Below, one piece after another: positions 1-45,516 of a DNA stretch of 45,516 bases. A program made the translations under genes and the position numbers. Source of the DNA: an uncultured Gammaproteobacteria bacterium (GTDB taxonomy: Bacteria > Patescibacteriota > Microgenomatia > Woykebacterales > RBG-16-39-9b); contig OZ246414.1 in assembly GCA_965231125.1 (NCBI GenBank), positions 709,924-755,439 on the forward strand, in the 5' to 3' direction. The notes beneath the pieces are model-generated. The model was not told the DNA's origin. It did not search any database and was given only the letters and a program-made list of their open reading frames with translations. Positions within the stretch are counted from its first letter, which is position 1. Each line of letters begins with the position of its first letter.

Positions 1-161
1 GAAGGTATTCTAAACAGAAAGTTACCGAGCGCCAAAAGGATAACTGCCAGAAAAAATAGTCTTATTAACTTACCGACTCTTCGCTTTTTATTCACGAGGC
101 TCCAGAGACTTTTTTTATTTTTTATACCAAGGTCAAGTGGGGCTTGGGCAGGTATTCTCAT
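1..161 (-). CDS. partial CDS, N-terminus of a membrane-anchored or secreted protein that runs off the left edge
   Basis: In-frame ATG at 161 (alternative GTG at 95) with no stop down to position 1. Translation MRIPAQAPLDLGIKNKKSLWSLVNKKRRVGKLIRLFFLAVILLALGNF has a basic stretch followed by a hydrophobic helix. It is below the ORF-track length cutoff. Confidence 0.3.
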   Translation of the reverse strand, partial: MRIPAQAPLDLGIKNKKSLWSLVNKKRRVGKLIRLFFLAVILLALGNFLFRIP

Positions 162-172
162 ATTGAAATTTT

Positions 173-1864
173 TTACGATATTTCTATCTTCTTTTCCAGC
201 TCCGCTAGGTGTTTTTCGCGCAGTCTCCCGCTAGTTAGATCTTTAATATGGCCCTCTTCCAAAAGACTGGCTACAAAGTAGCTACTTAAAATTCTCGGTA
301 TTATTACGTAATCTGCACCCTCTTCATAAAATTTTAAGGCGGAAGACACTTCTGCCGCCGTCACCACTACCGGCGCCTTAACATGTAGCTGCCTAACAAC
401 CTCCAAAAATTCTTGGGTGTCGGCAGGGTCAAACATAGTTGAAATTATTAGGCTCGCCTGCGGAAGGCTCGCTTTTTCGATTATCTCTTCGTCGCCTATC
501 TCACCGAAAAGCACATCCACCCCCTCATCTATCAGATGACTAACAATTTCTGGGTTAAAATCCACCACCAACACTTCCCTCCCCTGTTCCTTTAACTCTT
601 TTAGAATCTCCGAGCCAAGTCTTCCGGCTCCAACTAACAAAACGTGGTCGGAAAACTCTTTTTCGTTTTCCAAAACTTTTTCACTCTCCCCTCGCGTCGG
701 AAATACAGGAAGATATTTAGACAACCTTTTATAAACCCGCGTACTTTCCAAAATAACGTAGGAAGAAGCGGCGATTGTAATAATACCAACTAAAGTAACT
801 AGGTTGACTACCCCTTGCGATATGTGACCAACTTTATACCCCAAAACAACCAGGATGAGGGAAAATTCTGATATTTGGGCTGTTGCAATTCCCGTCATAA
901 AAGACGTTCTTTTTCGAAAACCAAGATAGCCCATTATTATCATCAGAATTAAAGGGTGCCCGATTAAAACAAAAAGGGAAAGCAACACCGCCGGTACAAT
1001 CACGCTAAAGACTCCAGCAAGAGATATCCTTAAACCAAGGGTTATGAAAAATATGACAATGAAAAGGTCTCGTAGCGGCCGAATCCTTGAAGCGATTTGG
1101 TGCTCCTGCGGAAGTTGCGAAAGCCCAACACCAGCTACGAATGATCCGATTTCGATTGAAAAACCAAAGGCGGCGGCGGCCGAAGCAAAAAGCATCGCCC
1201 AGGCTATTGAAGAGAGAAACAGTAGTTCGGTATTCTTAGCAACTGCCTTAAATAAGTAAGGTGCCAGCCACCGCGAAAAAAAGTAGGCGCCGGCCGCAAA
1301 CACCGCCCCTTCGGCAAGGGTGATAACCAGATCTAAAGACGAAAATTGCGACTCCGTAAAAGAAGAAACTGCAATTAAAGCGACAATTGCTACCAAATCT
1401 TGGACTAAAAGAAATCCGACAACAATTTTTCCGTACAATGAATCCAAATCTCTTTTTTCCGTAAGGAGTTTGACAACTATAATAGTGCTGGAAAAAGTAA
1501 GGGCCAGACCGATGTACAAAGAAGCCACACTCCCAAAACCTAAAACCCGGGAGATTATAAACCCGAGGACGCCAGTAAAAACAATCTGCCCCAGACCAGT
1601 GAGAAAAGCGATTTTGCCAAGGTAGCGGACTTCATCAATTTTAAGTTCCAACCCGACAAGAAAAAGTAGAAAAGCAATACCAAGTTCAGAAAAGAAGCCA
1701 AAAGTATTGTGTACTTGCCCATTTTGGAAAATGCCAAAACTGGCGGCCAAAATGCCCGCCACTATGTAGGCCAAAATAAGTGGTTGTTTAAGGTTTCTGG
1801 CGACGGCTCCAAGAATAGATGCAGCCGCCAGTATTAACCCAAAAGCGAAAAATGCAGAAGACAT
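173..1864 (-). CDS. monovalent cation:proton antiporter, CPA2/Kef type, with C-terminal TrkA-N (RCK) domain
   Basis: 563-aa ORF with ATG at 1864. About 12 hydrophobic helices are followed by the Rossmann-type motif VLLVGAGRLGSEI, which is the Kef/CPA2 architecture. Confidence 0.88.
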   Translation of the reverse strand: MSSAFFAFGLILAAASILGAVARNLKQPLILAYIVAGILAASFGIFQNGQVHNTFGFFSELGIAFLLFLVGLELKIDEVRYLGKIAFLTGLGQIVFTGVLGFIISRVLGFGSVASLYIGLALTFSSTIIVVKLLTEKRDLDSLYGKIVVGFLLVQDLVAIVALIAVSSFTESQFSSLDLVITLAEGAVFAAGAYFFSRWLAPYLFKAVAKNTELLFLSSIAWAMLFASAAAAFGFSIEIGSFVAGVGLSQLPQEHQIASRIRPLRDLFIVIFFITLGLRISLAGVFSVIVPAVLLSLFVLIGHPLILMIIMGYLGFRKRTSFMTGIATAQISEFSLILVVLGYKVGHISQGVVNLVTLVGIITIAASSYVILESTRVYKRLSKYLPVFPTRGESEKVLENEKEFSDHVLLVGAGRLGSEILKELKEQGREVLVVDFNPEIVSHLIDEGVDVLFGEIGDEEIIEKASLPQASLIISTMFDPADTQEFLEVVRQLHVKAPVVVTAAEVSSALKFYEEGADYVIIPRILSSYFVASLLEEGHIKDLTSGRLREKHLAELEKKIEIS

Positions 1865-1925
1865 TATTTAGTGATTAATTGATTTGTTAGTTGGCTAATT
1901 AGTATCTATTTTAACAAAGGTTCTG

Positions 1926-1980
1926 GAAAAAGAAAATGACGTCCTCCCCGACTGAAGTCGGGGTTGCCGACGTTTTCTCG
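1926..1980 (-). terminator. intrinsic terminator-like hairpin downstream of rluD
   Basis: CCCCGAC-TGAA-GTCGGGG stem (1946-1963) is extended by GACGT/ACGTC pairing. On the minus strand it is followed by ATTTTCTTTTT. Confidence 0.6.
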
Positions 1981-2045
1981 CACTGATGAATCAGGGCTCG
2001 AAAATGGAAAGCGGCTTGCCGGGTCTTGAGCTAGGCAACTTCTGC

Positions 2046-3005
2046 CTAGCTAAGGGTTTTGTTTTGGAGTTTCTCGAGGACTTTTTGGAGGTCTTCTGGG
2101 AGTTTACTTTCAAAGTGGATTCTTTTCCCGGTCACGGGATGAATAAATTCTAAATACGCGGCGTGGAGGAATTGACGTGGGCTTAGCATTTTTCCACCGT
2201 AAAGTTTATCCCCAACTATTGGGTGACCGATATGGGCAAGATGGACCCGGATTTGGTGAGTCCGGCCTGTTTTCGGCTCTACTTCAAGAAGAGAAAACCC
2301 GCCTGCCGGACGGGCAGGCCCGCCTCGGCTCGCGCCGGGCGAGACGGGCCCGTCACCGATGTGTTTTATCAACCTGTAATAGGTATGGGCTGCTTTCCCA
2401 TCTGCGGAGACAGTAAATTTTTTGCGGTTTACCGAGTGTCTCGCAATTGGCGCATCGATACCACCGAAATTTTTTTCTATCTTTCCTTGTACCAGGGAGA
2501 TGTATTTTTTTTCAACTAAGCGCGCCTTAAACTGTTTTTTTAAGGATTCCAGCGCTTTTTCAGTTTTCGCCACGACGATTAGGCCACTGGTATCCTTATC
2601 CAGCCGGTGCACAATCCCCGGCCGCAAACTTTCGCCGACACTGCCGATACCCTTAAAATGATAAAGCAAAGCGTTAACCAATGTGCCGGATGGATGATCC
2701 AGAGTCGGGTGCGTCACCATCCCAGCATCTTTGTTGATAACCATAACATCAGGGTCTTCGTAAACCACGTTCAATGGAATGTTCTCCGCTTTTACCTCTT
2801 TTGAAGCTGGTGCCGGAATTTCGACCGTAACTTTATCACCCTTTACTGGTTTGTAAGATGGGTCGGCAGAACGCTCGTTGACTTTAATAAACCGCTCCCC
2901 TATTAATTTCTTTATTTGGGATCGAGAGAGATTTTTAATTTCGTGGGCCAGAAACAGATCTAAACGTTTAAGTTTCGGGGTAATCTTTACTTGTATCGTC
3001 CTCAT
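2046..3005 (-). CDS. rluD: 23S rRNA pseudouridine synthase, RluA/RluD family
   Basis: S4-like N-terminus, catalytic-Asp motif HRLDKDTSG and TGRTHQIRVH motif. It carries an extra Gly/Pro/Arg-rich loop (see findings). Confidence 0.9.
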   Translation of the reverse strand: MRTIQVKITPKLKRLDLFLAHEIKNLSRSQIKKLIGERFIKVNERSADPSYKPVKGDKVTVEIPAPASKEVKAENIPLNVVYEDPDVMVINKDAGMVTHPTLDHPSGTLVNALLYHFKGIGSVGESLRPGIVHRLDKDTSGLIVVAKTEKALESLKKQFKARLVEKKYISLVQGKIEKNFGGIDAPIARHSVNRKKFTVSADGKAAHTYYRLIKHIGDGPVSPGASRGGPARPAGGFSLLEVEPKTGRTHQIRVHLAHIGHPIVGDKLYGGKMLSPRQFLHAAYLEFIHPVTGKRIHFESKLPEDLQKVLEKLQNKTLS

Positions 3006-3014
3006 TAAAAACCG

Positions 3015-3407
3015 TTACTTACCTTTACTTAGAAAGACTTTTATCTCATTTAAAACTTGGTCGGGGTTCAGAGCGCTTTTCACTAAATAACCGGAGGCTC
3101 CTAAGGAAAAACCTTCTTTGATGATAGAATCCTGACCCAAATTCGTAAGAAGGACTACGGGGCCATTGCCTTTCTTAGACTTTTTCTCTTGCGTTCGGCG
3201 CAGTATTTCTAAACCGTCAATTTTTGGCAGCATTATATCGAGAAGAATTAAAGCGTAACCCCCCTCGGTAAATTTATTTAAACCCACTTCTCCATCTTCG
3301 GCTAAATCGACGCTGTAGCCTTCACCCCGCAAAAGCTCATCGTAAAGTTCTCTTAAAAATTGGTCGTCTTCAATTACTAATATTCTTTCTGACTTTGCAT
3401 CCGCCAT
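3015..3407 (-). CDS. stand-alone response regulator receiver domain (CheY-like)
   Basis: Contains ERILVIEDD, LILLDIMLPKIDG and a conserved K near the C-terminus, with no output domain. ATG at 3407 is preferred over the upstream ORF-track start. Confidence 0.85.
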   Translation of the reverse strand: MADAKSERILVIEDDQFLRELYDELLRGEGYSVDLAEDGEVGLNKFTEGGYALILLDIMLPKIDGLEILRRTQEKKSKKGNGPVVLLTNLGQDSIIKEGFSLGASGYLVKSALNPDQVLNEIKVFLSKGK

Positions 3408-3428
3408 ATTAGTATAATAATAACACAA

Positions 3429-3773
3429 TCAACGTCTTCTTAGCTTCTCTTCGCAATCCACACACAAAGATGCTGTCGGCATTACCGCCAGACGTTCCTC
3501 GGGAATTTTGTTCCCGCAATTTTTGCAAACCCCGTAAGTGCCGTCTTGAATTCTTTTTAGTGCCCCCTCCACAGCGGCAAGACTCTCCTTAAGACTCATT
3601 CTGGTAGCGACAATCCTATCGTGGCCCTCAGTCTCAGTTATCTCATCGTCTAGAGTTTTTTGCGAGCTTCTAGACGGAGACAAATAAGGATCTTCTTTTT
3701 TGTAATGATCAAGCTCACCAATTATTCGCTCTTTTTCTTCAGAAAGTTTCTTTTTCAGGCTGTCAAAATTCAT
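3429..3773 (-). CDS. DksA/TraR-family C4 zinc-finger protein
   Basis: Coiled-coil N-terminal part plus a four-Cys finger, CKNCGNKIPEERLAVMPTASLCVDCEEK. Confidence 0.8.
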   Translation of the reverse strand: MNFDSLKKKLSEEKERIIGELDHYKKEDPYLSPSRSSQKTLDDEITETEGHDRIVATRMSLKESLAAVEGALKRIQDGTYGVCKNCGNKIPEERLAVMPTASLCVDCEEKLRRR

Positions 3774-4601
3774 TTACCTCCAGACTTTCAATTTTCGCAA
3801 AACTCGCCCGTTTACTGAAAGAATAAATTTTAAAGACCCGACAAAATCTTTCCGTAAACTCCTGTACCCCAGATAGTATAAGGTAAAAGCTGACAGCGTT
3901 GCAACTAAAAAGCTTGCCACTTGAGCGCTTCTTAAGCTACCTAGATAAGTGGAGTCGGCCCTAAAAAATTCGAAGAAGGCTCTTCCCAAAGCGAGAAAAA
4001 AACCGCTGTATAGGAAAACTCTACCGCTGCGAATCTCTGTAGCTTTCAAATTTTCTTCGTAAAAGTTCTTCATGATGAGAAATAAAACCGCGGCGAAAAT
4101 TGCCTGGTAAAGAGCCGTCGGGTGTCTGGCTCCTTCAAGTCCGGGGATGATCACCCCCCAAGGCAGGAATGTCCTTGTTCCAACCTCCACTCCGCCTAAG
4201 AAAGCGCCGGTCTTTACCAAAGCGGTGGCGGCCAGAAGTGCTAGAGTGGCGAAATCGGCTACTTGAAAAAAAGGCCATTTCCACACTCTGGTGAGAATCA
4301 AACCAGCTATAAAAATACCGATTAATACTCCAAAAAATGAAAGCCCTCCCTCCCAAAAAGCAAAAGCAGATCTTGGGTTTTCGGTAAAAAGTCCAGTGTG
4401 CAGAAGTACAAAAACTAGCCGGCCTACCAATAAAGCACCGATGAGACCAATAAGGGCTAGATCCAAAAGCTTCTCCTCTTCATAACCCTGCCGCCTGCCT
4501 TCTCGCCAAAGAATAAATGTCCCAACAAGGTATCCTGCAACTAGAAAAAAACCGTATGAAGAAATTGTAAAGTGGCCAATTTTAAATAATTCAGGCAACA
4601 T
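3774..4601 (-). CDS. lgt: prolipoprotein diacylglyceryl transferase
   Basis: Polytopic membrane protein with Lgt-like N-terminus (FTISSYGFFLVAGYLVG) and an RHPTALYQA motif resembling Lgt RHPSQLYE. Confidence 0.88.
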   Translation of the reverse strand: MLPELFKIGHFTISSYGFFLVAGYLVGTFILWREGRRQGYEEEKLLDLALIGLIGALLVGRLVFVLLHTGLFTENPRSAFAFWEGGLSFFGVLIGIFIAGLILTRVWKWPFFQVADFATLALLAATALVKTGAFLGGVEVGTRTFLPWGVIIPGLEGARHPTALYQAIFAAVLFLIMKNFYEENLKATEIRSGRVFLYSGFFLALGRAFFEFFRADSTYLGSLRSAQVASFLVATLSAFTLYYLGYRSLRKDFVGSLKFILSVNGRVLRKLKVWR

Positions 4602-6063
4602 ATTTCTCGACTAGCTTTACCAAGGTTCGTACCACAACTCCAGTTGGGCCTTTGGCCATATACGGACGCTCACCAGACAACCACGCCGTGGCGGCTATAT
4701 CCAAATGAGCTAGTGGCACTTTTTTATCGACAAATTCCAAAAGGAACATCGCACCAGCGATTGACCCGGCCCCAGACACCGCACTCGCCTGACCATCCCC
4801 TGGAGCGTTATTTAGATCAGCGATGTCGCTTTTAAGCAAATCTTTGTATTCATCAAAAGTAGGCAACTGCCAATAAAGTTCGCCTACCTCTTCTCCCGCC
4901 TTGATAACTTCTTCTATCCAAGAATCGGGCTTTCCCATAATACCGACGGCTACGTTACCAAGAGCTACGTTTATCGCGCCAGTTAATGTAGCTATATCAA
5001 CTAAACGGGTCGCTCCCAGTTTTTGCGCATAGACTAGGGAGTCAGAAAGTACAAGCCTACCTTCCGCATCAGTGTTGATCACCTCTATGGTTTTATTATT
5101 CATTGCTTTCAGAACATCACCAGGTTTCAGCGCACTCCCACCGGGAAGGTTTTCGGTCAAAGGTAAAACTGCAACTATATTTATCTTCGGTTTCAATTCC
5201 CCAACAATTTTCATTAACCCAAGGCAGGAAGCCGCCCCAGACATGTCAGTTTTCATTTCCCACATACCCTTGGAAGGCTTTATCGATATACCCCCAGAAT
5301 CAAAAGTTATTCCTTTCCCGACAACTCCTAAAGTTTTGGCGTCCTTAGAGCCTTTATATTTTAAATAAACCATAAATGAAGGCTCGCTGCTTCCCTTTGC
5401 AACCCCCACAAAAGCTCCCATTCCCAACTTCGCCGCTTCACTCTCATTAACAACCCCAATCTCAAACTTGTAATGGCCAGCAATCTTTCTTGCTTCTTCC
5501 ACCATTCTGGTCGGAGTCATCACGTTTGCAGGCTCGGTTATCAGTCTTCTCACCCAATTTATGGAATCAGAAATTATACTCGCGCGCTTAATAGTTGATT
5601 GGTCTGCCATACCAACTAAAATTAACTCGCTAATCTCCGATTCGTCTTTGCTGCTCTTATACAAACCAGTATCAAAAACACCAAGAACAACCCCCTCAAC
5701 TGCCTCTTCGACGTCTACTGATTTTTCCAAGCTAAAAGCAAGAGTTTTAGCCCCGATTTTTTGGGCGCGGCGGGCGGCCGTGCCTGCCAAATTACGAGCG
5801 AGTCTCGCCGAAAAATCCGTTTTTTTTCCAGCGCCAACCAAAAGCACCCGTGTCGCCAGAATTTTCCCGTGAGTAAAAATAGAGGTGGTCTCATAAAGTT
5901 TACCGCTAAATTCTTTGAGACGAATTACTTCGGAAATTGAACCACTTATTTTCTTGTCTAACTTGTCCACTTCGCTAGAAAGTTTTTCACCTTCAAATAA
6001 AATTAAAGCAAGGCAATCACTTTTTACTTCTAGCAGGGATTTATCAATAGACGATATTTTCAT
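4591..6063 (-). CDS. pepA: leucyl aminopeptidase (M17)
   Basis: M17 signature NTDAEGRL and VGKGITFDSGG motif. Length is 490 aa. Confidence 0.92.
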   Translation of the reverse strand: MKISSIDKSLLEVKSDCLALILFEGEKLSSEVDKLDKKISGSISEVIRLKEFSGKLYETTSIFTHGKILATRVLLVGAGKKTDFSARLARNLAGTAARRAQKIGAKTLAFSLEKSVDVEEAVEGVVLGVFDTGLYKSSKDESEISELILVGMADQSTIKRASIISDSINWVRRLITEPANVMTPTRMVEEARKIAGHYKFEIGVVNESEAAKLGMGAFVGVAKGSSEPSFMVYLKYKGSKDAKTLGVVGKGITFDSGGISIKPSKGMWEMKTDMSGAASCLGLMKIVGELKPKINIVAVLPLTENLPGGSALKPGDVLKAMNNKTIEVINTDAEGRLVLSDSLVYAQKLGATRLVDIATLTGAINVALGNVAVGIMGKPDSWIEEVIKAGEEVGELYWQLPTFDEYKDLLKSDIADLNNAPGDGQASAVSGAGSIAGAMFLLEFVDKKVPLAHLDIAATAWLSGERPYMAKGPTGVVVRTLVKLVEKYVA

Positions 6064-6125
6064 AGACTCAAAATTGTATCAAATACACTCCTTACTGACA
6101 AGGAACTTCTCGAGTATCAGTAAAT

Positions 6126-7280
6126 CTAGATTATTGTTACTTCTTTTATTTCTTTTGGCGCTTTAGACAGAACCTCACAACCATTTTCCTTTACTACCAC
6201 AATATCTTCAAGACGTATTCCTCCCCAGGCTGGTATATAAACCCCAGGCTCCACTGTTAAAACATTTCCAGCGACGAGCTTACTTTTAGAATGAATCGAA
6301 AGTCTGGGTAATTCATGAACTGCAAGCCCTACACCATGACCCAACCCATGGCGATAAAAATATTCTTTTTTAGCGGCTGGCAACTTCTCTTTCAAATAAT
6401 CTTTCACTTTTTTGTCAATAAAATTGCCCCTTCTACCCTTCCTAACCAAACTTATACCCAGTTTTTGCGCATCGTAAACTAAATCGTAAATTTTTTTCTG
6501 CTCGGTAGTGGGTCGGCCGACAAAAAACACTCTGGTAATATCTGAGTAATAACCTTTATAAACAGCTCCATAATCCACTAGAACCATATCGTTTTTCTTT
6601 ATCCTTACATCTGCTGCACCGTAATGAGCCATTGAGGAATTAGGGGTAGCGGCAACAATGAAAGGGTCCCACGCCATCTTTTCTGCTCCAGACTCCCGCA
6701 TAAACTTTTCCATCTCCCAAGCAATGTGGGCTTCTGTCGTACCCGCCCGTGCAAAATTTAAGATATGGTCAAACGCACTATCGGCAATACTTGCTGCCTT
6801 GCGAATATTTTCCACTTCAAAGTGATCTTTAACTGCTCTTAATCCCTCGACTAAGTGAGCAACTGGTACTAGCTTGGTGCTCTTACAAAATTTTTTCAGT
6901 CTTTTTAAATTGAAGACCGAGAGATCGTGGGATTCAAAACCGACTCTTGCAAGTTTAAGTTTTCGGGCGACTTCCCCAAAAAAAGCCGGTAGTGAGCCCT
7001 CGTACTCTAAAATTTCAAAGTTGTCCACTGCTTTTGCTGCGTGCTCAGTATAACGAGAATCGGTGAGGATATAGGAACCTTCTTGGGTGACAAGCAACCA
7101 ACCACTTTCGGCATCTCCCTGCCAGAGAGTTAAGTAGTGACGGTTTTCAGGAGAGCTAATTATAAGAGCGTCGAGGGAAGCTCTGTTGAGCTCTTCCTTA
7201 AGTTTCTGCAGGCGTCTTGCGAGGACGTCCTCGAGGCCTTTTAACTTGGGGCTCTGGTTTTTCTTTTCTTGGCCGACCAC
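6126..7280 (-). CDS. pepP: Xaa-Pro aminopeptidase (M24B)
   Basis: Creatinase-like N-domain (LDALIISS) and pita-bread motifs HGLGHGVGLAVHE and GGIRLED. GTG at 7280 with AAGGAGG 8 nt upstream is preferred over TTG at 7310. Confidence 0.85.
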   Translation of the reverse strand: MVGQEKKNQSPKLKGLEDVLARRLQKLKEELNRASLDALIISSPENRHYLTLWQGDAESGWLLVTQEGSYILTDSRYTEHAAKAVDNFEILEYEGSLPAFFGEVARKLKLARVGFESHDLSVFNLKRLKKFCKSTKLVPVAHLVEGLRAVKDHFEVENIRKAASIADSAFDHILNFARAGTTEAHIAWEMEKFMRESGAEKMAWDPFIVAATPNSSMAHYGAADVRIKKNDMVLVDYGAVYKGYYSDITRVFFVGRPTTEQKKIYDLVYDAQKLGISLVRKGRRGNFIDKKVKDYLKEKLPAAKKEYFYRHGLGHGVGLAVHELPRLSIHSKSKLVAGNVLTVEPGVYIPAWGGIRLEDIVVVKENGCEVLSKAPKEIKEVTII

Positions 7281-7836
7281 GTTTTTTACCTCCTTGCTTA
7301 CGGGGAACAAGTCGCAGGCTTTTTATAAAATTAAAAAACGACTCTGCTCGGCTTCCACCGCCGACAGATTCCGAAAATATTGGTAACTGACTGCTAGCCT
7401 GCCGCTCTTTTTGGACATGGGCACAGAAAGGGCACACTTTCCAGCTAAAGTTTATCTGCTGACCGCAACTTTCGCAGGCTTTTTTCAGAGAAGCACCGCA
7501 GTTCGTACAAAAGGCAAACTCGTTCTCAACCATCTCACCACACCGGTAGCAAAAGGCAGAGCGACTTTGCGACTCAAAGACCCTCTCTTCAAGAAAATGC
7601 AACTGAAATTCTTCCTTAGTTTGGGAAGGTCGAAGAATAAGATAGATTGCGAATCCTGGTAAAAAACCAAGCGCCACTAAGGTAACGGCCCCTAACCGAT
7701 ACCACATGTTGCTCGTTCGGTTGGCCATGTCAAACCAAGTCCACACCGTCAGGGCCACCCAAAGAGCGAATACATATCCCAGCAAAATCCCAATCGTGCT
7801 AGCTTTTGATAAAAAACTCAGAAAATCGGCTGTCAT
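7198..7836 (-). CDS. membrane protein with double zinc-ribbon and basic GRPRK-repeat tail
   Basis: Two N-terminal TM helices, then CYRCG...CTNCG and CESCG...CPFC ribbons, and a C-terminal KRGRPRK...RGRPRK tail. ATG at 7836 is preferred over GTG at 7857. Confidence 0.6.
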   Translation of the reverse strand: MTADFLSFLSKASTIGILLGYVFALWVALTVWTWFDMANRTSNMWYRLGAVTLVALGFLPGFAIYLILRPSQTKEEFQLHFLEERVFESQSRSAFCYRCGEMVENEFAFCTNCGASLKKACESCGQQINFSWKVCPFCAHVQKERQASSQLPIFSESVGGGSRAESFFNFIKSLRLVPRKQGGKKRGRPRKEKPEPQVKRPRGRPRKTPAET

Positions 7837-7841
7837 AAATT

Positions 7842-7870
7842 TTGACAAATATAACACAAAGAACTAGAAT
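7842..7870 (+). promoter_or_regulatory. sigma70-like promoter TTGACA-17-TAGAAT
   Basis: -35 at 7842-7847 and -10 at 7865-7870, with only 10 nt to the ATG at 7881 (leaderless-type). Confidence 0.6.
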
Positions 7871-7880
7871 TTTAAACTAT

Positions 7881-8315
7881 ATGCTTTCAACCCCCCATAT
7901 TTTGGTTGGTGCGGCTATCGCCAAATCTATCCCCAACCCTTACGTATCACTACCAGCTGCCTTCCTAAGTCACTTTGTTTTTGATTTTATACCTCACTGG
8001 GATTTTTCGGTTACGGCCGGGGCAAAACACCAGGCGGCTGCTTTTGCCGACTACATTGTCGGTCTTAGCTTGGTGTTTATAATCGCCTCTGGCAACCCTT
8101 CACTAGCAATTCTGCTTTTAGCAGGAGTTGCCGCAACTTTGCCGGATTTTATTCTTGGTGGTTGGCGAGTGTTAAACTTAGAAATTTTGAACATTTCCCC
8201 ACTAAAAATAATGAACAGCTTTCACTTGGAGATTCAAAACCGCATCTCTCCAGTCTGGGGCGGCCTCTTTTCCCTGATAACTATACTAATAAGTATCTTT
8301 ATATTAATTAAATAA
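7881..8315 (+). CDS. small integral membrane protein, unknown function
   Basis: Four hydrophobic helices. ATG at 7881 sits just downstream of a consensus promoter, and the ORF-track TTG start at 7842 is the -35 box itself. Confidence 0.55.
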   Translation: MLSTPHILVGAAIAKSIPNPYVSLPAAFLSHFVFDFIPHWDFSVTAGAKHQAAAFADYIVGLSLVFIIASGNPSLAILLLAGVAATLPDFILGGWRVLNLEILNISPLKIMNSFHLEIQNRISPVWGGLFSLITILISIFILIK

Positions 8316-8348
8316 TCTACTTATCACTTATTACTTGTCACTTACTAC

Positions 8349-8909
8349 TTACTTCGCTCTTTCTACGTATTGATTTGACCTAGTATCAATCTTAATTCGA
8401 TCACCATTTTTAATAAATAAAGGTACATTAATCGTGAGTCCATTTTCTAAAGTAGCTGGCTTATAAACGTTGGACACAGTATCACCTCGAACTCCGGGGC
8501 CTGTCTCGGCAACTGCGAGATCCATTAGTTTAGGCATCTCTACTCCCAAAACTACCTCTTCTGAAGTTAAAACATCGTACAAGCTAGATTCTTTCAGAAA
8601 TTTTTCTTTTCCACCCAAAATAGTCTCTTTCACTGGAAATTGTTCAAATGTTTTCGGGTCCATAAAAACTAAGTTTTCGGCATCTTTATACAAATATTGA
8701 AGCTTTTTCTTCTCGGTACTGGCCTCGTCAACTCTGGCCCCGGAAATAAAAGTTTTTTCAGAAAGTTGCCCTGTTTTTAAATTTCGGGCGCGGATTTTAA
8801 TATTGGCGCTTCCCCGCCCCATTTTAATATGTTGGTAGGAAACAACCTCAAAGATGTCTGCGTCTTGTTTAAAAGTTGTTCCGTTCCGCAGTTCTGTCAC
8901 GGGAATCAT
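8349..8909 (-). CDS. efp: translation elongation factor P
   Basis: The translation from MIPVTELRNGTTFKQ onward, including GRGSANIKIRARNLKTG, matches the EF-P N-terminal KOW-like region. ATG at 8909, since the longer ORF-track N-terminus overlaps the tRNA. Confidence 0.92.
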   Translation of the reverse strand: MIPVTELRNGTTFKQDADIFEVVSYQHIKMGRGSANIKIRARNLKTGQLSEKTFISGARVDEASTEKKKLQYLYKDAENLVFMDPKTFEQFPVKETILGGKEKFLKESSLYDVLTSEEVVLGVEMPKLMDLAVAETGPGVRGDTVSNVYKPATLENGLTINVPLFIKNGDRIKIDTRSNQYVERAK

Positions 8910-8925
8910 ATAAATTTGAAGGTAA

Positions 8926-9012
8926 TGGTGGGCAAGGTGGGAATCGAACCCACAAGGTGTTGCCACCATAGGTTTTTGAGACCTACGCGTATACCAGTTC
9001 CGCCACTTGCCC
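8926..9012 (-). tRNA. tRNA-Leu (anticodon CAA), type II with long variable arm, CCA encoded
   Basis: Manual fold: acceptor GGGCAAG/CTTGCCC, anticodon stem TAGGT/ACCTA with loop CUCAAAA, variable stem GGTG/CACC, T-arm GTGGG-TTCGATT-CCCAC, discriminator A plus CCA. Confidence 0.9.
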
Positions 9013-9190
9013 ATTATTAAACGCTGTCTACCTAGCTCACAAAGTGAGCGCAGGGCGCTTGCGTATCAAAATCCTTAATTTTGATACGGAGCGCTCTCTT
9101 CCACCACGCCGGCATAAATTATATATTTGACTAGGTGGGCACCAATTGCCCAGTAAGTTCAAAATTATACAATTTATGCTCCCCCTTTTC

Positions 9191-9233
9191 AAGGAAAAAG
9201 AAAGAGGAGGGCTTATTTGGGTGCCTCCTCTTT
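9191..9233 (-). terminator. rho-independent terminator of the 9244-9636 gene
   Basis: AAAGAGGAGG/CCTCCTCTTT 10-bp stem (9201-9233), followed on the minus strand by CTTTTTCCTT. Confidence 0.75.
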
Positions 9234-9243
9234 GAAGTTTCAC

Positions 9244-9636
9244 TTATTCTTTGGCCTCTCTTTTTTTCTTCCTCGTCACCCGGCGCTTTGTGACTGACTT
9301 AAGGGCTTCACTAAAATCCTCTGCTCGCAATCTCCCAAGAAGAGTTTTCCGAGACGGAAGCTTACCTTTTCTTACCTTCCGGCTGACCAGGTAACTTCCT
9401 AAGATCATTACAGCCCCAGTCAGAACAATTACCTTCTTACCGTCAAGTTGAGGTCTATCGAAATTCTTGTCCCGATATTTCTCAACTATCTCAGGAAAAT
9501 GTCTAACCGCTTCTTGAGCCATTCGGATGTGCGCCAAACTGTGATGATCGGGAACCTCGCCCTGAGGATTATCGTGAAAGTCGTTTGGATCCTCGTCGGC
9601 AGACCCTACCGAAGTTGGTGGTGGTTGAATTGCCAA
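9244..9636 (-). CDS. hypothetical single-pass membrane protein
   Basis: 130-aa ORF with TTG start preceded by AAGGAGGG, one hydrophobic helix (VIVLTGAVMILGSYLV), a basic tail and its own terminator. Confidence 0.5.
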   Translation of the reverse strand: MAIQPPPTSVGSADEDPNDFHDNPQGEVPDHHSLAHIRMAQEAVRHFPEIVEKYRDKNFDRPQLDGKKVIVLTGAVMILGSYLVSRKVRKGKLPSRKTLLGRLRAEDFSEALKSVTKRRVTRKKKREAKE

Positions 9637-9721
9637 GATCCCTCCTTCTTTACTCTCGCCTTAACGTTTTTGAAAGGCAGTTTTGCTTTAGCATTTTATC
9701 ACATTTTGAAACTCGGTGTTT

Positions 9722-11071
9722 TTAGCCGTGAGCTTTTTCGACTCCGTAGAAACGCCGCTTCTCGCCGACGAAACGAAGGTCAATCTCCCCGAGAGGGCCA
9801 TTGCGGTGCTTGGCAATTGAGAGCTTAACGTTCTCCGTATCATCTTGGTCTTCCCGATACAAAAACATCACCACATCGGCGTCTTGCTCAATTGCCCCGG
9901 ATTCTCGTAGATCTGCAAGTTGCGGAATTTTTTGTTGGCGGGCTTCGACGGCTCGAGAAAGCTGCGAAAGAGCTAGTACTGGAATCCTTAGTTCCCGGGC
10001 CAGATTTTTCAACGCTTGGGAGATTTCCGAAACTTCTTGAACTCTGTTTTCTAAATTGCGTCCCTTAACGAGCTGCAGATAATCCACTATCAAAAGTTTT
10101 AACCCGTGCTCCATCTGCAACCGGCGAGCTTTAGTACGCATTTCCATGATAGAAATTCCGGGAGTGTCATCAATAAAAAGTGGTGCTTCGGCTAGCTCCC
10201 CCATCCCTTCCGAAATCTTTTCGAAATCTTCTTCTTGAAGGTTGCCGGTAGTTATTTTCCAAGCGTCGATATCGGCTGCCGAAGCAAGCATAAGGTCTAC
10301 TAATTGGTCCTTGCTTTGCTCAAGAGAAAAAATACCCACTGGTATTTTGGTTTTACTGGCAATGTTCTGAGCGATGTTAATTGCAAAAGTAGTCTTACCC
10401 ATCGAAGGCCTGGCTGCCAAAATTATTAGGTTGGAATCCTGCATTCCGGAGAGTTTTTTATCAACGTCAGAAAAGCCAGTCGCCACTCCGCGCAAACCTT
10501 GACCTTTTTTGTGCAGCTCGTCCAACCGGTCAAAACTGGCCGCTAAAGCGTCTTTCAAAGCGACAAAATTCTGTTGCAGATTTTCCTGGGAAATACCAAA
10601 GAGTGTTGATTCCGAAAAATCCAGTAATTCCTTAACTTCACTCTCTTCTTTAAAGGCTTGTTCGGTTATTTTGGCCGCGGCGGAAATAAGAAATCTTTTT
10701 ATTGCTCGATCTTTTACTAGCTGAGCGTAATGTTCAACGTGAGCGCTGGTTGGTACACTATTGACCAAAGTGGATAAATAACCAGCGCCGCCCACCATGT
10801 CATATTTATTTGTTCTCTTTAGCTCATCGGTAACCGTGACGACATCGGCTGGTATTCTTTTTTCGTAAAGAGAAAGTATTGCTCGGTAGATTTCGGCGTG
10901 TTGTTCTCGGTAAAAATGTTCTGGGGATAAGTCCTCGGCAACCTTAACTATGGCATCTTTATCAAGAAGCAGCGACCCCAAAACCGATTGTTCCGCCTCC
11001 ACGTTTTGGGGCGGCACTTTTGCGGAAGCTAACTGAACTTCAAATTTTTTGGTATCGGTTTTAGTGGCCAT
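9722..11071 (-). CDS. dnaB: replicative DNA helicase
   Basis: N-terminal PPQNVEAEQSVLGSLL motif, Walker A ARPSMGKTT, and RecA-like C-domain with SGAIEQDAD. Confidence 0.95.
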   Translation of the reverse strand: MATKTDTKKFEVQLASAKVPPQNVEAEQSVLGSLLLDKDAIVKVAEDLSPEHFYREQHAEIYRAILSLYEKRIPADVVTVTDELKRTNKYDMVGGAGYLSTLVNSVPTSAHVEHYAQLVKDRAIKRFLISAAAKITEQAFKEESEVKELLDFSESTLFGISQENLQQNFVALKDALAASFDRLDELHKKGQGLRGVATGFSDVDKKLSGMQDSNLIILAARPSMGKTTFAINIAQNIASKTKIPVGIFSLEQSKDQLVDLMLASAADIDAWKITTGNLQEEDFEKISEGMGELAEAPLFIDDTPGISIMEMRTKARRLQMEHGLKLLIVDYLQLVKGRNLENRVQEVSEISQALKNLARELRIPVLALSQLSRAVEARQQKIPQLADLRESGAIEQDADVVMFLYREDQDDTENVKLSIAKHRNGPLGEIDLRFVGEKRRFYGVEKAHG

Positions 11072-11072
11072 T

Positions 11073-11711
11073 TTATCCTTTCGAGAGTAGTACTGTTTGC
11101 GCCTCTTCGGGCAGCTTATCTTTTGTTAAGACCAGTTTAGGTAAAGGTTCGATATTTTCTTTACCCATCTCTTTCAAAAACTTTTCAACTCCCTCTAGAT
11201 TGACTTTAGCGTCTTTGTCAAAATAATGCATCGGAATAATTACGCGAGGTTCAAGAGAGGCGACAATTTTCGCCGCCACCGCCCCGTCAATGGTGTAAAC
11301 CCCGCCAACGGGAACCATGAGAACATCAACGTTGCCGAGCGCCTCAATTTGCTCGTTAGTTAGCTCATCCTGACCTAAATCCCCAAGATGGGCGATGTTC
11401 ACGCCATCCACTTTTAAATTGTAGATAGTGTTTTTCCCCCGCAACGCTCCTCTTTTATTATCATGAAATGTGGCCACGCCCACAACATTGATTCCCTTTA
11501 CTTCATACTCACCTGGTCCCGAAATTATAAAAGGGGCGCCCCCTATTTCACTCGCGGCATTATGGTCATAATGATCATGAGTGACCGCTACAATGTCGGC
11601 CTCAGTCTTGGGAAGCTTTAAACCGAGCTGCGGGTCGTAAGGGTCGATTACCACGCTCGCAGTTTTTCCTTTTATTTTAAAACAGGCTTGTCCTAACCAA
11701 TTAATGTCCAT
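11073..11711 (-). CDS. MBL-fold metallo-hydrolase
   Basis: Contains the HxHxDH motif as VTHDHYDH. Length is 212 aa and it lies immediately upstream of dnaB. Confidence 0.82.
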   Translation of the reverse strand: MDINWLGQACFKIKGKTASVVIDPYDPQLGLKLPKTEADIVAVTHDHYDHNAASEIGGAPFIISGPGEYEVKGINVVGVATFHDNKRGALRGKNTIYNLKVDGVNIAHLGDLGQDELTNEQIEALGNVDVLMVPVGGVYTIDGAVAAKIVASLEPRVIIPMHYFDKDAKVNLEGVEKFLKEMGKENIEPLPKLVLTKDKLPEEAQTVLLSKG

Positions 11712-11721
11712 CAGTCACAAA

Positions 11722-11730
11722 ATATTAGCA
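11722..11730 (-). promoter_or_regulatory. extended -10 promoter (TGcTAATAT) of the MBL-dnaB operon
   Basis: The -10 box TAATAT is at 11722-11727 on the minus strand with TG at 11729-11730. It lies 10 nt from the ATG at 11711. Confidence 0.45.
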
Positions 11731-11790
11731 TATTATTTCTAGCGAGAAAACCCCTAGCTTTAGCTTGGTGATGATAGATGAATCTAGCTA

Positions 11791-11836
11791 GAAAGACGGA
11801 CACCCTGGTCTTTACCAGGGAGGACGTCATTTTTCA
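11791..11836 (+). terminator. orphan terminator-like hairpin module
   Basis: CCCTGGT-CTTT-ACCAGGG stem (11803-11820) is flanked by GACG/CGTC pairing and followed by ATTTTTC. It shares a 15-mer with the 1926-1980 hairpin. Confidence 0.45.
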
Positions 11837-11837
11837 C

Positions 11838-11867
11838 TTGACAATTACTGTAACAACCTCTTAATAT
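11838..11867 (+). promoter_or_regulatory. sigma70-like promoter TTGACA-18-TAATAT
   Basis: -35 at 11838-11843 and -10 at 11862-11867, upstream of the ATG at 11887. Confidence 0.6.
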
Positions 11868-11886
11868 CATAAGTACTTAATTTAAG

Positions 11887-12336
11887 ATGGACCCTTATCA
11901 AACTACCACCGGCCCGAATAGATTCATCATATTTCTCCTTGGACTTTTGTTCGGAGTAGCGGCTACCGCCGCCTTTCTTTATCTCAAACCTAGGTATTTT
12001 AATCCAAAGGGACAAGAAACTTCACAAACTGGGCAGTTCCAAGTAACTCCTGTAAAAACTCTTGCTTTGTCTATTACTAATCCAAACGACGGTGATACGA
12101 CTTCTGCCGCCACTATTAAAATCGCGGGCTCCACGGGTACACCTAGTATTGTGGTAATTAATGGCGGCAAGGACGATATGATTATCGACGCTAGCAGCAC
12201 TTCTTTCAGTGTGAACTACAAACTCACACTGGGCGAAAACCAAATAAACGTAACTGTCTACGACCCTAAGAGCGGCGATTCAAAAACAGACAGTCGCAAT
12301 ATTCTTTATATTAATACGCCACTACCAAGTTTATGA
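11887..12336 (+). CDS. hypothetical membrane-anchored extracytoplasmic protein
   Basis: N-terminal TM helix FIIFLLGLLFGVAATAAFLYL followed by a beta-rich Ig-like region. ATGA stop/start overlap with the next gene. Confidence 0.6.
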   Translation: MDPYQTTTGPNRFIIFLLGLLFGVAATAAFLYLKPRYFNPKGQETSQTGQFQVTPVKTLALSITNPNDGDTTSAATIKIAGSTGTPSIVVINGGKDDMIIDASSTSFSVNYKLTLGENQINVTVYDPKSGDSKTDSRNILYINTPLPSL

Positions 12337-13133
12337 GAAAAATAGTCGCAGCTTTATTGATAATAGTTTCACTTACGAGTCTAGTCGGCGTTACCTATGC
12401 AGTGGGCGGAAACGCCACAAATTCTGCTGGCCCACGAAGCGAAGTCGCGCAGCGTGCTCGCCAAAGATTACAACAACTCATGGACAGCAGGGCCACGGCG
12501 TCGGCTTCTATCTCGGCCAGATCCGGAATCTCAAAAGCTCTGAGTGCAATCGAAAGAATTAGAAGAAGGGCTCATGTTTTCGGGGTAGTCACCGCTATAT
12601 CCGGAAATAATCTAACTATCCAAACCTTGGGTGGGGAAATTAAAACTGTATTTACTGACGAAAATACAAAGTTTTTCCAAGTCGGAAAAGGCGGGAAAAA
12701 GAAAATCACTTTGGACGACTTAAAGATAGGCGACAAAATTGCGGCCGTCGGTATTGTAAACGATGAAGATTCCGGAACAGCCTTTTTAATTGTTAAATTC
12801 AACCGACCGATGGTCCGCCGCCACGCTGTTTTTGGCCAGGTCACAAAAGCCAGCGACAACGAACTAACTGTTAGCCACATAATTCACAAGAATCGACCGA
12901 CAACCACAATTAAAGTTACGAGCAACACGGTGATACAAATTAAAGGAGATGCCTCCTCCACTTTCGCCGATATAAAAGTTGGTGACATTGTGGTTGCTTC
13001 AGGAACAGTTGATAGCCAAGGAGTAATCACCGCAAAGGTCGTCTTTGTAATTCCTGGCAAATTCTTAGGAATCAAACCGAAAGAAGCAACCGGCTCCGCA
13101 ACCCACTCAGCTACTACATCAGCCGCTCCATAA
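12333..13133 (+). CDS. secreted protein with repeated small beta-barrel modules (DUF5666-like)
   Basis: Signal peptide MRKIVAALLIIVSLTSLVGVTYA. Repeats of the type VFGVVTAISGNNLTIQT, VFGQVTKASDNELTV and VASGTVDSQGVITAKVV are present. Confidence 0.6.
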   Translation: MRKIVAALLIIVSLTSLVGVTYAVGGNATNSAGPRSEVAQRARQRLQQLMDSRATASASISARSGISKALSAIERIRRRAHVFGVVTAISGNNLTIQTLGGEIKTVFTDENTKFFQVGKGGKKKITLDDLKIGDKIAAVGIVNDEDSGTAFLIVKFNRPMVRRHAVFGQVTKASDNELTVSHIIHKNRPTTTIKVTSNTVIQIKGDASSTFADIKVGDIVVASGTVDSQGVITAKVVFVIPGKFLGIKPKEATGSATHSATTSAAP

Positions 13134-13139
13134 AAAGAG

Positions 13140-13175
13140 AACCGGAGCCTTGACATGCTTGTCAAAACCCCGGTT
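13140..13175. terminator. hairpin between convergent genes (bidirectional terminator candidate)
   Basis: AACCGG...CCGGTT pairing encloses TTGACA-TGCT-TGTCAA. There is an A-run on the left, which is a T-run on the minus strand. Confidence 0.5.
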
Positions 13176-13186
13176 AATTAAGTGCC

Positions 13187-13402
13187 TTACCTTTTCTTCC
13201 TTCTCCCCTGGGATGCCTTCCTCTGCAGGTAGTAACGGCGAACCGCAGCTACTCGCTGAGGGCTTACATTCATTCGACGGTGGGCGGTTTTCACAGCCTT
13301 GATGATGCTTGAGGTGTTCCTTTCCCCCAAGTCTAAGACTGTGGTGATTGCCTCCCTTTCTTTTCTTTCTCTGTTTTTTTCAGCAGAGTCTCGACCTGCC
13401 AT
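13187..13402 (-). CDS. small highly basic hypothetical protein
   Basis: 71-aa ORF with ATG and a purine-rich SD-like AAAGGGGA upstream. It is GC-richer than its surroundings and divergent from the sigma factor gene. Confidence 0.4.
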   Translation of the reverse strand: MAGRDSAEKNRERKEREAITTVLDLGERNTSSIIKAVKTAHRRMNVSPQRVAAVRRYYLQRKASQGRRKKR

Positions 13403-13573
13403 GTGTTATCCCCTTTCATTTGGATTGAACCCCCTTGTTTTCCTCTACTTCCTCGGCATGAACAACCTCCTTATGTAAGTGAACGTATGTATACCATTTA
13501 AATTCAGAAAAGTCAACCTATAGAAGAACATTCTCGGTCGCCTATTAATTATTGGCTAAGACGTGAAGAAATG

Positions 13574-13602
13574 TTGCCAAGCAACCAACTAAGTATTATA
13601 AT
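13574..13602 (+). promoter_or_regulatory. near-consensus sigma70 promoter TTGCCA-17-TATAAT
   Basis: -35 at 13574-13579 and -10 at 13597-13602, about 60 nt upstream of the sigma factor ATG. Confidence 0.65.
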
Positions 13603-13661
13603 AGGCGGGGCAAAAGCTTGCGTCCTGAAACTAAAGCAAAACTCTAACATGGAGGTGAGAG

Positions 13662-14549
13662 ATGGTAAGAACAAACGGTGACACTACCGTTTTAGCAGAG
13701 GGAGTAGAGTTTGATAAAGAACTGGTCGCCCGTTTTCAAAACGGAGATGAGGCTGCCCTTGAGACACTCATCGAGCGGCTAACGCCTCTAGTAAGGTTCG
13801 TTCTCAACCGCACCTACAGTGCGTTGGGCAGTCAAGTAAAGCATGGGTTAGACTACGAAGATCTACTTTCCGAAGGAATGTCGGGTCTAATTTACGCCAC
13901 CAGAAGGTACGACGCTAGGAGGGGTTCTAAATTCTCTACTTACGCTGTACCAAGAATCCGCGGGGCAATATTGGACGCACTAAGAAGTAGTCACCCTCTA
14001 CCGCGTGCCTTACAAAAGTTGTCGAGGGTAATTGACCAAGCGGTTGTTGGCTTTATAACCGAGCAAGGACGGCAGCCAAACGAAAACGAAATCGCCGAAA
14101 GTCTAGGTGTCGACACACGCAGGTTATTGGAAGACCAACAAGTCATTGGGCGTGCCAATGTTGTTTCGCTCACCGAAGTCGCCCGATGGAACTTCGGTTC
14201 CGACTTCGACAACTTAGCTAAAACGGCTGATGAAGACCCGGCGATTAACCCGGAAAAAGCCGCGTTAGGTAACGAGATGCGGCAACTACTATACAAAGCA
14301 GTACGGCAACTGCCAGATAGAGAACAAACGGTGATTAGACTGTACTATGGTCCACTAAGCTTACCTCTACATGAGATCGGTAAGCACCTGGGCATTTCCG
14401 AATCGCGAGCTTCTCAACTAAGGATTCGAGCTGTGAGAAGGCTACGCAGTCTACTAACCAAACAGTCAGACGATGGAACATCTGCCAACCATCGAGACAG
14501 AAGAAACGGGAGGTCAAGTTTTGCACATGAAGCCACCAAATCACCCTAG
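13662..14549 (+). CDS. alternative RNA polymerase sigma factor, sigma-70 family group 3 (FliA/SigB-like)
   Basis: Region 2 (DLLSEGMSGLIYATRRYD, FSTYAVPRIRGAI), region 3, and a region 4 HTH (LSLPLHEIGKHLGISESRASQLRIRAVRRLR). GGAGG SD is present. Confidence 0.85.
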   Translation: MVRTNGDTTVLAEGVEFDKELVARFQNGDEAALETLIERLTPLVRFVLNRTYSALGSQVKHGLDYEDLLSEGMSGLIYATRRYDARRGSKFSTYAVPRIRGAILDALRSSHPLPRALQKLSRVIDQAVVGFITEQGRQPNENEIAESLGVDTRRLLEDQQVIGRANVVSLTEVARWNFGSDFDNLAKTADEDPAINPEKAALGNEMRQLLYKAVRQLPDREQTVIRLYYGPLSLPLHEIGKHLGISESRASQLRIRAVRRLRSLLTKQSDDGTSANHRDRRNGRSSFAHEATKSP

Positions 14550-14570
14550 TGTTTGGTGGCTCTCTTTTTC
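14532..14570 (+). terminator. rho-independent terminator of the sigma factor gene
   Basis: GCCACCAAA/TTTGGTGGC 9-bp stem overlapping the stop codon, followed by TCTCTTTTTC. Confidence 0.75.
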
Positions 14571-14578
14571 ATTGTTAA

Positions 14579-14607
14579 TTCAATTTTCTAAATTCCCATG
14601 GTATAAT
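14579..14607 (+). promoter_or_regulatory. extended -10 promoter (TGgTATAAT) of hisS
   Basis: -10 TATAAT at 14602-14607 with TG at 14599-14600 and a weak -35 TTCAAT. It lies 11 nt from the ATG at 14619. Confidence 0.55.
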
Positions 14608-14618
14608 GGGTTTGCGTT

Positions 14619-15836
14619 ATGGCAAAAATTGAAGTACAGACTCCAAAAGGTTTTCGGGATTTTTTACCGGCGGATGCGTCCGTTCGCTTCCTCGTGCTTG
14701 AAAAACTAAAAAAAACTCTCGAAAAATTCGGGTTTGAACCCCTTGAAACTCCAGCTATAGAATATGCCGAAACTTTAAAAGGAAAATACGGTGAGGAAGA
14801 AAAACTTATCTACGAGTTTGCTGACCGCGGCGGCCGGCAAGTGGCGCTCCGATACGATCTAACTGTTCCGCTGACGCGAGTTGTCGCGACCTACAAAGAT
14901 TTACCCAAACCCTTTAAAAGATATCAGTTCCAAAGTGTTTGGCGAGCGGAAAATCCACAACGCGGCCGCTTTCGAGAATTCCTGCAAATAGATTTTGATA
15001 CAGCTAGCGCAGATTCATTACTGGCGGACGCGGAAATAATTGCTTGCGCTTTAGAATGTGTAAAAAGCCTAGGGTTCAAAAACTTCAATATGAAAGTAAA
15101 TGATCGCTCGGTCTTCAAAGAACTTCCTCAAACTGCTGTCTCCGCAATTGATAAACTTAAGAAAATTGGTGAGGATGGTGTATTTGTTGAACTACAAAAT
15201 AAGGGGTTTGCACCTGGCGAGGCCAGAAGAATTTTAGACAAAATCAAATTGAACGCCCCTACTCCACTGATTGATGAGCTGTTTAAAAATTTAGAAAGTC
15301 TAGGAGTTTCTAAAGACTCTTACGCGTTTGACCCTTCCCTCGCTCGAGGGTTAGATTATTACACCGGCGCTATTTTTGAACTCGAAATTGAAGGTTACAC
15401 TGCTGGCAGTGTTGGTGGTGGTGGCCGGTACGATAATTTAATCGGTATTTTTGCTGAGGAAAAAACCCCGGCAGTCGGTTTTTCTTTTGGTTTTGACCGG
15501 CTGGTAGAAGCAGCTAACGAGGCAAACCTGCTGCCAAAATATTCTCCAGCCACAAAAGTATTGGTAACCATATTTAATGAGGAAAGACTCAAAGAGAGTT
15601 TAAACTTAACATCAACTCTACGCGGCTCGGGAATAAACGCCGAGGTTTATTTGGACAAAGAAGCAAAACTAGATAAACAAATTAAATACGCCGACAACAA
15701 AAAAATTCCGTTTGTTGCAATTTTAGGCCCGGAAGAAATTGAAAAGAAAGTTATCACTTTAAAAGACCTCTCAACTGGCGAGCAACGGCAGCTACGTGAA
15801 TCCGAACTAGTTAAGCTTTTAGTTAATCCTTCGTAA
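14619..15836 (+). CDS. hisS: histidine--tRNA ligase
   Basis: Class II motifs, with RYDLTVP, FREFLQIDFD and GGGRYDNL. Confidence 0.95.
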   Translation: MAKIEVQTPKGFRDFLPADASVRFLVLEKLKKTLEKFGFEPLETPAIEYAETLKGKYGEEEKLIYEFADRGGRQVALRYDLTVPLTRVVATYKDLPKPFKRYQFQSVWRAENPQRGRFREFLQIDFDTASADSLLADAEIIACALECVKSLGFKNFNMKVNDRSVFKELPQTAVSAIDKLKKIGEDGVFVELQNKGFAPGEARRILDKIKLNAPTPLIDELFKNLESLGVSKDSYAFDPSLARGLDYYTGAIFELEIEGYTAGSVGGGGRYDNLIGIFAEEKTPAVGFSFGFDRLVEAANEANLLPKYSPATKVLVTIFNEERLKESLNLTSTLRGSGINAEVYLDKEAKLDKQIKYADNKKIPFVAILGPEEIEKKVITLKDLSTGEQRQLRESELVKLLVNPS

Positions 15837-15936
15837 GCTGGTTCTTTGTTGCACTTTATTTACCCCAACCTTACAATTTTTATGACGGGGAGAAGGAGTT
15901 AGGAATCTGCTCTACTCCAGTCTGGAAAGGCGAATC

Positions 15937-16143
15937 TTGCGCTGGATATTTGCGGCTAGTTACTCAGAAGCAGAAGCGACGGAGCGTGTAAAAGCGCAAA
16001 TTGACATAGCAGTCGAAAAGCTCGGAGGAAATTTGTGCTTATTGCCAAGCCCAGAAAATATTTCTGAAGAGGAAGAGCTTTCTTGGCATCTGGCCACTTT
16101 GTTGCAGCTTCTGACTGAAATTCAAACTGAGGAAAAATTCTAG
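15937..16143 (+). CDS. possible small acidic helical protein (weak call)
   Basis: 68-aa ORF with a TTG start only. A strong terminator lies about 60 nt downstream, and an overlapping antisense ORF is equally long. Confidence 0.25.
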   Translation: MRWIFAASYSEAEATERVKAQIDIAVEKLGGNLCLLPSPENISEEEELSWHLATLLQLLTEIQTEEKF

Positions 16144-16201
16144 CTTCTGCACAATATCTGTCGCAGATTCGTCTATTCCGAAACCGGGGTGGGAAATAGC
16201 C

Positions 16202-16237
16202 GGGCGCTGACAATATTTGTTGGCGCCCTTATTCTTT
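16202..16237 (+). terminator. rho-independent terminator
   Basis: GGGCGC..ACAA-TAT-TTGT..GCGCCC stem followed by TTATTCTTT. Confidence 0.7.
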
Positions 16238-16263
16238 ACTTAACTTGAATTATTTGCTATACT
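16235..16263 (+). promoter_or_regulatory. promoter TTTACT-17-TATACT of rpmE
   Basis: -35 at 16235-16240 and -10 at 16258-16263, 9 nt from the ATG at 16273. Confidence 0.55.
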
Positions 16264-16272
16264 TGCCCCGTT

Positions 16273-16569
16273 ATGAAAGAAGGAATTCATCCTACATATT
16301 TTCCAGAAGCCAAGGTAACGTGCTCTAACTGCGGCAACGCTTTTACAGTCGGCTCAACGAAGCCGGAAATTCACGTGGAAGTTTGTAGCAATTGCCACCC
16401 GTTTTATACTGGAGAAGCAAAATTTGTCGATACTGAAGGCCGGGTTGAGCGTTTTGAAAGAATCGAAAAAGCCAAGCAAGAACCAAAGCAAAAGAAAGAG
16501 CAAGAGAAAAAGCCGGTTCGTCCCCAAACTCTCAAAGAAATGCTCCAAGTTATCCAAGACAAACAATAA
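16273..16569 (+). CDS. rpmE: 50S ribosomal protein L31 (Zn-binding form)
   Basis: Starts MKEGIHPTY and has CSNCGN...[10 protein letters not shown] zinc-binding motifs, with a Lys/Glu-rich C-terminal extension. Confidence 0.95.
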
Positions 16570-16594
16570 AAGAAGTTATTTAACTTCTCGACAA

Positions 16595-16614
16595 CCTGCC
16601 TGCCGGCAGGCAGG
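16595..16614. repeat. perfect 20-nt GC-rich palindrome CCTGCCTGCCGGCAGGCAGG
   Basis: Read directly from the sequence. It lies between rpmE and prfA and is preceded by a second palindrome, AGAAGTTA-TT-TAACTTCT (16571-16588). Confidence 0.9.
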
Positions 16615-16629
16615 GCTCGAAGTATATTG

Positions 16630-17547
16630 ATGGAATATCTCAAAAATCAGATCGAAGAACTAGATAGAAAAATTGCGGAAGCCAAAAAGCTTTTGGAAGA
16701 CCCAGCTCTCGCCTCTTTAGCGCAAGAAGAGATAGACAAACTTGAGGAAGAAAAAAAATCTCTTCAAGAGACTATCGAAGGAAATAAAGTACAGGAAGCT
16801 GGACAGCTGGACACCCACAACGTTCTAGTTGAAATCCGGGCCGCCGCCGGTGGCGACGAGGCCGGTTTATTCGCGGCCGATCTTTCCCGAATGTACGCCC
16901 GGTTTGCCGAAAGACAAGGTTGGATTGTGGAACAAATTTCTGCAAGTGGCGGCGGAATCGGTAACATTAAAGAGGCTGTCTTTAGAATTTCCGGGCAGGG
17001 CGCGTACGGCATGCTTAAATATGAATCCGGCGTCCACCGAGTGCAAAGAGTACCGACCACGGAATCCTCGGGCAGAATTCACACTTCCACGGCCACTGTC
17101 GCCGTGTTGCCAGAACTTGAGGATAAAGAATTTCATTTGGACTCCACCGAAATTAAAGTCGACACTTTCCGCGCTTCCGGCCACGGCGGGCAAAATGTCC
17201 AAAAAGTAGAAAGTGCGGTGCGGCTCACCCACACCCCTACTGGCATTGTCGCGACTTGTCAATCGGAAAGAAGCCAATTTCAAAATAAAGAACGGGCGCT
17301 CGCAATACTGCGCGCCAGAGTCTACGAACATGAAGAATCTCAAAAAAGAGAAAGTGTCGATACTAACCGCAAACTCCAAGTGGGCACTGGCGACCGATCT
17401 GAAAAAATCCGCACTTATAATTTTCCGCAGGATAGAATAACCGATCACCGTATCGGCAAATCCTGGCACAACATTGAAAATATTTTAGACGGTGATTTGG
17501 CTAATGTAATATCAGATTTACAATCCACCGACCAAACTCCAAGCTAA
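16630..17547 (+). CDS. prfA: peptide chain release factor 1 (short form)
   Basis: GGQ motif ([17 protein letters not shown]) and RF1-type PxT tripeptide (RVPTTES). ATG at 16630, one codon after the ORF-track TTG. Confidence 0.9.
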
Positions 17548-17600
17548 AATTTACCCCACTTCATAGCCGCTCTTATATAATGTAAGAGCCGCTTAATTTT

Positions 17601-18347
17601 ATGAAAATACCCGAAGCATTAAAAAGTTCAAAATTTGATAAAACCGAAGCCGAAATTATTTTGGCCGATCTTCTCGGAAAAGATCGATCTTATATCATAG
17701 CTCATCCGGAATACAATTTATCCAAGGGGCAGATGCTTTCGTTTACCAATAAATTAAAGCGGCGGGAGAAACATGAGCCACTCGCCTATATTTTAGGTTA
17801 TAAAGAATTTTACGGATTAAAATTTTTTATAGATAGTCGTGTCCTAATCCCCCGCCCCGAAACCGAAAAACTTATTGATGAGACAATCGCATTTGTTAAC
17901 AAAACTTTCCCAAAAAAGAAAATTAAAATTGCCGACGTCGGTACTGGGAGCGGTTGTATTGCTATAACTTTAGCGAGACTCGTACCCGCGGCAAAAATTT
18001 ACGCAGTGGACGTTGACGAAGAAGCGCTTGTCGTTGCCAGGAAGAACTCTACTTACCATAAAACCAACGGTAAAATTACTTTTTTAAAAGGCGGCCTCCT
18101 TTCTCCCCTTCCAAAAAATATAGACATTATTGTGGCAAATCTTCCCTATATACCAACGGGCAAAATTGGGGGTCTGCAACCAGAAATTACAAAATGGGAA
18201 CCGAAAGTGGCTCTTGACGGCGGGGCCGACGGAATGGATTTATACCAAGATCTTTTCAAGCATGTTAATAGTTACTTAAACCTGGAGGGAGTTATATTTT
18301 ATGAGTTCGATGGTAAAATTTACCAAAAACGCAATGCTAGTGGCTAG
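17601..18347 (+). CDS. prmC: release factor glutamine N5-methyltransferase (PrmC/HemK)
   Basis: SAM motif DVGTGSGCIA and motif IV present as NLPYIP (canonical NPPY). It follows prfA. Confidence 0.85.
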   Translation: MKIPEALKSSKFDKTEAEIILADLLGKDRSYIIAHPEYNLSKGQMLSFTNKLKRREKHEPLAYILGYKEFYGLKFFIDSRVLIPRPETEKLIDETIAFVNKTFPKKKIKIADVGTGSGCIAITLARLVPAAKIYAVDVDEEALVVARKNSTYHKTNGKITFLKGGLLSPLPKNIDIIVANLPYIPTGKIGGLQPEITKWEPKVALDGGADGMDLYQDLFKHVNSYLNLEGVIFYEFDGKIYQKRNASG

Positions 18348-18364
18348 TTACTAATAGCTAACCC

Positions 18365-19060
18365 CTAACCTTCCGGCGGTCTATCCAAGGGAACCCCCTC
18401 CGGCACAAATACATTGGAATCCCGATACCGACCTGTCCACCAACGGTAAAGGAAAAATCCCAGCGCGATAACTATAATTATATAAATTAAAAGGATGACT
18501 ACTTTTCCAGCCGTAGCGGTTGTCACCAACGGTTTACTGGCGGATGAGCCGCCAATGTAAAGAAACGATTCCGCTACCTCGGACAAAATATCCTTGCCTG
18601 TACCGTGCGCAGCAATATTAGAATCTGTAGTTGTACCGCTGTTAAAATCAAAAGTGAGGGCTTCTTGTCCGGCAGAAAGAGCTTTAAACTTCACCGTGAC
18701 AAAACGGGCTTCTCCTGAAAAAAATGGTCCTTGTACCGGTGCCAGAGCAGTTACGGTAACTTTTCCATCCTCAATTTTTTTAACCGGGTAGTTTTGGTAA
18801 GACTCACCACCCTCAACCGACAAAGCCTGCAGTTTATCCGGATTAAAGGTTAGGACAACATCGGCTCCATCGGTATGAGTCTTACCAGTATCAATACTTA
18901 TATCCACGGAAAACTCTTGGCCGGAAGAAGTATTTACCACCTCTGGGCTAATTGAAAAACTTGCCGCAAAAGCCCCTCCAGCCAAAAATAACAATAAGGT
19001 AAGTCCGGCCAATGTACCTATTAACAAATGTCGAAAACGTAATCTTATGAAATTTGTCAT
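18365..19060 (-). CDS. cohesin-like domain surface protein with C-terminal membrane anchor
   Basis: Signal peptide, a cohesin-like beta-sandwich region (FSVDISIDTG...ADVVLTFNPDKLQALSVEGG) and a C-terminal TM helix VVILLIYIIIVIALGFFLY. ATG at 19060. Confidence 0.65.
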   Translation of the reverse strand: MTNFIRLRFRHLLIGTLAGLTLLLFLAGGAFAASFSISPEVVNTSSGQEFSVDISIDTGKTHTDGADVVLTFNPDKLQALSVEGGESYQNYPVKKIEDGKVTVTALAPVQGPFFSGEARFVTVKFKALSAGQEALTFDFNSGTTTDSNIAAHGTGKDILSEVAESFLYIGGSSASKPLVTTATAGKVVILLIYIIIVIALGFFLYRWWTGRYRDSNVFVPEGVPLDRPPEG

Positions 19061-19094
19061 ACTAACCACCAATCACTAAATAACTAATGACCGG

Positions 19095-20198
19095 TTAACT
19101 CCCCTTCCTTCCATAGTTTCTTACTAAGATAGAGTAATCTAAAGAATTAATACTAGTATCCAAATTCAAATCCGCCACTGTAGCGCCACCCGCTATATCG
19201 GAAAAAAACGAATTAACATCAACTGAATTTATCTTGTTATCGACGTTTAAATCGCCTAAATAAAGTCTTCCAACTTTAATTGTCGGTTTATAGTCAGCTG
19301 CCTTGAAATGGATTCTCTTCCGCAAAAGATTTTGTCCTTCTATTTCGAAAAGGTAGCGCTTGTTTTGTTTTAAAATCCCCTTTGCTACTTCAAGACGAAT
19401 TTCTTTAGTTGAAGAGGAGACACTGACTTCTTGACTGAACCGGGTGCTAGCGACCGAAATTTTTATTTGCAAAAGTCCTTGAAGTTCCGACAGCGGCTTC
19501 AACTTCACATCGATAAAAGTGATTGATTTATCGCCGGCCGGTGGAGGCTTCGGCGTAATCGGCACTGTTGACGGCGGGTATGAGATAATTGGTGGCGGTT
19601 TTGGCTTGGTAGTTGGTGGTGGAGGTTTAGAAGTAGGTAATTTAACAGTAATCGTTATACTTTTGCTCACCGGTCCACCCGGCCCTTTCGCAGTGATTTT
19701 ATAAGTCGTTGTAGAGCTTGGCTTAACCGCTATTTTTCCCGAGAGAGGAACTGGCCCCAAAGGATATATATTAACCGAACTTGCCCTCGTAGATGTCCAA
19801 CTTAGGGTGGAACTATCACCCTTAATTATGGTTGTTTTTGAGGCGGAAAAAGTTACTGTTGGCGGGCAAGTTTCCCCAATGTGACTAAGTTCAATGTCTT
19901 CGTCTTTCGAATTAACCCTACCGTCGTTATTAAGATCATATGTTGGATTATAATTGCCCGACCCCGCACCAGTACTATGATGAAGATGAATAAGATTAAC
20001 ATCTTTGTTATCTACTACTCCATCCCCGTTTAAATCATAACAAGTAGCCGCCTGTGACGCTATCGGTTTTTGGTTTAGTGAAGTAGCCACCGTAACTGGA
20101 ACCAGTGCCAAAATAAGCAGTGTGATAGCTAAAAGATATGCCTGCTTGGGTGAAATGAATTTTTCTGGGTTTAGGATCGGTTCGAAAAAACTAGCCAC
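19095..20198 (-). CDS. dockerin-repeat protein with Ig-like domain and proline-rich linker
   Basis: EF-hand-like dockerin repeats DLNGDGVVDNKD and DLNNDGRVNSKD lie near the N-terminus. DLNVDNKINSVD and DLNLDTSINSLD lie at the C-terminus. It has a PPPPTTKPKPPP linker and a GTG start. Confidence 0.72.
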   Translation of the reverse strand: MASFFEPILNPEKFISPKQAYLLAITLLILALVPVTVATSLNQKPIASQAATCYDLNGDGVVDNKDVNLIHLHHSTGAGSGNYNPTYDLNNDGRVNSKDEDIELSHIGETCPPTVTFSASKTTIIKGDSSTLSWTSTRASSVNIYPLGPVPLSGKIAVKPSSTTTYKITAKGPGGPVSKSITITVKLPTSKPPPPTTKPKPPPIISYPPSTVPITPKPPPAGDKSITFIDVKLKPLSELQGLLQIKISVASTRFSQEVSVSSSTKEIRLEVAKGILKQNKRYLFEIEGQNLLRKRIHFKAADYKPTIKVGRLYLGDLNVDNKINSVDVNSFFSDIAGGATVADLNLDTSINSLDYSILVRNYGRKGS

Positions 20199-20260
20199 TG
20201 TCTAAATGCTAGCAGAAATCCGTCTAAAATAGCAACTTTGATGGTAAAATTTCTCTCGAT

Positions 20261-21412
20261 TTAACCGGAGGGTGCCTCTCCAAGCCTTACTTTAATTTTT
20301 AAATCCTGGCCGTTTCTATTTAGCTCAACTTGAATTGTATCACCAACTTTATATTTCCCTAAAATCTGGGCCAACCCTTCCGACTCCGTAACTGCCTGAT
20401 CATCAATTTTGGTGATGATGTCGCCAGAATGGATCCCGGCAGACTCAGCCGTCGTTCCCGGCAAAACTTGACGGACAAAGGCTCCCTGCGGAATTCCTTG
20501 CACCGATGCAATATCCTGCCCAATCATTTCGTACGAAATTCCCAGGTAGGGTTTTATAATCTTGCCGGTCTTTTTATATTGATCAATAACCGGCTTTAAT
20601 GTGTTTATCGGAATGACAAACCCAATGTTTTGGGCGTCTTGAGAGACAGCGAAATTGATCCCCACCACTTGCCCGGCCAAATTTAAGAGCGGTCCGCCGG
20701 AGTTTCCTGGGTTTAAGGCAGCATCGGTCTGAATAACATTGTCCAGGGTTTCTTGGGAGAGACCTGTGGAATCGGAAGCGGTTATCCCTCGACCGATACC
20801 GGAAACTACACCAGTTGTCACGGTATTGGTGAACCGACCTAAAGCGTTACCAATAGCAATAACGTCTTGCCCGACTTTCAAAGAACTGGAATCGCCAAGT
20901 TTCAAGCTGGGCAAATCTTTACCAGAAATTTTAAGAATAGCAAAGTCATTGGAGGCGTCGCGATCAATTTTTTCAACCTTGTACTTTTTATTATCCTTGG
21001 TTAAAACAGTGTAACTAATACTAGTGTCGCTTACTACATGATCGTTCGTCAAAACAATTCCGGATGGGTCGATAATAAAACCGGTACCAATCCCCTGTTC
21101 GCTTCTCACCGGGCCTTTTTGGGGATCAAAATTAATTGTTTCAGCGAGTATCGAAACCACTGCCGGAGAATCTTTTTGAACTGTATCGGTAACTGCCGAT
21201 TCCTCAACTGTGCGAACTATTTTTTCACTACTTGCAGCCTGGCTGCTCGATACAACTTGGGTTGATGGTCTCAAAAAGGCTGGTACAGAACCTTTAAAAG
21301 GCAGGCTCTGGTACCAAGAAGGATAAGTGACTGCCCCAAGACCGCCAAAAAAGACGGCCAAAAAGACAGCTAAAACAAAAATAGCTTCTTTGGGGACAGA
21401 TTTTAAAGGCAT
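20261..21412 (-). CDS. htrA: HtrA/DegP-family serine protease with PDZ domain
   Basis: Catalytic contexts TNDHV and GNSGGPL, a C-terminal PDZ (GDIITKIDD) and an N-terminal TM anchor. Confidence 0.9.
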   Translation of the reverse strand: MPLKSVPKEAIFVLAVFLAVFFGGLGAVTYPSWYQSLPFKGSVPAFLRPSTQVVSSSQAASSEKIVRTVEESAVTDTVQKDSPAVVSILAETINFDPQKGPVRSEQGIGTGFIIDPSGIVLTNDHVVSDTSISYTVLTKDNKKYKVEKIDRDASNDFAILKISGKDLPSLKLGDSSSLKVGQDVIAIGNALGRFTNTVTTGVVSGIGRGITASDSTGLSQETLDNVIQTDAALNPGNSGGPLLNLAGQVVGINFAVSQDAQNIGFVIPINTLKPVIDQYKKTGKIIKPYLGISYEMIGQDIASVQGIPQGAFVRQVLPGTTAESAGIHSGDIITKIDDQAVTESEGLAQILGKYKVGDTIQVELNRNGQDLKIKVRLGEAPSG

Positions 21413-21463
21413 TGTCTTTGATTATACAAAAGCTTTCCTACGGATTCAAGGAATTTATGTTAC

Positions 21464-21497
21464 AAAAAGAAAAGGTGCCGATCGAAAAACCGACACC
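21464..21497 (-). terminator. imperfect intrinsic terminator
   Basis: GGTGCCG/CGACACC stem with one mismatch, followed on the minus strand by TTTTCTTTTT. Confidence 0.45.
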
Positions 21498-21511
21498 TAG
21501 ACAGTTGTTAC

Positions 21512-21799
21512 CTAAAGACCAGCGTCCTGCTTCTTCTTGAGAATTGCCGCTTCAACATCAACGGCAGTCGGTCCGGTGATTACATGAGCCTGACCATCTT
21601 CGATGTAGTAACCGAAAGGTTTTCGGTCGCTAACTCTTAAACCGCCAAGCTGATGTAGTGCCGGGACTCTCGAAACAGCCTCAGCAGGCCACTGAAAATG
21701 ATGATTCGTAACAAACTCTTGCTTTCTCGCTCTTTTCTTCAGATCTTCGAACGCCTTCTTTCGATCCTCAATAAACTCAATTTGCGCAATTGTGGTCAT
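21512..21799 (-). CDS. hypothetical protein (orphan, GC-richer)
   Basis: 95 aa counted from ATG at 21799, which is preceded by AAGGAAGGAGAG. No recognisable motif. Confidence 0.5.
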   Translation of the reverse strand: MTTIAQIEFIEDRKKAFEDLKKRARKQEFVTNHHFQWPAEAVSRVPALHQLGGLRVSDRKPFGYYIEDGQAHVITGPTAVDVEAAILKKKQDAGL

Positions 21800-21823
21800 A
21801 ACTCTCCTTCCTTGAATTTTGGG

Positions 21824-21857
21824 CACAAAAAAACCGGTTCCTCTCCGGAAACCGGCT
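21824..21857 (-). terminator. rho-independent terminator downstream of purC-purE
   Basis: CCGGTT...AACCGG hairpin region (21834-21855), followed on the minus strand by a T7 run. Confidence 0.65.
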
Positions 21858-21965
21858 TACTTGCGCCTTTGCGCGGCCTTTTTGGTTGGGAAAATATTCA
21901 CCATACCAAAAACTTATTAAAACACTTTAGAAAAACTCTGTCAATCCTTAAAATTGGGCTTTAAC

Positions 21966-23312
21966 CTAGCTATTTGACTCAATTACCTTTTTCTTCAATT
22001 CCTTTTGAAAGTTGTAGACTCTCGCCCAAGTTAACAAATTACTTTCGCCAAAGATTTTGGCAGATGCGACGGCGGTGGCCTCCGGCTCAATTACAGTTAA
22101 AGCACCGGAGCCAGACGGCAACCGCAGAGAGGAATAAATATCGGCCCCGCCAAATTTTTCTGAATACGGCGGGCAATTTATCACTGTGTTTGGCGTGGCA
22201 AAATCCAAATATGCACCAAGAGCGTTAGACCTTCCCGCAACCGCAACATAAACGATTTTGGGATTCATAGAATCCAGTTTTCGCACCCAACTACTTACAT
22301 ACTCCGGCGTTTTATGAGCCGATGCCACAACCACCAGAGTTTTAATGCCAGAAAATTTCGCAAGGTGTTTTTTTATTTCATCAATCCAAGGCATGTCGCT
22401 CGCCGAGCCGGCAATAATCGCGCAAACGCCAGCCTCTTCCTTAACAAAATCGCTAGTTAACTCCGCGACGGATCGGTATTTCGCCGCAACCTGCTCAAGA
22501 CCCTCTTTTGTCGCCGAAATTAAATTTCGATAAATTTGTTTATCCAGCATTGCCTCTTTTTGCCCGCCCGGCCAAAGCCTCCAACTGTCATTATCAATTA
22601 CGTCAGCGACAATAATATTCCCCTTTGTATCAAAACCGAATTCTATTTTTAAATCAACTAGTTGGATGTCGTGGCTTCCCCAGGCCCGTTCCAAAACAAT
22701 AAAAACTTCCTTGAGTGTTTCGTACATTTCTCCCACCATCCAGTCTGTGACTATTTTTCCGGCTCGGGATTTTATTTGCTTAACGGTTTCCATAAACCCA
22801 GCCCGCCTCATAAGCTTTGCATCATAAAAGAGCCACTGCCTGGTTTGCGGATCGTACTCCACCATCGGATCGTGTTTTGAGTCGTCTTTATAAAAAATTT
22901 CCGTGACAAGAGTGTCAAACCGATGGCCTTCGGCAACCTGCGGGTTGCGCTTTAAATAACTTCCAGTGGCAATTCTTCTCGCCACCACTTCCAGCGGGAT
23001 CATATCTACCTTTTTAACAATTTGCTCGTTACTAGTGAGGCTTGCCCCACGAAACTTTAGTGAAGTGGGGTCGACAAAATGGGTTGGGATACCAGCGGCA
23101 GTGAGAAGTTTAAAACAGTTTGCGGAAGTAGTGGCCGCCCAAGCCCCTTTACCCGGTAAAACATCATGTTTCGCTCCATCACCAGCCGTAATATCGTCTT
23201 TAAGGACTACTCGCGCGAGCGACTTGTCACGCGGAAATGGATAAATAATTTTTGTCTTGCCCTCAGCAAGTTTTCTCCCGCGGGTTTTAGTTTGGACTTT
23301 AGATCTTGCCAT
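21966..23312 (-). CDS. purC-purE: bifunctional SAICAR synthetase / PurE-type (N5-)CAIR mutase fusion
   Basis: The N-terminal ~300 aa are SAICAR-synthase-like (LEVVARRIATGS, DFKIEFG-type LVDLKIEFGF). The C-terminal ~150 aa are PurE-like (IIAGSASDMP, ASAHKTP, VAGRSNALG). ATG at 23312. Confidence 0.85.
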   Translation of the reverse strand: MARSKVQTKTRGRKLAEGKTKIIYPFPRDKSLARVVLKDDITAGDGAKHDVLPGKGAWAATTSANCFKLLTAAGIPTHFVDPTSLKFRGASLTSNEQIVKKVDMIPLEVVARRIATGSYLKRNPQVAEGHRFDTLVTEIFYKDDSKHDPMVEYDPQTRQWLFYDAKLMRRAGFMETVKQIKSRAGKIVTDWMVGEMYETLKEVFIVLERAWGSHDIQLVDLKIEFGFDTKGNIIVADVIDNDSWRLWPGGQKEAMLDKQIYRNLISATKEGLEQVAAKYRSVAELTSDFVKEEAGVCAIIAGSASDMPWIDEIKKHLAKFSGIKTLVVVASAHKTPEYVSSWVRKLDSMNPKIVYVAVAGRSNALGAYLDFATPNTVINCPPYSEKFGGADIYSSLRLPSGSGALTVIEPEATAVASAKIFGESNLLTWARVYNFQKELKKKVIESNS

Positions 23313-23352
23313 GTTTACCAACAAAAACTGCCCTTTCGGGCAGATTTACTTC

Positions 23353-23381
23353 ATATTAACTAGAAGCAAAGAGAAAGTAAA
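23353..23381 (-). promoter_or_regulatory. promoter TTTACT-17-TAATAT of purC-purE
   Basis: -10 at 23353-23358 and -35 at 23376-23381, minus strand. A hairpin plus T-run (23328-23343) lies between it and the ATG. Confidence 0.5.
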
Positions 23382-23452
23382 GTCTTTGATCCACTTTGTA
23401 ATGAAAAGTCTATATTGTTTTTAGTAGGAGTGTCTGTTAGCTTATATTTCCT

Positions 23453-23617
23453 ATGCCAGTTTTGTATTCGTGCGATATTTGCGGAAAACATATTGAACGT
23501 CTTGACTCAATACAAATTTTTGGAAGTGACAAGATCGGTATTATTTGTGAAAACTGTTGGAGACCAATTGAAAAACAATTAACCGAAAAGGAGGTCGCTG
23601 ATGTTAACGAAAGATGA
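23453..23617 (+). CDS. possible 54-aa zinc-ribbon-like peptide
   Basis: MPVLYSCDICGKHIERLD...ICENCWRPIE contains a CxxC...CxxC pair. It is below the ORF-track cutoff and overlaps the next ORF by 17 nt. Confidence 0.35.
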   Translation: MPVLYSCDICGKHIERLDSIQIFGSDKIGIICENCWRPIEKQLTEKEVADVNER

Positions 23618-23810
23618 TCTAAAAGATATCCAGAAATTGTTAAAACAGGAGTTACACCCTTTAGAAGAAAGGCTAGATGTCAACACCGCTAGCGTCATGA
23701 AAATTGAAGCAGATATTGGTATGGCACTTGAGCTACGTGAAGATGTTTCTCAGGTTAGAAAACAAGTTTCAAACCACGAAGAAAGAATTTCCCACTTAGA
23801 AAAGTTTTAA
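23601..23810 (+). CDS. small coiled-coil protein, unknown function
   Basis: 69-aa ORF with ATG preceded by AAAAGGAGG. The sequence is heptad-like and charged. Confidence 0.5.
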   Translation: MLTKDDLKDIQKLLKQELHPLEERLDVNTASVMKIEADIGMALELREDVSQVRKQVSNHEERISHLEKF

Positions 23811-23913
23811 TGAAGCAAAAAGAAACCGGCTAGTAGTTAGTGCTCGAAAGCAATAACAACCAGCCGGTGAAAGTTCCAGGTCGAGGTGTAGTGGGTCCAC
23901 CCCAACCATTCAG

Positions 23914-24615
23914 TTAGGCGGTTTTTAGCTGGTAGGGAAGGTAGTCCTCGATTCGATCGCGGACATAGTAACCAAACCTACCTGCCAAGTTGTGTGTCTT
24001 CCAGAACCGCCCCTTCGCCTGCTTGGAAAAGTAAGAGTAGGTGTCAAGGTCGACATCCTTCCCTTCTCTCCAATCTCGGCGGGCCTGCTCTTCATCGTCA
24101 AAACAGCTTTTGGCGTAAGCGGCGAGGCTTCGTAGGACGTAGTCCACCTCGTGTCGGTTGGCGTTCTCCTCTGTGTCAGGTGAGAACCCGAAGGTCTCTT
24201 TGAACAGACGTCGCTCGCGCCAAGACACGGCGCCGGAGGGAAAAGCTGCAACTTCTAGAGGCAGCCAAATACCAACTCCGACAAACCTGTAGGCCGTTTC
24301 AGCCGCCGTTCCCCCGAAGAAGAACCAGACCACACCAACAATAGCTGTCACAACTCCAACGTAGGAGCCGGCAGCGATGCCAATGGTGATCCACGGCAGT
24401 GAGAAAATGAATTCCACTGATATTCTCCTTCCCCTTCGGTACTTCCGAAGGATAGTCGGTGCTTCCGACAGACACGATACTTCCAGTGCTTCTGGAAGCT
24501 GCGGGTGCTTCCCGCGGATCCCAACAGGCCCCACTAACCTGTAGAGAACAAAATTACCAAGCTGTGCTTGGGAAAGGTTGATGGCCTCCAAATTGGTCAA
24601 AAAACCACTTCGCAA
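23914..24615 (-). CDS. orphan membrane protein, unknown function
   Basis: 233-aa ORF with two or three hydrophobic helices in the middle and a consensus promoter just upstream. The exact start is uncertain: a TTG at 24615 abutting GGTGGA. Confidence 0.5.
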   Translation of the reverse strand: MRSGFLTNLEAINLSQAQLGNFVLYRLVGPVGIRGKHPQLPEALEVSCLSEAPTILRKYRRGRRISVEFIFSLPWITIGIAAGSYVGVVTAIVGVVWFFFGGTAAETAYRFVGVGIWLPLEVAAFPSGAVSWRERRLFKETFGFSPDTEENANRHEVDYVLRSLAAYAKSCFDDEEQARRDWREGKDVDLDTYSYFSKQAKGRFWKTHNLAGRFGYYVRDRIEDYLPYQLKTA

Positions 24616-24633
24616 TCCACCAAAACTATAGTA

Positions 24634-24662
24634 ATTATAGCATACTATGGGACAAAAGTCAA
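24634..24662 (-). promoter_or_regulatory. consensus promoter TTGACT-17-TATAAT for the 23914-24615 gene
   Basis: -10 at 24634-24639 and -35 at 24657-24662, minus strand. Confidence 0.65.
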
Positions 24663-24664
24663 GC

Positions 24665-24694
24665 TTGTCTCCTTTTTTCCTAGATCAGTTAAAT
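24665..24694 (+). promoter_or_regulatory. candidate promoter TTGTCT-18-TTAAAT for the structured element
   Basis: It sits back to back with the minus-strand promoter around an AAGCTT core. The predicted start coincides with the first base conserved between the two element copies. Confidence 0.4.
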
Positions 24695-24699
24695 TTCTA

Positions 24700-24903
24700 A
24701 ACCGCTCTGCAAGAGCACTTTTTTCCGGCCTGGATTAGTCAGCGTTAAGCCCTGAACCAGATGCGCGTGGGCGAAGTAAAATTCCACCTGTTTGACGAGA
24801 GTTTTTAACTCAAGGAGTTTGGAATTTTAACGAAGCAATTGGTTCAGGGTAGCTGGAGGATCCCGGCCGGTCGTTTGGCGTTACCTTTTCGGTAAAAGGT
24901 AAC
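24700..24903 (+). ncRNA. candidate structured RNA / repeat element, copy 1
   Basis: About 205 nt, repeated at 32439-32625. CCGGCC...GGCCGG closing helix, 9-bp CCCTGAACC/GGTTCAGGG helix and a 10-bp terminal hairpin with a compensatory change between copies. Confidence 0.45.
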
Positions 24904-24907
24904 AAAA

Positions 24908-26227
24908 TTACTTAAATCTTCTAAAAATCCTATCTATATATTTCAAATTATTTCTGGGATCAAAAACTTCCAAAAGCTCTTTTTCGGAAACTAAACTCAT
25001 CACTTTTTTATCTTTTAATAATAAACTTTTTAGATCCTCATCTCTGGACTCCATTGCGGCGAAAGCATATTTTTTCACTAGCTCATATGCTTCTCCCGCT
25101 TTCATCCCTTTAGATTTAAGCAAAGTTTGGGCTCCTTGGGAAAAAATTGCTCCCCGCGTTTTTTCCAAATTTTCTTTCATTTTTTCTGGAAAAACTCTCA
25201 TTCCCTCGACAACTGCCGTCATTTGCAAAATCATGTAACCTGTTAAGTTCGTAGCGTCGCCAATCGTCAAACGCTCGGACGCAGAGTTAGTTAAGTCCCG
25301 CTCGTGCCAAGTGGCAATATTTTCGTACATTGGGGCAATTTTGCTCCGCAGTACGCGCGCAAGCCCGACAATTCTTTCGGATTTATGCGGGTTGCGTTTG
25401 TGCGGCATGGCACTACTTCCAGTTTGGCTGGATTTAAACCCTTCTTGAACTTCGGCAATTTCCGTGCGAGCTAAATTGCGAATTTCCGTGGCGATTCTTT
25501 CTAAAACCGAGCCGATAACTACTAACCGGTGGACATAATCCGCGTAAATATCGCGGGGTAAAATTTGGGTGGATATTTTTGCTCTCGTGAGACCCAATTT
25601 TTTGCAGACTAGCTCCTCCACTTTTGGGTCTAGTGTGTAGACTCCGACCGCGCCAGAGATTTTCCCAACGGCCACTTCATCGCGCAGACTTTTTAGTTCA
25701 TCAACCAATCTTTCGAGTTGATCTAACCAATTAAGAAGCTTAAAACCAAACGTGATTGGTTCCGCATGGACTCCGTGAGTCCTTCCAATCTCTAGTGTAT
25801 TTTTATACTCAAAAGCTTTATTATTAACTGTTTTTACAAGTTTTTCTAATTCGTCTCTCAATATGTCAACCGACTCTTTTAGCATCAATGCTGCCCCCGT
25901 GTCTTCGACATCATATGATGTTAATTTGTAGTGGAGAAAATTGCCCGCTTCCTCCTTTCCCATCTTTTTAAGTTCCCCTCGCACAATATTTAGGAACGCG
26001 GTTAAATCGTGATCGGTCTTCTCTTCTTCTTTTTTTACTTTTTCTGGGGATATTGATTTAATTTTACCAATCGCAACCGCTGCAGACTTTGGGATAATTT
26101 TAAGTTCAGCTTGAGCAGAAGCGACGGCTTTTTCTACTTCAAGCCAGTATAAAAAACGGTTGTCACCTTCACCAACCATCCAAATATTCCAAAGGGCGGG
26201 ATGTCTATAGCGTTCGATTGCTGGCAT
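24908..26227 (-). CDS. purB: adenylosuccinate lyase
   Basis: Fumarate-lyase signature SSAMPHKRNP. Length is 439 aa. Confidence 0.95.
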   Translation of the reverse strand: MPAIERYRHPALWNIWMVGEGDNRFLYWLEVEKAVASAQAELKIIPKSAAVAIGKIKSISPEKVKKEEEKTDHDLTAFLNIVRGELKKMGKEEAGNFLHYKLTSYDVEDTGAALMLKESVDILRDELEKLVKTVNNKAFEYKNTLEIGRTHGVHAEPITFGFKLLNWLDQLERLVDELKSLRDEVAVGKISGAVGVYTLDPKVEELVCKKLGLTRAKISTQILPRDIYADYVHRLVVIGSVLERIATEIRNLARTEIAEVQEGFKSSQTGSSAMPHKRNPHKSERIVGLARVLRSKIAPMYENIATWHERDLTNSASERLTIGDATNLTGYMILQMTAVVEGMRVFPEKMKENLEKTRGAIFSQGAQTLLKSKGMKAGEAYELVKKYAFAAMESRDEDLKSLLLKDKKVMSLVSEKELLEVFDPRNNLKYIDRIFRRFK

Positions 26228-26277
26228 AATAACGGATTTTTGCGGCAGTAGAAGGCAAAATATAACACAAAAAAGCT

Positions 26278-26314
26278 AAAAATGAAAAGAGGCGAGAAAA
26301 ATTTTCTCGCCTCT
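26278..26314 (-). terminator. strong rho-independent terminator of the MaoC-like gene
   Basis: AGAGGCGAGAAAA/TTTTCTCGCCTCT 13-bp stem (26288-26314), followed on the minus strand by TTTCATTTTT. Confidence 0.8.
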
Positions 26315-26319
26315 GTCGG

Positions 26320-27156
26320 CTACTTTCCGAAACTCTCTGGTACTTCCGCAACTCCGCTTATTAGAACTACGCTACTTTGGTTTTGACACTCAAAGTCGTA
26401 GACACCTTCTGACCCGCGAGTTGCACCCGTCGTTACTTTGTCCCCAGCACGAGTCGGGCCACGAAAGCGCGCGTCCAGTTTACCACTCGTGAGCCACGCT
26501 ACCCCGAAATTCTTCACCATCATCTCTTGAACGCTCGCCAGTGTCAGCATTCCGTGAGCGATGATTCCACCGAAAGGCGTGGTGCGGGCAAAGCTTTCGT
26601 CCAAGTGGATTGGGTTGGAGTCGCCGGATACATTGGCGTAATCCCGGATCGTTTCACGGTCAATAGTCTTAGTAACCATCACCAGGTCCGACTTTAACGA
26701 TGACCCACTTTTTTGACCAGAGCCCTCCCCGACAGCGGCACTGTCCCCCAACACAGCGAGAGTAGTTCTACCCCGGAGCCTAACCTCGCTGGAAGGCGGG
26801 ACTGTTACTTCAAAATCGAGTGTGGTGATTACCAGTCCGTTCTTGCCCGTTCTGCCCACAACCCGACCAACCACCGACACGGTCTTGCTGTCCTCCAGTA
26901 TTGGGACGCCGCCGTGCGTTTCGATTTGTTGCCGGGCGTGAACCGTACCAGGAGGCAAACTGAAATATCTCTGCACCTCTCTGAATGACCAAGCGACCAC
27001 CGCCAGTGGCGGGGCAAGCCCCTCGGAGAAGTAAACGTTGCTGGTGTCCCCAACAGTATGCAAGTACAACTGAACAGGAACTCCGTTTACAGCAACCGCG
27101 CTTTCTGGGAACGTGTATCCTTTGGGAAGTTCGCTTACTGGTGTCTTGTCCGGCAC
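26320..27156 (-). CDS. double hot-dog fold MaoC-like (R)-hydratase/dehydratase
   Basis: C-terminal MaoC motif YANVSGDSNPIHLDESFA...GGIIAHGMLT, GTG start with AAGGAGAGGG SD, and visibly GC-rich sequence. Confidence 0.78.
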   Translation of the reverse strand: MPDKTPVSELPKGYTFPESAVAVNGVPVQLYLHTVGDTSNVYFSEGLAPPLAVVAWSFREVQRYFSLPPGTVHARQQIETHGGVPILEDSKTVSVVGRVVGRTGKNGLVITTLDFEVTVPPSSEVRLRGRTTLAVLGDSAAVGEGSGQKSGSSLKSDLVMVTKTIDRETIRDYANVSGDSNPIHLDESFARTTPFGGIIAHGMLTLASVQEMMVKNFGVAWLTSGKLDARFRGPTRAGDKVTTGATRGSEGVYDFECQNQSSVVLISGVAEVPESFGK

Positions 27157-27249
27157 GAAACCCTCTCCTTACTGAAATGTGAATCCTTACGGTTAGTAAG
27201 TCCTTTCCAACCTAATGTTTTTTATCACGGCTTCCGGTTTAAATTGGGG

Positions 27250-28464
27250 TCAGCGAATAAGCACAAGGGCTTTTGCAAGTTGTGGGTCACGACCGGCATT
27301 AAAATCGGCATCCGTAAGTTTCACGCTGAAGTCGGGCGAGAGACCCTTTTCATTAACCCAAGTACCATTTGGCGTCAGCCATTTGTCCTCAGTGATATGC
27401 AACCCAGAGCCGTCGGCTAAATCTTCCACCTGTTGAACTGTACCTTTACCAAAAGTTTTTACACCAACCAATTTAATACCATTATCATCCCGCAAGGCGC
27501 CAGACACAATTTCGGCTGCGGAAGCGCTGCCTTCGTTTACCAAGATAACTAATTTAATGTCCTGAAGTTGACCTTCGCGGCTGCTAGTAACCGGTGTCTT
27601 TTTTCCATTGGCGTCTTCTTGAATTAAAACGGTCGAGCCCTTTGGCAGAAATTCCCCGGCCACATAAATTGCTTGGTCGAGTCTGCCGCCGGGATCGTTT
27701 CTTAAATCCAAGATCATTTTATTATAATTGCCGGTGAGAATTTTGTTAGCCACACTATCCCACTCGGTGTTGGTGCTGTCTCCAAAGCGTGATAGAGTGA
27801 CAACGGGAACGCCGCCTTTTAATGCCAAGGTTACACTTTTAACCGTGATACTGGCTCGCGTCATTGTTACTTCAAATGGGGTTCGTCCTTGCCTTTGAAT
27901 AAGCAGTTTTATCTTTGTACCTGCCTTGCCGCGAATAAGCTGAACTGCCTCGGGAACTGTCAGATCGGTTGTGTCTTTATCGTCTATACCAAGAATAACG
28001 TCGCCGGCCCGCACCCCAGCCTTTTCCGCCGGCGTCCCTTGCAAAGGAGAGATAACTACTAACTTCCCTTTCTTTGCTCCAAGCTCAATGCCAACTCCCT
28101 GGTAAGTTCCAGAAAGGGTATCGGTGAAAGCTTTGTTTTGAGCCGGGTCCAAAAAGACAGTGTAAGGGTCGCCAACTGCTTTTACCATTCCCGAAATTGC
28201 ACCGTAGAGAAGTTTTTGAGGATCAATTTTGCTTTTATCTAAATAAGAGTTGGAAACTTTTTGCCAAACGTCCCAAAAGGGACTAAAATCCACCGTGACG
28301 TCTGAAGGAGGTTTGGTGTTAGTGAAATTAAAGATAGGAGTGCGACTACCAAAAGGTAAATAAACATTTTGCCCCACCCAAATACCAGCAAGGAAAATTA
28401 TTAACCCGACAATAACTTTTGGAAAAATCTCGTCGAATTTTGTGTTGTACTTATTTTTCCCCAT
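27250..28464 (-). CDS. ctpA: carboxy-terminal processing protease (S41)
   Basis: N-terminal TM anchor, PDZ (GDVILGIDD), and the S41 Ser context GSASAAEI together with the conserved FGKGTVQ motif. Confidence 0.9.
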   Translation of the reverse strand: MGKNKYNTKFDEIFPKVIVGLIIFLAGIWVGQNVYLPFGSRTPIFNFTNTKPPSDVTVDFSPFWDVWQKVSNSYLDKSKIDPQKLLYGAISGMVKAVGDPYTVFLDPAQNKAFTDTLSGTYQGVGIELGAKKGKLVVISPLQGTPAEKAGVRAGDVILGIDDKDTTDLTVPEAVQLIRGKAGTKIKLLIQRQGRTPFEVTMTRASITVKSVTLALKGGVPVVTLSRFGDSTNTEWDSVANKILTGNYNKMILDLRNDPGGRLDQAIYVAGEFLPKGSTVLIQEDANGKKTPVTSSREGQLQDIKLVILVNEGSASAAEIVSGALRDDNGIKLVGVKTFGKGTVQQVEDLADGSGLHITEDKWLTPNGTWVNEKGLSPDFSVKLTDADFNAGRDPQLAKALVLIR

Positions 28465-29516
28465 TAACTAACAATCTCCAGATTAGCTGCAGCTGTCGTA
28501 ACGGTCTTCCCTGAAGGAAATTTTACACTTGCTGTTTGTCCCAAAAGCCCAGAGTTCAACACCTCTTCCCCGGTGCTGACCTGGCTAACTTGGCCGAGAA
28601 AATCAGTCATGTTCGTCTTTAAAAATTTAACCATATCACCAACTGCAAGTTCCTTCCAGGGAGAAGCCTGCAGTGGTACGGGCGGGGCGTCTACTTCGGG
28701 AACAAAAAAGCTTTTAGCCTCCCCAGAAACAAAGGCAAAGCGTCCTTCGAATTTCTTCAATATTTCAAAAATATCCCTGCCCATAGGAATACCGCCAAAG
28801 CCTTCTGTCACCAAAACTGAAATTCCTACATCGCTGCCAATACCAAGGCTCAAGAAGTCGCGCTGATTAATACCTCCAACCACTATACCATGAACTCCTA
28901 AAGTAAGGGCTTTTTCAATAGTAGACCGCTCTAACAGAGAACCACCGACTATTATTTTACCGGCGCAGTCGGCGGTAATTTTTTGAGGAATAAGAAAGTC
29001 TTCCGGTGACGCAATAACTTTTATTACTCCCTCTCTTTCCCTACCTTCGCCGGCGAAACCTCGAATTTGACGACCAACCGATTTTATAAATATCGCCTCT
29101 TGCCCGACTCTACTAACGGCTCCTTTGGCCCCAGCCACTAATTTTACCATCGTGGGCAGAAATTTAACTAGAAGGTCTCCATTATTATCTACATCGCTAA
29201 TAACGCCATCGGCGGGAGAACGAATCTCTTTTTTACCAAGCCCTAAGATTTGGTGCCGCCGAGCAATGATTTCTCCCCGATAAATTCTGTCTCCGATTTT
29301 TCGGAGCAGATATTTTTTCGTGTCCCTTCCGGAAACTCCCAGTTCGTGAGCAATTTTGATAAGCCGCTGTCCAGCCGAAACTTCGCAGTGGGCGACAACC
29401 GACTCCGGGTCCACTGGCTCCCCAAGCTTTGAGGCGGTTTTACACGGCCCTGGAAATTTCCTTTCCAGTTCAAACTCTATTGGATTAGAAACGCGGATTA
29501 TCCTCGGGCAAATCAT
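28464..29516 (-). CDS. conserved-looking hypothetical protein coupled to ctpA
   Basis: 350 aa from ATG at 29516, which forms an ATGA overlap with the upstream stop. Its TAA overlaps the ctpA ATG by 1 nt. Contains an IRSPADGVISDV lipoyl-like hairpin motif and a GIVVGG...VLVTEGFGG segment. Confidence 0.6.
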   Translation of the reverse strand: MICPRIIRVSNPIEFELERKFPGPCKTASKLGEPVDPESVVAHCEVSAGQRLIKIAHELGVSGRDTKKYLLRKIGDRIYRGEIIARRHQILGLGKKEIRSPADGVISDVDNNGDLLVKFLPTMVKLVAGAKGAVSRVGQEAIFIKSVGRQIRGFAGEGREREGVIKVIASPEDFLIPQKITADCAGKIIVGGSLLERSTIEKALTLGVHGIVVGGINQRDFLSLGIGSDVGISVLVTEGFGGIPMGRDIFEILKKFEGRFAFVSGEAKSFFVPEVDAPPVPLQASPWKELAVGDMVKFLKTNMTDFLGQVSQVSTGEEVLNSGLLGQTASVKFPSGKTVTTAAANLEIVS

Positions 29517-30559
29517 ATTTTTATTAGCGAGACCCTTTCTAGGGCTTGTTGCCAAGTTGCTACTGCCGCCCTGGATTTATCTTTACCAAACTCTAGGTTT
29601 AAAGGTTTTGGCCGGGCGTCCAAAATAATTCCCCACTCTCCACCAGAGACCTTAAATTTTCCTTTGGCTTCACCTTCCTTAATTTGAATATGAAGATTTT
29701 GAGATACTGTTGCTGGAATTAGGGCGATTTCATTATCAGCGATAGATATTTCTTGAATTTCCGAAAGGCCCCAATCCAAACTTACCTTACCACTTCCACC
29801 AAGAGAGATCAAAGCGCCTAGGTTTTTTAGAACTTGGGTTAACCCGCCTGCTTGGAGTTTTTTTTGGTTTAGTAAGGCACCGGCCGCACCTAAAAACCCT
29901 TCTGGGTCTTGCCAAACTTGAACAACTTTTCCAGCTGCCATCAAATCCAGCAAAATAAGGGCTATCCTTGTTGGGTCTCGCGACCAACTAAATAAGCCAC
30001 CAGTTACTACCACACTATCAAACTTCGCCGCGTTATGAAGCTCGGGCATAACGCTAAATGAGGCCCTTAAAATAGCTTCGTCCACCTCAAGGCTGTTTTT
30101 ATCTTCTGGTATATGGTGGAGGCTAGATTTTCGGTTGCCGATTAAGTTTTCCAAGTTAAGCTCGCCTATACTAAAAGAAAGATGAGCGCCCACGTCGGCA
30201 ACGCTAAAATTTTTTAAAAAGTTGCTTGCTCCGCCATCGAAAATAACCGGGTTTTCGAAACTGCCGCGAAGAGATTCCTGCAACTGACCAAAAACAGTCT
30301 CTTTGTTCACAAAGATAGCGCCGTATTCTTTAGCCAGCAAATTGAGTTCATTGTAAGAAGAAGTTAGTATAAAAGCAGTTTCTTTGGATTTTGGTTTTAA
30401 TTTTTGGATGAGACGACTGGTAGAAAAGCGAAGATCTTCATTGGATGTTGGTGATTTAACGGCCTGGTTAATTGTCACGCCGCCTGCGACGGACACATAG
30501 AAAGCTTTTGTCCAGGAAGTTCCGATGTCTAAAATTATATATTCTGTGGATGCGCTCAT
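29513..30559 (-). CDS. actin/ASKHA-fold-like protein, unknown function
   Basis: Ordered motifs ILDIGTSWTK (phosphate-1-like), VIFDGGASNF (phosphate-2-like) and VVVTGGLF (adenosine-like), plus a beta-rich C-terminal extension. Confidence 0.55.
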   Translation of the reverse strand: MSASTEYIILDIGTSWTKAFYVSVAGGVTINQAVKSPTSNEDLRFSTSRLIQKLKPKSKETAFILTSSYNELNLLAKEYGAIFVNKETVFGQLQESLRGSFENPVIFDGGASNFLKNFSVADVGAHLSFSIGELNLENLIGNRKSSLHHIPEDKNSLEVDEAILRASFSVMPELHNAAKFDSVVVTGGLFSWSRDPTRIALILLDLMAAGKVVQVWQDPEGFLGAAGALLNQKKLQAGGLTQVLKNLGALISLGGSGKVSLDWGLSEIQEISIADNEIALIPATVSQNLHIQIKEGEAKGKFKVSGGEWGIILDARPKPLNLEFGKDKSRAAVATWQQALERVSLIKI

Positions 30560-30618
30560 TGGGTCAGTAACCTTTTGATTTTACCCTAAAGAAAGTCTTT
30601 TTTGAAGCCCTTGTGGAG

Positions 30619-30858
30619 TTAAGACTTCATTTCTTCTGTAAATGGTAAAAGGGCCATATAACGTGCCCTCTTTATGGCGGTGGAGACAGCCCGACCGTGC
30701 CGAGCACAAAGTCCGGATTTTGCTCTTGGGATAATTTTTCCTCTTTCCGTTATAAAACGGCGAATGGCACTGACTTCCTTATAGTCAGGCTCAATTTTAT
30801 CTTTACAAAAAATACAGAATTTTTTTCTATTTTTATTGCTCTGCGCCATGTTTTTCAA
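30619..30858 (-). CDS. rpsR: 30S ribosomal protein S18
   Basis: Translation contains [15 protein letters not shown]...[23 protein letters not shown]. Confidence 0.95.
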
Positions 30859-30906
30859 TAAATAAGTGGGCTAAAAATTTTTGCCTTTTTACTTTTGGCT
30901 TTTTAC

Positions 30907-31482
30907 TTAGAAAGGGATGTCGTCTATGTCTATTTCCTCATCTTCTTTGGCCTTACCGTCTTCGCTTTTTTCTTCTTTTTTCTCCTCGACTTTATCTTTT
31001 TCTTTGTCAACCGCTTTAGCCGATTCTTTCTTTTCCTTTTTTTCTTCTTTGGGTTCTTCTGATCCCTCCTCTTTTACAACTTCCTTCGGCTCTACTACCG
31101 CCGCGGGGGGTCTTTCCTCACCGCCTTCTCTTGTCTCCGGTCTCTTTTGATCGAGAATAACCATATCTTCGGCCACTATTTCCGTAGCTTGTCTTTTCTC
31201 GCCGTCTTGAGCTTCCCAACTGCGGGTTTGGAGCCGCCCTTCGATGTAAACCTTTCGCCCTTTGGTAAGAAGCTGAGCGCAAAGTTCTGCTAGTTTATTC
31301 CAAGCAACGATACGGTGAAACTCAGTTTCTTCTTTTCGTTCGCTGGCATCGGCTGGCATCCAACTTCGGTTGGTTGCGAGACCAAACGAACAAACGGCTG
31401 TTCCCTGCGGTGTGTAACGCAGTTCCGGATCCCTAGTTAAATTCCCTATCAACATCACTTTATTTAAACTTCTACTTGACAT
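30907..31482 (-). CDS. ssb: single-stranded DNA-binding protein
   Basis: OB-fold N-terminus LNKVMLIGNLTRDPELRYTP, a long Lys/Glu-rich linker and an acidic tip DIDDIPF. ATG at 31482 with GGAGG 5 nt upstream. Confidence 0.9.
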   Translation of the reverse strand: MSSRSLNKVMLIGNLTRDPELRYTPQGTAVCSFGLATNRSWMPADASERKEETEFHRIVAWNKLAELCAQLLTKGRKVYIEGRLQTRSWEAQDGEKRQATEIVAEDMVILDQKRPETREGGEERPPAAVVEPKEVVKEEGSEEPKEEKKEKKESAKAVDKEKDKVEEKKEEKSEDGKAKEDEEIDIDDIPF

Positions 31483-31494
31483 GTGTACCTCCAA

Positions 31495-31776
31495 TCACTC
31501 TCTTAATAATAAATATCGCAAAACATCCTCGTTAATTGATAATTTTTTTTCTAGTTTGGGAGGAAGATCTTCAGGGGCAACGAAGTGAAGTAAGGAATAG
31601 ATTCCTTCGGTTTGCTTTTTAAAGGGAAACGCCAGTGGCCGTTTTCCCCAATCGTCACGTTTTTCTACCGTACCTTTAGCATCTGAAACTACCTTTTCAA
31701 TATCGGCAATTAAATTTTTTTGCGCTTGCTCGGTTAGGTCACCTTTACCCAAAACTAATAATTCGTATTCTCTCAT
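31495..31776 (-). CDS. rpsF: 30S ribosomal protein S6
   Basis: Starts MREYELLVL and contains WGKRPLAFP, in the canonical rpsF-ssb-rpsR order. Confidence 0.95.
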   Translation of the reverse strand: MREYELLVLGKGDLTEQAQKNLIADIEKVVSDAKGTVEKRDDWGKRPLAFPFKKQTEGIYSLLHFVAPEDLPPKLEKKLSINEDVLRYLLLRE

Positions 31777-31947
31777 GATTTAGTATATCCTCAAAATTAA
31801 ACTCGGGAGCAGTATAACACAAGGCTGCAAGCAAGTTCAATATCTAACATAACGTATCAAAAATTTGCAATAAAAGACTATAATATTGTTAACGTAGCAA
31901 GAAAAGTTGCTCCTGCAACCCTGCTACTAAAATAAGGAGGTCTGGAG

Positions 31948-32373
31948 ATGAGTCCATACGCCGTGAGAGTCCTGGAGAGGGCGATTCCTACTCTCCCACC
32001 TAAACTCAGTAAAGGGTGGGAGGACGACAAGGGTGATAAATGCGGTGCCGAACATGTGCACAGCGTCATCGTGGAAATGGGGCTCTGCATTTGTGCCTCA
32101 GACGACAGTGAAGAAAAAATCAAATGTATTGCTTCTCTCTGTGGCGTCGGTTGTGGAGATGTGCTTAGACTTATGTTGGTGAACGATCATTCGACTGACG
32201 CCGAGCGTAGAGGTTGTGTCGAAAACGAGCTAAACCTGTGGTTAAGCAGAGCAAGAGCTGCCGAACTCCAGCAACTTTCTCTGTTCGAGACCGTTCGGGC
32301 AAACATTGAAGCCGCTGCCACCGTCGACGAGTCCGAAGAATCTGTTGAAGAAAGGATTCCCGTTCTCGTCTGA
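31948..32373 (+). CDS. orphan Cys-rich acidic protein, unknown function
   Basis: 141-aa ORF with ATG preceded by AAGGAGG and a clean terminator downstream. It is GC-richer than the flanking sequence. Confidence 0.55.
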   Translation: MSPYAVRVLERAIPTLPPKLSKGWEDDKGDKCGAEHVHSVIVEMGLCICASDDSEEKIKCIASLCGVGCGDVLRLMLVNDHSTDAERRGCVENELNLWLSRARAAELQQLSLFETVRANIEAAATVDESEESVEERIPVLV

Positions 32374-32392
32374 GATCAGATCCACAGATCCG

Positions 32393-32430
32393 CTGGGTCG
32401 AGACACTTCCCTCTCGACCCAGTTTTATTT
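32393..32430 (+). terminator. rho-independent terminator of the 31948-32373 gene
   Basis: CTGGGTCGAG/CTCGACCCAG 10-bp stem followed by TTTTATTT. Confidence 0.8.
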
Positions 32431-32438
32431 CTAGTTAT

Positions 32439-32625
32439 AACCGCAACTACGAGCAAGTGTTTTCTTTCCGGCCTGGATTAGTCAGCGCTAAGCCCAGAAT
32501 CCAGATGCGCGTGGGCGAAGCAAAATTCCACTTGTTTGACGAGAGTTTTAACTTGAGGAGTTTGGTTCAGGGTAGCTGGAGGATCCGGCCGGCAATTTGG
32601 TGTCACCTTTTTTGCAAAAGGTGAC
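32439..32625 (+). ncRNA. candidate structured RNA / repeat element, copy 2
   Basis: Same order and orientation as copy 1. CCGGCC at 32468-32473, GGCCGG at 32587-32592, and terminal hairpin GTCACCTTTT-TTGC-AAAAGGTGAC at 32602-32625. Confidence 0.45.
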
Positions 32626-32633
32626 AGAAAAAA

Positions 32634-33746
32634 TCAAACATTGAACTTGAATATCGTCACATCTCCATCTTGGAATACGTAATCTTTTCCCTCAAGTCGC
32701 ACTGAGCCTTTTTCTCTCGCCTGCTGCCAACCACCGGCAGAAATTAATTTCTCCCAATTGATTACTTCTGCCTTTATAAAACCTTTTTCAAAATCAGTGT
32801 GAATTGTGCCAGCGGCTTGCGGCGCTTTGGTTCCGGCCTGAACGGTCCAAGCCCGCACTTCTTTCTCACCCGCAGTAAAATAAGTTATTAAGCCAAGCAA
32901 TTTATAACTTTCCCGAATTAATCTCTCCAACCCAGATTGCTCAAGACCCAACTGCTTAAGATACTCCTTCTGTTCTTCCTCGCCCAACTCCACTAGTTCC
33001 GCCTCAATTTTCGCGGAGATAATAACACTTGGAGCAAACTCCCCAAAAATATCTTTAAACTCTACAGTACCTTTAAGGCCTCGCTCGGACACATTAAAAA
33101 CATAAATCACGGGTTTTGCTGTTATTAACGGCAAAGTTCCCAATAATTCCTTTTCCTCAGTCGTTAAATCCACATTTCTCCCCAAAACTCCTTTTTCCAA
33201 ACCTTTTTTAATTATTTCTAAAGATTCTAACCTTCCCTTTGTCTCTTTTGTCCCCTTTGTATCCTTTGTCTCGTTCTCAATTAGTTTTTGAATCGTCTCC
33301 AAATCCGCCAGAATTAGTTCAGTATTAATCGTTTCAATGTCACTTTTGGGATTTTCCCCGGAACGGACAACATCGTCTTCTTCAAAAGCTCGCACCACGT
33401 GGAGGGTTGCATCCACTTCGCGTATGTGCGCGAGAAATTTATTACCCAACCCTTCACCTTGGGCCGCCCCTTTCACCAAACCGGCAATATCGACAAATTG
33501 AACAATCGCCGGCACAATTTTTTGGGTGTTAACTACTTTTGCAAGTTTTTCCAATCGAGAATCCGGCACTTCAACAACACCGACGTTTGGATCTATGGTA
33601 GTAAACGGATAATTCGCAACTTTCGCGCCACTTGCCTGTCCCTCCGAAGCTTTAGCGAAGGGGGACTTTTTTAACAAAGCATTAAAAAGTGTGGACTTAC
33701 CAACATTGGGCAAACCAACTATCCCGACTTTCAACATATCTGGCAT
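32634..33746 (-). CDS. ychF: ribosome-binding ATPase YchF
   Basis: Walker [24 protein letters not shown], and the C-terminal YchF/TGS-like domain. Confidence 0.95.
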
Positions 33747-33760
33747 TTTACCACATGATC

Positions 33761-33789
33761 TTTACTTGGCCTTATCATAGTGCTAAAAT
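33761..33789 (+). promoter_or_regulatory. promoter TTTACT-17-TGcTAAAAT of hicBA
   Basis: -35 at 33761-33766 and -10 at 33784-33789, 8 nt from the ATG at 33798. Confidence 0.55.
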
Positions 33790-33797
33790 TTGTTCAA

Positions 33798-34031
33798 ATG
33801 GAAAATTTTCAAGTTATACGAGGCGGAATAGTTTTTGAACTTGAACCTGAAGACAAAGGCGGTTTTACTATTACAGTACCTTCGTTACCAGGCTGCATTT
33901 CCTACGGAAAAACGATTGAAGAGGCACTTGAGCAGATAAAAGATGCGATGGCTGGCTGGCTAGAGGTAGCAAAAGAAGAAGGAATCGACATACCCCAAGA
34001 AGTAGAAAGAGCGGTATTTGTTTCTCATTAA
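33798..34031 (+). CDS. hicB: HicB-family antitoxin
   Basis: Contains GGFTITVPSLPGCISYGKTIEEALEQIKDA, typical of the HicB N-domain. ATG at 33798. Confidence 0.85.
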   Translation: MENFQVIRGGIVFELEPEDKGGFTITVPSLPGCISYGKTIEEALEQIKDAMAGWLEVAKEEGIDIPQEVERAVFVSH

Positions 34032-34258
34032 TGAAGTTAACTCCAATCAAACCAAAAGAAATGGTCAAGATCCTGCAAAAAGCAGGATTTTCTGTACGTA
34101 AGCAGACAGGCTCACACGATATTTTATTCAAAAAAGGTGTGCGAAGACCAATTTCAATACCAATACATCCACGCGATTTACCGTCCGGAACTCAAAGAGC
34201 AATTTTACGTCAAGCAGAAATATCGTTGGAAGAGTTTAACAAGTTGCTAAAAAAATAA
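34031..34258 (+). CDS. hicA: HicA-family mRNA interferase toxin
   Basis: Contains KEMVKILQKAGFSVRKQTGSHDIL. Its ATG overlaps the hicB stop. Confidence 0.85.
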   Translation: MKLTPIKPKEMVKILQKAGFSVRKQTGSHDILFKKGVRRPISIPIHPRDLPSGTQRAILRQAEISLEEFNKLLKK

Positions 34259-34279
34259 GTTTGTGAAATAATTTATTTA

Positions 34280-34990
34280 ATGCCAGATGAAAATGTAGCT
34301 AGTCCACAACCAAGTCCGACACCCACTCCCAAAGTAATTAACTGGAAAACTATCCTTATTAGAGTAGTCATTGGTGCAGTACTCCTCGGCGGAGGTGGCT
34401 ATCTAGTCTACAATGCTTACCAACCAAAGAAAGAAGAGCCAGCACAAACCACAACTACTACAAAGACAGCTACTCCATCAGCGACTACTCAAACGTCTAA
34501 AGATGAGACTGCTGATTGGAAAACTTATACTGGTTCACAAATTAGTTTTAAATACCCCCCAAGTTGGAAGGAATATGATACGTCTACAGATGCAAATTCT
34601 ACCCGCCCAACGCCTAGTTTTTCTGATAAAGACCCAAATACTGTTAGCCCTGGGGTCGTAGTACCTACTATTAGTATTGATAAATCTTCAACTCTTTCTG
34701 TGTTCGGAACAGATTTTAATGGTTTGGTAAATACCAGCGTTGGATACACTTGGAATGCAGGCAAGAGTTACAAAAAGATAAAAAATTTAACAGTCGGGAG
34801 TATGCAAGCAGTTTGGATCAGACAAAGTTTAGAAGCAGGTGTAGCGGTTAGTGGCCCATCTTACGACCATATTTATATTGAGAAAAGTAATAAAGTCTAC
34901 GACTTTTATTTAATGGCGGACACTGCTTCTACCTTGGATCAGTACTCAACAACATTTAATTTAATAATTACAACCTTCAAATTCCTCTAA
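34280..34990 (+). CDS. hypothetical membrane-anchored extracytoplasmic protein
   Basis: N-terminal TM helix ILIRVVIGAVLLGGGGYLV, a Thr-rich linker and a beta-rich C-domain. Confidence 0.6.
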   Translation: MPDENVASPQPSPTPTPKVINWKTILIRVVIGAVLLGGGGYLVYNAYQPKKEEPAQTTTTTKTATPSATTQTSKDETADWKTYTGSQISFKYPPSWKEYDTSTDANSTRPTPSFSDKDPNTVSPGVVVPTISIDKSSTLSVFGTDFNGLVNTSVGYTWNAGKSYKKIKNLTVGSMQAVWIRQSLEAGVAVSGPSYDHIYIEKSNKVYDFYLMADTASTLDQYSTTFNLIITTFKFL

Positions 34991-35167
34991 CTTTTACAGC
35001 GCCTGACTGGACACAATCCTGCCTAAATCACTTCTTTGGCTGATTAGTTTGGCTTTTCGGGGTTTGGGGATTCTTAATTTGAACTCAAAGGGTATGATAA
35101 CAGCCTCACTTTGCGTGCTTCTGCTCCATCGCGGCCTACTTTCAGAACTTAAACCCACCTTTCGATC

Positions 35168-35539
35168 CTACCAAATGACTTTTGGATAAATTTTAGAAAT
35201 TTCTTGGTCGCGGGTTACAATTGGAAGATTAAGAAGCTTTGCACAAGAGACAATTATTCTGTCATGAATTTCTAAATCATCACCCAATTCTATGTAGCTT
35301 TTTACGGCACTTAAGTCTAACTGGGCAATTTGAAAATCTGGTGATGGTAGTTTAGATAGAAAAAGTTCGAAACCTCTCTCGAACCTCAACTTTTTACTAA
35401 CATGATAGGCTTCTAATAAAACAATAGTCGGTAAGATAATTATACCGGCAGAAATTATTGCCTCTCTAGCTTTGCCACTCAATTTGTAACTCGAAGATAA
35501 AAACCAAACTAAAGAGTGGGTATCAAGAAGTATTTTCAC
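35168..35539 (-). CDS. vapC: PIN-domain toxin (VapC-like)
   Basis: Starts MKILLDTHSLVW with the first acidic residue, and has later conserved acidic residues ending in VTRD. Confidence 0.85.
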   Translation of the reverse strand: MKILLDTHSLVWFLSSSYKLSGKAREAIISAGIIILPTIVLLEAYHVSKKLRFERGFELFLSKLPSPDFQIAQLDLSAVKSYIELGDDLEIHDRIIVSCAKLLNLPIVTRDQEISKIYPKVIW

Positions 35540-35544
35540 GCTTA

Positions 35545-35853
35545 TTAAAACCGCCAGAGTTTTTTGGCTTTATCTAACTCTTCTTCAAGCTTTTTCTCCG
35601 GAATTTTAAAGCCTTTTAAGAATCCGTAAAAATCTTTAGCAGTATAGTTGCTCTTAAACTCTTCCTGCTTGGTCCCTATTTTGGCTGCCTCAATTTCCTC
35701 ATCGGTGATATTGGTTCCCTTTAAGAAACCCTTTAGTGTGTTTTTTGAAGGAGTTTTTGGCTCTTTATCCAAATTTGCCTGCAATTCCTTAAGAGTTTTT
35801 AATTCTTTTTCTAGAGTAGCTATTGTTTTGTCTAAAACCTCAACTTTTTTCAT
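35545..35853 (-). CDS. putative VapB-like antitoxin
   Basis: Lies 5 nt upstream of vapC. It has a coiled-coil N-terminus and a duplicated motif, GFLKGTNITDEEIEAAK and GFLKGFKIPEKKLEEELDKAK. Confidence 0.55.
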   Translation of the reverse strand: MKKVEVLDKTIATLEKELKTLKELQANLDKEPKTPSKNTLKGFLKGTNITDEEIEAAKIGTKQEEFKSNYTAKDFYGFLKGFKIPEKKLEEELDKAKKLWRF

Positions 35854-35862
35854 AACAACAAA

Positions 35863-35891
35863 ACTATAGCAAATTGTCCCGTATTAAACAA
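35863..35891 (-). promoter_or_regulatory. promoter TTGTTT-17-TATAGT of the vapB-like/vapC pair
   Basis: -10 at 35863-35868 and -35 at 35886-35891, minus strand, 9 nt from the ATG at 35853. Confidence 0.55.
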
Positions 35892-35922
35892 GCTAATAAC
35901 CGACTCGTCCAATTTGGACGGG

Positions 35923-36360
35923 CTATTTCAGGAATTTTTTGGCGATTGCAGCAAGAGTCTTCTCTTCAGAAAATTGGATTTTTTCGGCAAAATCGGCAAG
36001 ATGCACCCATTCACAATAAAAAGTCTCGCCAGTCGGGGCTTTTCTCGTCCAACTACTTTCGCCGCCGCCTTTAGACAGAAAAAGAAAATAAATAATTGTT
36101 TTTTGATATCTTTGGTTGGAAGAGCCAACCCCTCCCCGCACCACCTGCCCAAGATCCGCGATAAGGACAATCTCTCCCAAACCAGTCTCTTCGATAAGCT
36201 CTCTTTTGGCAGCGTGAAGCTCGGATTCTTCCTTCTCGATACTTCCACCCGGCAAAAAATAGTTTGGTTGGTTTGGGAATCTTCTAATTAATAAAACCTC
36301 GTAAGATCCTTCTTGGGTTTTACGAACTACAAACCCGCCGGCATGAGTCGAATTGGTCAT
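35923..36360 (-). CDS. NUDIX hydrolase
   Basis: Nudix box GGSIEKEESELHAAKRELIEETGL. Confidence 0.85.
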   Translation of the reverse strand: MTNSTHAGGFVVRKTQEGSYEVLLIRRFPNQPNYFLPGGSIEKEESELHAAKRELIEETGLGEIVLIADLGQVVRGGVGSSNQRYQKTIIYFLFLSKGGGESSWTRKAPTGETFYCEWVHLADFAEKIQFSEEKTLAAIAKKFLK

Positions 36361-36405
36361 CCAGTTAATTATAATTGGAGTAGGTAAAGATGCGCTAGAC
36401 TCCTA

Positions 36406-37623
36406 TTATTCGTAGCGAAGAGCATCGATTGGATTTTTGCGGGAAGCCCCCAAGGCCGGAATTATCCCAAAGACAATCCCCACCACCGCGGAAAATCCTA
36501 AAGCAAGAAGCAAAACTGAAGGGTCCAATTTTATCGGAATCGCAAAATCGGCTGGAACAGCGCTTACACCAGCGGCAAAAATCCCAATTGCCACAAGACC
36601 ACCAAACATCGTCAAGATAATACTCTCAATCAAAAATTGTAAAAGTATTGCGGCTCTTGTTGCTCCAACCGCCTTGCGAATACCAATCTCCCTTGTCCTT
36701 TCCGAAACTGAAACTAACATTATATTCATAATTCCTATTCCACCAACTAAAAGTGAGATCGCCGAAATTGCACCAAGCATTGCCGTTAAAATATTTAAAA
36801 TTCCGTTGACAGTACCAAGTAGATCATCTTGCGACAATACTGAAAAATCTTCCTCACCTTTGTGGCTAGCCAAGATAGCCACCTTGACTGATTTTTTAAG
36901 CTGATCAATTGAACTCGAATCTTTAGCTTGCATTGTTATTCGAAATATCTGTTTGTTGTGAGTAACATCCCAACTGGTGTGGATCGGCATCATCACTAAA
37001 CTGTTAAAATCCGGTCCAACTAAGTTACTCGCTGAGTCTCTTTTCTCTAAGACTCCCACAATTTGAAAATCGGTCGCTCTGGTCGTTAAGGTTTTACCTA
37101 AAGGGTCCCCATCTGAGAAAAGTTTTTCGACAACATTTTCGCCAATAACAACATTTCTTACGTTTGAATCTTCATCCTCCTCATCCAAAAATCTCCCCTC
37201 TTTAAGTTTAAAGTTGAAAGCCTTCTCAACTCCGGTAGACCCTCCCAAAATAACCGCCGAGTCCAAGGGGGTATTGCCTCTTTTAATAGAACCAGAAATA
37301 AGATTCATCATAGAAAGGTTTTCTGCCTCTGAAACCTGCCTTTTAACTGCTAGGAAATCGTTTTCAGTTAAAGTACTTTGACCAAGAGAAGCAGTAAAAT
37401 TGACTTGACCATTGCTACCTTGCTTACCGGAGATAACAACGACTAAGTTTGTTCCCAAACTTTCAATCTGTTTTCCCACCTGCGCTTTTACTCCGAACCC
37501 GATCGAAAGTAAACTCGATATGGTCAAAATACCAATGACTATTCCCAACATGGAAAGAAAACTGCGCGATTTTTTCGCGAGCAGCGATGAAATTGCCATG
37601 CTGATGGCGTCAAATAAAATCAT
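36406..37623 (-). CDS. ABC transporter permease, MacB/FtsX family
   Basis: N-terminal TM helix, a large periplasmic domain and a C-terminal FtsX-type 3-TM bundle. Confidence 0.88.
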   Translation of the reverse strand: MILFDAISMAISSLLAKKSRSFLSMLGIVIGILTISSLLSIGFGVKAQVGKQIESLGTNLVVVISGKQGSNGQVNFTASLGQSTLTENDFLAVKRQVSEAENLSMMNLISGSIKRGNTPLDSAVILGGSTGVEKAFNFKLKEGRFLDEEDEDSNVRNVVIGENVVEKLFSDGDPLGKTLTTRATDFQIVGVLEKRDSASNLVGPDFNSLVMMPIHTSWDVTHNKQIFRITMQAKDSSSIDQLKKSVKVAILASHKGEEDFSVLSQDDLLGTVNGILNILTAMLGAISAISLLVGGIGIMNIMLVSVSERTREIGIRKAVGATRAAILLQFLIESIILTMFGGLVAIGIFAAGVSAVPADFAIPIKLDPSVLLLALGFSAVVGIVFGIIPALGASRKNPIDALRYE

Positions 37624-38294
37624 TCAATCCTCCCGTCGGCTAATCTGATAATACGACCCGCTTTTTCTGCCAAAATATTGTCGTGGGTAACAACAATTAC
37701 TGTTTTTCCTTTTTGATTAAGCTCTCGTAGTAGCTCAAAAATTGCTTGTCCCGTTTTGGAATCTAAATTTCCCGTTGGCTCGTCGGCTAAAATAATCTCC
37801 GGGTCGTTCACCAGTGCCCGAGCCATCGAGACCCGTTGCTGTTCCCCACCAGAAAGTTGGCTGGGTTTATTTTTTAACTTTTCGGAAAGCCCAACCTCTT
37901 TAAGAATTTCCATAGCCTTTTCTCTTCGGTTAACTCTATTTCTGGAATAAATCAGCGGCAAAACAACGTTGTTGAGACTACTGGCACCTTGCAAAAGATT
38001 AAAAAATTGAAACACAAAACCGACTTTTTCGTTGCGAAAGCGGGCCAGTTGACCATCGTTCATTTTGTCCAAATTTTGGCCGGCGATTGTCACTGTACCT
38101 AAAGTTGGTTTATCTAGACCACCAATCAAGTGCATCAAAGTTGATTTACCACTTCCGGAAGGACCCAAAATCGCCACAAACTCGCCTCCCTTTATTTCCA
38201 AAGAGACGTTATCCAATGCCTTAAACTCGCTTTCGCCACTCTTGTAAATTTTGGAAATATTCCCGAGACTAATAAATGAGTTTTCAATATTCAT
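37620..38294 (-). CDS. ABC transporter ATP-binding protein (MacB/LolD-like)
   Basis: Walker [10 protein letters not shown], signature LSGGEQQR and Walker [13 protein letters not shown]. It overlaps the permease start. Confidence 0.92.
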
Positions 38295-38924
38295 TTAAAA
38301 ACCCAACTTTTCTTTAACCAAAATCATGGTTATTCTTCCAGGACGAACCTCTTTGTTAAATATTAAAACTTTGCTAACATCGCTGGTAACTTCTTTACCC
38401 AACGCCTTGGACAATCTTTTCGACTCAAGTGGCAAAATATAATCATAAATCCTTTCCATTCCCGCATCCAAATTTTTGACAATTTTTTGAGTACCAACCA
38501 CCCAAACCACGCGACTCGCCCCATAAGCATAGGCTCCCAATTGACTACCGGTGTTAGAAGCAACCACTACTTTTCCGTCTTCAGTTACAGCGTGGATGCT
38601 TCCTATTGACCACTCAGGGGCTGCTCCAAGCTTACTCATCTCCTGCCCTTGAGTGGTGCGATCCATACTGCTCAGCTCCTTGCGAACTGATTTGTAATTA
38701 CCTAATTCGTCAATTGCCTCCGCCAAGCCAATATCTTTAAGAGTCATCGATTGCATAGTCATAACCTCAACGTCTTTTGGCAAAATATCTAGGACTTTTT
38801 CTTTTGCCTCCTTTCCGTTTTCAACCACAACTACCTCAATTTGAGCTTGCCTCAAAGCATCAATAACCTTTTTAATTGAATCGTCAGTTGCAAGTTGATC
38901 CCAATTTTTCATTTGAAATTTCAT
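38295..38924 (-). CDS. LUD-domain protein (LutC/DUF162-like)
   Basis: The LUD-type C-terminal half contains VVASNTGSQLGAYAYGASRVVWVVGTQKIV. ATG at 38924 forms an ATGA overlap with the upstream stop. Confidence 0.75.
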   Translation of the reverse strand: MKFQMKNWDQLATDDSIKKVIDALRQAQIEVVVVENGKEAKEKVLDILPKDVEVMTMQSMTLKDIGLAEAIDELGNYKSVRKELSSMDRTTQGQEMSKLGAAPEWSIGSIHAVTEDGKVVVASNTGSQLGAYAYGASRVVWVVGTQKIVKNLDAGMERIYDYILPLESKRLSKALGKEVTSDVSKVLIFNKEVRPGRITMILVKEKLGF

Positions 38925-39691
38925 TTGGCTCTCCGGTAGAGCCGGATACTGATAAAGAGGAAAACTAAGGTGATTCCAATTATCCAAAGAAGGGACGGCA
39001 GGACTGCGTCATGAGAACCCCCGGCAGTGAAGGACCGTATGGCTTCGACGATTTTGGTTACCGGTTGATTTTTTGCAAAACCCTGCAGCCATCCTGGCAT
39101 GGTCTCGACGGGTACAAATATGGCACTGGCAAAAACTAAGGGGAAAATCCAAATAAATCCGGCCGGTAGGGCCGCCTCAGGGTTTTTCACTATTAACCCA
39201 ACGGTAACCGCGATCCAGGAAAAAGCAAAACCAAAAAGAATTGCTAAAGTAACACCCAACAATCCGTTCGCGACTCCATCTTGAAATCTAAAACCAAGTA
39301 AGAAACCAACCCCAACCATAATCACCACCACAAAGATATTTCGCAGTGTATCGGCAAAAACTTTGCCGATGATAACTGCGGAGGCCGCCATTGGCAAGGA
39401 ACGCAACCGCTCAATCAGACCAGAGGCCATATCCTCGGCAATTCCAACACTAGCTTGACTAGAGCCAAAAAGCGCTGATTGAACGACGATCCCCGGTAAA
39501 AGAAAATTAATATAATCTGTTTGTCCCGGGGGCAACCTTAATGCTCCTCCAAAAACATAGTTAAAAAGAAGTAGAAACATCACTGGCTGCACCGTCGAAA
39601 AGATAATAAGCTGAGGAATCCGGCGGTAGCGGATCAGGTTACGCTGTGTCAAAACTAAAATATCGCTAATTGTGTTTGTAATGCTACTCAT
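38921..39691 (-). CDS. ABC-2 type exporter permease
   Basis: Six hydrophobic helices and 256 aa. It overlaps the upstream ATPase gene. Confidence 0.85.
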   Translation of the reverse strand: MSSITNTISDILVLTQRNLIRYRRIPQLIIFSTVQPVMFLLLFNYVFGGALRLPPGQTDYINFLLPGIVVQSALFGSSQASVGIAEDMASGLIERLRSLPMAASAVIIGKVFADTLRNIFVVVIMVGVGFLLGFRFQDGVANGLLGVTLAILFGFAFSWIAVTVGLIVKNPEAALPAGFIWIFPLVFASAIFVPVETMPGWLQGFAKNQPVTKIVEAIRSFTAGGSHDAVLPSLLWIIGITLVFLFISIRLYRRAK

Positions 39692-40631
39692 CGCCAGTTC
39701 CCCTCTCGGTGTAAGTCAGAAACACCTCATCAAGAGTCGGCTGAGTCAAACTAATGTGGTTCACTTCAACATTGGAGCTTTCCAAAATATTTAAAACGTC
39801 CCGTAAATCGGCTGGGCCCTTTTCAGCCGGAATGGTAATTAGTTGGTGACTATCTTTGATGTGAACATTATCACCAAATTTTTCTTTTAGTAGATGAGCA
39901 ACTTGGGAGGCCTGTTCCCAATCTTTTGGTTCTATTTCGATCATTGTGCCCCCCAATTTTCTTTTTAGCTCACGAGCTGTTCCGGATGCGATAATTTTTC
40001 CTTTATCCAGCAAGACTATTTCATCCGCCAGAGCGTCGGCTTCTTCCAAATATTGGGTAGTTAACACTACCGAGGTTCCTTTTTTCACTAAAGCGCGGAT
40101 AAGATGCCAGAGATCACTGCGTGTTCTTGGATCCAGCCCAGTAGTTGGTTCATCCAGAAAAAGGACTTCTGGCTCAAATAGAAGGCTTGCCCCCACATCC
40201 AAACGTCGTCTCATCCCACCAGAGTAAGTCTTAACCGGCCGGTTACCAGCCTCTTCCAACGCCATTTGATTCAATACAAATGCAGCTCGTTTCCGCGCTT
40301 CTTTTCCGCCCAAATGATAAAGTTTGGCGACCATTTCCAGATTTTCTCTACCAGTGAGGGTTTCATCAACCGCGGCGTATTGACCAGCTAAACCGATGAC
40401 ACCACGTATCTGAGCGCCACTGCTAGCGACATCGAATCCGGCGACAGTCGCCTTTCCAGAATCTGGTTTAATTAGCGTCGTTAGTATTCTTATTAAAGTA
40501 GTTTTCCCGGCGCCGTTTGGTCCGAGTAGACCCAACACTTTGCCTTTTTCGGCTTCGAAGCTAACCCCGGCAAGAGCTTCCGTCTTTCCAAAGTTTTTAT
40601 AAATATTGTCTACTTTAATTATTGGTTCCAT
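39684..40631 (-). CDS. ABC transporter ATP-binding protein (DrrA/ABC-2 partner type)
   Basis: Walker A GPNGAGKTT, signature YSGGMRRR and Walker B LFLDEPTTGLD. ATG at 40631 is preferred over TTG at 40670. Confidence 0.9.
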   Translation of the reverse strand: MEPIIKVDNIYKNFGKTEALAGVSFEAEKGKVLGLLGPNGAGKTTLIRILTTLIKPDSGKATVAGFDVASSGAQIRGVIGLAGQYAAVDETLTGRENLEMVAKLYHLGGKEARKRAAFVLNQMALEEAGNRPVKTYSGGMRRRLDVGASLLFEPEVLFLDEPTTGLDPRTRSDLWHLIRALVKKGTSVVLTTQYLEEADALADEIVLLDKGKIIASGTARELKRKLGGTMIEIEPKDWEQASQVAHLLKEKFGDNVHIKDSHQLITIPAEKGPADLRDVLNILESSNVEVNHISLTQPTLDEVFLTYTERGTGDE

Positions 40632-41133
40632 CTTTAATGGGACTGCCTTCAGAAGAGTTGATTTTACCAAGTAAGTTGGTTAATTGCGATATCTCCTTGT
40701 CAGTTAAACTGGCAAATTTAGGGCCGAGCCTTTCCAAAAACCCCTGACGAAAAGCTTTGATTCGATCTTGGGCTTTTTCGGAAAGTTTCACGCGTTGGCT
40801 ACGGCGGTCATCCGGATTTTCCTGTCTGGTAACAATGCCCATCTCGACCGCCCTATCTACCATTTGTGTAACGGCCCCGGAAGTTATATTTAAAGATTCG
40901 GCAATTTCCTTCACTGAAACTCCGTCTTTCTCTTTTTTTAAACGGAAGAAAAGGTCCAAGTGCCCCCGCCCGAATTTTCCGGCGCCTAAAGCACCAAAGC
41001 GCCCGCCGAATTTGTGGGCAAAACCGTCTTGGTGTTCATGGTCGTGACCATCCGGCTTCATTGACCGAAAGGCGCAAACCATTTCTTTAAAAAGTTTTTC
41101 AAGTAATTCTTCTCTTTGTTTTTCCATAGCCAA
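40615..41133 (-). CDS. MarR-family transcriptional regulator with His/Gly-rich N-terminal extension
   Basis: Winged-HTH core VSVKEIAESLNITSGAVTQMVDRAVEMGIVTRQENPDDRR. The N-terminal segment is DGHDHEHQDGFAHKFGGRFG. Confidence 0.82.
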   Translation of the reverse strand: MAMEKQREELLEKLFKEMVCAFRSMKPDGHDHEHQDGFAHKFGGRFGALGAGKFGRGHLDLFFRLKKEKDGVSVKEIAESLNITSGAVTQMVDRAVEMGIVTRQENPDDRRSQRVKLSEKAQDRIKAFRQGFLERLGPKFASLTDKEISQLTNLLGKINSSEGSPIKDGTNN

Positions 41134-41234
41134 CTACCTTAATTTTGACTTTTAACTTTTGCCTTTTGAATTTCTTTTGTGTTACCTTAACCCCATCCAA
41201 TTAACTGAGTAACTAATAACTTTACTAACTAAAC

Positions 41235-41263
41235 AGTTAAGCAACTAAACTATTATTTGTCAA
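41235..41263 (-). promoter_or_regulatory. promoter TTGACA-17-TTAACT of the marR-ABC-LUD operon
   Basis: -10 at 41235-41240 and -35 at 41258-41263, minus strand. Four TAACT repeats (41202-41230) lie just downstream. Confidence 0.5.
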
Positions 41264-41305
41264 CTCTATTTTTGAATTAAAAATTGTCTAACGGCTCGCG
41301 GGAAT

Positions 41306-41899
41306 TTATCTCTTGGAGGATTTTGGAGTCTCTTCTCTGCGGTGTTTAAACACTTTTATTGCGCCTATGGTAACAAAAGTGCCAACAAGCGCAGCTATCC
41401 AACCGGCAAGAACTTCCCAAACTAATCGATCCTCTCTTTTTTCTATTTCGCGCAACGATCTGCCGGCGAGGACAAACCCTGGTTTCGGCCCACCATAGTG
41501 GCTTATCACCACTGCACTACGAACCCCGGCGGCCGGCTGCCAAGTGAAACGCTGTTCCCCATCCTTTTTCACTTTATCAAGCACCCCGTCCGGTAAAGAA
41601 GGTGTCTTTCCGTTAAGTTGTACTGAAGAAGCCAGTTCCTTGCCTTTGTCGTCATAAATAACAATGTATGGTCCAAGGCTTTTGCTAAGATCTGTTTTTT
41701 GGGTAGGAACCACTTGTTGTGGGGGTACACCAGAAGCAAGTCCCGCTGCCACATCTTCGGCGATTTGAATCTGGGGGTCATTGCCAGTAATGCGTAAATC
41801 TTGCTGAACGGCGCCATAAACCAGCCCAGAAAGTATTGTGGCCAGCACTGCAAAAGGAAGCCAACGTACAAAGGTCCGAATAAAAATCTTTTTGAACAT
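41306..41899 (-). CDS. hypothetical membrane-anchored protein
   Basis: ATG at 41899 gives MFKKIFIRTFVRWLPFAVLATILSG. It has an N-terminal TM helix, a soluble domain and a C-terminal TM helix. Confidence 0.5.
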   Translation of the reverse strand: MFKKIFIRTFVRWLPFAVLATILSGLVYGAVQQDLRITGNDPQIQIAEDVAAGLASGVPPQQVVPTQKTDLSKSLGPYIVIYDDKGKELASSVQLNGKTPSLPDGVLDKVKKDGEQRFTWQPAAGVRSAVVISHYGGPKPGFVLAGRSLREIEKREDRLVWEVLAGWIAALVGTFVTIGAIKVFKHRREETPKSSKR

Positions 41900-41964
41900 G
41901 AAGGATAAGTATATCATACTTAGGCTAATAAAAATCCTCAGCAAACCACTTCATCCGATAGTAT

Positions 41965-41993
41965 TTGCTTTTCTTCTCTGGATGTGTTATACT
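41965..41993 (+). promoter_or_regulatory. promoter TTGCTT-17-TGtTATACT of the DEAD-box helicase gene
   Basis: -35 at 41965-41970 and extended -10 at 41985-41993, leaving a leader of about 165 nt. Confidence 0.55.
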
Positions 41994-42164
41994 GCCCTTT
42001 GAAACAGAAATTGAGCTACACAACGATTTATTCCCTATTTTCTACAATTTATGTAGTTAAGGTTAATCTTTGAAACTAGCTCCTAAGATACCTTGACTAC
42101 GCAGTTCTCCTTAGTCCTAAGGACGTAAGACGCGTAGCGGCTTAGCCTTTCTTTTCAACAACAT

Positions 42165-43370
42165 ATGTATAACAGAAACTTTTCGCGCCGAAATCGTTTC
42201 GGAAAAAGATATAATAATAGTGATTTTAGGAGATTTTCTCCGGCTCCCCCAAAGCAAAAAAGCAAACTAAACGGGGCGGATCACAGCATCTTTATAAAAA
42301 AAGCTCTCGAAGTTACAACCGAGCAGAGTTACACTCCGCACAACAGTTTTGCGGGTTTTGCTATTTCTCAGGAACTAAAAAGCAATGTTGCTCGGCGTGG
42401 TTACACCCACCCCACCCCGATCCAAGACAAAGCGATTGAGCCGATTCTTGCCGGTCGAGACTTAATTGGTCTGGCCAACACAGGGACAGGAAAAACCGCC
42501 GCTTTTCTAATCCCAATTATTAATAAAATCTACAAAGATCGCAACCAAAAGGCTCTCATCGTTACTCCTACTCGCGAACTGGCGAGCCAAATCAATGATG
42601 AGTTGAAAAGTTTTGCCTCTGGTTTGAAAATTTACTCAGCGTTGATTATTGGTGGTGCTAGTCTGAACCGTCAGATCTGGGATTTACAACGCAACCCTAA
42701 TGTCGTGATCGGCACCCCCGGCCGACTCAAGGATTTGATAGAACAAAAGCGCCTAAATTTATCAGGTTTCCGCACCATCGTTCTTGATGAAGTGGACCTG
42801 ATGGTCGATATTGGTTTTATCAACGACGTCAAATATTTCATTTCTTTGCTACCGAGCCCGCGTCAATCGCTCTTTTTCTCGGCGACAATTGGCCCCAAAG
42901 TCCGGGAACTACTAAATGCTTTCGTCAAAGATCCGGTAACTGTCTCCGTCCAGACACAGCCGACTGCCGAAAATATTGATCAAGATGTGGTGAAGATAAA
43001 CGGTGGCAATAAGGTGGACAAACTCCACGATCTGCTAATTCAAGAAGAGTTTGACAAAGTGATGGTTTTCGGCCGCACCAAACACGGGATTGAGAAACTG
43101 GGCAAACAACTCTCCACTCGGGGTTTTACTGTTGGCGAAATTCACGGCAACCGTTCTCAAAGCCAAAGGGTGCGCACTTTGAAAGCCTTCAAACAAAATG
43201 AATTTAAAGTGCTTCTAGCTACGGATGTGGCCGCTCGTGGATTGGATATTGATAGCGTCTCGCACGTGATCAACTACGATCTCCCCGAAACTTACGAGGA
43301 TTACATCCACCGAATTGGTCGAACCGGCCGCGCGAACAAAAAGGGCATCGCGTTAACCTTCGTCGAATAA
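42165..43370 (+). CDS. DEAD-box ATP-dependent RNA helicase
   Basis: Q-motif region, ANTGTGKT, PTRELA, TPGRL, DEVD (DEAD variant), SAT, ARGLD and HRIGRTGR. Confidence 0.92.
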   Translation: MYNRNFSRRNRFGKRYNNSDFRRFSPAPPKQKSKLNGADHSIFIKKALEVTTEQSYTPHNSFAGFAISQELKSNVARRGYTHPTPIQDKAIEPILAGRDLIGLANTGTGKTAAFLIPIINKIYKDRNQKALIVTPTRELASQINDELKSFASGLKIYSALIIGGASLNRQIWDLQRNPNVVIGTPGRLKDLIEQKRLNLSGFRTIVLDEVDLMVDIGFINDVKYFISLLPSPRQSLFFSATIGPKVRELLNAFVKDPVTVSVQTQPTAENIDQDVVKINGGNKVDKLHDLLIQEEFDKVMVFGRTKHGIEKLGKQLSTRGFTVGEIHGNRSQSQRVRTLKAFKQNEFKVLLATDVAARGLDIDSVSHVINYDLPETYEDYIHRIGRTGRANKKGIALTFVE

Positions 43371-43453
43371 TCCAATTTAACAAGTTACTAGGTTAGGAAT
43401 AGTAGTTTATCTGTTGCTTAACCGTAAGATATTGGTTGAAGCAATTTGATAAA

Positions 43454-43483
43454 TTGTTATGGGTTGGTGAGTTGTGGTATAAT
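43454..43483 (+). promoter_or_regulatory. promoter TTGTTA-18-TGgTATAAT
   Basis: -35 at 43454-43459 and -10 at 43478-43483, upstream of the ATG at 43538. Confidence 0.5.
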
Positions 43484-43537
43484 AATTTAACTCAACAGGC
43501 TAAATTAACCTGGGAGAAAATCAAGGAGGAGAGAGCG

Positions 43538-43852
43538 ATGCAAACTGATCTAAACGCGGTGACTTTTCGTGTTAGTCTAGTCGATCAACTGAGATCGATA
43601 CTGTCCAAAGACCCTTGGGATCCACGCGGCAACCCGGTCGCCCGCTGTATCGCGAGAACTTTGAAAGTTCCTCTGACGAGCGTCGCCGTGCACTACTTGT
43701 TTGCCAGAATTGGGTCCAGAGAAATACGACTAAGTGTAGCAACGTCGGACCTTTGTGACTGGCTGTTTCAGTGGAATGAGCGAAAGTTCCCGTTTCAGCG
43801 ACCGATCAGTTTTCGCTACGATCCAGCCGAACAACAGCTAATCGCAGCTTAA
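43538..43852 (+). CDS. orphan hypothetical protein (GC-richer)
   Basis: 104 aa from ATG at 43538, which is preceded by AAGGAGGAGAG. A terminator lies downstream. The ORF-track start at 43436 has no SD. Confidence 0.5.
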   Translation: MQTDLNAVTFRVSLVDQLRSILSKDPWDPRGNPVARCIARTLKVPLTSVAVHYLFARIGSREIRLSVATSDLCDWLFQWNERKFPFQRPISFRYDPAEQQLIAA

Positions 43853-43862
43853 ACTTGAACCA

Positions 43863-43901
43863 AAGCCCAAACCGATAAAACGGGGGCGGGCTTTTTCTTT
43901 T
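43863..43901 (+). terminator. rho-independent terminator
   Basis: AAGCCC...GGGCTT with inner CCG/CGG pairing, followed by TTTTTCTTTT. Confidence 0.65.
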
Positions 43902-43953
43902 CTGGCAAACTCGCCTGCGCCAAAACTTGGGTAAAGAAACTCTTTGAGAAATC

Positions 43954-43973
43954 TTCCTTCGCTTGAAAGCAAA
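43954..43973 (+). repeat. 20-nt motif TTCCTTCGCTTGAAAGCAAA, copy A
   Basis: The identical 15-nt core TCGCTTGAAAGCAAA recurs at 44512-44531 and 45226-45245 in the same orientation. Confidence 0.85.
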
Positions 43974-43995
43974 TCTCGGATTTACGTTTTAGGGG

Positions 43996-44202
43996 TTAAG
44001 TATTTTGAGTCTCGAAAAAATGGAGAGTCTTGGAAGGAACGCGGTCCTTCACACCAAGTATCTCAATACCAAGTGGCCGACCTTCGCTGTCATAATCAAC
44101 TAAAACTTCATCAGAAAGTTCTTTGGTCACGGCAACCTTACCTTTTTTGTCAGTTAAGTATATGTAAGCCGCGTCGGCTTTTGGATCGTAGCGAACGTTC
44201 AT
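43996..44202 (-). CDS. DUF2283-family protein (putative antitoxin partner)
   Basis: Contains YDPKADAAYIYL...VDYDSEGRPLGIEIL, typical of DUF2283. Confidence 0.8.
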   Translation of the reverse strand: MNVRYDPKADAAYIYLTDKKGKVAVTKELSDEVLVDYDSEGRPLGIEILGVKDRVPSKTLHFFETQNT

Positions 44203-44438
44203 AGCTGCTCCTTAAATTTAGGCTTACTAATCCAATGATTGGTAATGACTATTATATCATTTCCTTCTTTCACAAACACTATTTTCAAAAAGCGTTTATC
44301 AATTTGTTTAATAGCAATTTTGCGGTCTAACCTACCAGGAAATAAAATATCTGGATACTCAATCGTCTGTTTAACTTGTTCTACGGTGATGTCTCTTTCA
44401 ACCAGTCTTTCTTCTGCATGTAAGGTAAATCTAATCAC
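44199..44438 (-). CDS. DUF4258-family protein (putative toxin)
   Basis: The N-terminus FTLHAEERLVERDITVEQV is typical of DUF4258. It has a GTG start and overlaps the DUF2283 gene by 4 nt. Confidence 0.78.
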   Translation of the reverse strand: MIRFTLHAEERLVERDITVEQVKQTIEYPDILFPGRLDRKIAIKQIDKRFLKIVFVKEGNDIIVITNHWISKPKFKEQL

Positions 44439-44469
44439 AAAAAGATTTTAACTTTCAGATTTACGGAAA

Positions 44470-44506
44470 GCAAGCTTTGCTTTAGTCGAAGACGCAAGCT
44501 TTGCTT
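44470..44506. repeat. two perfect 13-nt direct repeats GCAAGCTTTGCTT (24-nt period)
   Basis: Copies at 44470-44482 and 44494-44506. Each is nearly palindromic around AAGCTT, and they overlap the predicted -35 of the DUF4258 operon. Confidence 0.85.
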
Positions 44507-44511
44507 ATCTT

Positions 44512-44531
44512 TTCCCTCGCTTGAAAGCAAA
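44512..44531 (+). repeat. 20-nt motif TTCCCTCGCTTGAAAGCAAA, copy B
   Basis: Same 15-nt core as copies A and C, 10 nt upstream of the -35 of the RHH-PIN promoter. Confidence 0.85.
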
Positions 44532-44541
44532 TTTATTTTCA

Positions 44542-44570
44542 TTGACAAGTTTATCTTAATAAGATATTAT
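44542..44570 (+). promoter_or_regulatory. consensus promoter TTGACA-17-TATTAT of the RHH-PIN pair
   Basis: -35 at 44542-44547 and -10 at 44565-44570, 8 nt from the ATG at 44579. Confidence 0.65.
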
Positions 44571-44578
44571 TACACTGT

Positions 44579-44818
44579 ATGAAAAATATCTCCAGGAACA
44601 CAGAAGTAATTTCCATTTCTTTACCAAAAGAAACTGCCGAGAAACTTGAAAAAGCCAGAGGCTATCGTGGTCAGTCTCGCAGCGCTCTTATCACAGCCTT
44701 GATTGATAAAGAAGTTGAGGAAGAACGCTGGCAGAAAATCTACAGAAGAGGCCGAGAAACTGCAAAACACTTGAAAATAACCAGCGAAGACGACATCGAT
44801 CGCCTCTTACATGAGTGA
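44579..44818 (+). CDS. ribbon-helix-helix (CopG-like) antitoxin
   Basis: The N-terminal beta-strand plus helices (VISISLPKETAEKLEKAR...SRSALITALI) fit an RHH fold. It overlaps the PIN gene by 8 nt. Confidence 0.75.
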   Translation: MKNISRNTEVISISLPKETAEKLEKARGYRGQSRSALITALIDKEVEEERWQKIYRRGRETAKHLKITSEDDIDRLLHE

Positions 44819-45221
44819 TAGACTTAAAGTAGTTTTCGACACCAACATTTACATTTCCGCGATAGTTTTTGGTGGACCCCCACAAATTTGCTTAGAAGCA
44901 GCTCACGGTGGTAAAATTGAGCTTTGCACATCAAAGGCAATTCTTTTGGAATTATCGAACAAGTTAAGAGAAAAGTTTGGTTGGAGCGAAGAAGATATAA
45001 AAGAAGTACTGGTCGGTATTTCAAAATTTGTACAGGTTACTACTCCAAAAATAAGTGTAGCTGTAATCAAAGACAACCCCGCCGACAACAGAATTTTAGA
45101 AGCAGTGCTGGAAGCACAAGCAGATTTTCTAGTTTCTGGAGACAAAAAGCATATCCTGCCGTTAAAAACCTTTCGCAAGGCAAAAATAATTACAGCCGCC
45201 GAATTTTTAAATCTTCTTTAA
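44811..45221 (+). CDS. PIN-domain toxin (PIN_3/TIGR00305-like)
   Basis: Contains VVFDTNIYISAIVFGG and FLVSGDKKHILPL. Confidence 0.85.
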   Translation: MSDRLKVVFDTNIYISAIVFGGPPQICLEAAHGGKIELCTSKAILLELSNKLREKFGWSEEDIKEVLVGISKFVQVTTPKISVAVIKDNPADNRILEAVLEAQADFLVSGDKKHILPLKTFRKAKIITAAEFLNLL

Positions 45222-45225
45222 CTTT

Positions 45226-45245
45226 TTCCTTCGCTTGAAAGCAAA
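45226..45245 (+). repeat. 20-nt motif TTCCTTCGCTTGAAAGCAAA, copy C
   Basis: Identical to copy A. It lies between the convergent PIN and SET genes. Confidence 0.85.
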
Positions 45246-45250
45246 ATTTG

Positions 45251-45516
45251 TTACTTCCCACCTTCGAAAGGGGGGATATCTTTCCATAACGGGCTCTTAT
45301 CTTTGGGATCTCCATTGTTATAGTTAACGGTAATCTCTTCACCTTTCTTTATATTTTTAATGGCTTTAAACTCTAATAGTTTTTCTTTTGAAATATATTT
45401 ATAGGTAGTGTTTGGTTCGTATGAATGATTGTAGAGAGAACCAAAACCCAAAGCTATGACAAGCATGTCCTTGTCATCGTCAAAAGAAAAATAATACTTC
45501 ACCAGGATACTTTCCT
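45251..45516 (-). CDS. SET-domain protein, C-terminal part (continues past right edge)
   Basis: NHSYEPN (NHSCxPN-like) and EEITVNYN motifs. The reading frame stays open upstream of the ORF-track GTG to the window end. Confidence 0.7.
   Translation of the reverse strand, partial: ESILVKYYFSFDDDKDMLVIALGFGSLYNHSYEPNTTYKYISKEKLLEFKAIKNIKKGEEITVNYNNGDPKDKSPLWKDIPPFEGGK

Follow-up and report, generated by a model that had tools for sequence, protein, structure and literature searches.

In the usual MITE, the terminal inverted repeats (TIRs), of some 4-30 bp at the very ends, are needed for transposition and are the best-kept part of the element, and REP and SMAG repeats are accompanied by a RAYT gene and headed by a conserved tetranucleotide. 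Prokaryotic MITEs are shorter than 500 bp, give stable stem-loop transcripts, may be present in only 1-22 copies per genome, and have direct repeats that fade with age (PMC10969869). Canonical examples such as Correia/NEMIS, QMITE1/2 of Coxiella and MITEAba12 (for which the range of 1-22 copies is described) are non-autonomous and intergenic, and sRNAs can arise from them (PMC10969869). We analyzed an element that occurs twice in the window, meaning the whole 45,516-nucleotide stretch of DNA under study, from an uncultured, Woykebacteria-like bacterium of the Candidate Phyla Radiation (CPR) with a genome of about 0.9 Mb. The element is like canonical MITEs in its size (222 and 213 bp, below 500 bp), in being non-coding and in having empty sites in relatives at both of its positions; unlike them, it has a conserved core that is GC-richer, no TIRs or direct repeats, and no cognate IS in the sampled DNA. 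Its CCGGCC...GGCCGG arms are internal, 39 nt from the left end and 37 nt from the right, the outermost bases are alike only in being T-rich, and no common word of at least 4 nt spans the boundaries of either copy. Because it has neither a target-site duplication nor terminal inverted repeats, we do not place the element among the canonical MITEs, although the missing duplication is not decisive since direct repeats wane with age (PMC10969869).

ERIC sequences are non-coding imperfect palindromes of 100-200 bp that lie in transcribed intergenic regions, often 3′ of genes; either strand can fold into one long, irregular hairpin, and related genomes differ in whether they have them (PMC3184786, PMC10969869). 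The window element shares their size class, rod fold, position behind a stop codon and empty sites in relatives, but ERIC is flanked by TA and has both TIRs and target duplications (PMC3184786), whereas here there is no target-site duplication or terminal inverted repeat; ERIC also occurs in tens to hundreds of copies (PMC10969869) as against the two seen here, and in another phylum, and the likeness is one of general features. SPRITE, SMAG and REP-type repeats are small repeats behind genes whose hairpins may terminate or stabilize the upstream transcript (PMC10969869, PMC3184786), and the window element resembles them in a hairpin 4-8 nt past the stop codon that has been kept by a compensatory change. 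Its hairpin and rod, however, have no U-tract and are not terminator-like by the usual definition, and a REP or SMAG unit consists of one hairpin and is much shorter. REP/REPIN repeats are GC-rich palindromes of 20-40 nt, single or in inverted doublets, that are mobilized by a RAYT (Y1 transposase); here, a global alignment of the two arms of the core with each other gives about 50% identity, an inverted-doublet reading of the core is possible, and no Y1 transposase was found in the 60 kb sampled. More generally, many bacterial repeats are located behind genes, with which they are transcribed and whose mRNA stability they change (PMC3184786).

With modest confidence, we read the element as a lineage-specific insertion repeat of the MITE-, ERIC- or SPRITE-like kind that is palindromic, non-coding and low in copy number, and not as an independent RNA gene.

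The two copies and their divergence

The element occupies positions 24686-24907 (copy 1, 222 nt) and 32421-32633 (copy 2, 213 nt), in the same orientation. A search of the whole window with nhmmer and a profile of the two copies returned 24686-24910 (E = 1.2e-79) and 32420-32632 (E = 7.3e-75) and no third copy, so that the two-copy repeat of the original prediction stands far beyond chance in both this search and the alignments, with limits slightly wider than claimed. The unit of about 215 bp consists of a loosely conserved flank of about 40 nt, an imperfect palindrome of 125-146 nt, a 9-nt linker and a 10-bp hairpin, and we assign no strand to the copies or their parts. In copy 1, the left flank, the palindromic core (24725-24870; 146 nt, closed by CCGGCC/GGCCGG and able to form a rod on either strand), the linker and the terminal hairpin are followed by an A-run that abuts the purB stop triplet at 24908-24910. 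Copy 2 lies between the ancestral terminator hairpin of ychF and the ychF stop triplet at 32634-32636, and its core (32468-32592; 125 nt) has the outer stems of copy 1 and is missing a 20-nt segment. The GC content of the copy 1 core is 0.51, compared to 0.436 for the window. One arm of the element reads CCGGCCTGGATTAGTCAGCG, with its partner arm opposite. The left arm also contains GCGYTAAG, which resembles the inner end of Tn3-family inverted repeats; because a GGGG outer end is missing at a distance of 38 nt and the other arm has no matching motif, a Tn3-type inverted repeat was rejected and the resemblance is regarded as a coincidence.

The near-identity that had been claimed for the copies applies to the core only. 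Core against core, there are 6 substitutions and 4 indel events over 124 aligned positions (95% identical), whereas the right flank carries 10 substitutions in 37 positions (73% identical; core versus right flank, p = 0.0004) and the left flanks (24700-24724 and 32439-32467) can be aligned only with several indels. A dead repeat does not explain this unevenness, which indicates that the core has been subject to selection or gene conversion. The 20-nt indel is present as predicted: the segment found only in copy 1 reads TTGGAATTTTAACGAAGCAA, is followed by TTGG, and can be placed from 24819-24838 through 24823-24842, since the junction shows TTGG/TTGG microhomology of the kind left by a slippage deletion in copy 2. 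In copy 1, this segment pairs with the upstream AAAATTCC and lengthens the rod, and its absence from copy 2 costs 16 of the copy 1 base pairs. A T-to-A SNP is seen in the JGI strain at 32474, an unpaired base between CCGGCC and GGATT in copy 2.

The open reading frames inside the copies are only 26-56 aa long, and none is common to both because four indels break the frames, which agrees with the claim that the element is non-coding. A small protein gene was ruled out on the same ground, every frame being broken by indels. In Rfam 15, the element matched no family, 6S, HEARO and ribozymes included, and in the window only tRNA-Leu passed the gathering threshold; at E ≤ 10 the copies matched, below threshold, only eukaryotic snoRNA and lncRNA models, a CRISPR repeat and the two bacterial sRNA models ARRPOF and BSnc115, all of them noise, so that the proposed absence of a known family survived the cmscan check even at this threshold. 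No homologue was found with three exact core blocks in the GTDB genomes, where the matches of block B were chance ones, or in IMG/VR, nor with one exact core block in the JGI metagenomes, a collection that does not include the source sample and is mute on copy number in the source; none of the chance matches extended beyond 18-23 nt. Six-frame translations of both copies, which were compared with 5.8e9 proteins with spurious ORF calls in mind, gave no match at E ≤ 10.

Closer to the source, the element was absent from both sites and from elsewhere in the loci of six Woykebacteria relatives by nhmmer, blastn and a covariance model (R1), and conservation of the element was thus not supported. 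A covariance model of the core and hairpin, run over 145 kb of the organism and its relatives, recovered just the two copies, and about 15 kb added by way of the window-end proteins contained no further copy. In about 60 kb of the genome there are thus two copies, 7.7 kb apart. The search of these 60 kb also gave no transposase, integrase, RAYT or Y1 transposase, in agreement with the earlier statement that no transposase is nearby.

Insertion sites behind purB and ychF

Both copies lie behind minus-strand housekeeping genes, beginning 4-8 nt 3′ of the native stop codon and with the hairpin end nearest to it, a position that the original prediction had missed. Copy 1 comes right after the native stop of purB (24908-26227, minus strand; adenylosuccinate lyase, Pfam Lyase_1 and ADSL_C), whose C-terminus, RFK*, is similar to the FSK* of a relative. 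Copy 2 comes right after the native stop of ychF (32634-33746, minus strand; ribosome-binding ATPase, Pfam MMR_HSR1 and YchF-GTPase_C), whose C-terminus, ...FKFNV*, is identical in the related locus L084. In L084, the 3′ end of ychF reads TGA-GGACCGAG-GGGTCGAGG..CCTCGACCCAGCGATCT, with a hairpin 8 nt past the stop. The minus-strand counterpart of this hairpin in the window is ..CTGGGTCGAGAGGGAAGTGTCTCGACCCAGCGGATCT, and copy 2 separates the homologous hairpin, at 32392-32423, from the ychF stop; being homologous to the post-stop hairpin of L084, the hairpin at 32392-32423 therefore marks the 3′ end of ychF before the insertion.

The spacing of the genes in Woykebacteria relatives indicates presence/absence polymorphism, both sites being empty there. 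The gap between ychF and rpsF is 78 nt in L114 and 113 nt in L116, and the gap between purB and purCE (or purE) is 3 nt in L003, 70 nt in L084, 34 nt in L116 and 227 nt in L115; in the window, the purB-purCE gap of 1,583 nt contains copy 1 and orphan genes. These comparisons show both copies to be insertions relative to the related genomes.

The orphan gene beside copy 1 (23914-24615, minus strand) belongs to no Pfam, PHROG or NCBIfam family and matched only itself among 5.8e9 proteins; with neither a family nor a homologue, nothing about it suggests that it belongs to a mobile unit. Its strong promoter at 24634-24662 (minus strand) lies outside the repeat, and the TTGACT-17-TATAAT assigned to it earlier matches the consensus at 11 of 12 positions. 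A riboswitch or leader of the orphan gene was rejected, as this promoter stands between the element and the gene and copy 2 has no downstream minus-strand gene. The 7.7 kb between the copies hold rpsF-ssb-rpsR, an S41 peptidase gene and purB, with the gene order of relatives, and on account of these syntenic housekeeping genes att-like repeats bounding an island were rejected. An integron attC site is defined by an R″ RYYYAAC and an R′ GTTRRRY at the ends of an imperfect palindrome after a cassette ORF. This identity was also rejected, because on both strands neither motif occurs at either boundary (for example, AGGTAAC, GTTACCT, GTTTAGA and GTTATAA all fail) and what lies upstream are not cassettes but core housekeeping genes whose synteny is conserved.

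Fold, strand and transcription

The minimum-energy fold of copy 1 is the predicted rod on both strands and contains all four of the helices proposed, namely CCGGCC/GGCCGG, GGATT/GATCC, CAGC/GCTG and the 9-bp CCCTGAACC/GGTTCAGGG, with z-scores against shuffled sequences of -4.7 (plus strand) and -5.65 (minus strand). In copy 2, however, an A-A mismatch and a T bulge break the 9-bp helix (CCCAGAATCC), and the fold does not stand out from those of shuffles (z of -1.55 and -1.82). Of the 72 pairs of copy 1, 42 are unchanged in copy 2, 6 are broken and 17 are lost to gaps, and in this comparison of two sequences the consensus core pairs are all invariant, with no covarying pair. For the rod, then, these losses and the lack of core covariation give no support to selection on pairing. 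Copy 2 is shown to be a decayed version, which has lost 20 nt through the microhomology deletion and whose main helix carries a single mismatch and a single bulge.

Selection on pairing had been claimed for the terminal hairpin, at 24880-24903 in copy 1 (GTTACCTTTT-CGGT-AAAAGGTAAC; 4 nt from the purB stop) and 32602-32625 in copy 2 (GTCACCTTTT-TTGC-AAAAGGTGAC; 8 nt from the ychF stop). The alignment of the copies confirmed its 10-bp stem and the T-A to C-G compensatory change, which is the sole compensatory pair between the copies and is strand-neutral. The stem has been kept while the loop and linker drift: 2 of its 20 positions differ (the one compensatory pair), compared to 8 of 17 in the non-stem flank (Fisher p = 0.023). 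Two signals point to constraint on the element, the identity of the core (95%) relative to the right flank (73%) and the preservation of the hairpin stem. After the hairpin, the plus strand reads AAAATTAC in copy 1 and AGAAAAAA in copy 2, both A-rich, and the minus strand GCCAAACG or ACCAAATT. The hairpin was not among the terminator-like sites of the terminator scan, and, with no U-tract on either strand of either copy, its identity as an intrinsic terminator was not supported.

The original prediction also placed a promoter, TTGTCT-18-TTAAAT, in front of copy 1. The hexamers are where they had been proposed, but they fail the consensus scan, which requires an A as the second base of the -10; moreover, this putative promoter lies mostly outside the repeat, with its -35 outside, and has no counterpart at copy 2, and the scan found no plus-strand promoter at either copy. 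Copy 2 is instead preceded by the hairpin at 32392-32423, which the terminator scan assigned to the plus strand (12 bp, GCTGGGTCGAGA...TCTCGACCCAGT then TTTATTTCTA) and which, with its T-tract, terminates a 141-aa plus-strand ORF and runs directly into copy 2. With a promoter that is sub-consensus and absent at copy 2, and a terminator abutting copy 2, the claim of a free-standing plus-strand transcript could not be upheld. The same is true of the preference for the plus strand. Three transitions are retained as G-U only on this strand, but they convert a 5-bp helix into tandem wobbles, the p-value of three of three is only ~0.125, and the z-scores do not favor the strand. There are 6 G-U pairs in the plus-strand fold versus 2 in the minus-strand fold.

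Origin and possible roles of the element

The new structured RNA originally predicted thus retains its non-coding nature, its lack of an Rfam family, the rod of copy 1 and the compensation in the hairpin, but not its promoter or its strand, and neither selection on the rod nor conservation in relatives is supported. A free-standing structured sRNA gene of about 200 nt, in two paralogous copies with their own plus-strand promoter and ending at the terminal hairpin, is now decidedly unlikely. Copy 1 does fold far better than shuffles, there is no Rfam family or conserved ORF, one hairpin pair is compensatory, the three transitions and the 6 versus 2 G-U pairs lean to the plus strand, and a core at 95% against a right flank at 73% is as expected of a constrained RNA core; repeat-derived sRNAs also exist, such as the Coxiella Cbsr RNAs from QMITEs (PMC10969869). 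Against this, the copy 1 hexamers fail the scan, copy 2 has no upstream promoter and is run into by a plus-strand terminator, the plus strand downstream of the hairpin is A-rich and not U-rich, the z-score of copy 2 is -1.55 with 6 pairs broken, 17 lost and no core covariation, the z-scores do not favor the plus strand, and the element is absent from every relative examined. The element also resembles 6S RNA and other rod-shaped sRNAs, in its length of about 180-200 nt, its irregular rod and its GC-rich closing stem, and some genomes have two paralogous 6S RNA genes. 6S RNA is, however, broadly conserved, and it was rejected here for lack of an Rfam 6S match at E ≤ 10, of a large central bubble and of a promoter at copy 2, and because the element is absent in relatives. 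Taken more widely, a functional RNA module under selection in this CPR lineage, in which the core and the compensated hairpin form a new class of structured RNA, seems to us unlikely, whether as a plus-strand sRNA pair or as a portable 3′-UTR cassette recruited by a streamlined genome for the control of purB and ychF transcripts.

It is unlikely, in our view, that the element is a host-beneficial module of the 3′ end, acting on the minus-strand mRNA as a terminator without a U-tract or as an mRNA stabilizer for purB and ychF; it would then be a mobile, terminator-like element with a role like that of the pneumococcal SPRITE or the Stenotrophomonas SMAG. The position of both copies 4-8 nt past the stops in the same orientation to the upstream gene, the compensatory change that keeps the stop-proximal hairpin while loop and linker drift, and the greater constraint on the core than on the flanks would all fit such a module, and downstream SMAG and ERIC repeats affect transcript stability (PMC3184786), while SPRITE has terminator-like sequences (PMC10969869). 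However, the same orientation in two of two copies is a 50% coincidence, post-stop positions are probably the safest places for an insertion in a compact genome, the rod of copy 2 is decaying, and the relatives do without the element. Nor are the hairpin and the rod canonical intrinsic terminators, because no U-tract follows either on the minus strand, and the older 3′ hairpin of ychF is still present, so that a new one was not needed. A one-off, non-mobile local duplication across 7.7 kb, by ectopic recombination or template switching and with cores homogenized by gene conversion, would account for exactly two close copies in direct orientation in about 60 kb, for the lack of a target-site duplication, terminal inverted repeat or transposase, for the absence of related sequences from every collection searched, and for a core at 95% and flanks at 73%, as expected of a conversion tract limited to the core. 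We nevertheless regard it as very unlikely, since both junctions are precise post-stop insertions with no duplication of flanking sequence, which is unusual for a segmental duplication, and a clean patch of 215 bp at the second site would have no clear mechanism. The insertion repeat that we favor draws on the empty sites of relatives, the displacement of the ancestral ychF hairpin by copy 2, the location of both copies behind native stops, the lack of homologues, the decay of copy 2, the constraint on the core and hairpin stem, and the terminator, in place of a plus-strand promoter, that abuts it. It has to contend with the missing MITE hallmarks (no target-site duplication of at least 4 nt and no convincing terminal inverted repeats), with a conserved interior and variable ends, the reverse of the usual MITE, with a mobilizing enzyme not found in the sampled DNA, with two copies 7.7 kb apart that fit local duplication as well as transposition, with an uneven divergence that a dead repeat does not explain, and with a core GC-richer than the genome where MITEs are typically AT-rich (PMC10969869).

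Under the insertion-repeat reading, the element has entered two sites in one orientation, each time in the short stretch that separates a housekeeping stop codon from the sequence that follows. Its copying would have been the work of an enzyme acting in trans, or else of recombination or template switching. Because both copies stand 4-8 nt after minus-strand stops, with no terminator between the stop codons and the element, it would almost certainly be transcribed on the minus strand as the 3′ UTR of purB and ychF. In this transcript, the stop-proximal hairpin and the rod may form a 3′ stem-loop block, which could shield the mRNA from 3′-5′ exonucleases, stall or terminate transcription, or provide an RNase III site; such a role would explain the retention of the hairpin through a compensatory change that is equally valid on either strand.

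If the insertion-repeat reading holds, the element would be a sequence-novel case of a familiar phenomenon, that of small palindromic repeats in 3′ UTRs. CPR bacteria are generally poor in mobile DNA, and a full-text search found no literature on such repeats in them. Its use would be modest, as a marker of recent genome change and as a warning to screens for new RNAs, since a conserved structured RNA is mimicked by a long palindrome in two copies. Should the conservation of the core and stem instead reflect a function at the RNA level, the finding would have greater weight, since a phylum without cultured members would then have a new regulatory RNA specific to this lineage.

Structure and divergence of the two copies

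The two-copy profile matched the window only at 24686-24910 (E 1.2e-79) and 32420-32632 (E 7.3e-75), and together with the pairwise alignments this bears out the repeat described in the original prediction. Its copies, at 24686-24907 (222 nt) and 32421-32633 (213 nt), form one unit of four parts: a left flank of ~40 nt that is poorly conserved in the pairwise alignments, a core running from CCGGCC to GGCCGG (24725-24870, 146 nt, in copy 1; 32468-32592, 125 nt, in copy 2), a 9-nt linker, and a terminal 10-bp hairpin (24880-24903 and 32602-32625) followed by a short A-run. The element has no coding capacity, and a search of its six-frame translation against the protein collection was negative.

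Divergence between the copies is uneven, the core (6 substitutions in 124 aligned positions, with four indel events) being kept better than the right flank (10/37; Fisher p=0.0004). The 20-nt indel is real; given the TTGG/TTGG microhomology, 24819-24838 and the 24823-24842 first proposed are equally valid placements, and the junction matches the scar that a slippage deletion in copy 2 would produce.

A Logan contig of SRR6155509 matches the locus at 100% identity, and JGI contig Ga0136847_10125626 does so at 99.93%; the S41 peptidase of the window is recorded on a 915-kb contig. The JGI assembly carries 15-16 SNPs in 21 kb (window 14908-38464), so at least two strains exist. A single one of them affects the element, a T-to-A change at 32474, where the base separating the CCGGCC stem from the GGATT stem is unpaired.

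Insertion sites at purB and ychF

The host belongs to the Patescibacteria/CPR and is Woykebacteria-like, with purB identities of 75-78% to Woykebacteria MAGs. Both copies lie directly 3′ of minus-strand housekeeping genes: the terminal hairpin ends 4 nt from the purB stop codon (24908-24910) in copy 1 and 8 nt from that of ychF (32634-36) in copy 2. Woykebacteria relatives are syntenic at both junctions, yet both sites are empty of the element. The gap from purB to purCE is 3 nt in L003, 70 nt in L084 and 227 nt, with no rod-like fold, in L115, and that from purB to purE is 34 nt in L116; ychF and rpsF are 78 nt apart in L114 and 113 nt apart in L116.

L084 offers the most telling comparison. 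There, 8 nt separate the ychF TGA from a hairpin, GGGTCGAGG..CCTCGACCCAGCGATCT, whose homologue in the window (minus strand CTGGGTCGAGAGGGAAGTGTCTCGACCCAGCGGATCT, 32392-32423) is now separated by copy 2 from the unchanged C-terminus and stop codon of ychF. Relative to L084, copy 2 is therefore an insertion of about 212 nt in place of about 8 nt. Copy 1 lies within a 1.58-kb insert that also holds the orphan gene 23914-24615 (-), whose sole match among 5.8e9 proteins was itself.

The homologs sought for the element were not found, either by nhmmer and blastn of the relatives' loci or by database block scans. Three core blocks had no homologue in GTDB representative genomes, one core block had none in JGI metagenomes (the source metagenome not among them), and every match of three core blocks in IMG/VR was a chance word without extension. 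A covariance model over 145 kb detected no further copy, and a further ~15 kb of flanking sequence from this organism held no third one. No transposase, integrase or Y1 transposase was present in the ~60 kb sampled.

Both junctions are variable. The ychF-rpsF junction (window 31777-32633; L084 6109-6694) is a hot spot for novelty, with an orphan 141-aa ORF convergent with ychF in the window and a different ORF in L084, which is GC-rich, encodes about 110 aa and runs on the opposite strand; in each case the ORF lies behind the one hairpin conserved at the ychF 3′ end. At purB-purCE (window 23325-24907; L002 5321-5997) the window holds a true orphan of 233 aa, whose promoter is close to consensus, and a 69-aa coiled-coil-like ORF (23601-23810, +), and L002 has an unrelated 146-aa ORF in the same place. 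The adjoining purC and purE are fused (21966-23324) into a 452-aa protein with an N-terminal SAICAR synthetase and a C-terminal AIR carboxylase, as in several Woykebacteria; in L116 (12746-14271) they are separate, purE preceding purC.

Toxin-antitoxin pairs, identified by Pfam labels, are dense for a small genome (33780-34258, 35168-35853 and 44199-45221): HicB/HicA beside ychF, a PIN protein with an upstream partner, DUF4258/DUF2283, and RHH/PIN_3. A 25-nt motif, TTTTCCYTCGCTTGAAAGCAAATYT, which contains a small GCTT-GA-AAGC palindrome and occurs three times between toxin-antitoxin genes (43952-43976, 44510-44534 and 45224-45248), could serve them as a common operator or terminator. Two minus-strand genes, rpsR and one for a MarR-type regulator, each have just upstream a doubled ~20-nt T-rich motif, AATTTTTGCCTTTTTACTTT (30876-30909 and 41140-41173), perhaps a promoter or leader element common to both. 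Dockerin-like and cohesin-domain proteins lie side by side (18365-20198; L084 16356-19210), in synteny among the Woykebacteria relatives, a hint that this CPR lineage may build a cellulosome-like surface assembly.

Folding and transcription

An Rfam search of the window gave only a tRNA-Leu above the gathering thresholds, elsewhere, in agreement with the proposal that the element is no known RNA; at E<=10 both copies gave noise matches only. The tRNA-Leu(CAA) (8926-9012, -) has a long variable arm, and a mechanical 221-aa ORF overlapping it (8349-9014) is probably spurious.

The proposed fold holds for copy 1, whose minimum-energy structure has every helix named and is far more stable than shuffled sequences (z -4.70 on the + strand, -5.65 on the - strand), but not for copy 2 (z -1.55 and -1.82). 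The helix described as a perfect 9-bp pairing reads CCCAGAATCC versus GGTTCAGGG in copy 2, with one A-A mismatch and one bulged T, and the 20 nt absent from this copy remove 16 pairs. When the 72 pairs of the copy 1 + strand fold were scored in copy 2, 42 were unchanged, 4 were kept through a one-sided change, 3 scored as double changes, 6 were broken and 17 were lost to gaps. Among those double changes, the hairpin pair alone lies within reliably aligned sequence. RNAalifold recovered an outer scaffold common to both copies on both strands; its core pairs are all invariant, with a covariation term of -0.5 (+) or -2 (-) kcal/mol.

The compensatory T-A to C-G change proposed for the terminal hairpin is genuine, although, being symmetric, it is uninformative as to strand. 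Changes affect 2/20 stem positions versus 8/17 in loop, linker and tail (p=0.023), so this hairpin seems to have been kept. The supposed + strand preference was not supported: three transitions give G-U pairs only on this strand, yet a 5-bp helix gains tandem wobbles, three of three amounts to p ~0.125, and by z-score the + strand has no advantage.

The letters of the proposed + strand promoter are present, but it fails a standard consensus scan, and the repeat does not include its -35; the scan shows nothing promoter-like at copy 2. Upstream of copy 2, the 12-bp terminator and T-tract of the 141-aa ORF lead into the first bases of the element, and neither the terminal hairpin nor the rod is followed by a U-tract on either strand. 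Because the element follows the purB and ychF stop codons with nothing intervening, it would by default be expected to be transcribed with these genes on the minus strand, as their 3′ UTR.

A palindromic insertion repeat or an RNA gene

The observation behind the proposed new structured RNA gene is confirmed, while its reading as an RNA gene is only partly supported. A small insertion repeat, palindromic and of the general MITE/ERIC/SPRITE type, fits better than a dedicated RNA gene, because the element has inserted precisely at two unrelated post-stop sites, is absent from all relatives and all databases searched, is a long imperfect palindrome without coding capacity, has one intact and one decaying copy, and has no promoter or terminator of its own. 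A + strand sRNA gene, for which the stable copy 1 fold would speak, is quite improbable, and a one-off local duplication with gene conversion, which would account for a well-kept core but not readily for precise insertion right after two stop codons, is slightly less probable.

Small palindromic elements are <500 bp, yield stable stem-loop transcripts, sometimes occur in very few copies and lose their direct repeats with age (PMC10969869); they often lie at 3′ gene ends, are transcribed with the gene and change the stability of its mRNA (PMC3184786). We do not class the element as a canonical MITE, since two defining features, terminal inverted repeats and target-site duplications, were not found and it keeps its interior while its ends drift, the reverse of the usual MITE pattern.

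A purely dead repeat does not explain the excess conservation of core and hairpin stem, which could come from selection on a 3′-UTR stem-loop function, from a site acting at the DNA level, or from gene conversion across the 7.7 kb between the copies. A selected 3′-end module would suit the kept hairpin beside two stop codons, but sits poorly with the decay of copy 2, and we regard it as unlikely. We lean towards a palindromic insertion repeat, low in copy number and specific to this lineage, that is transcribed together with purB and ychF as part of their 3′ UTRs. Its sequence family is new; the kind of element is known.
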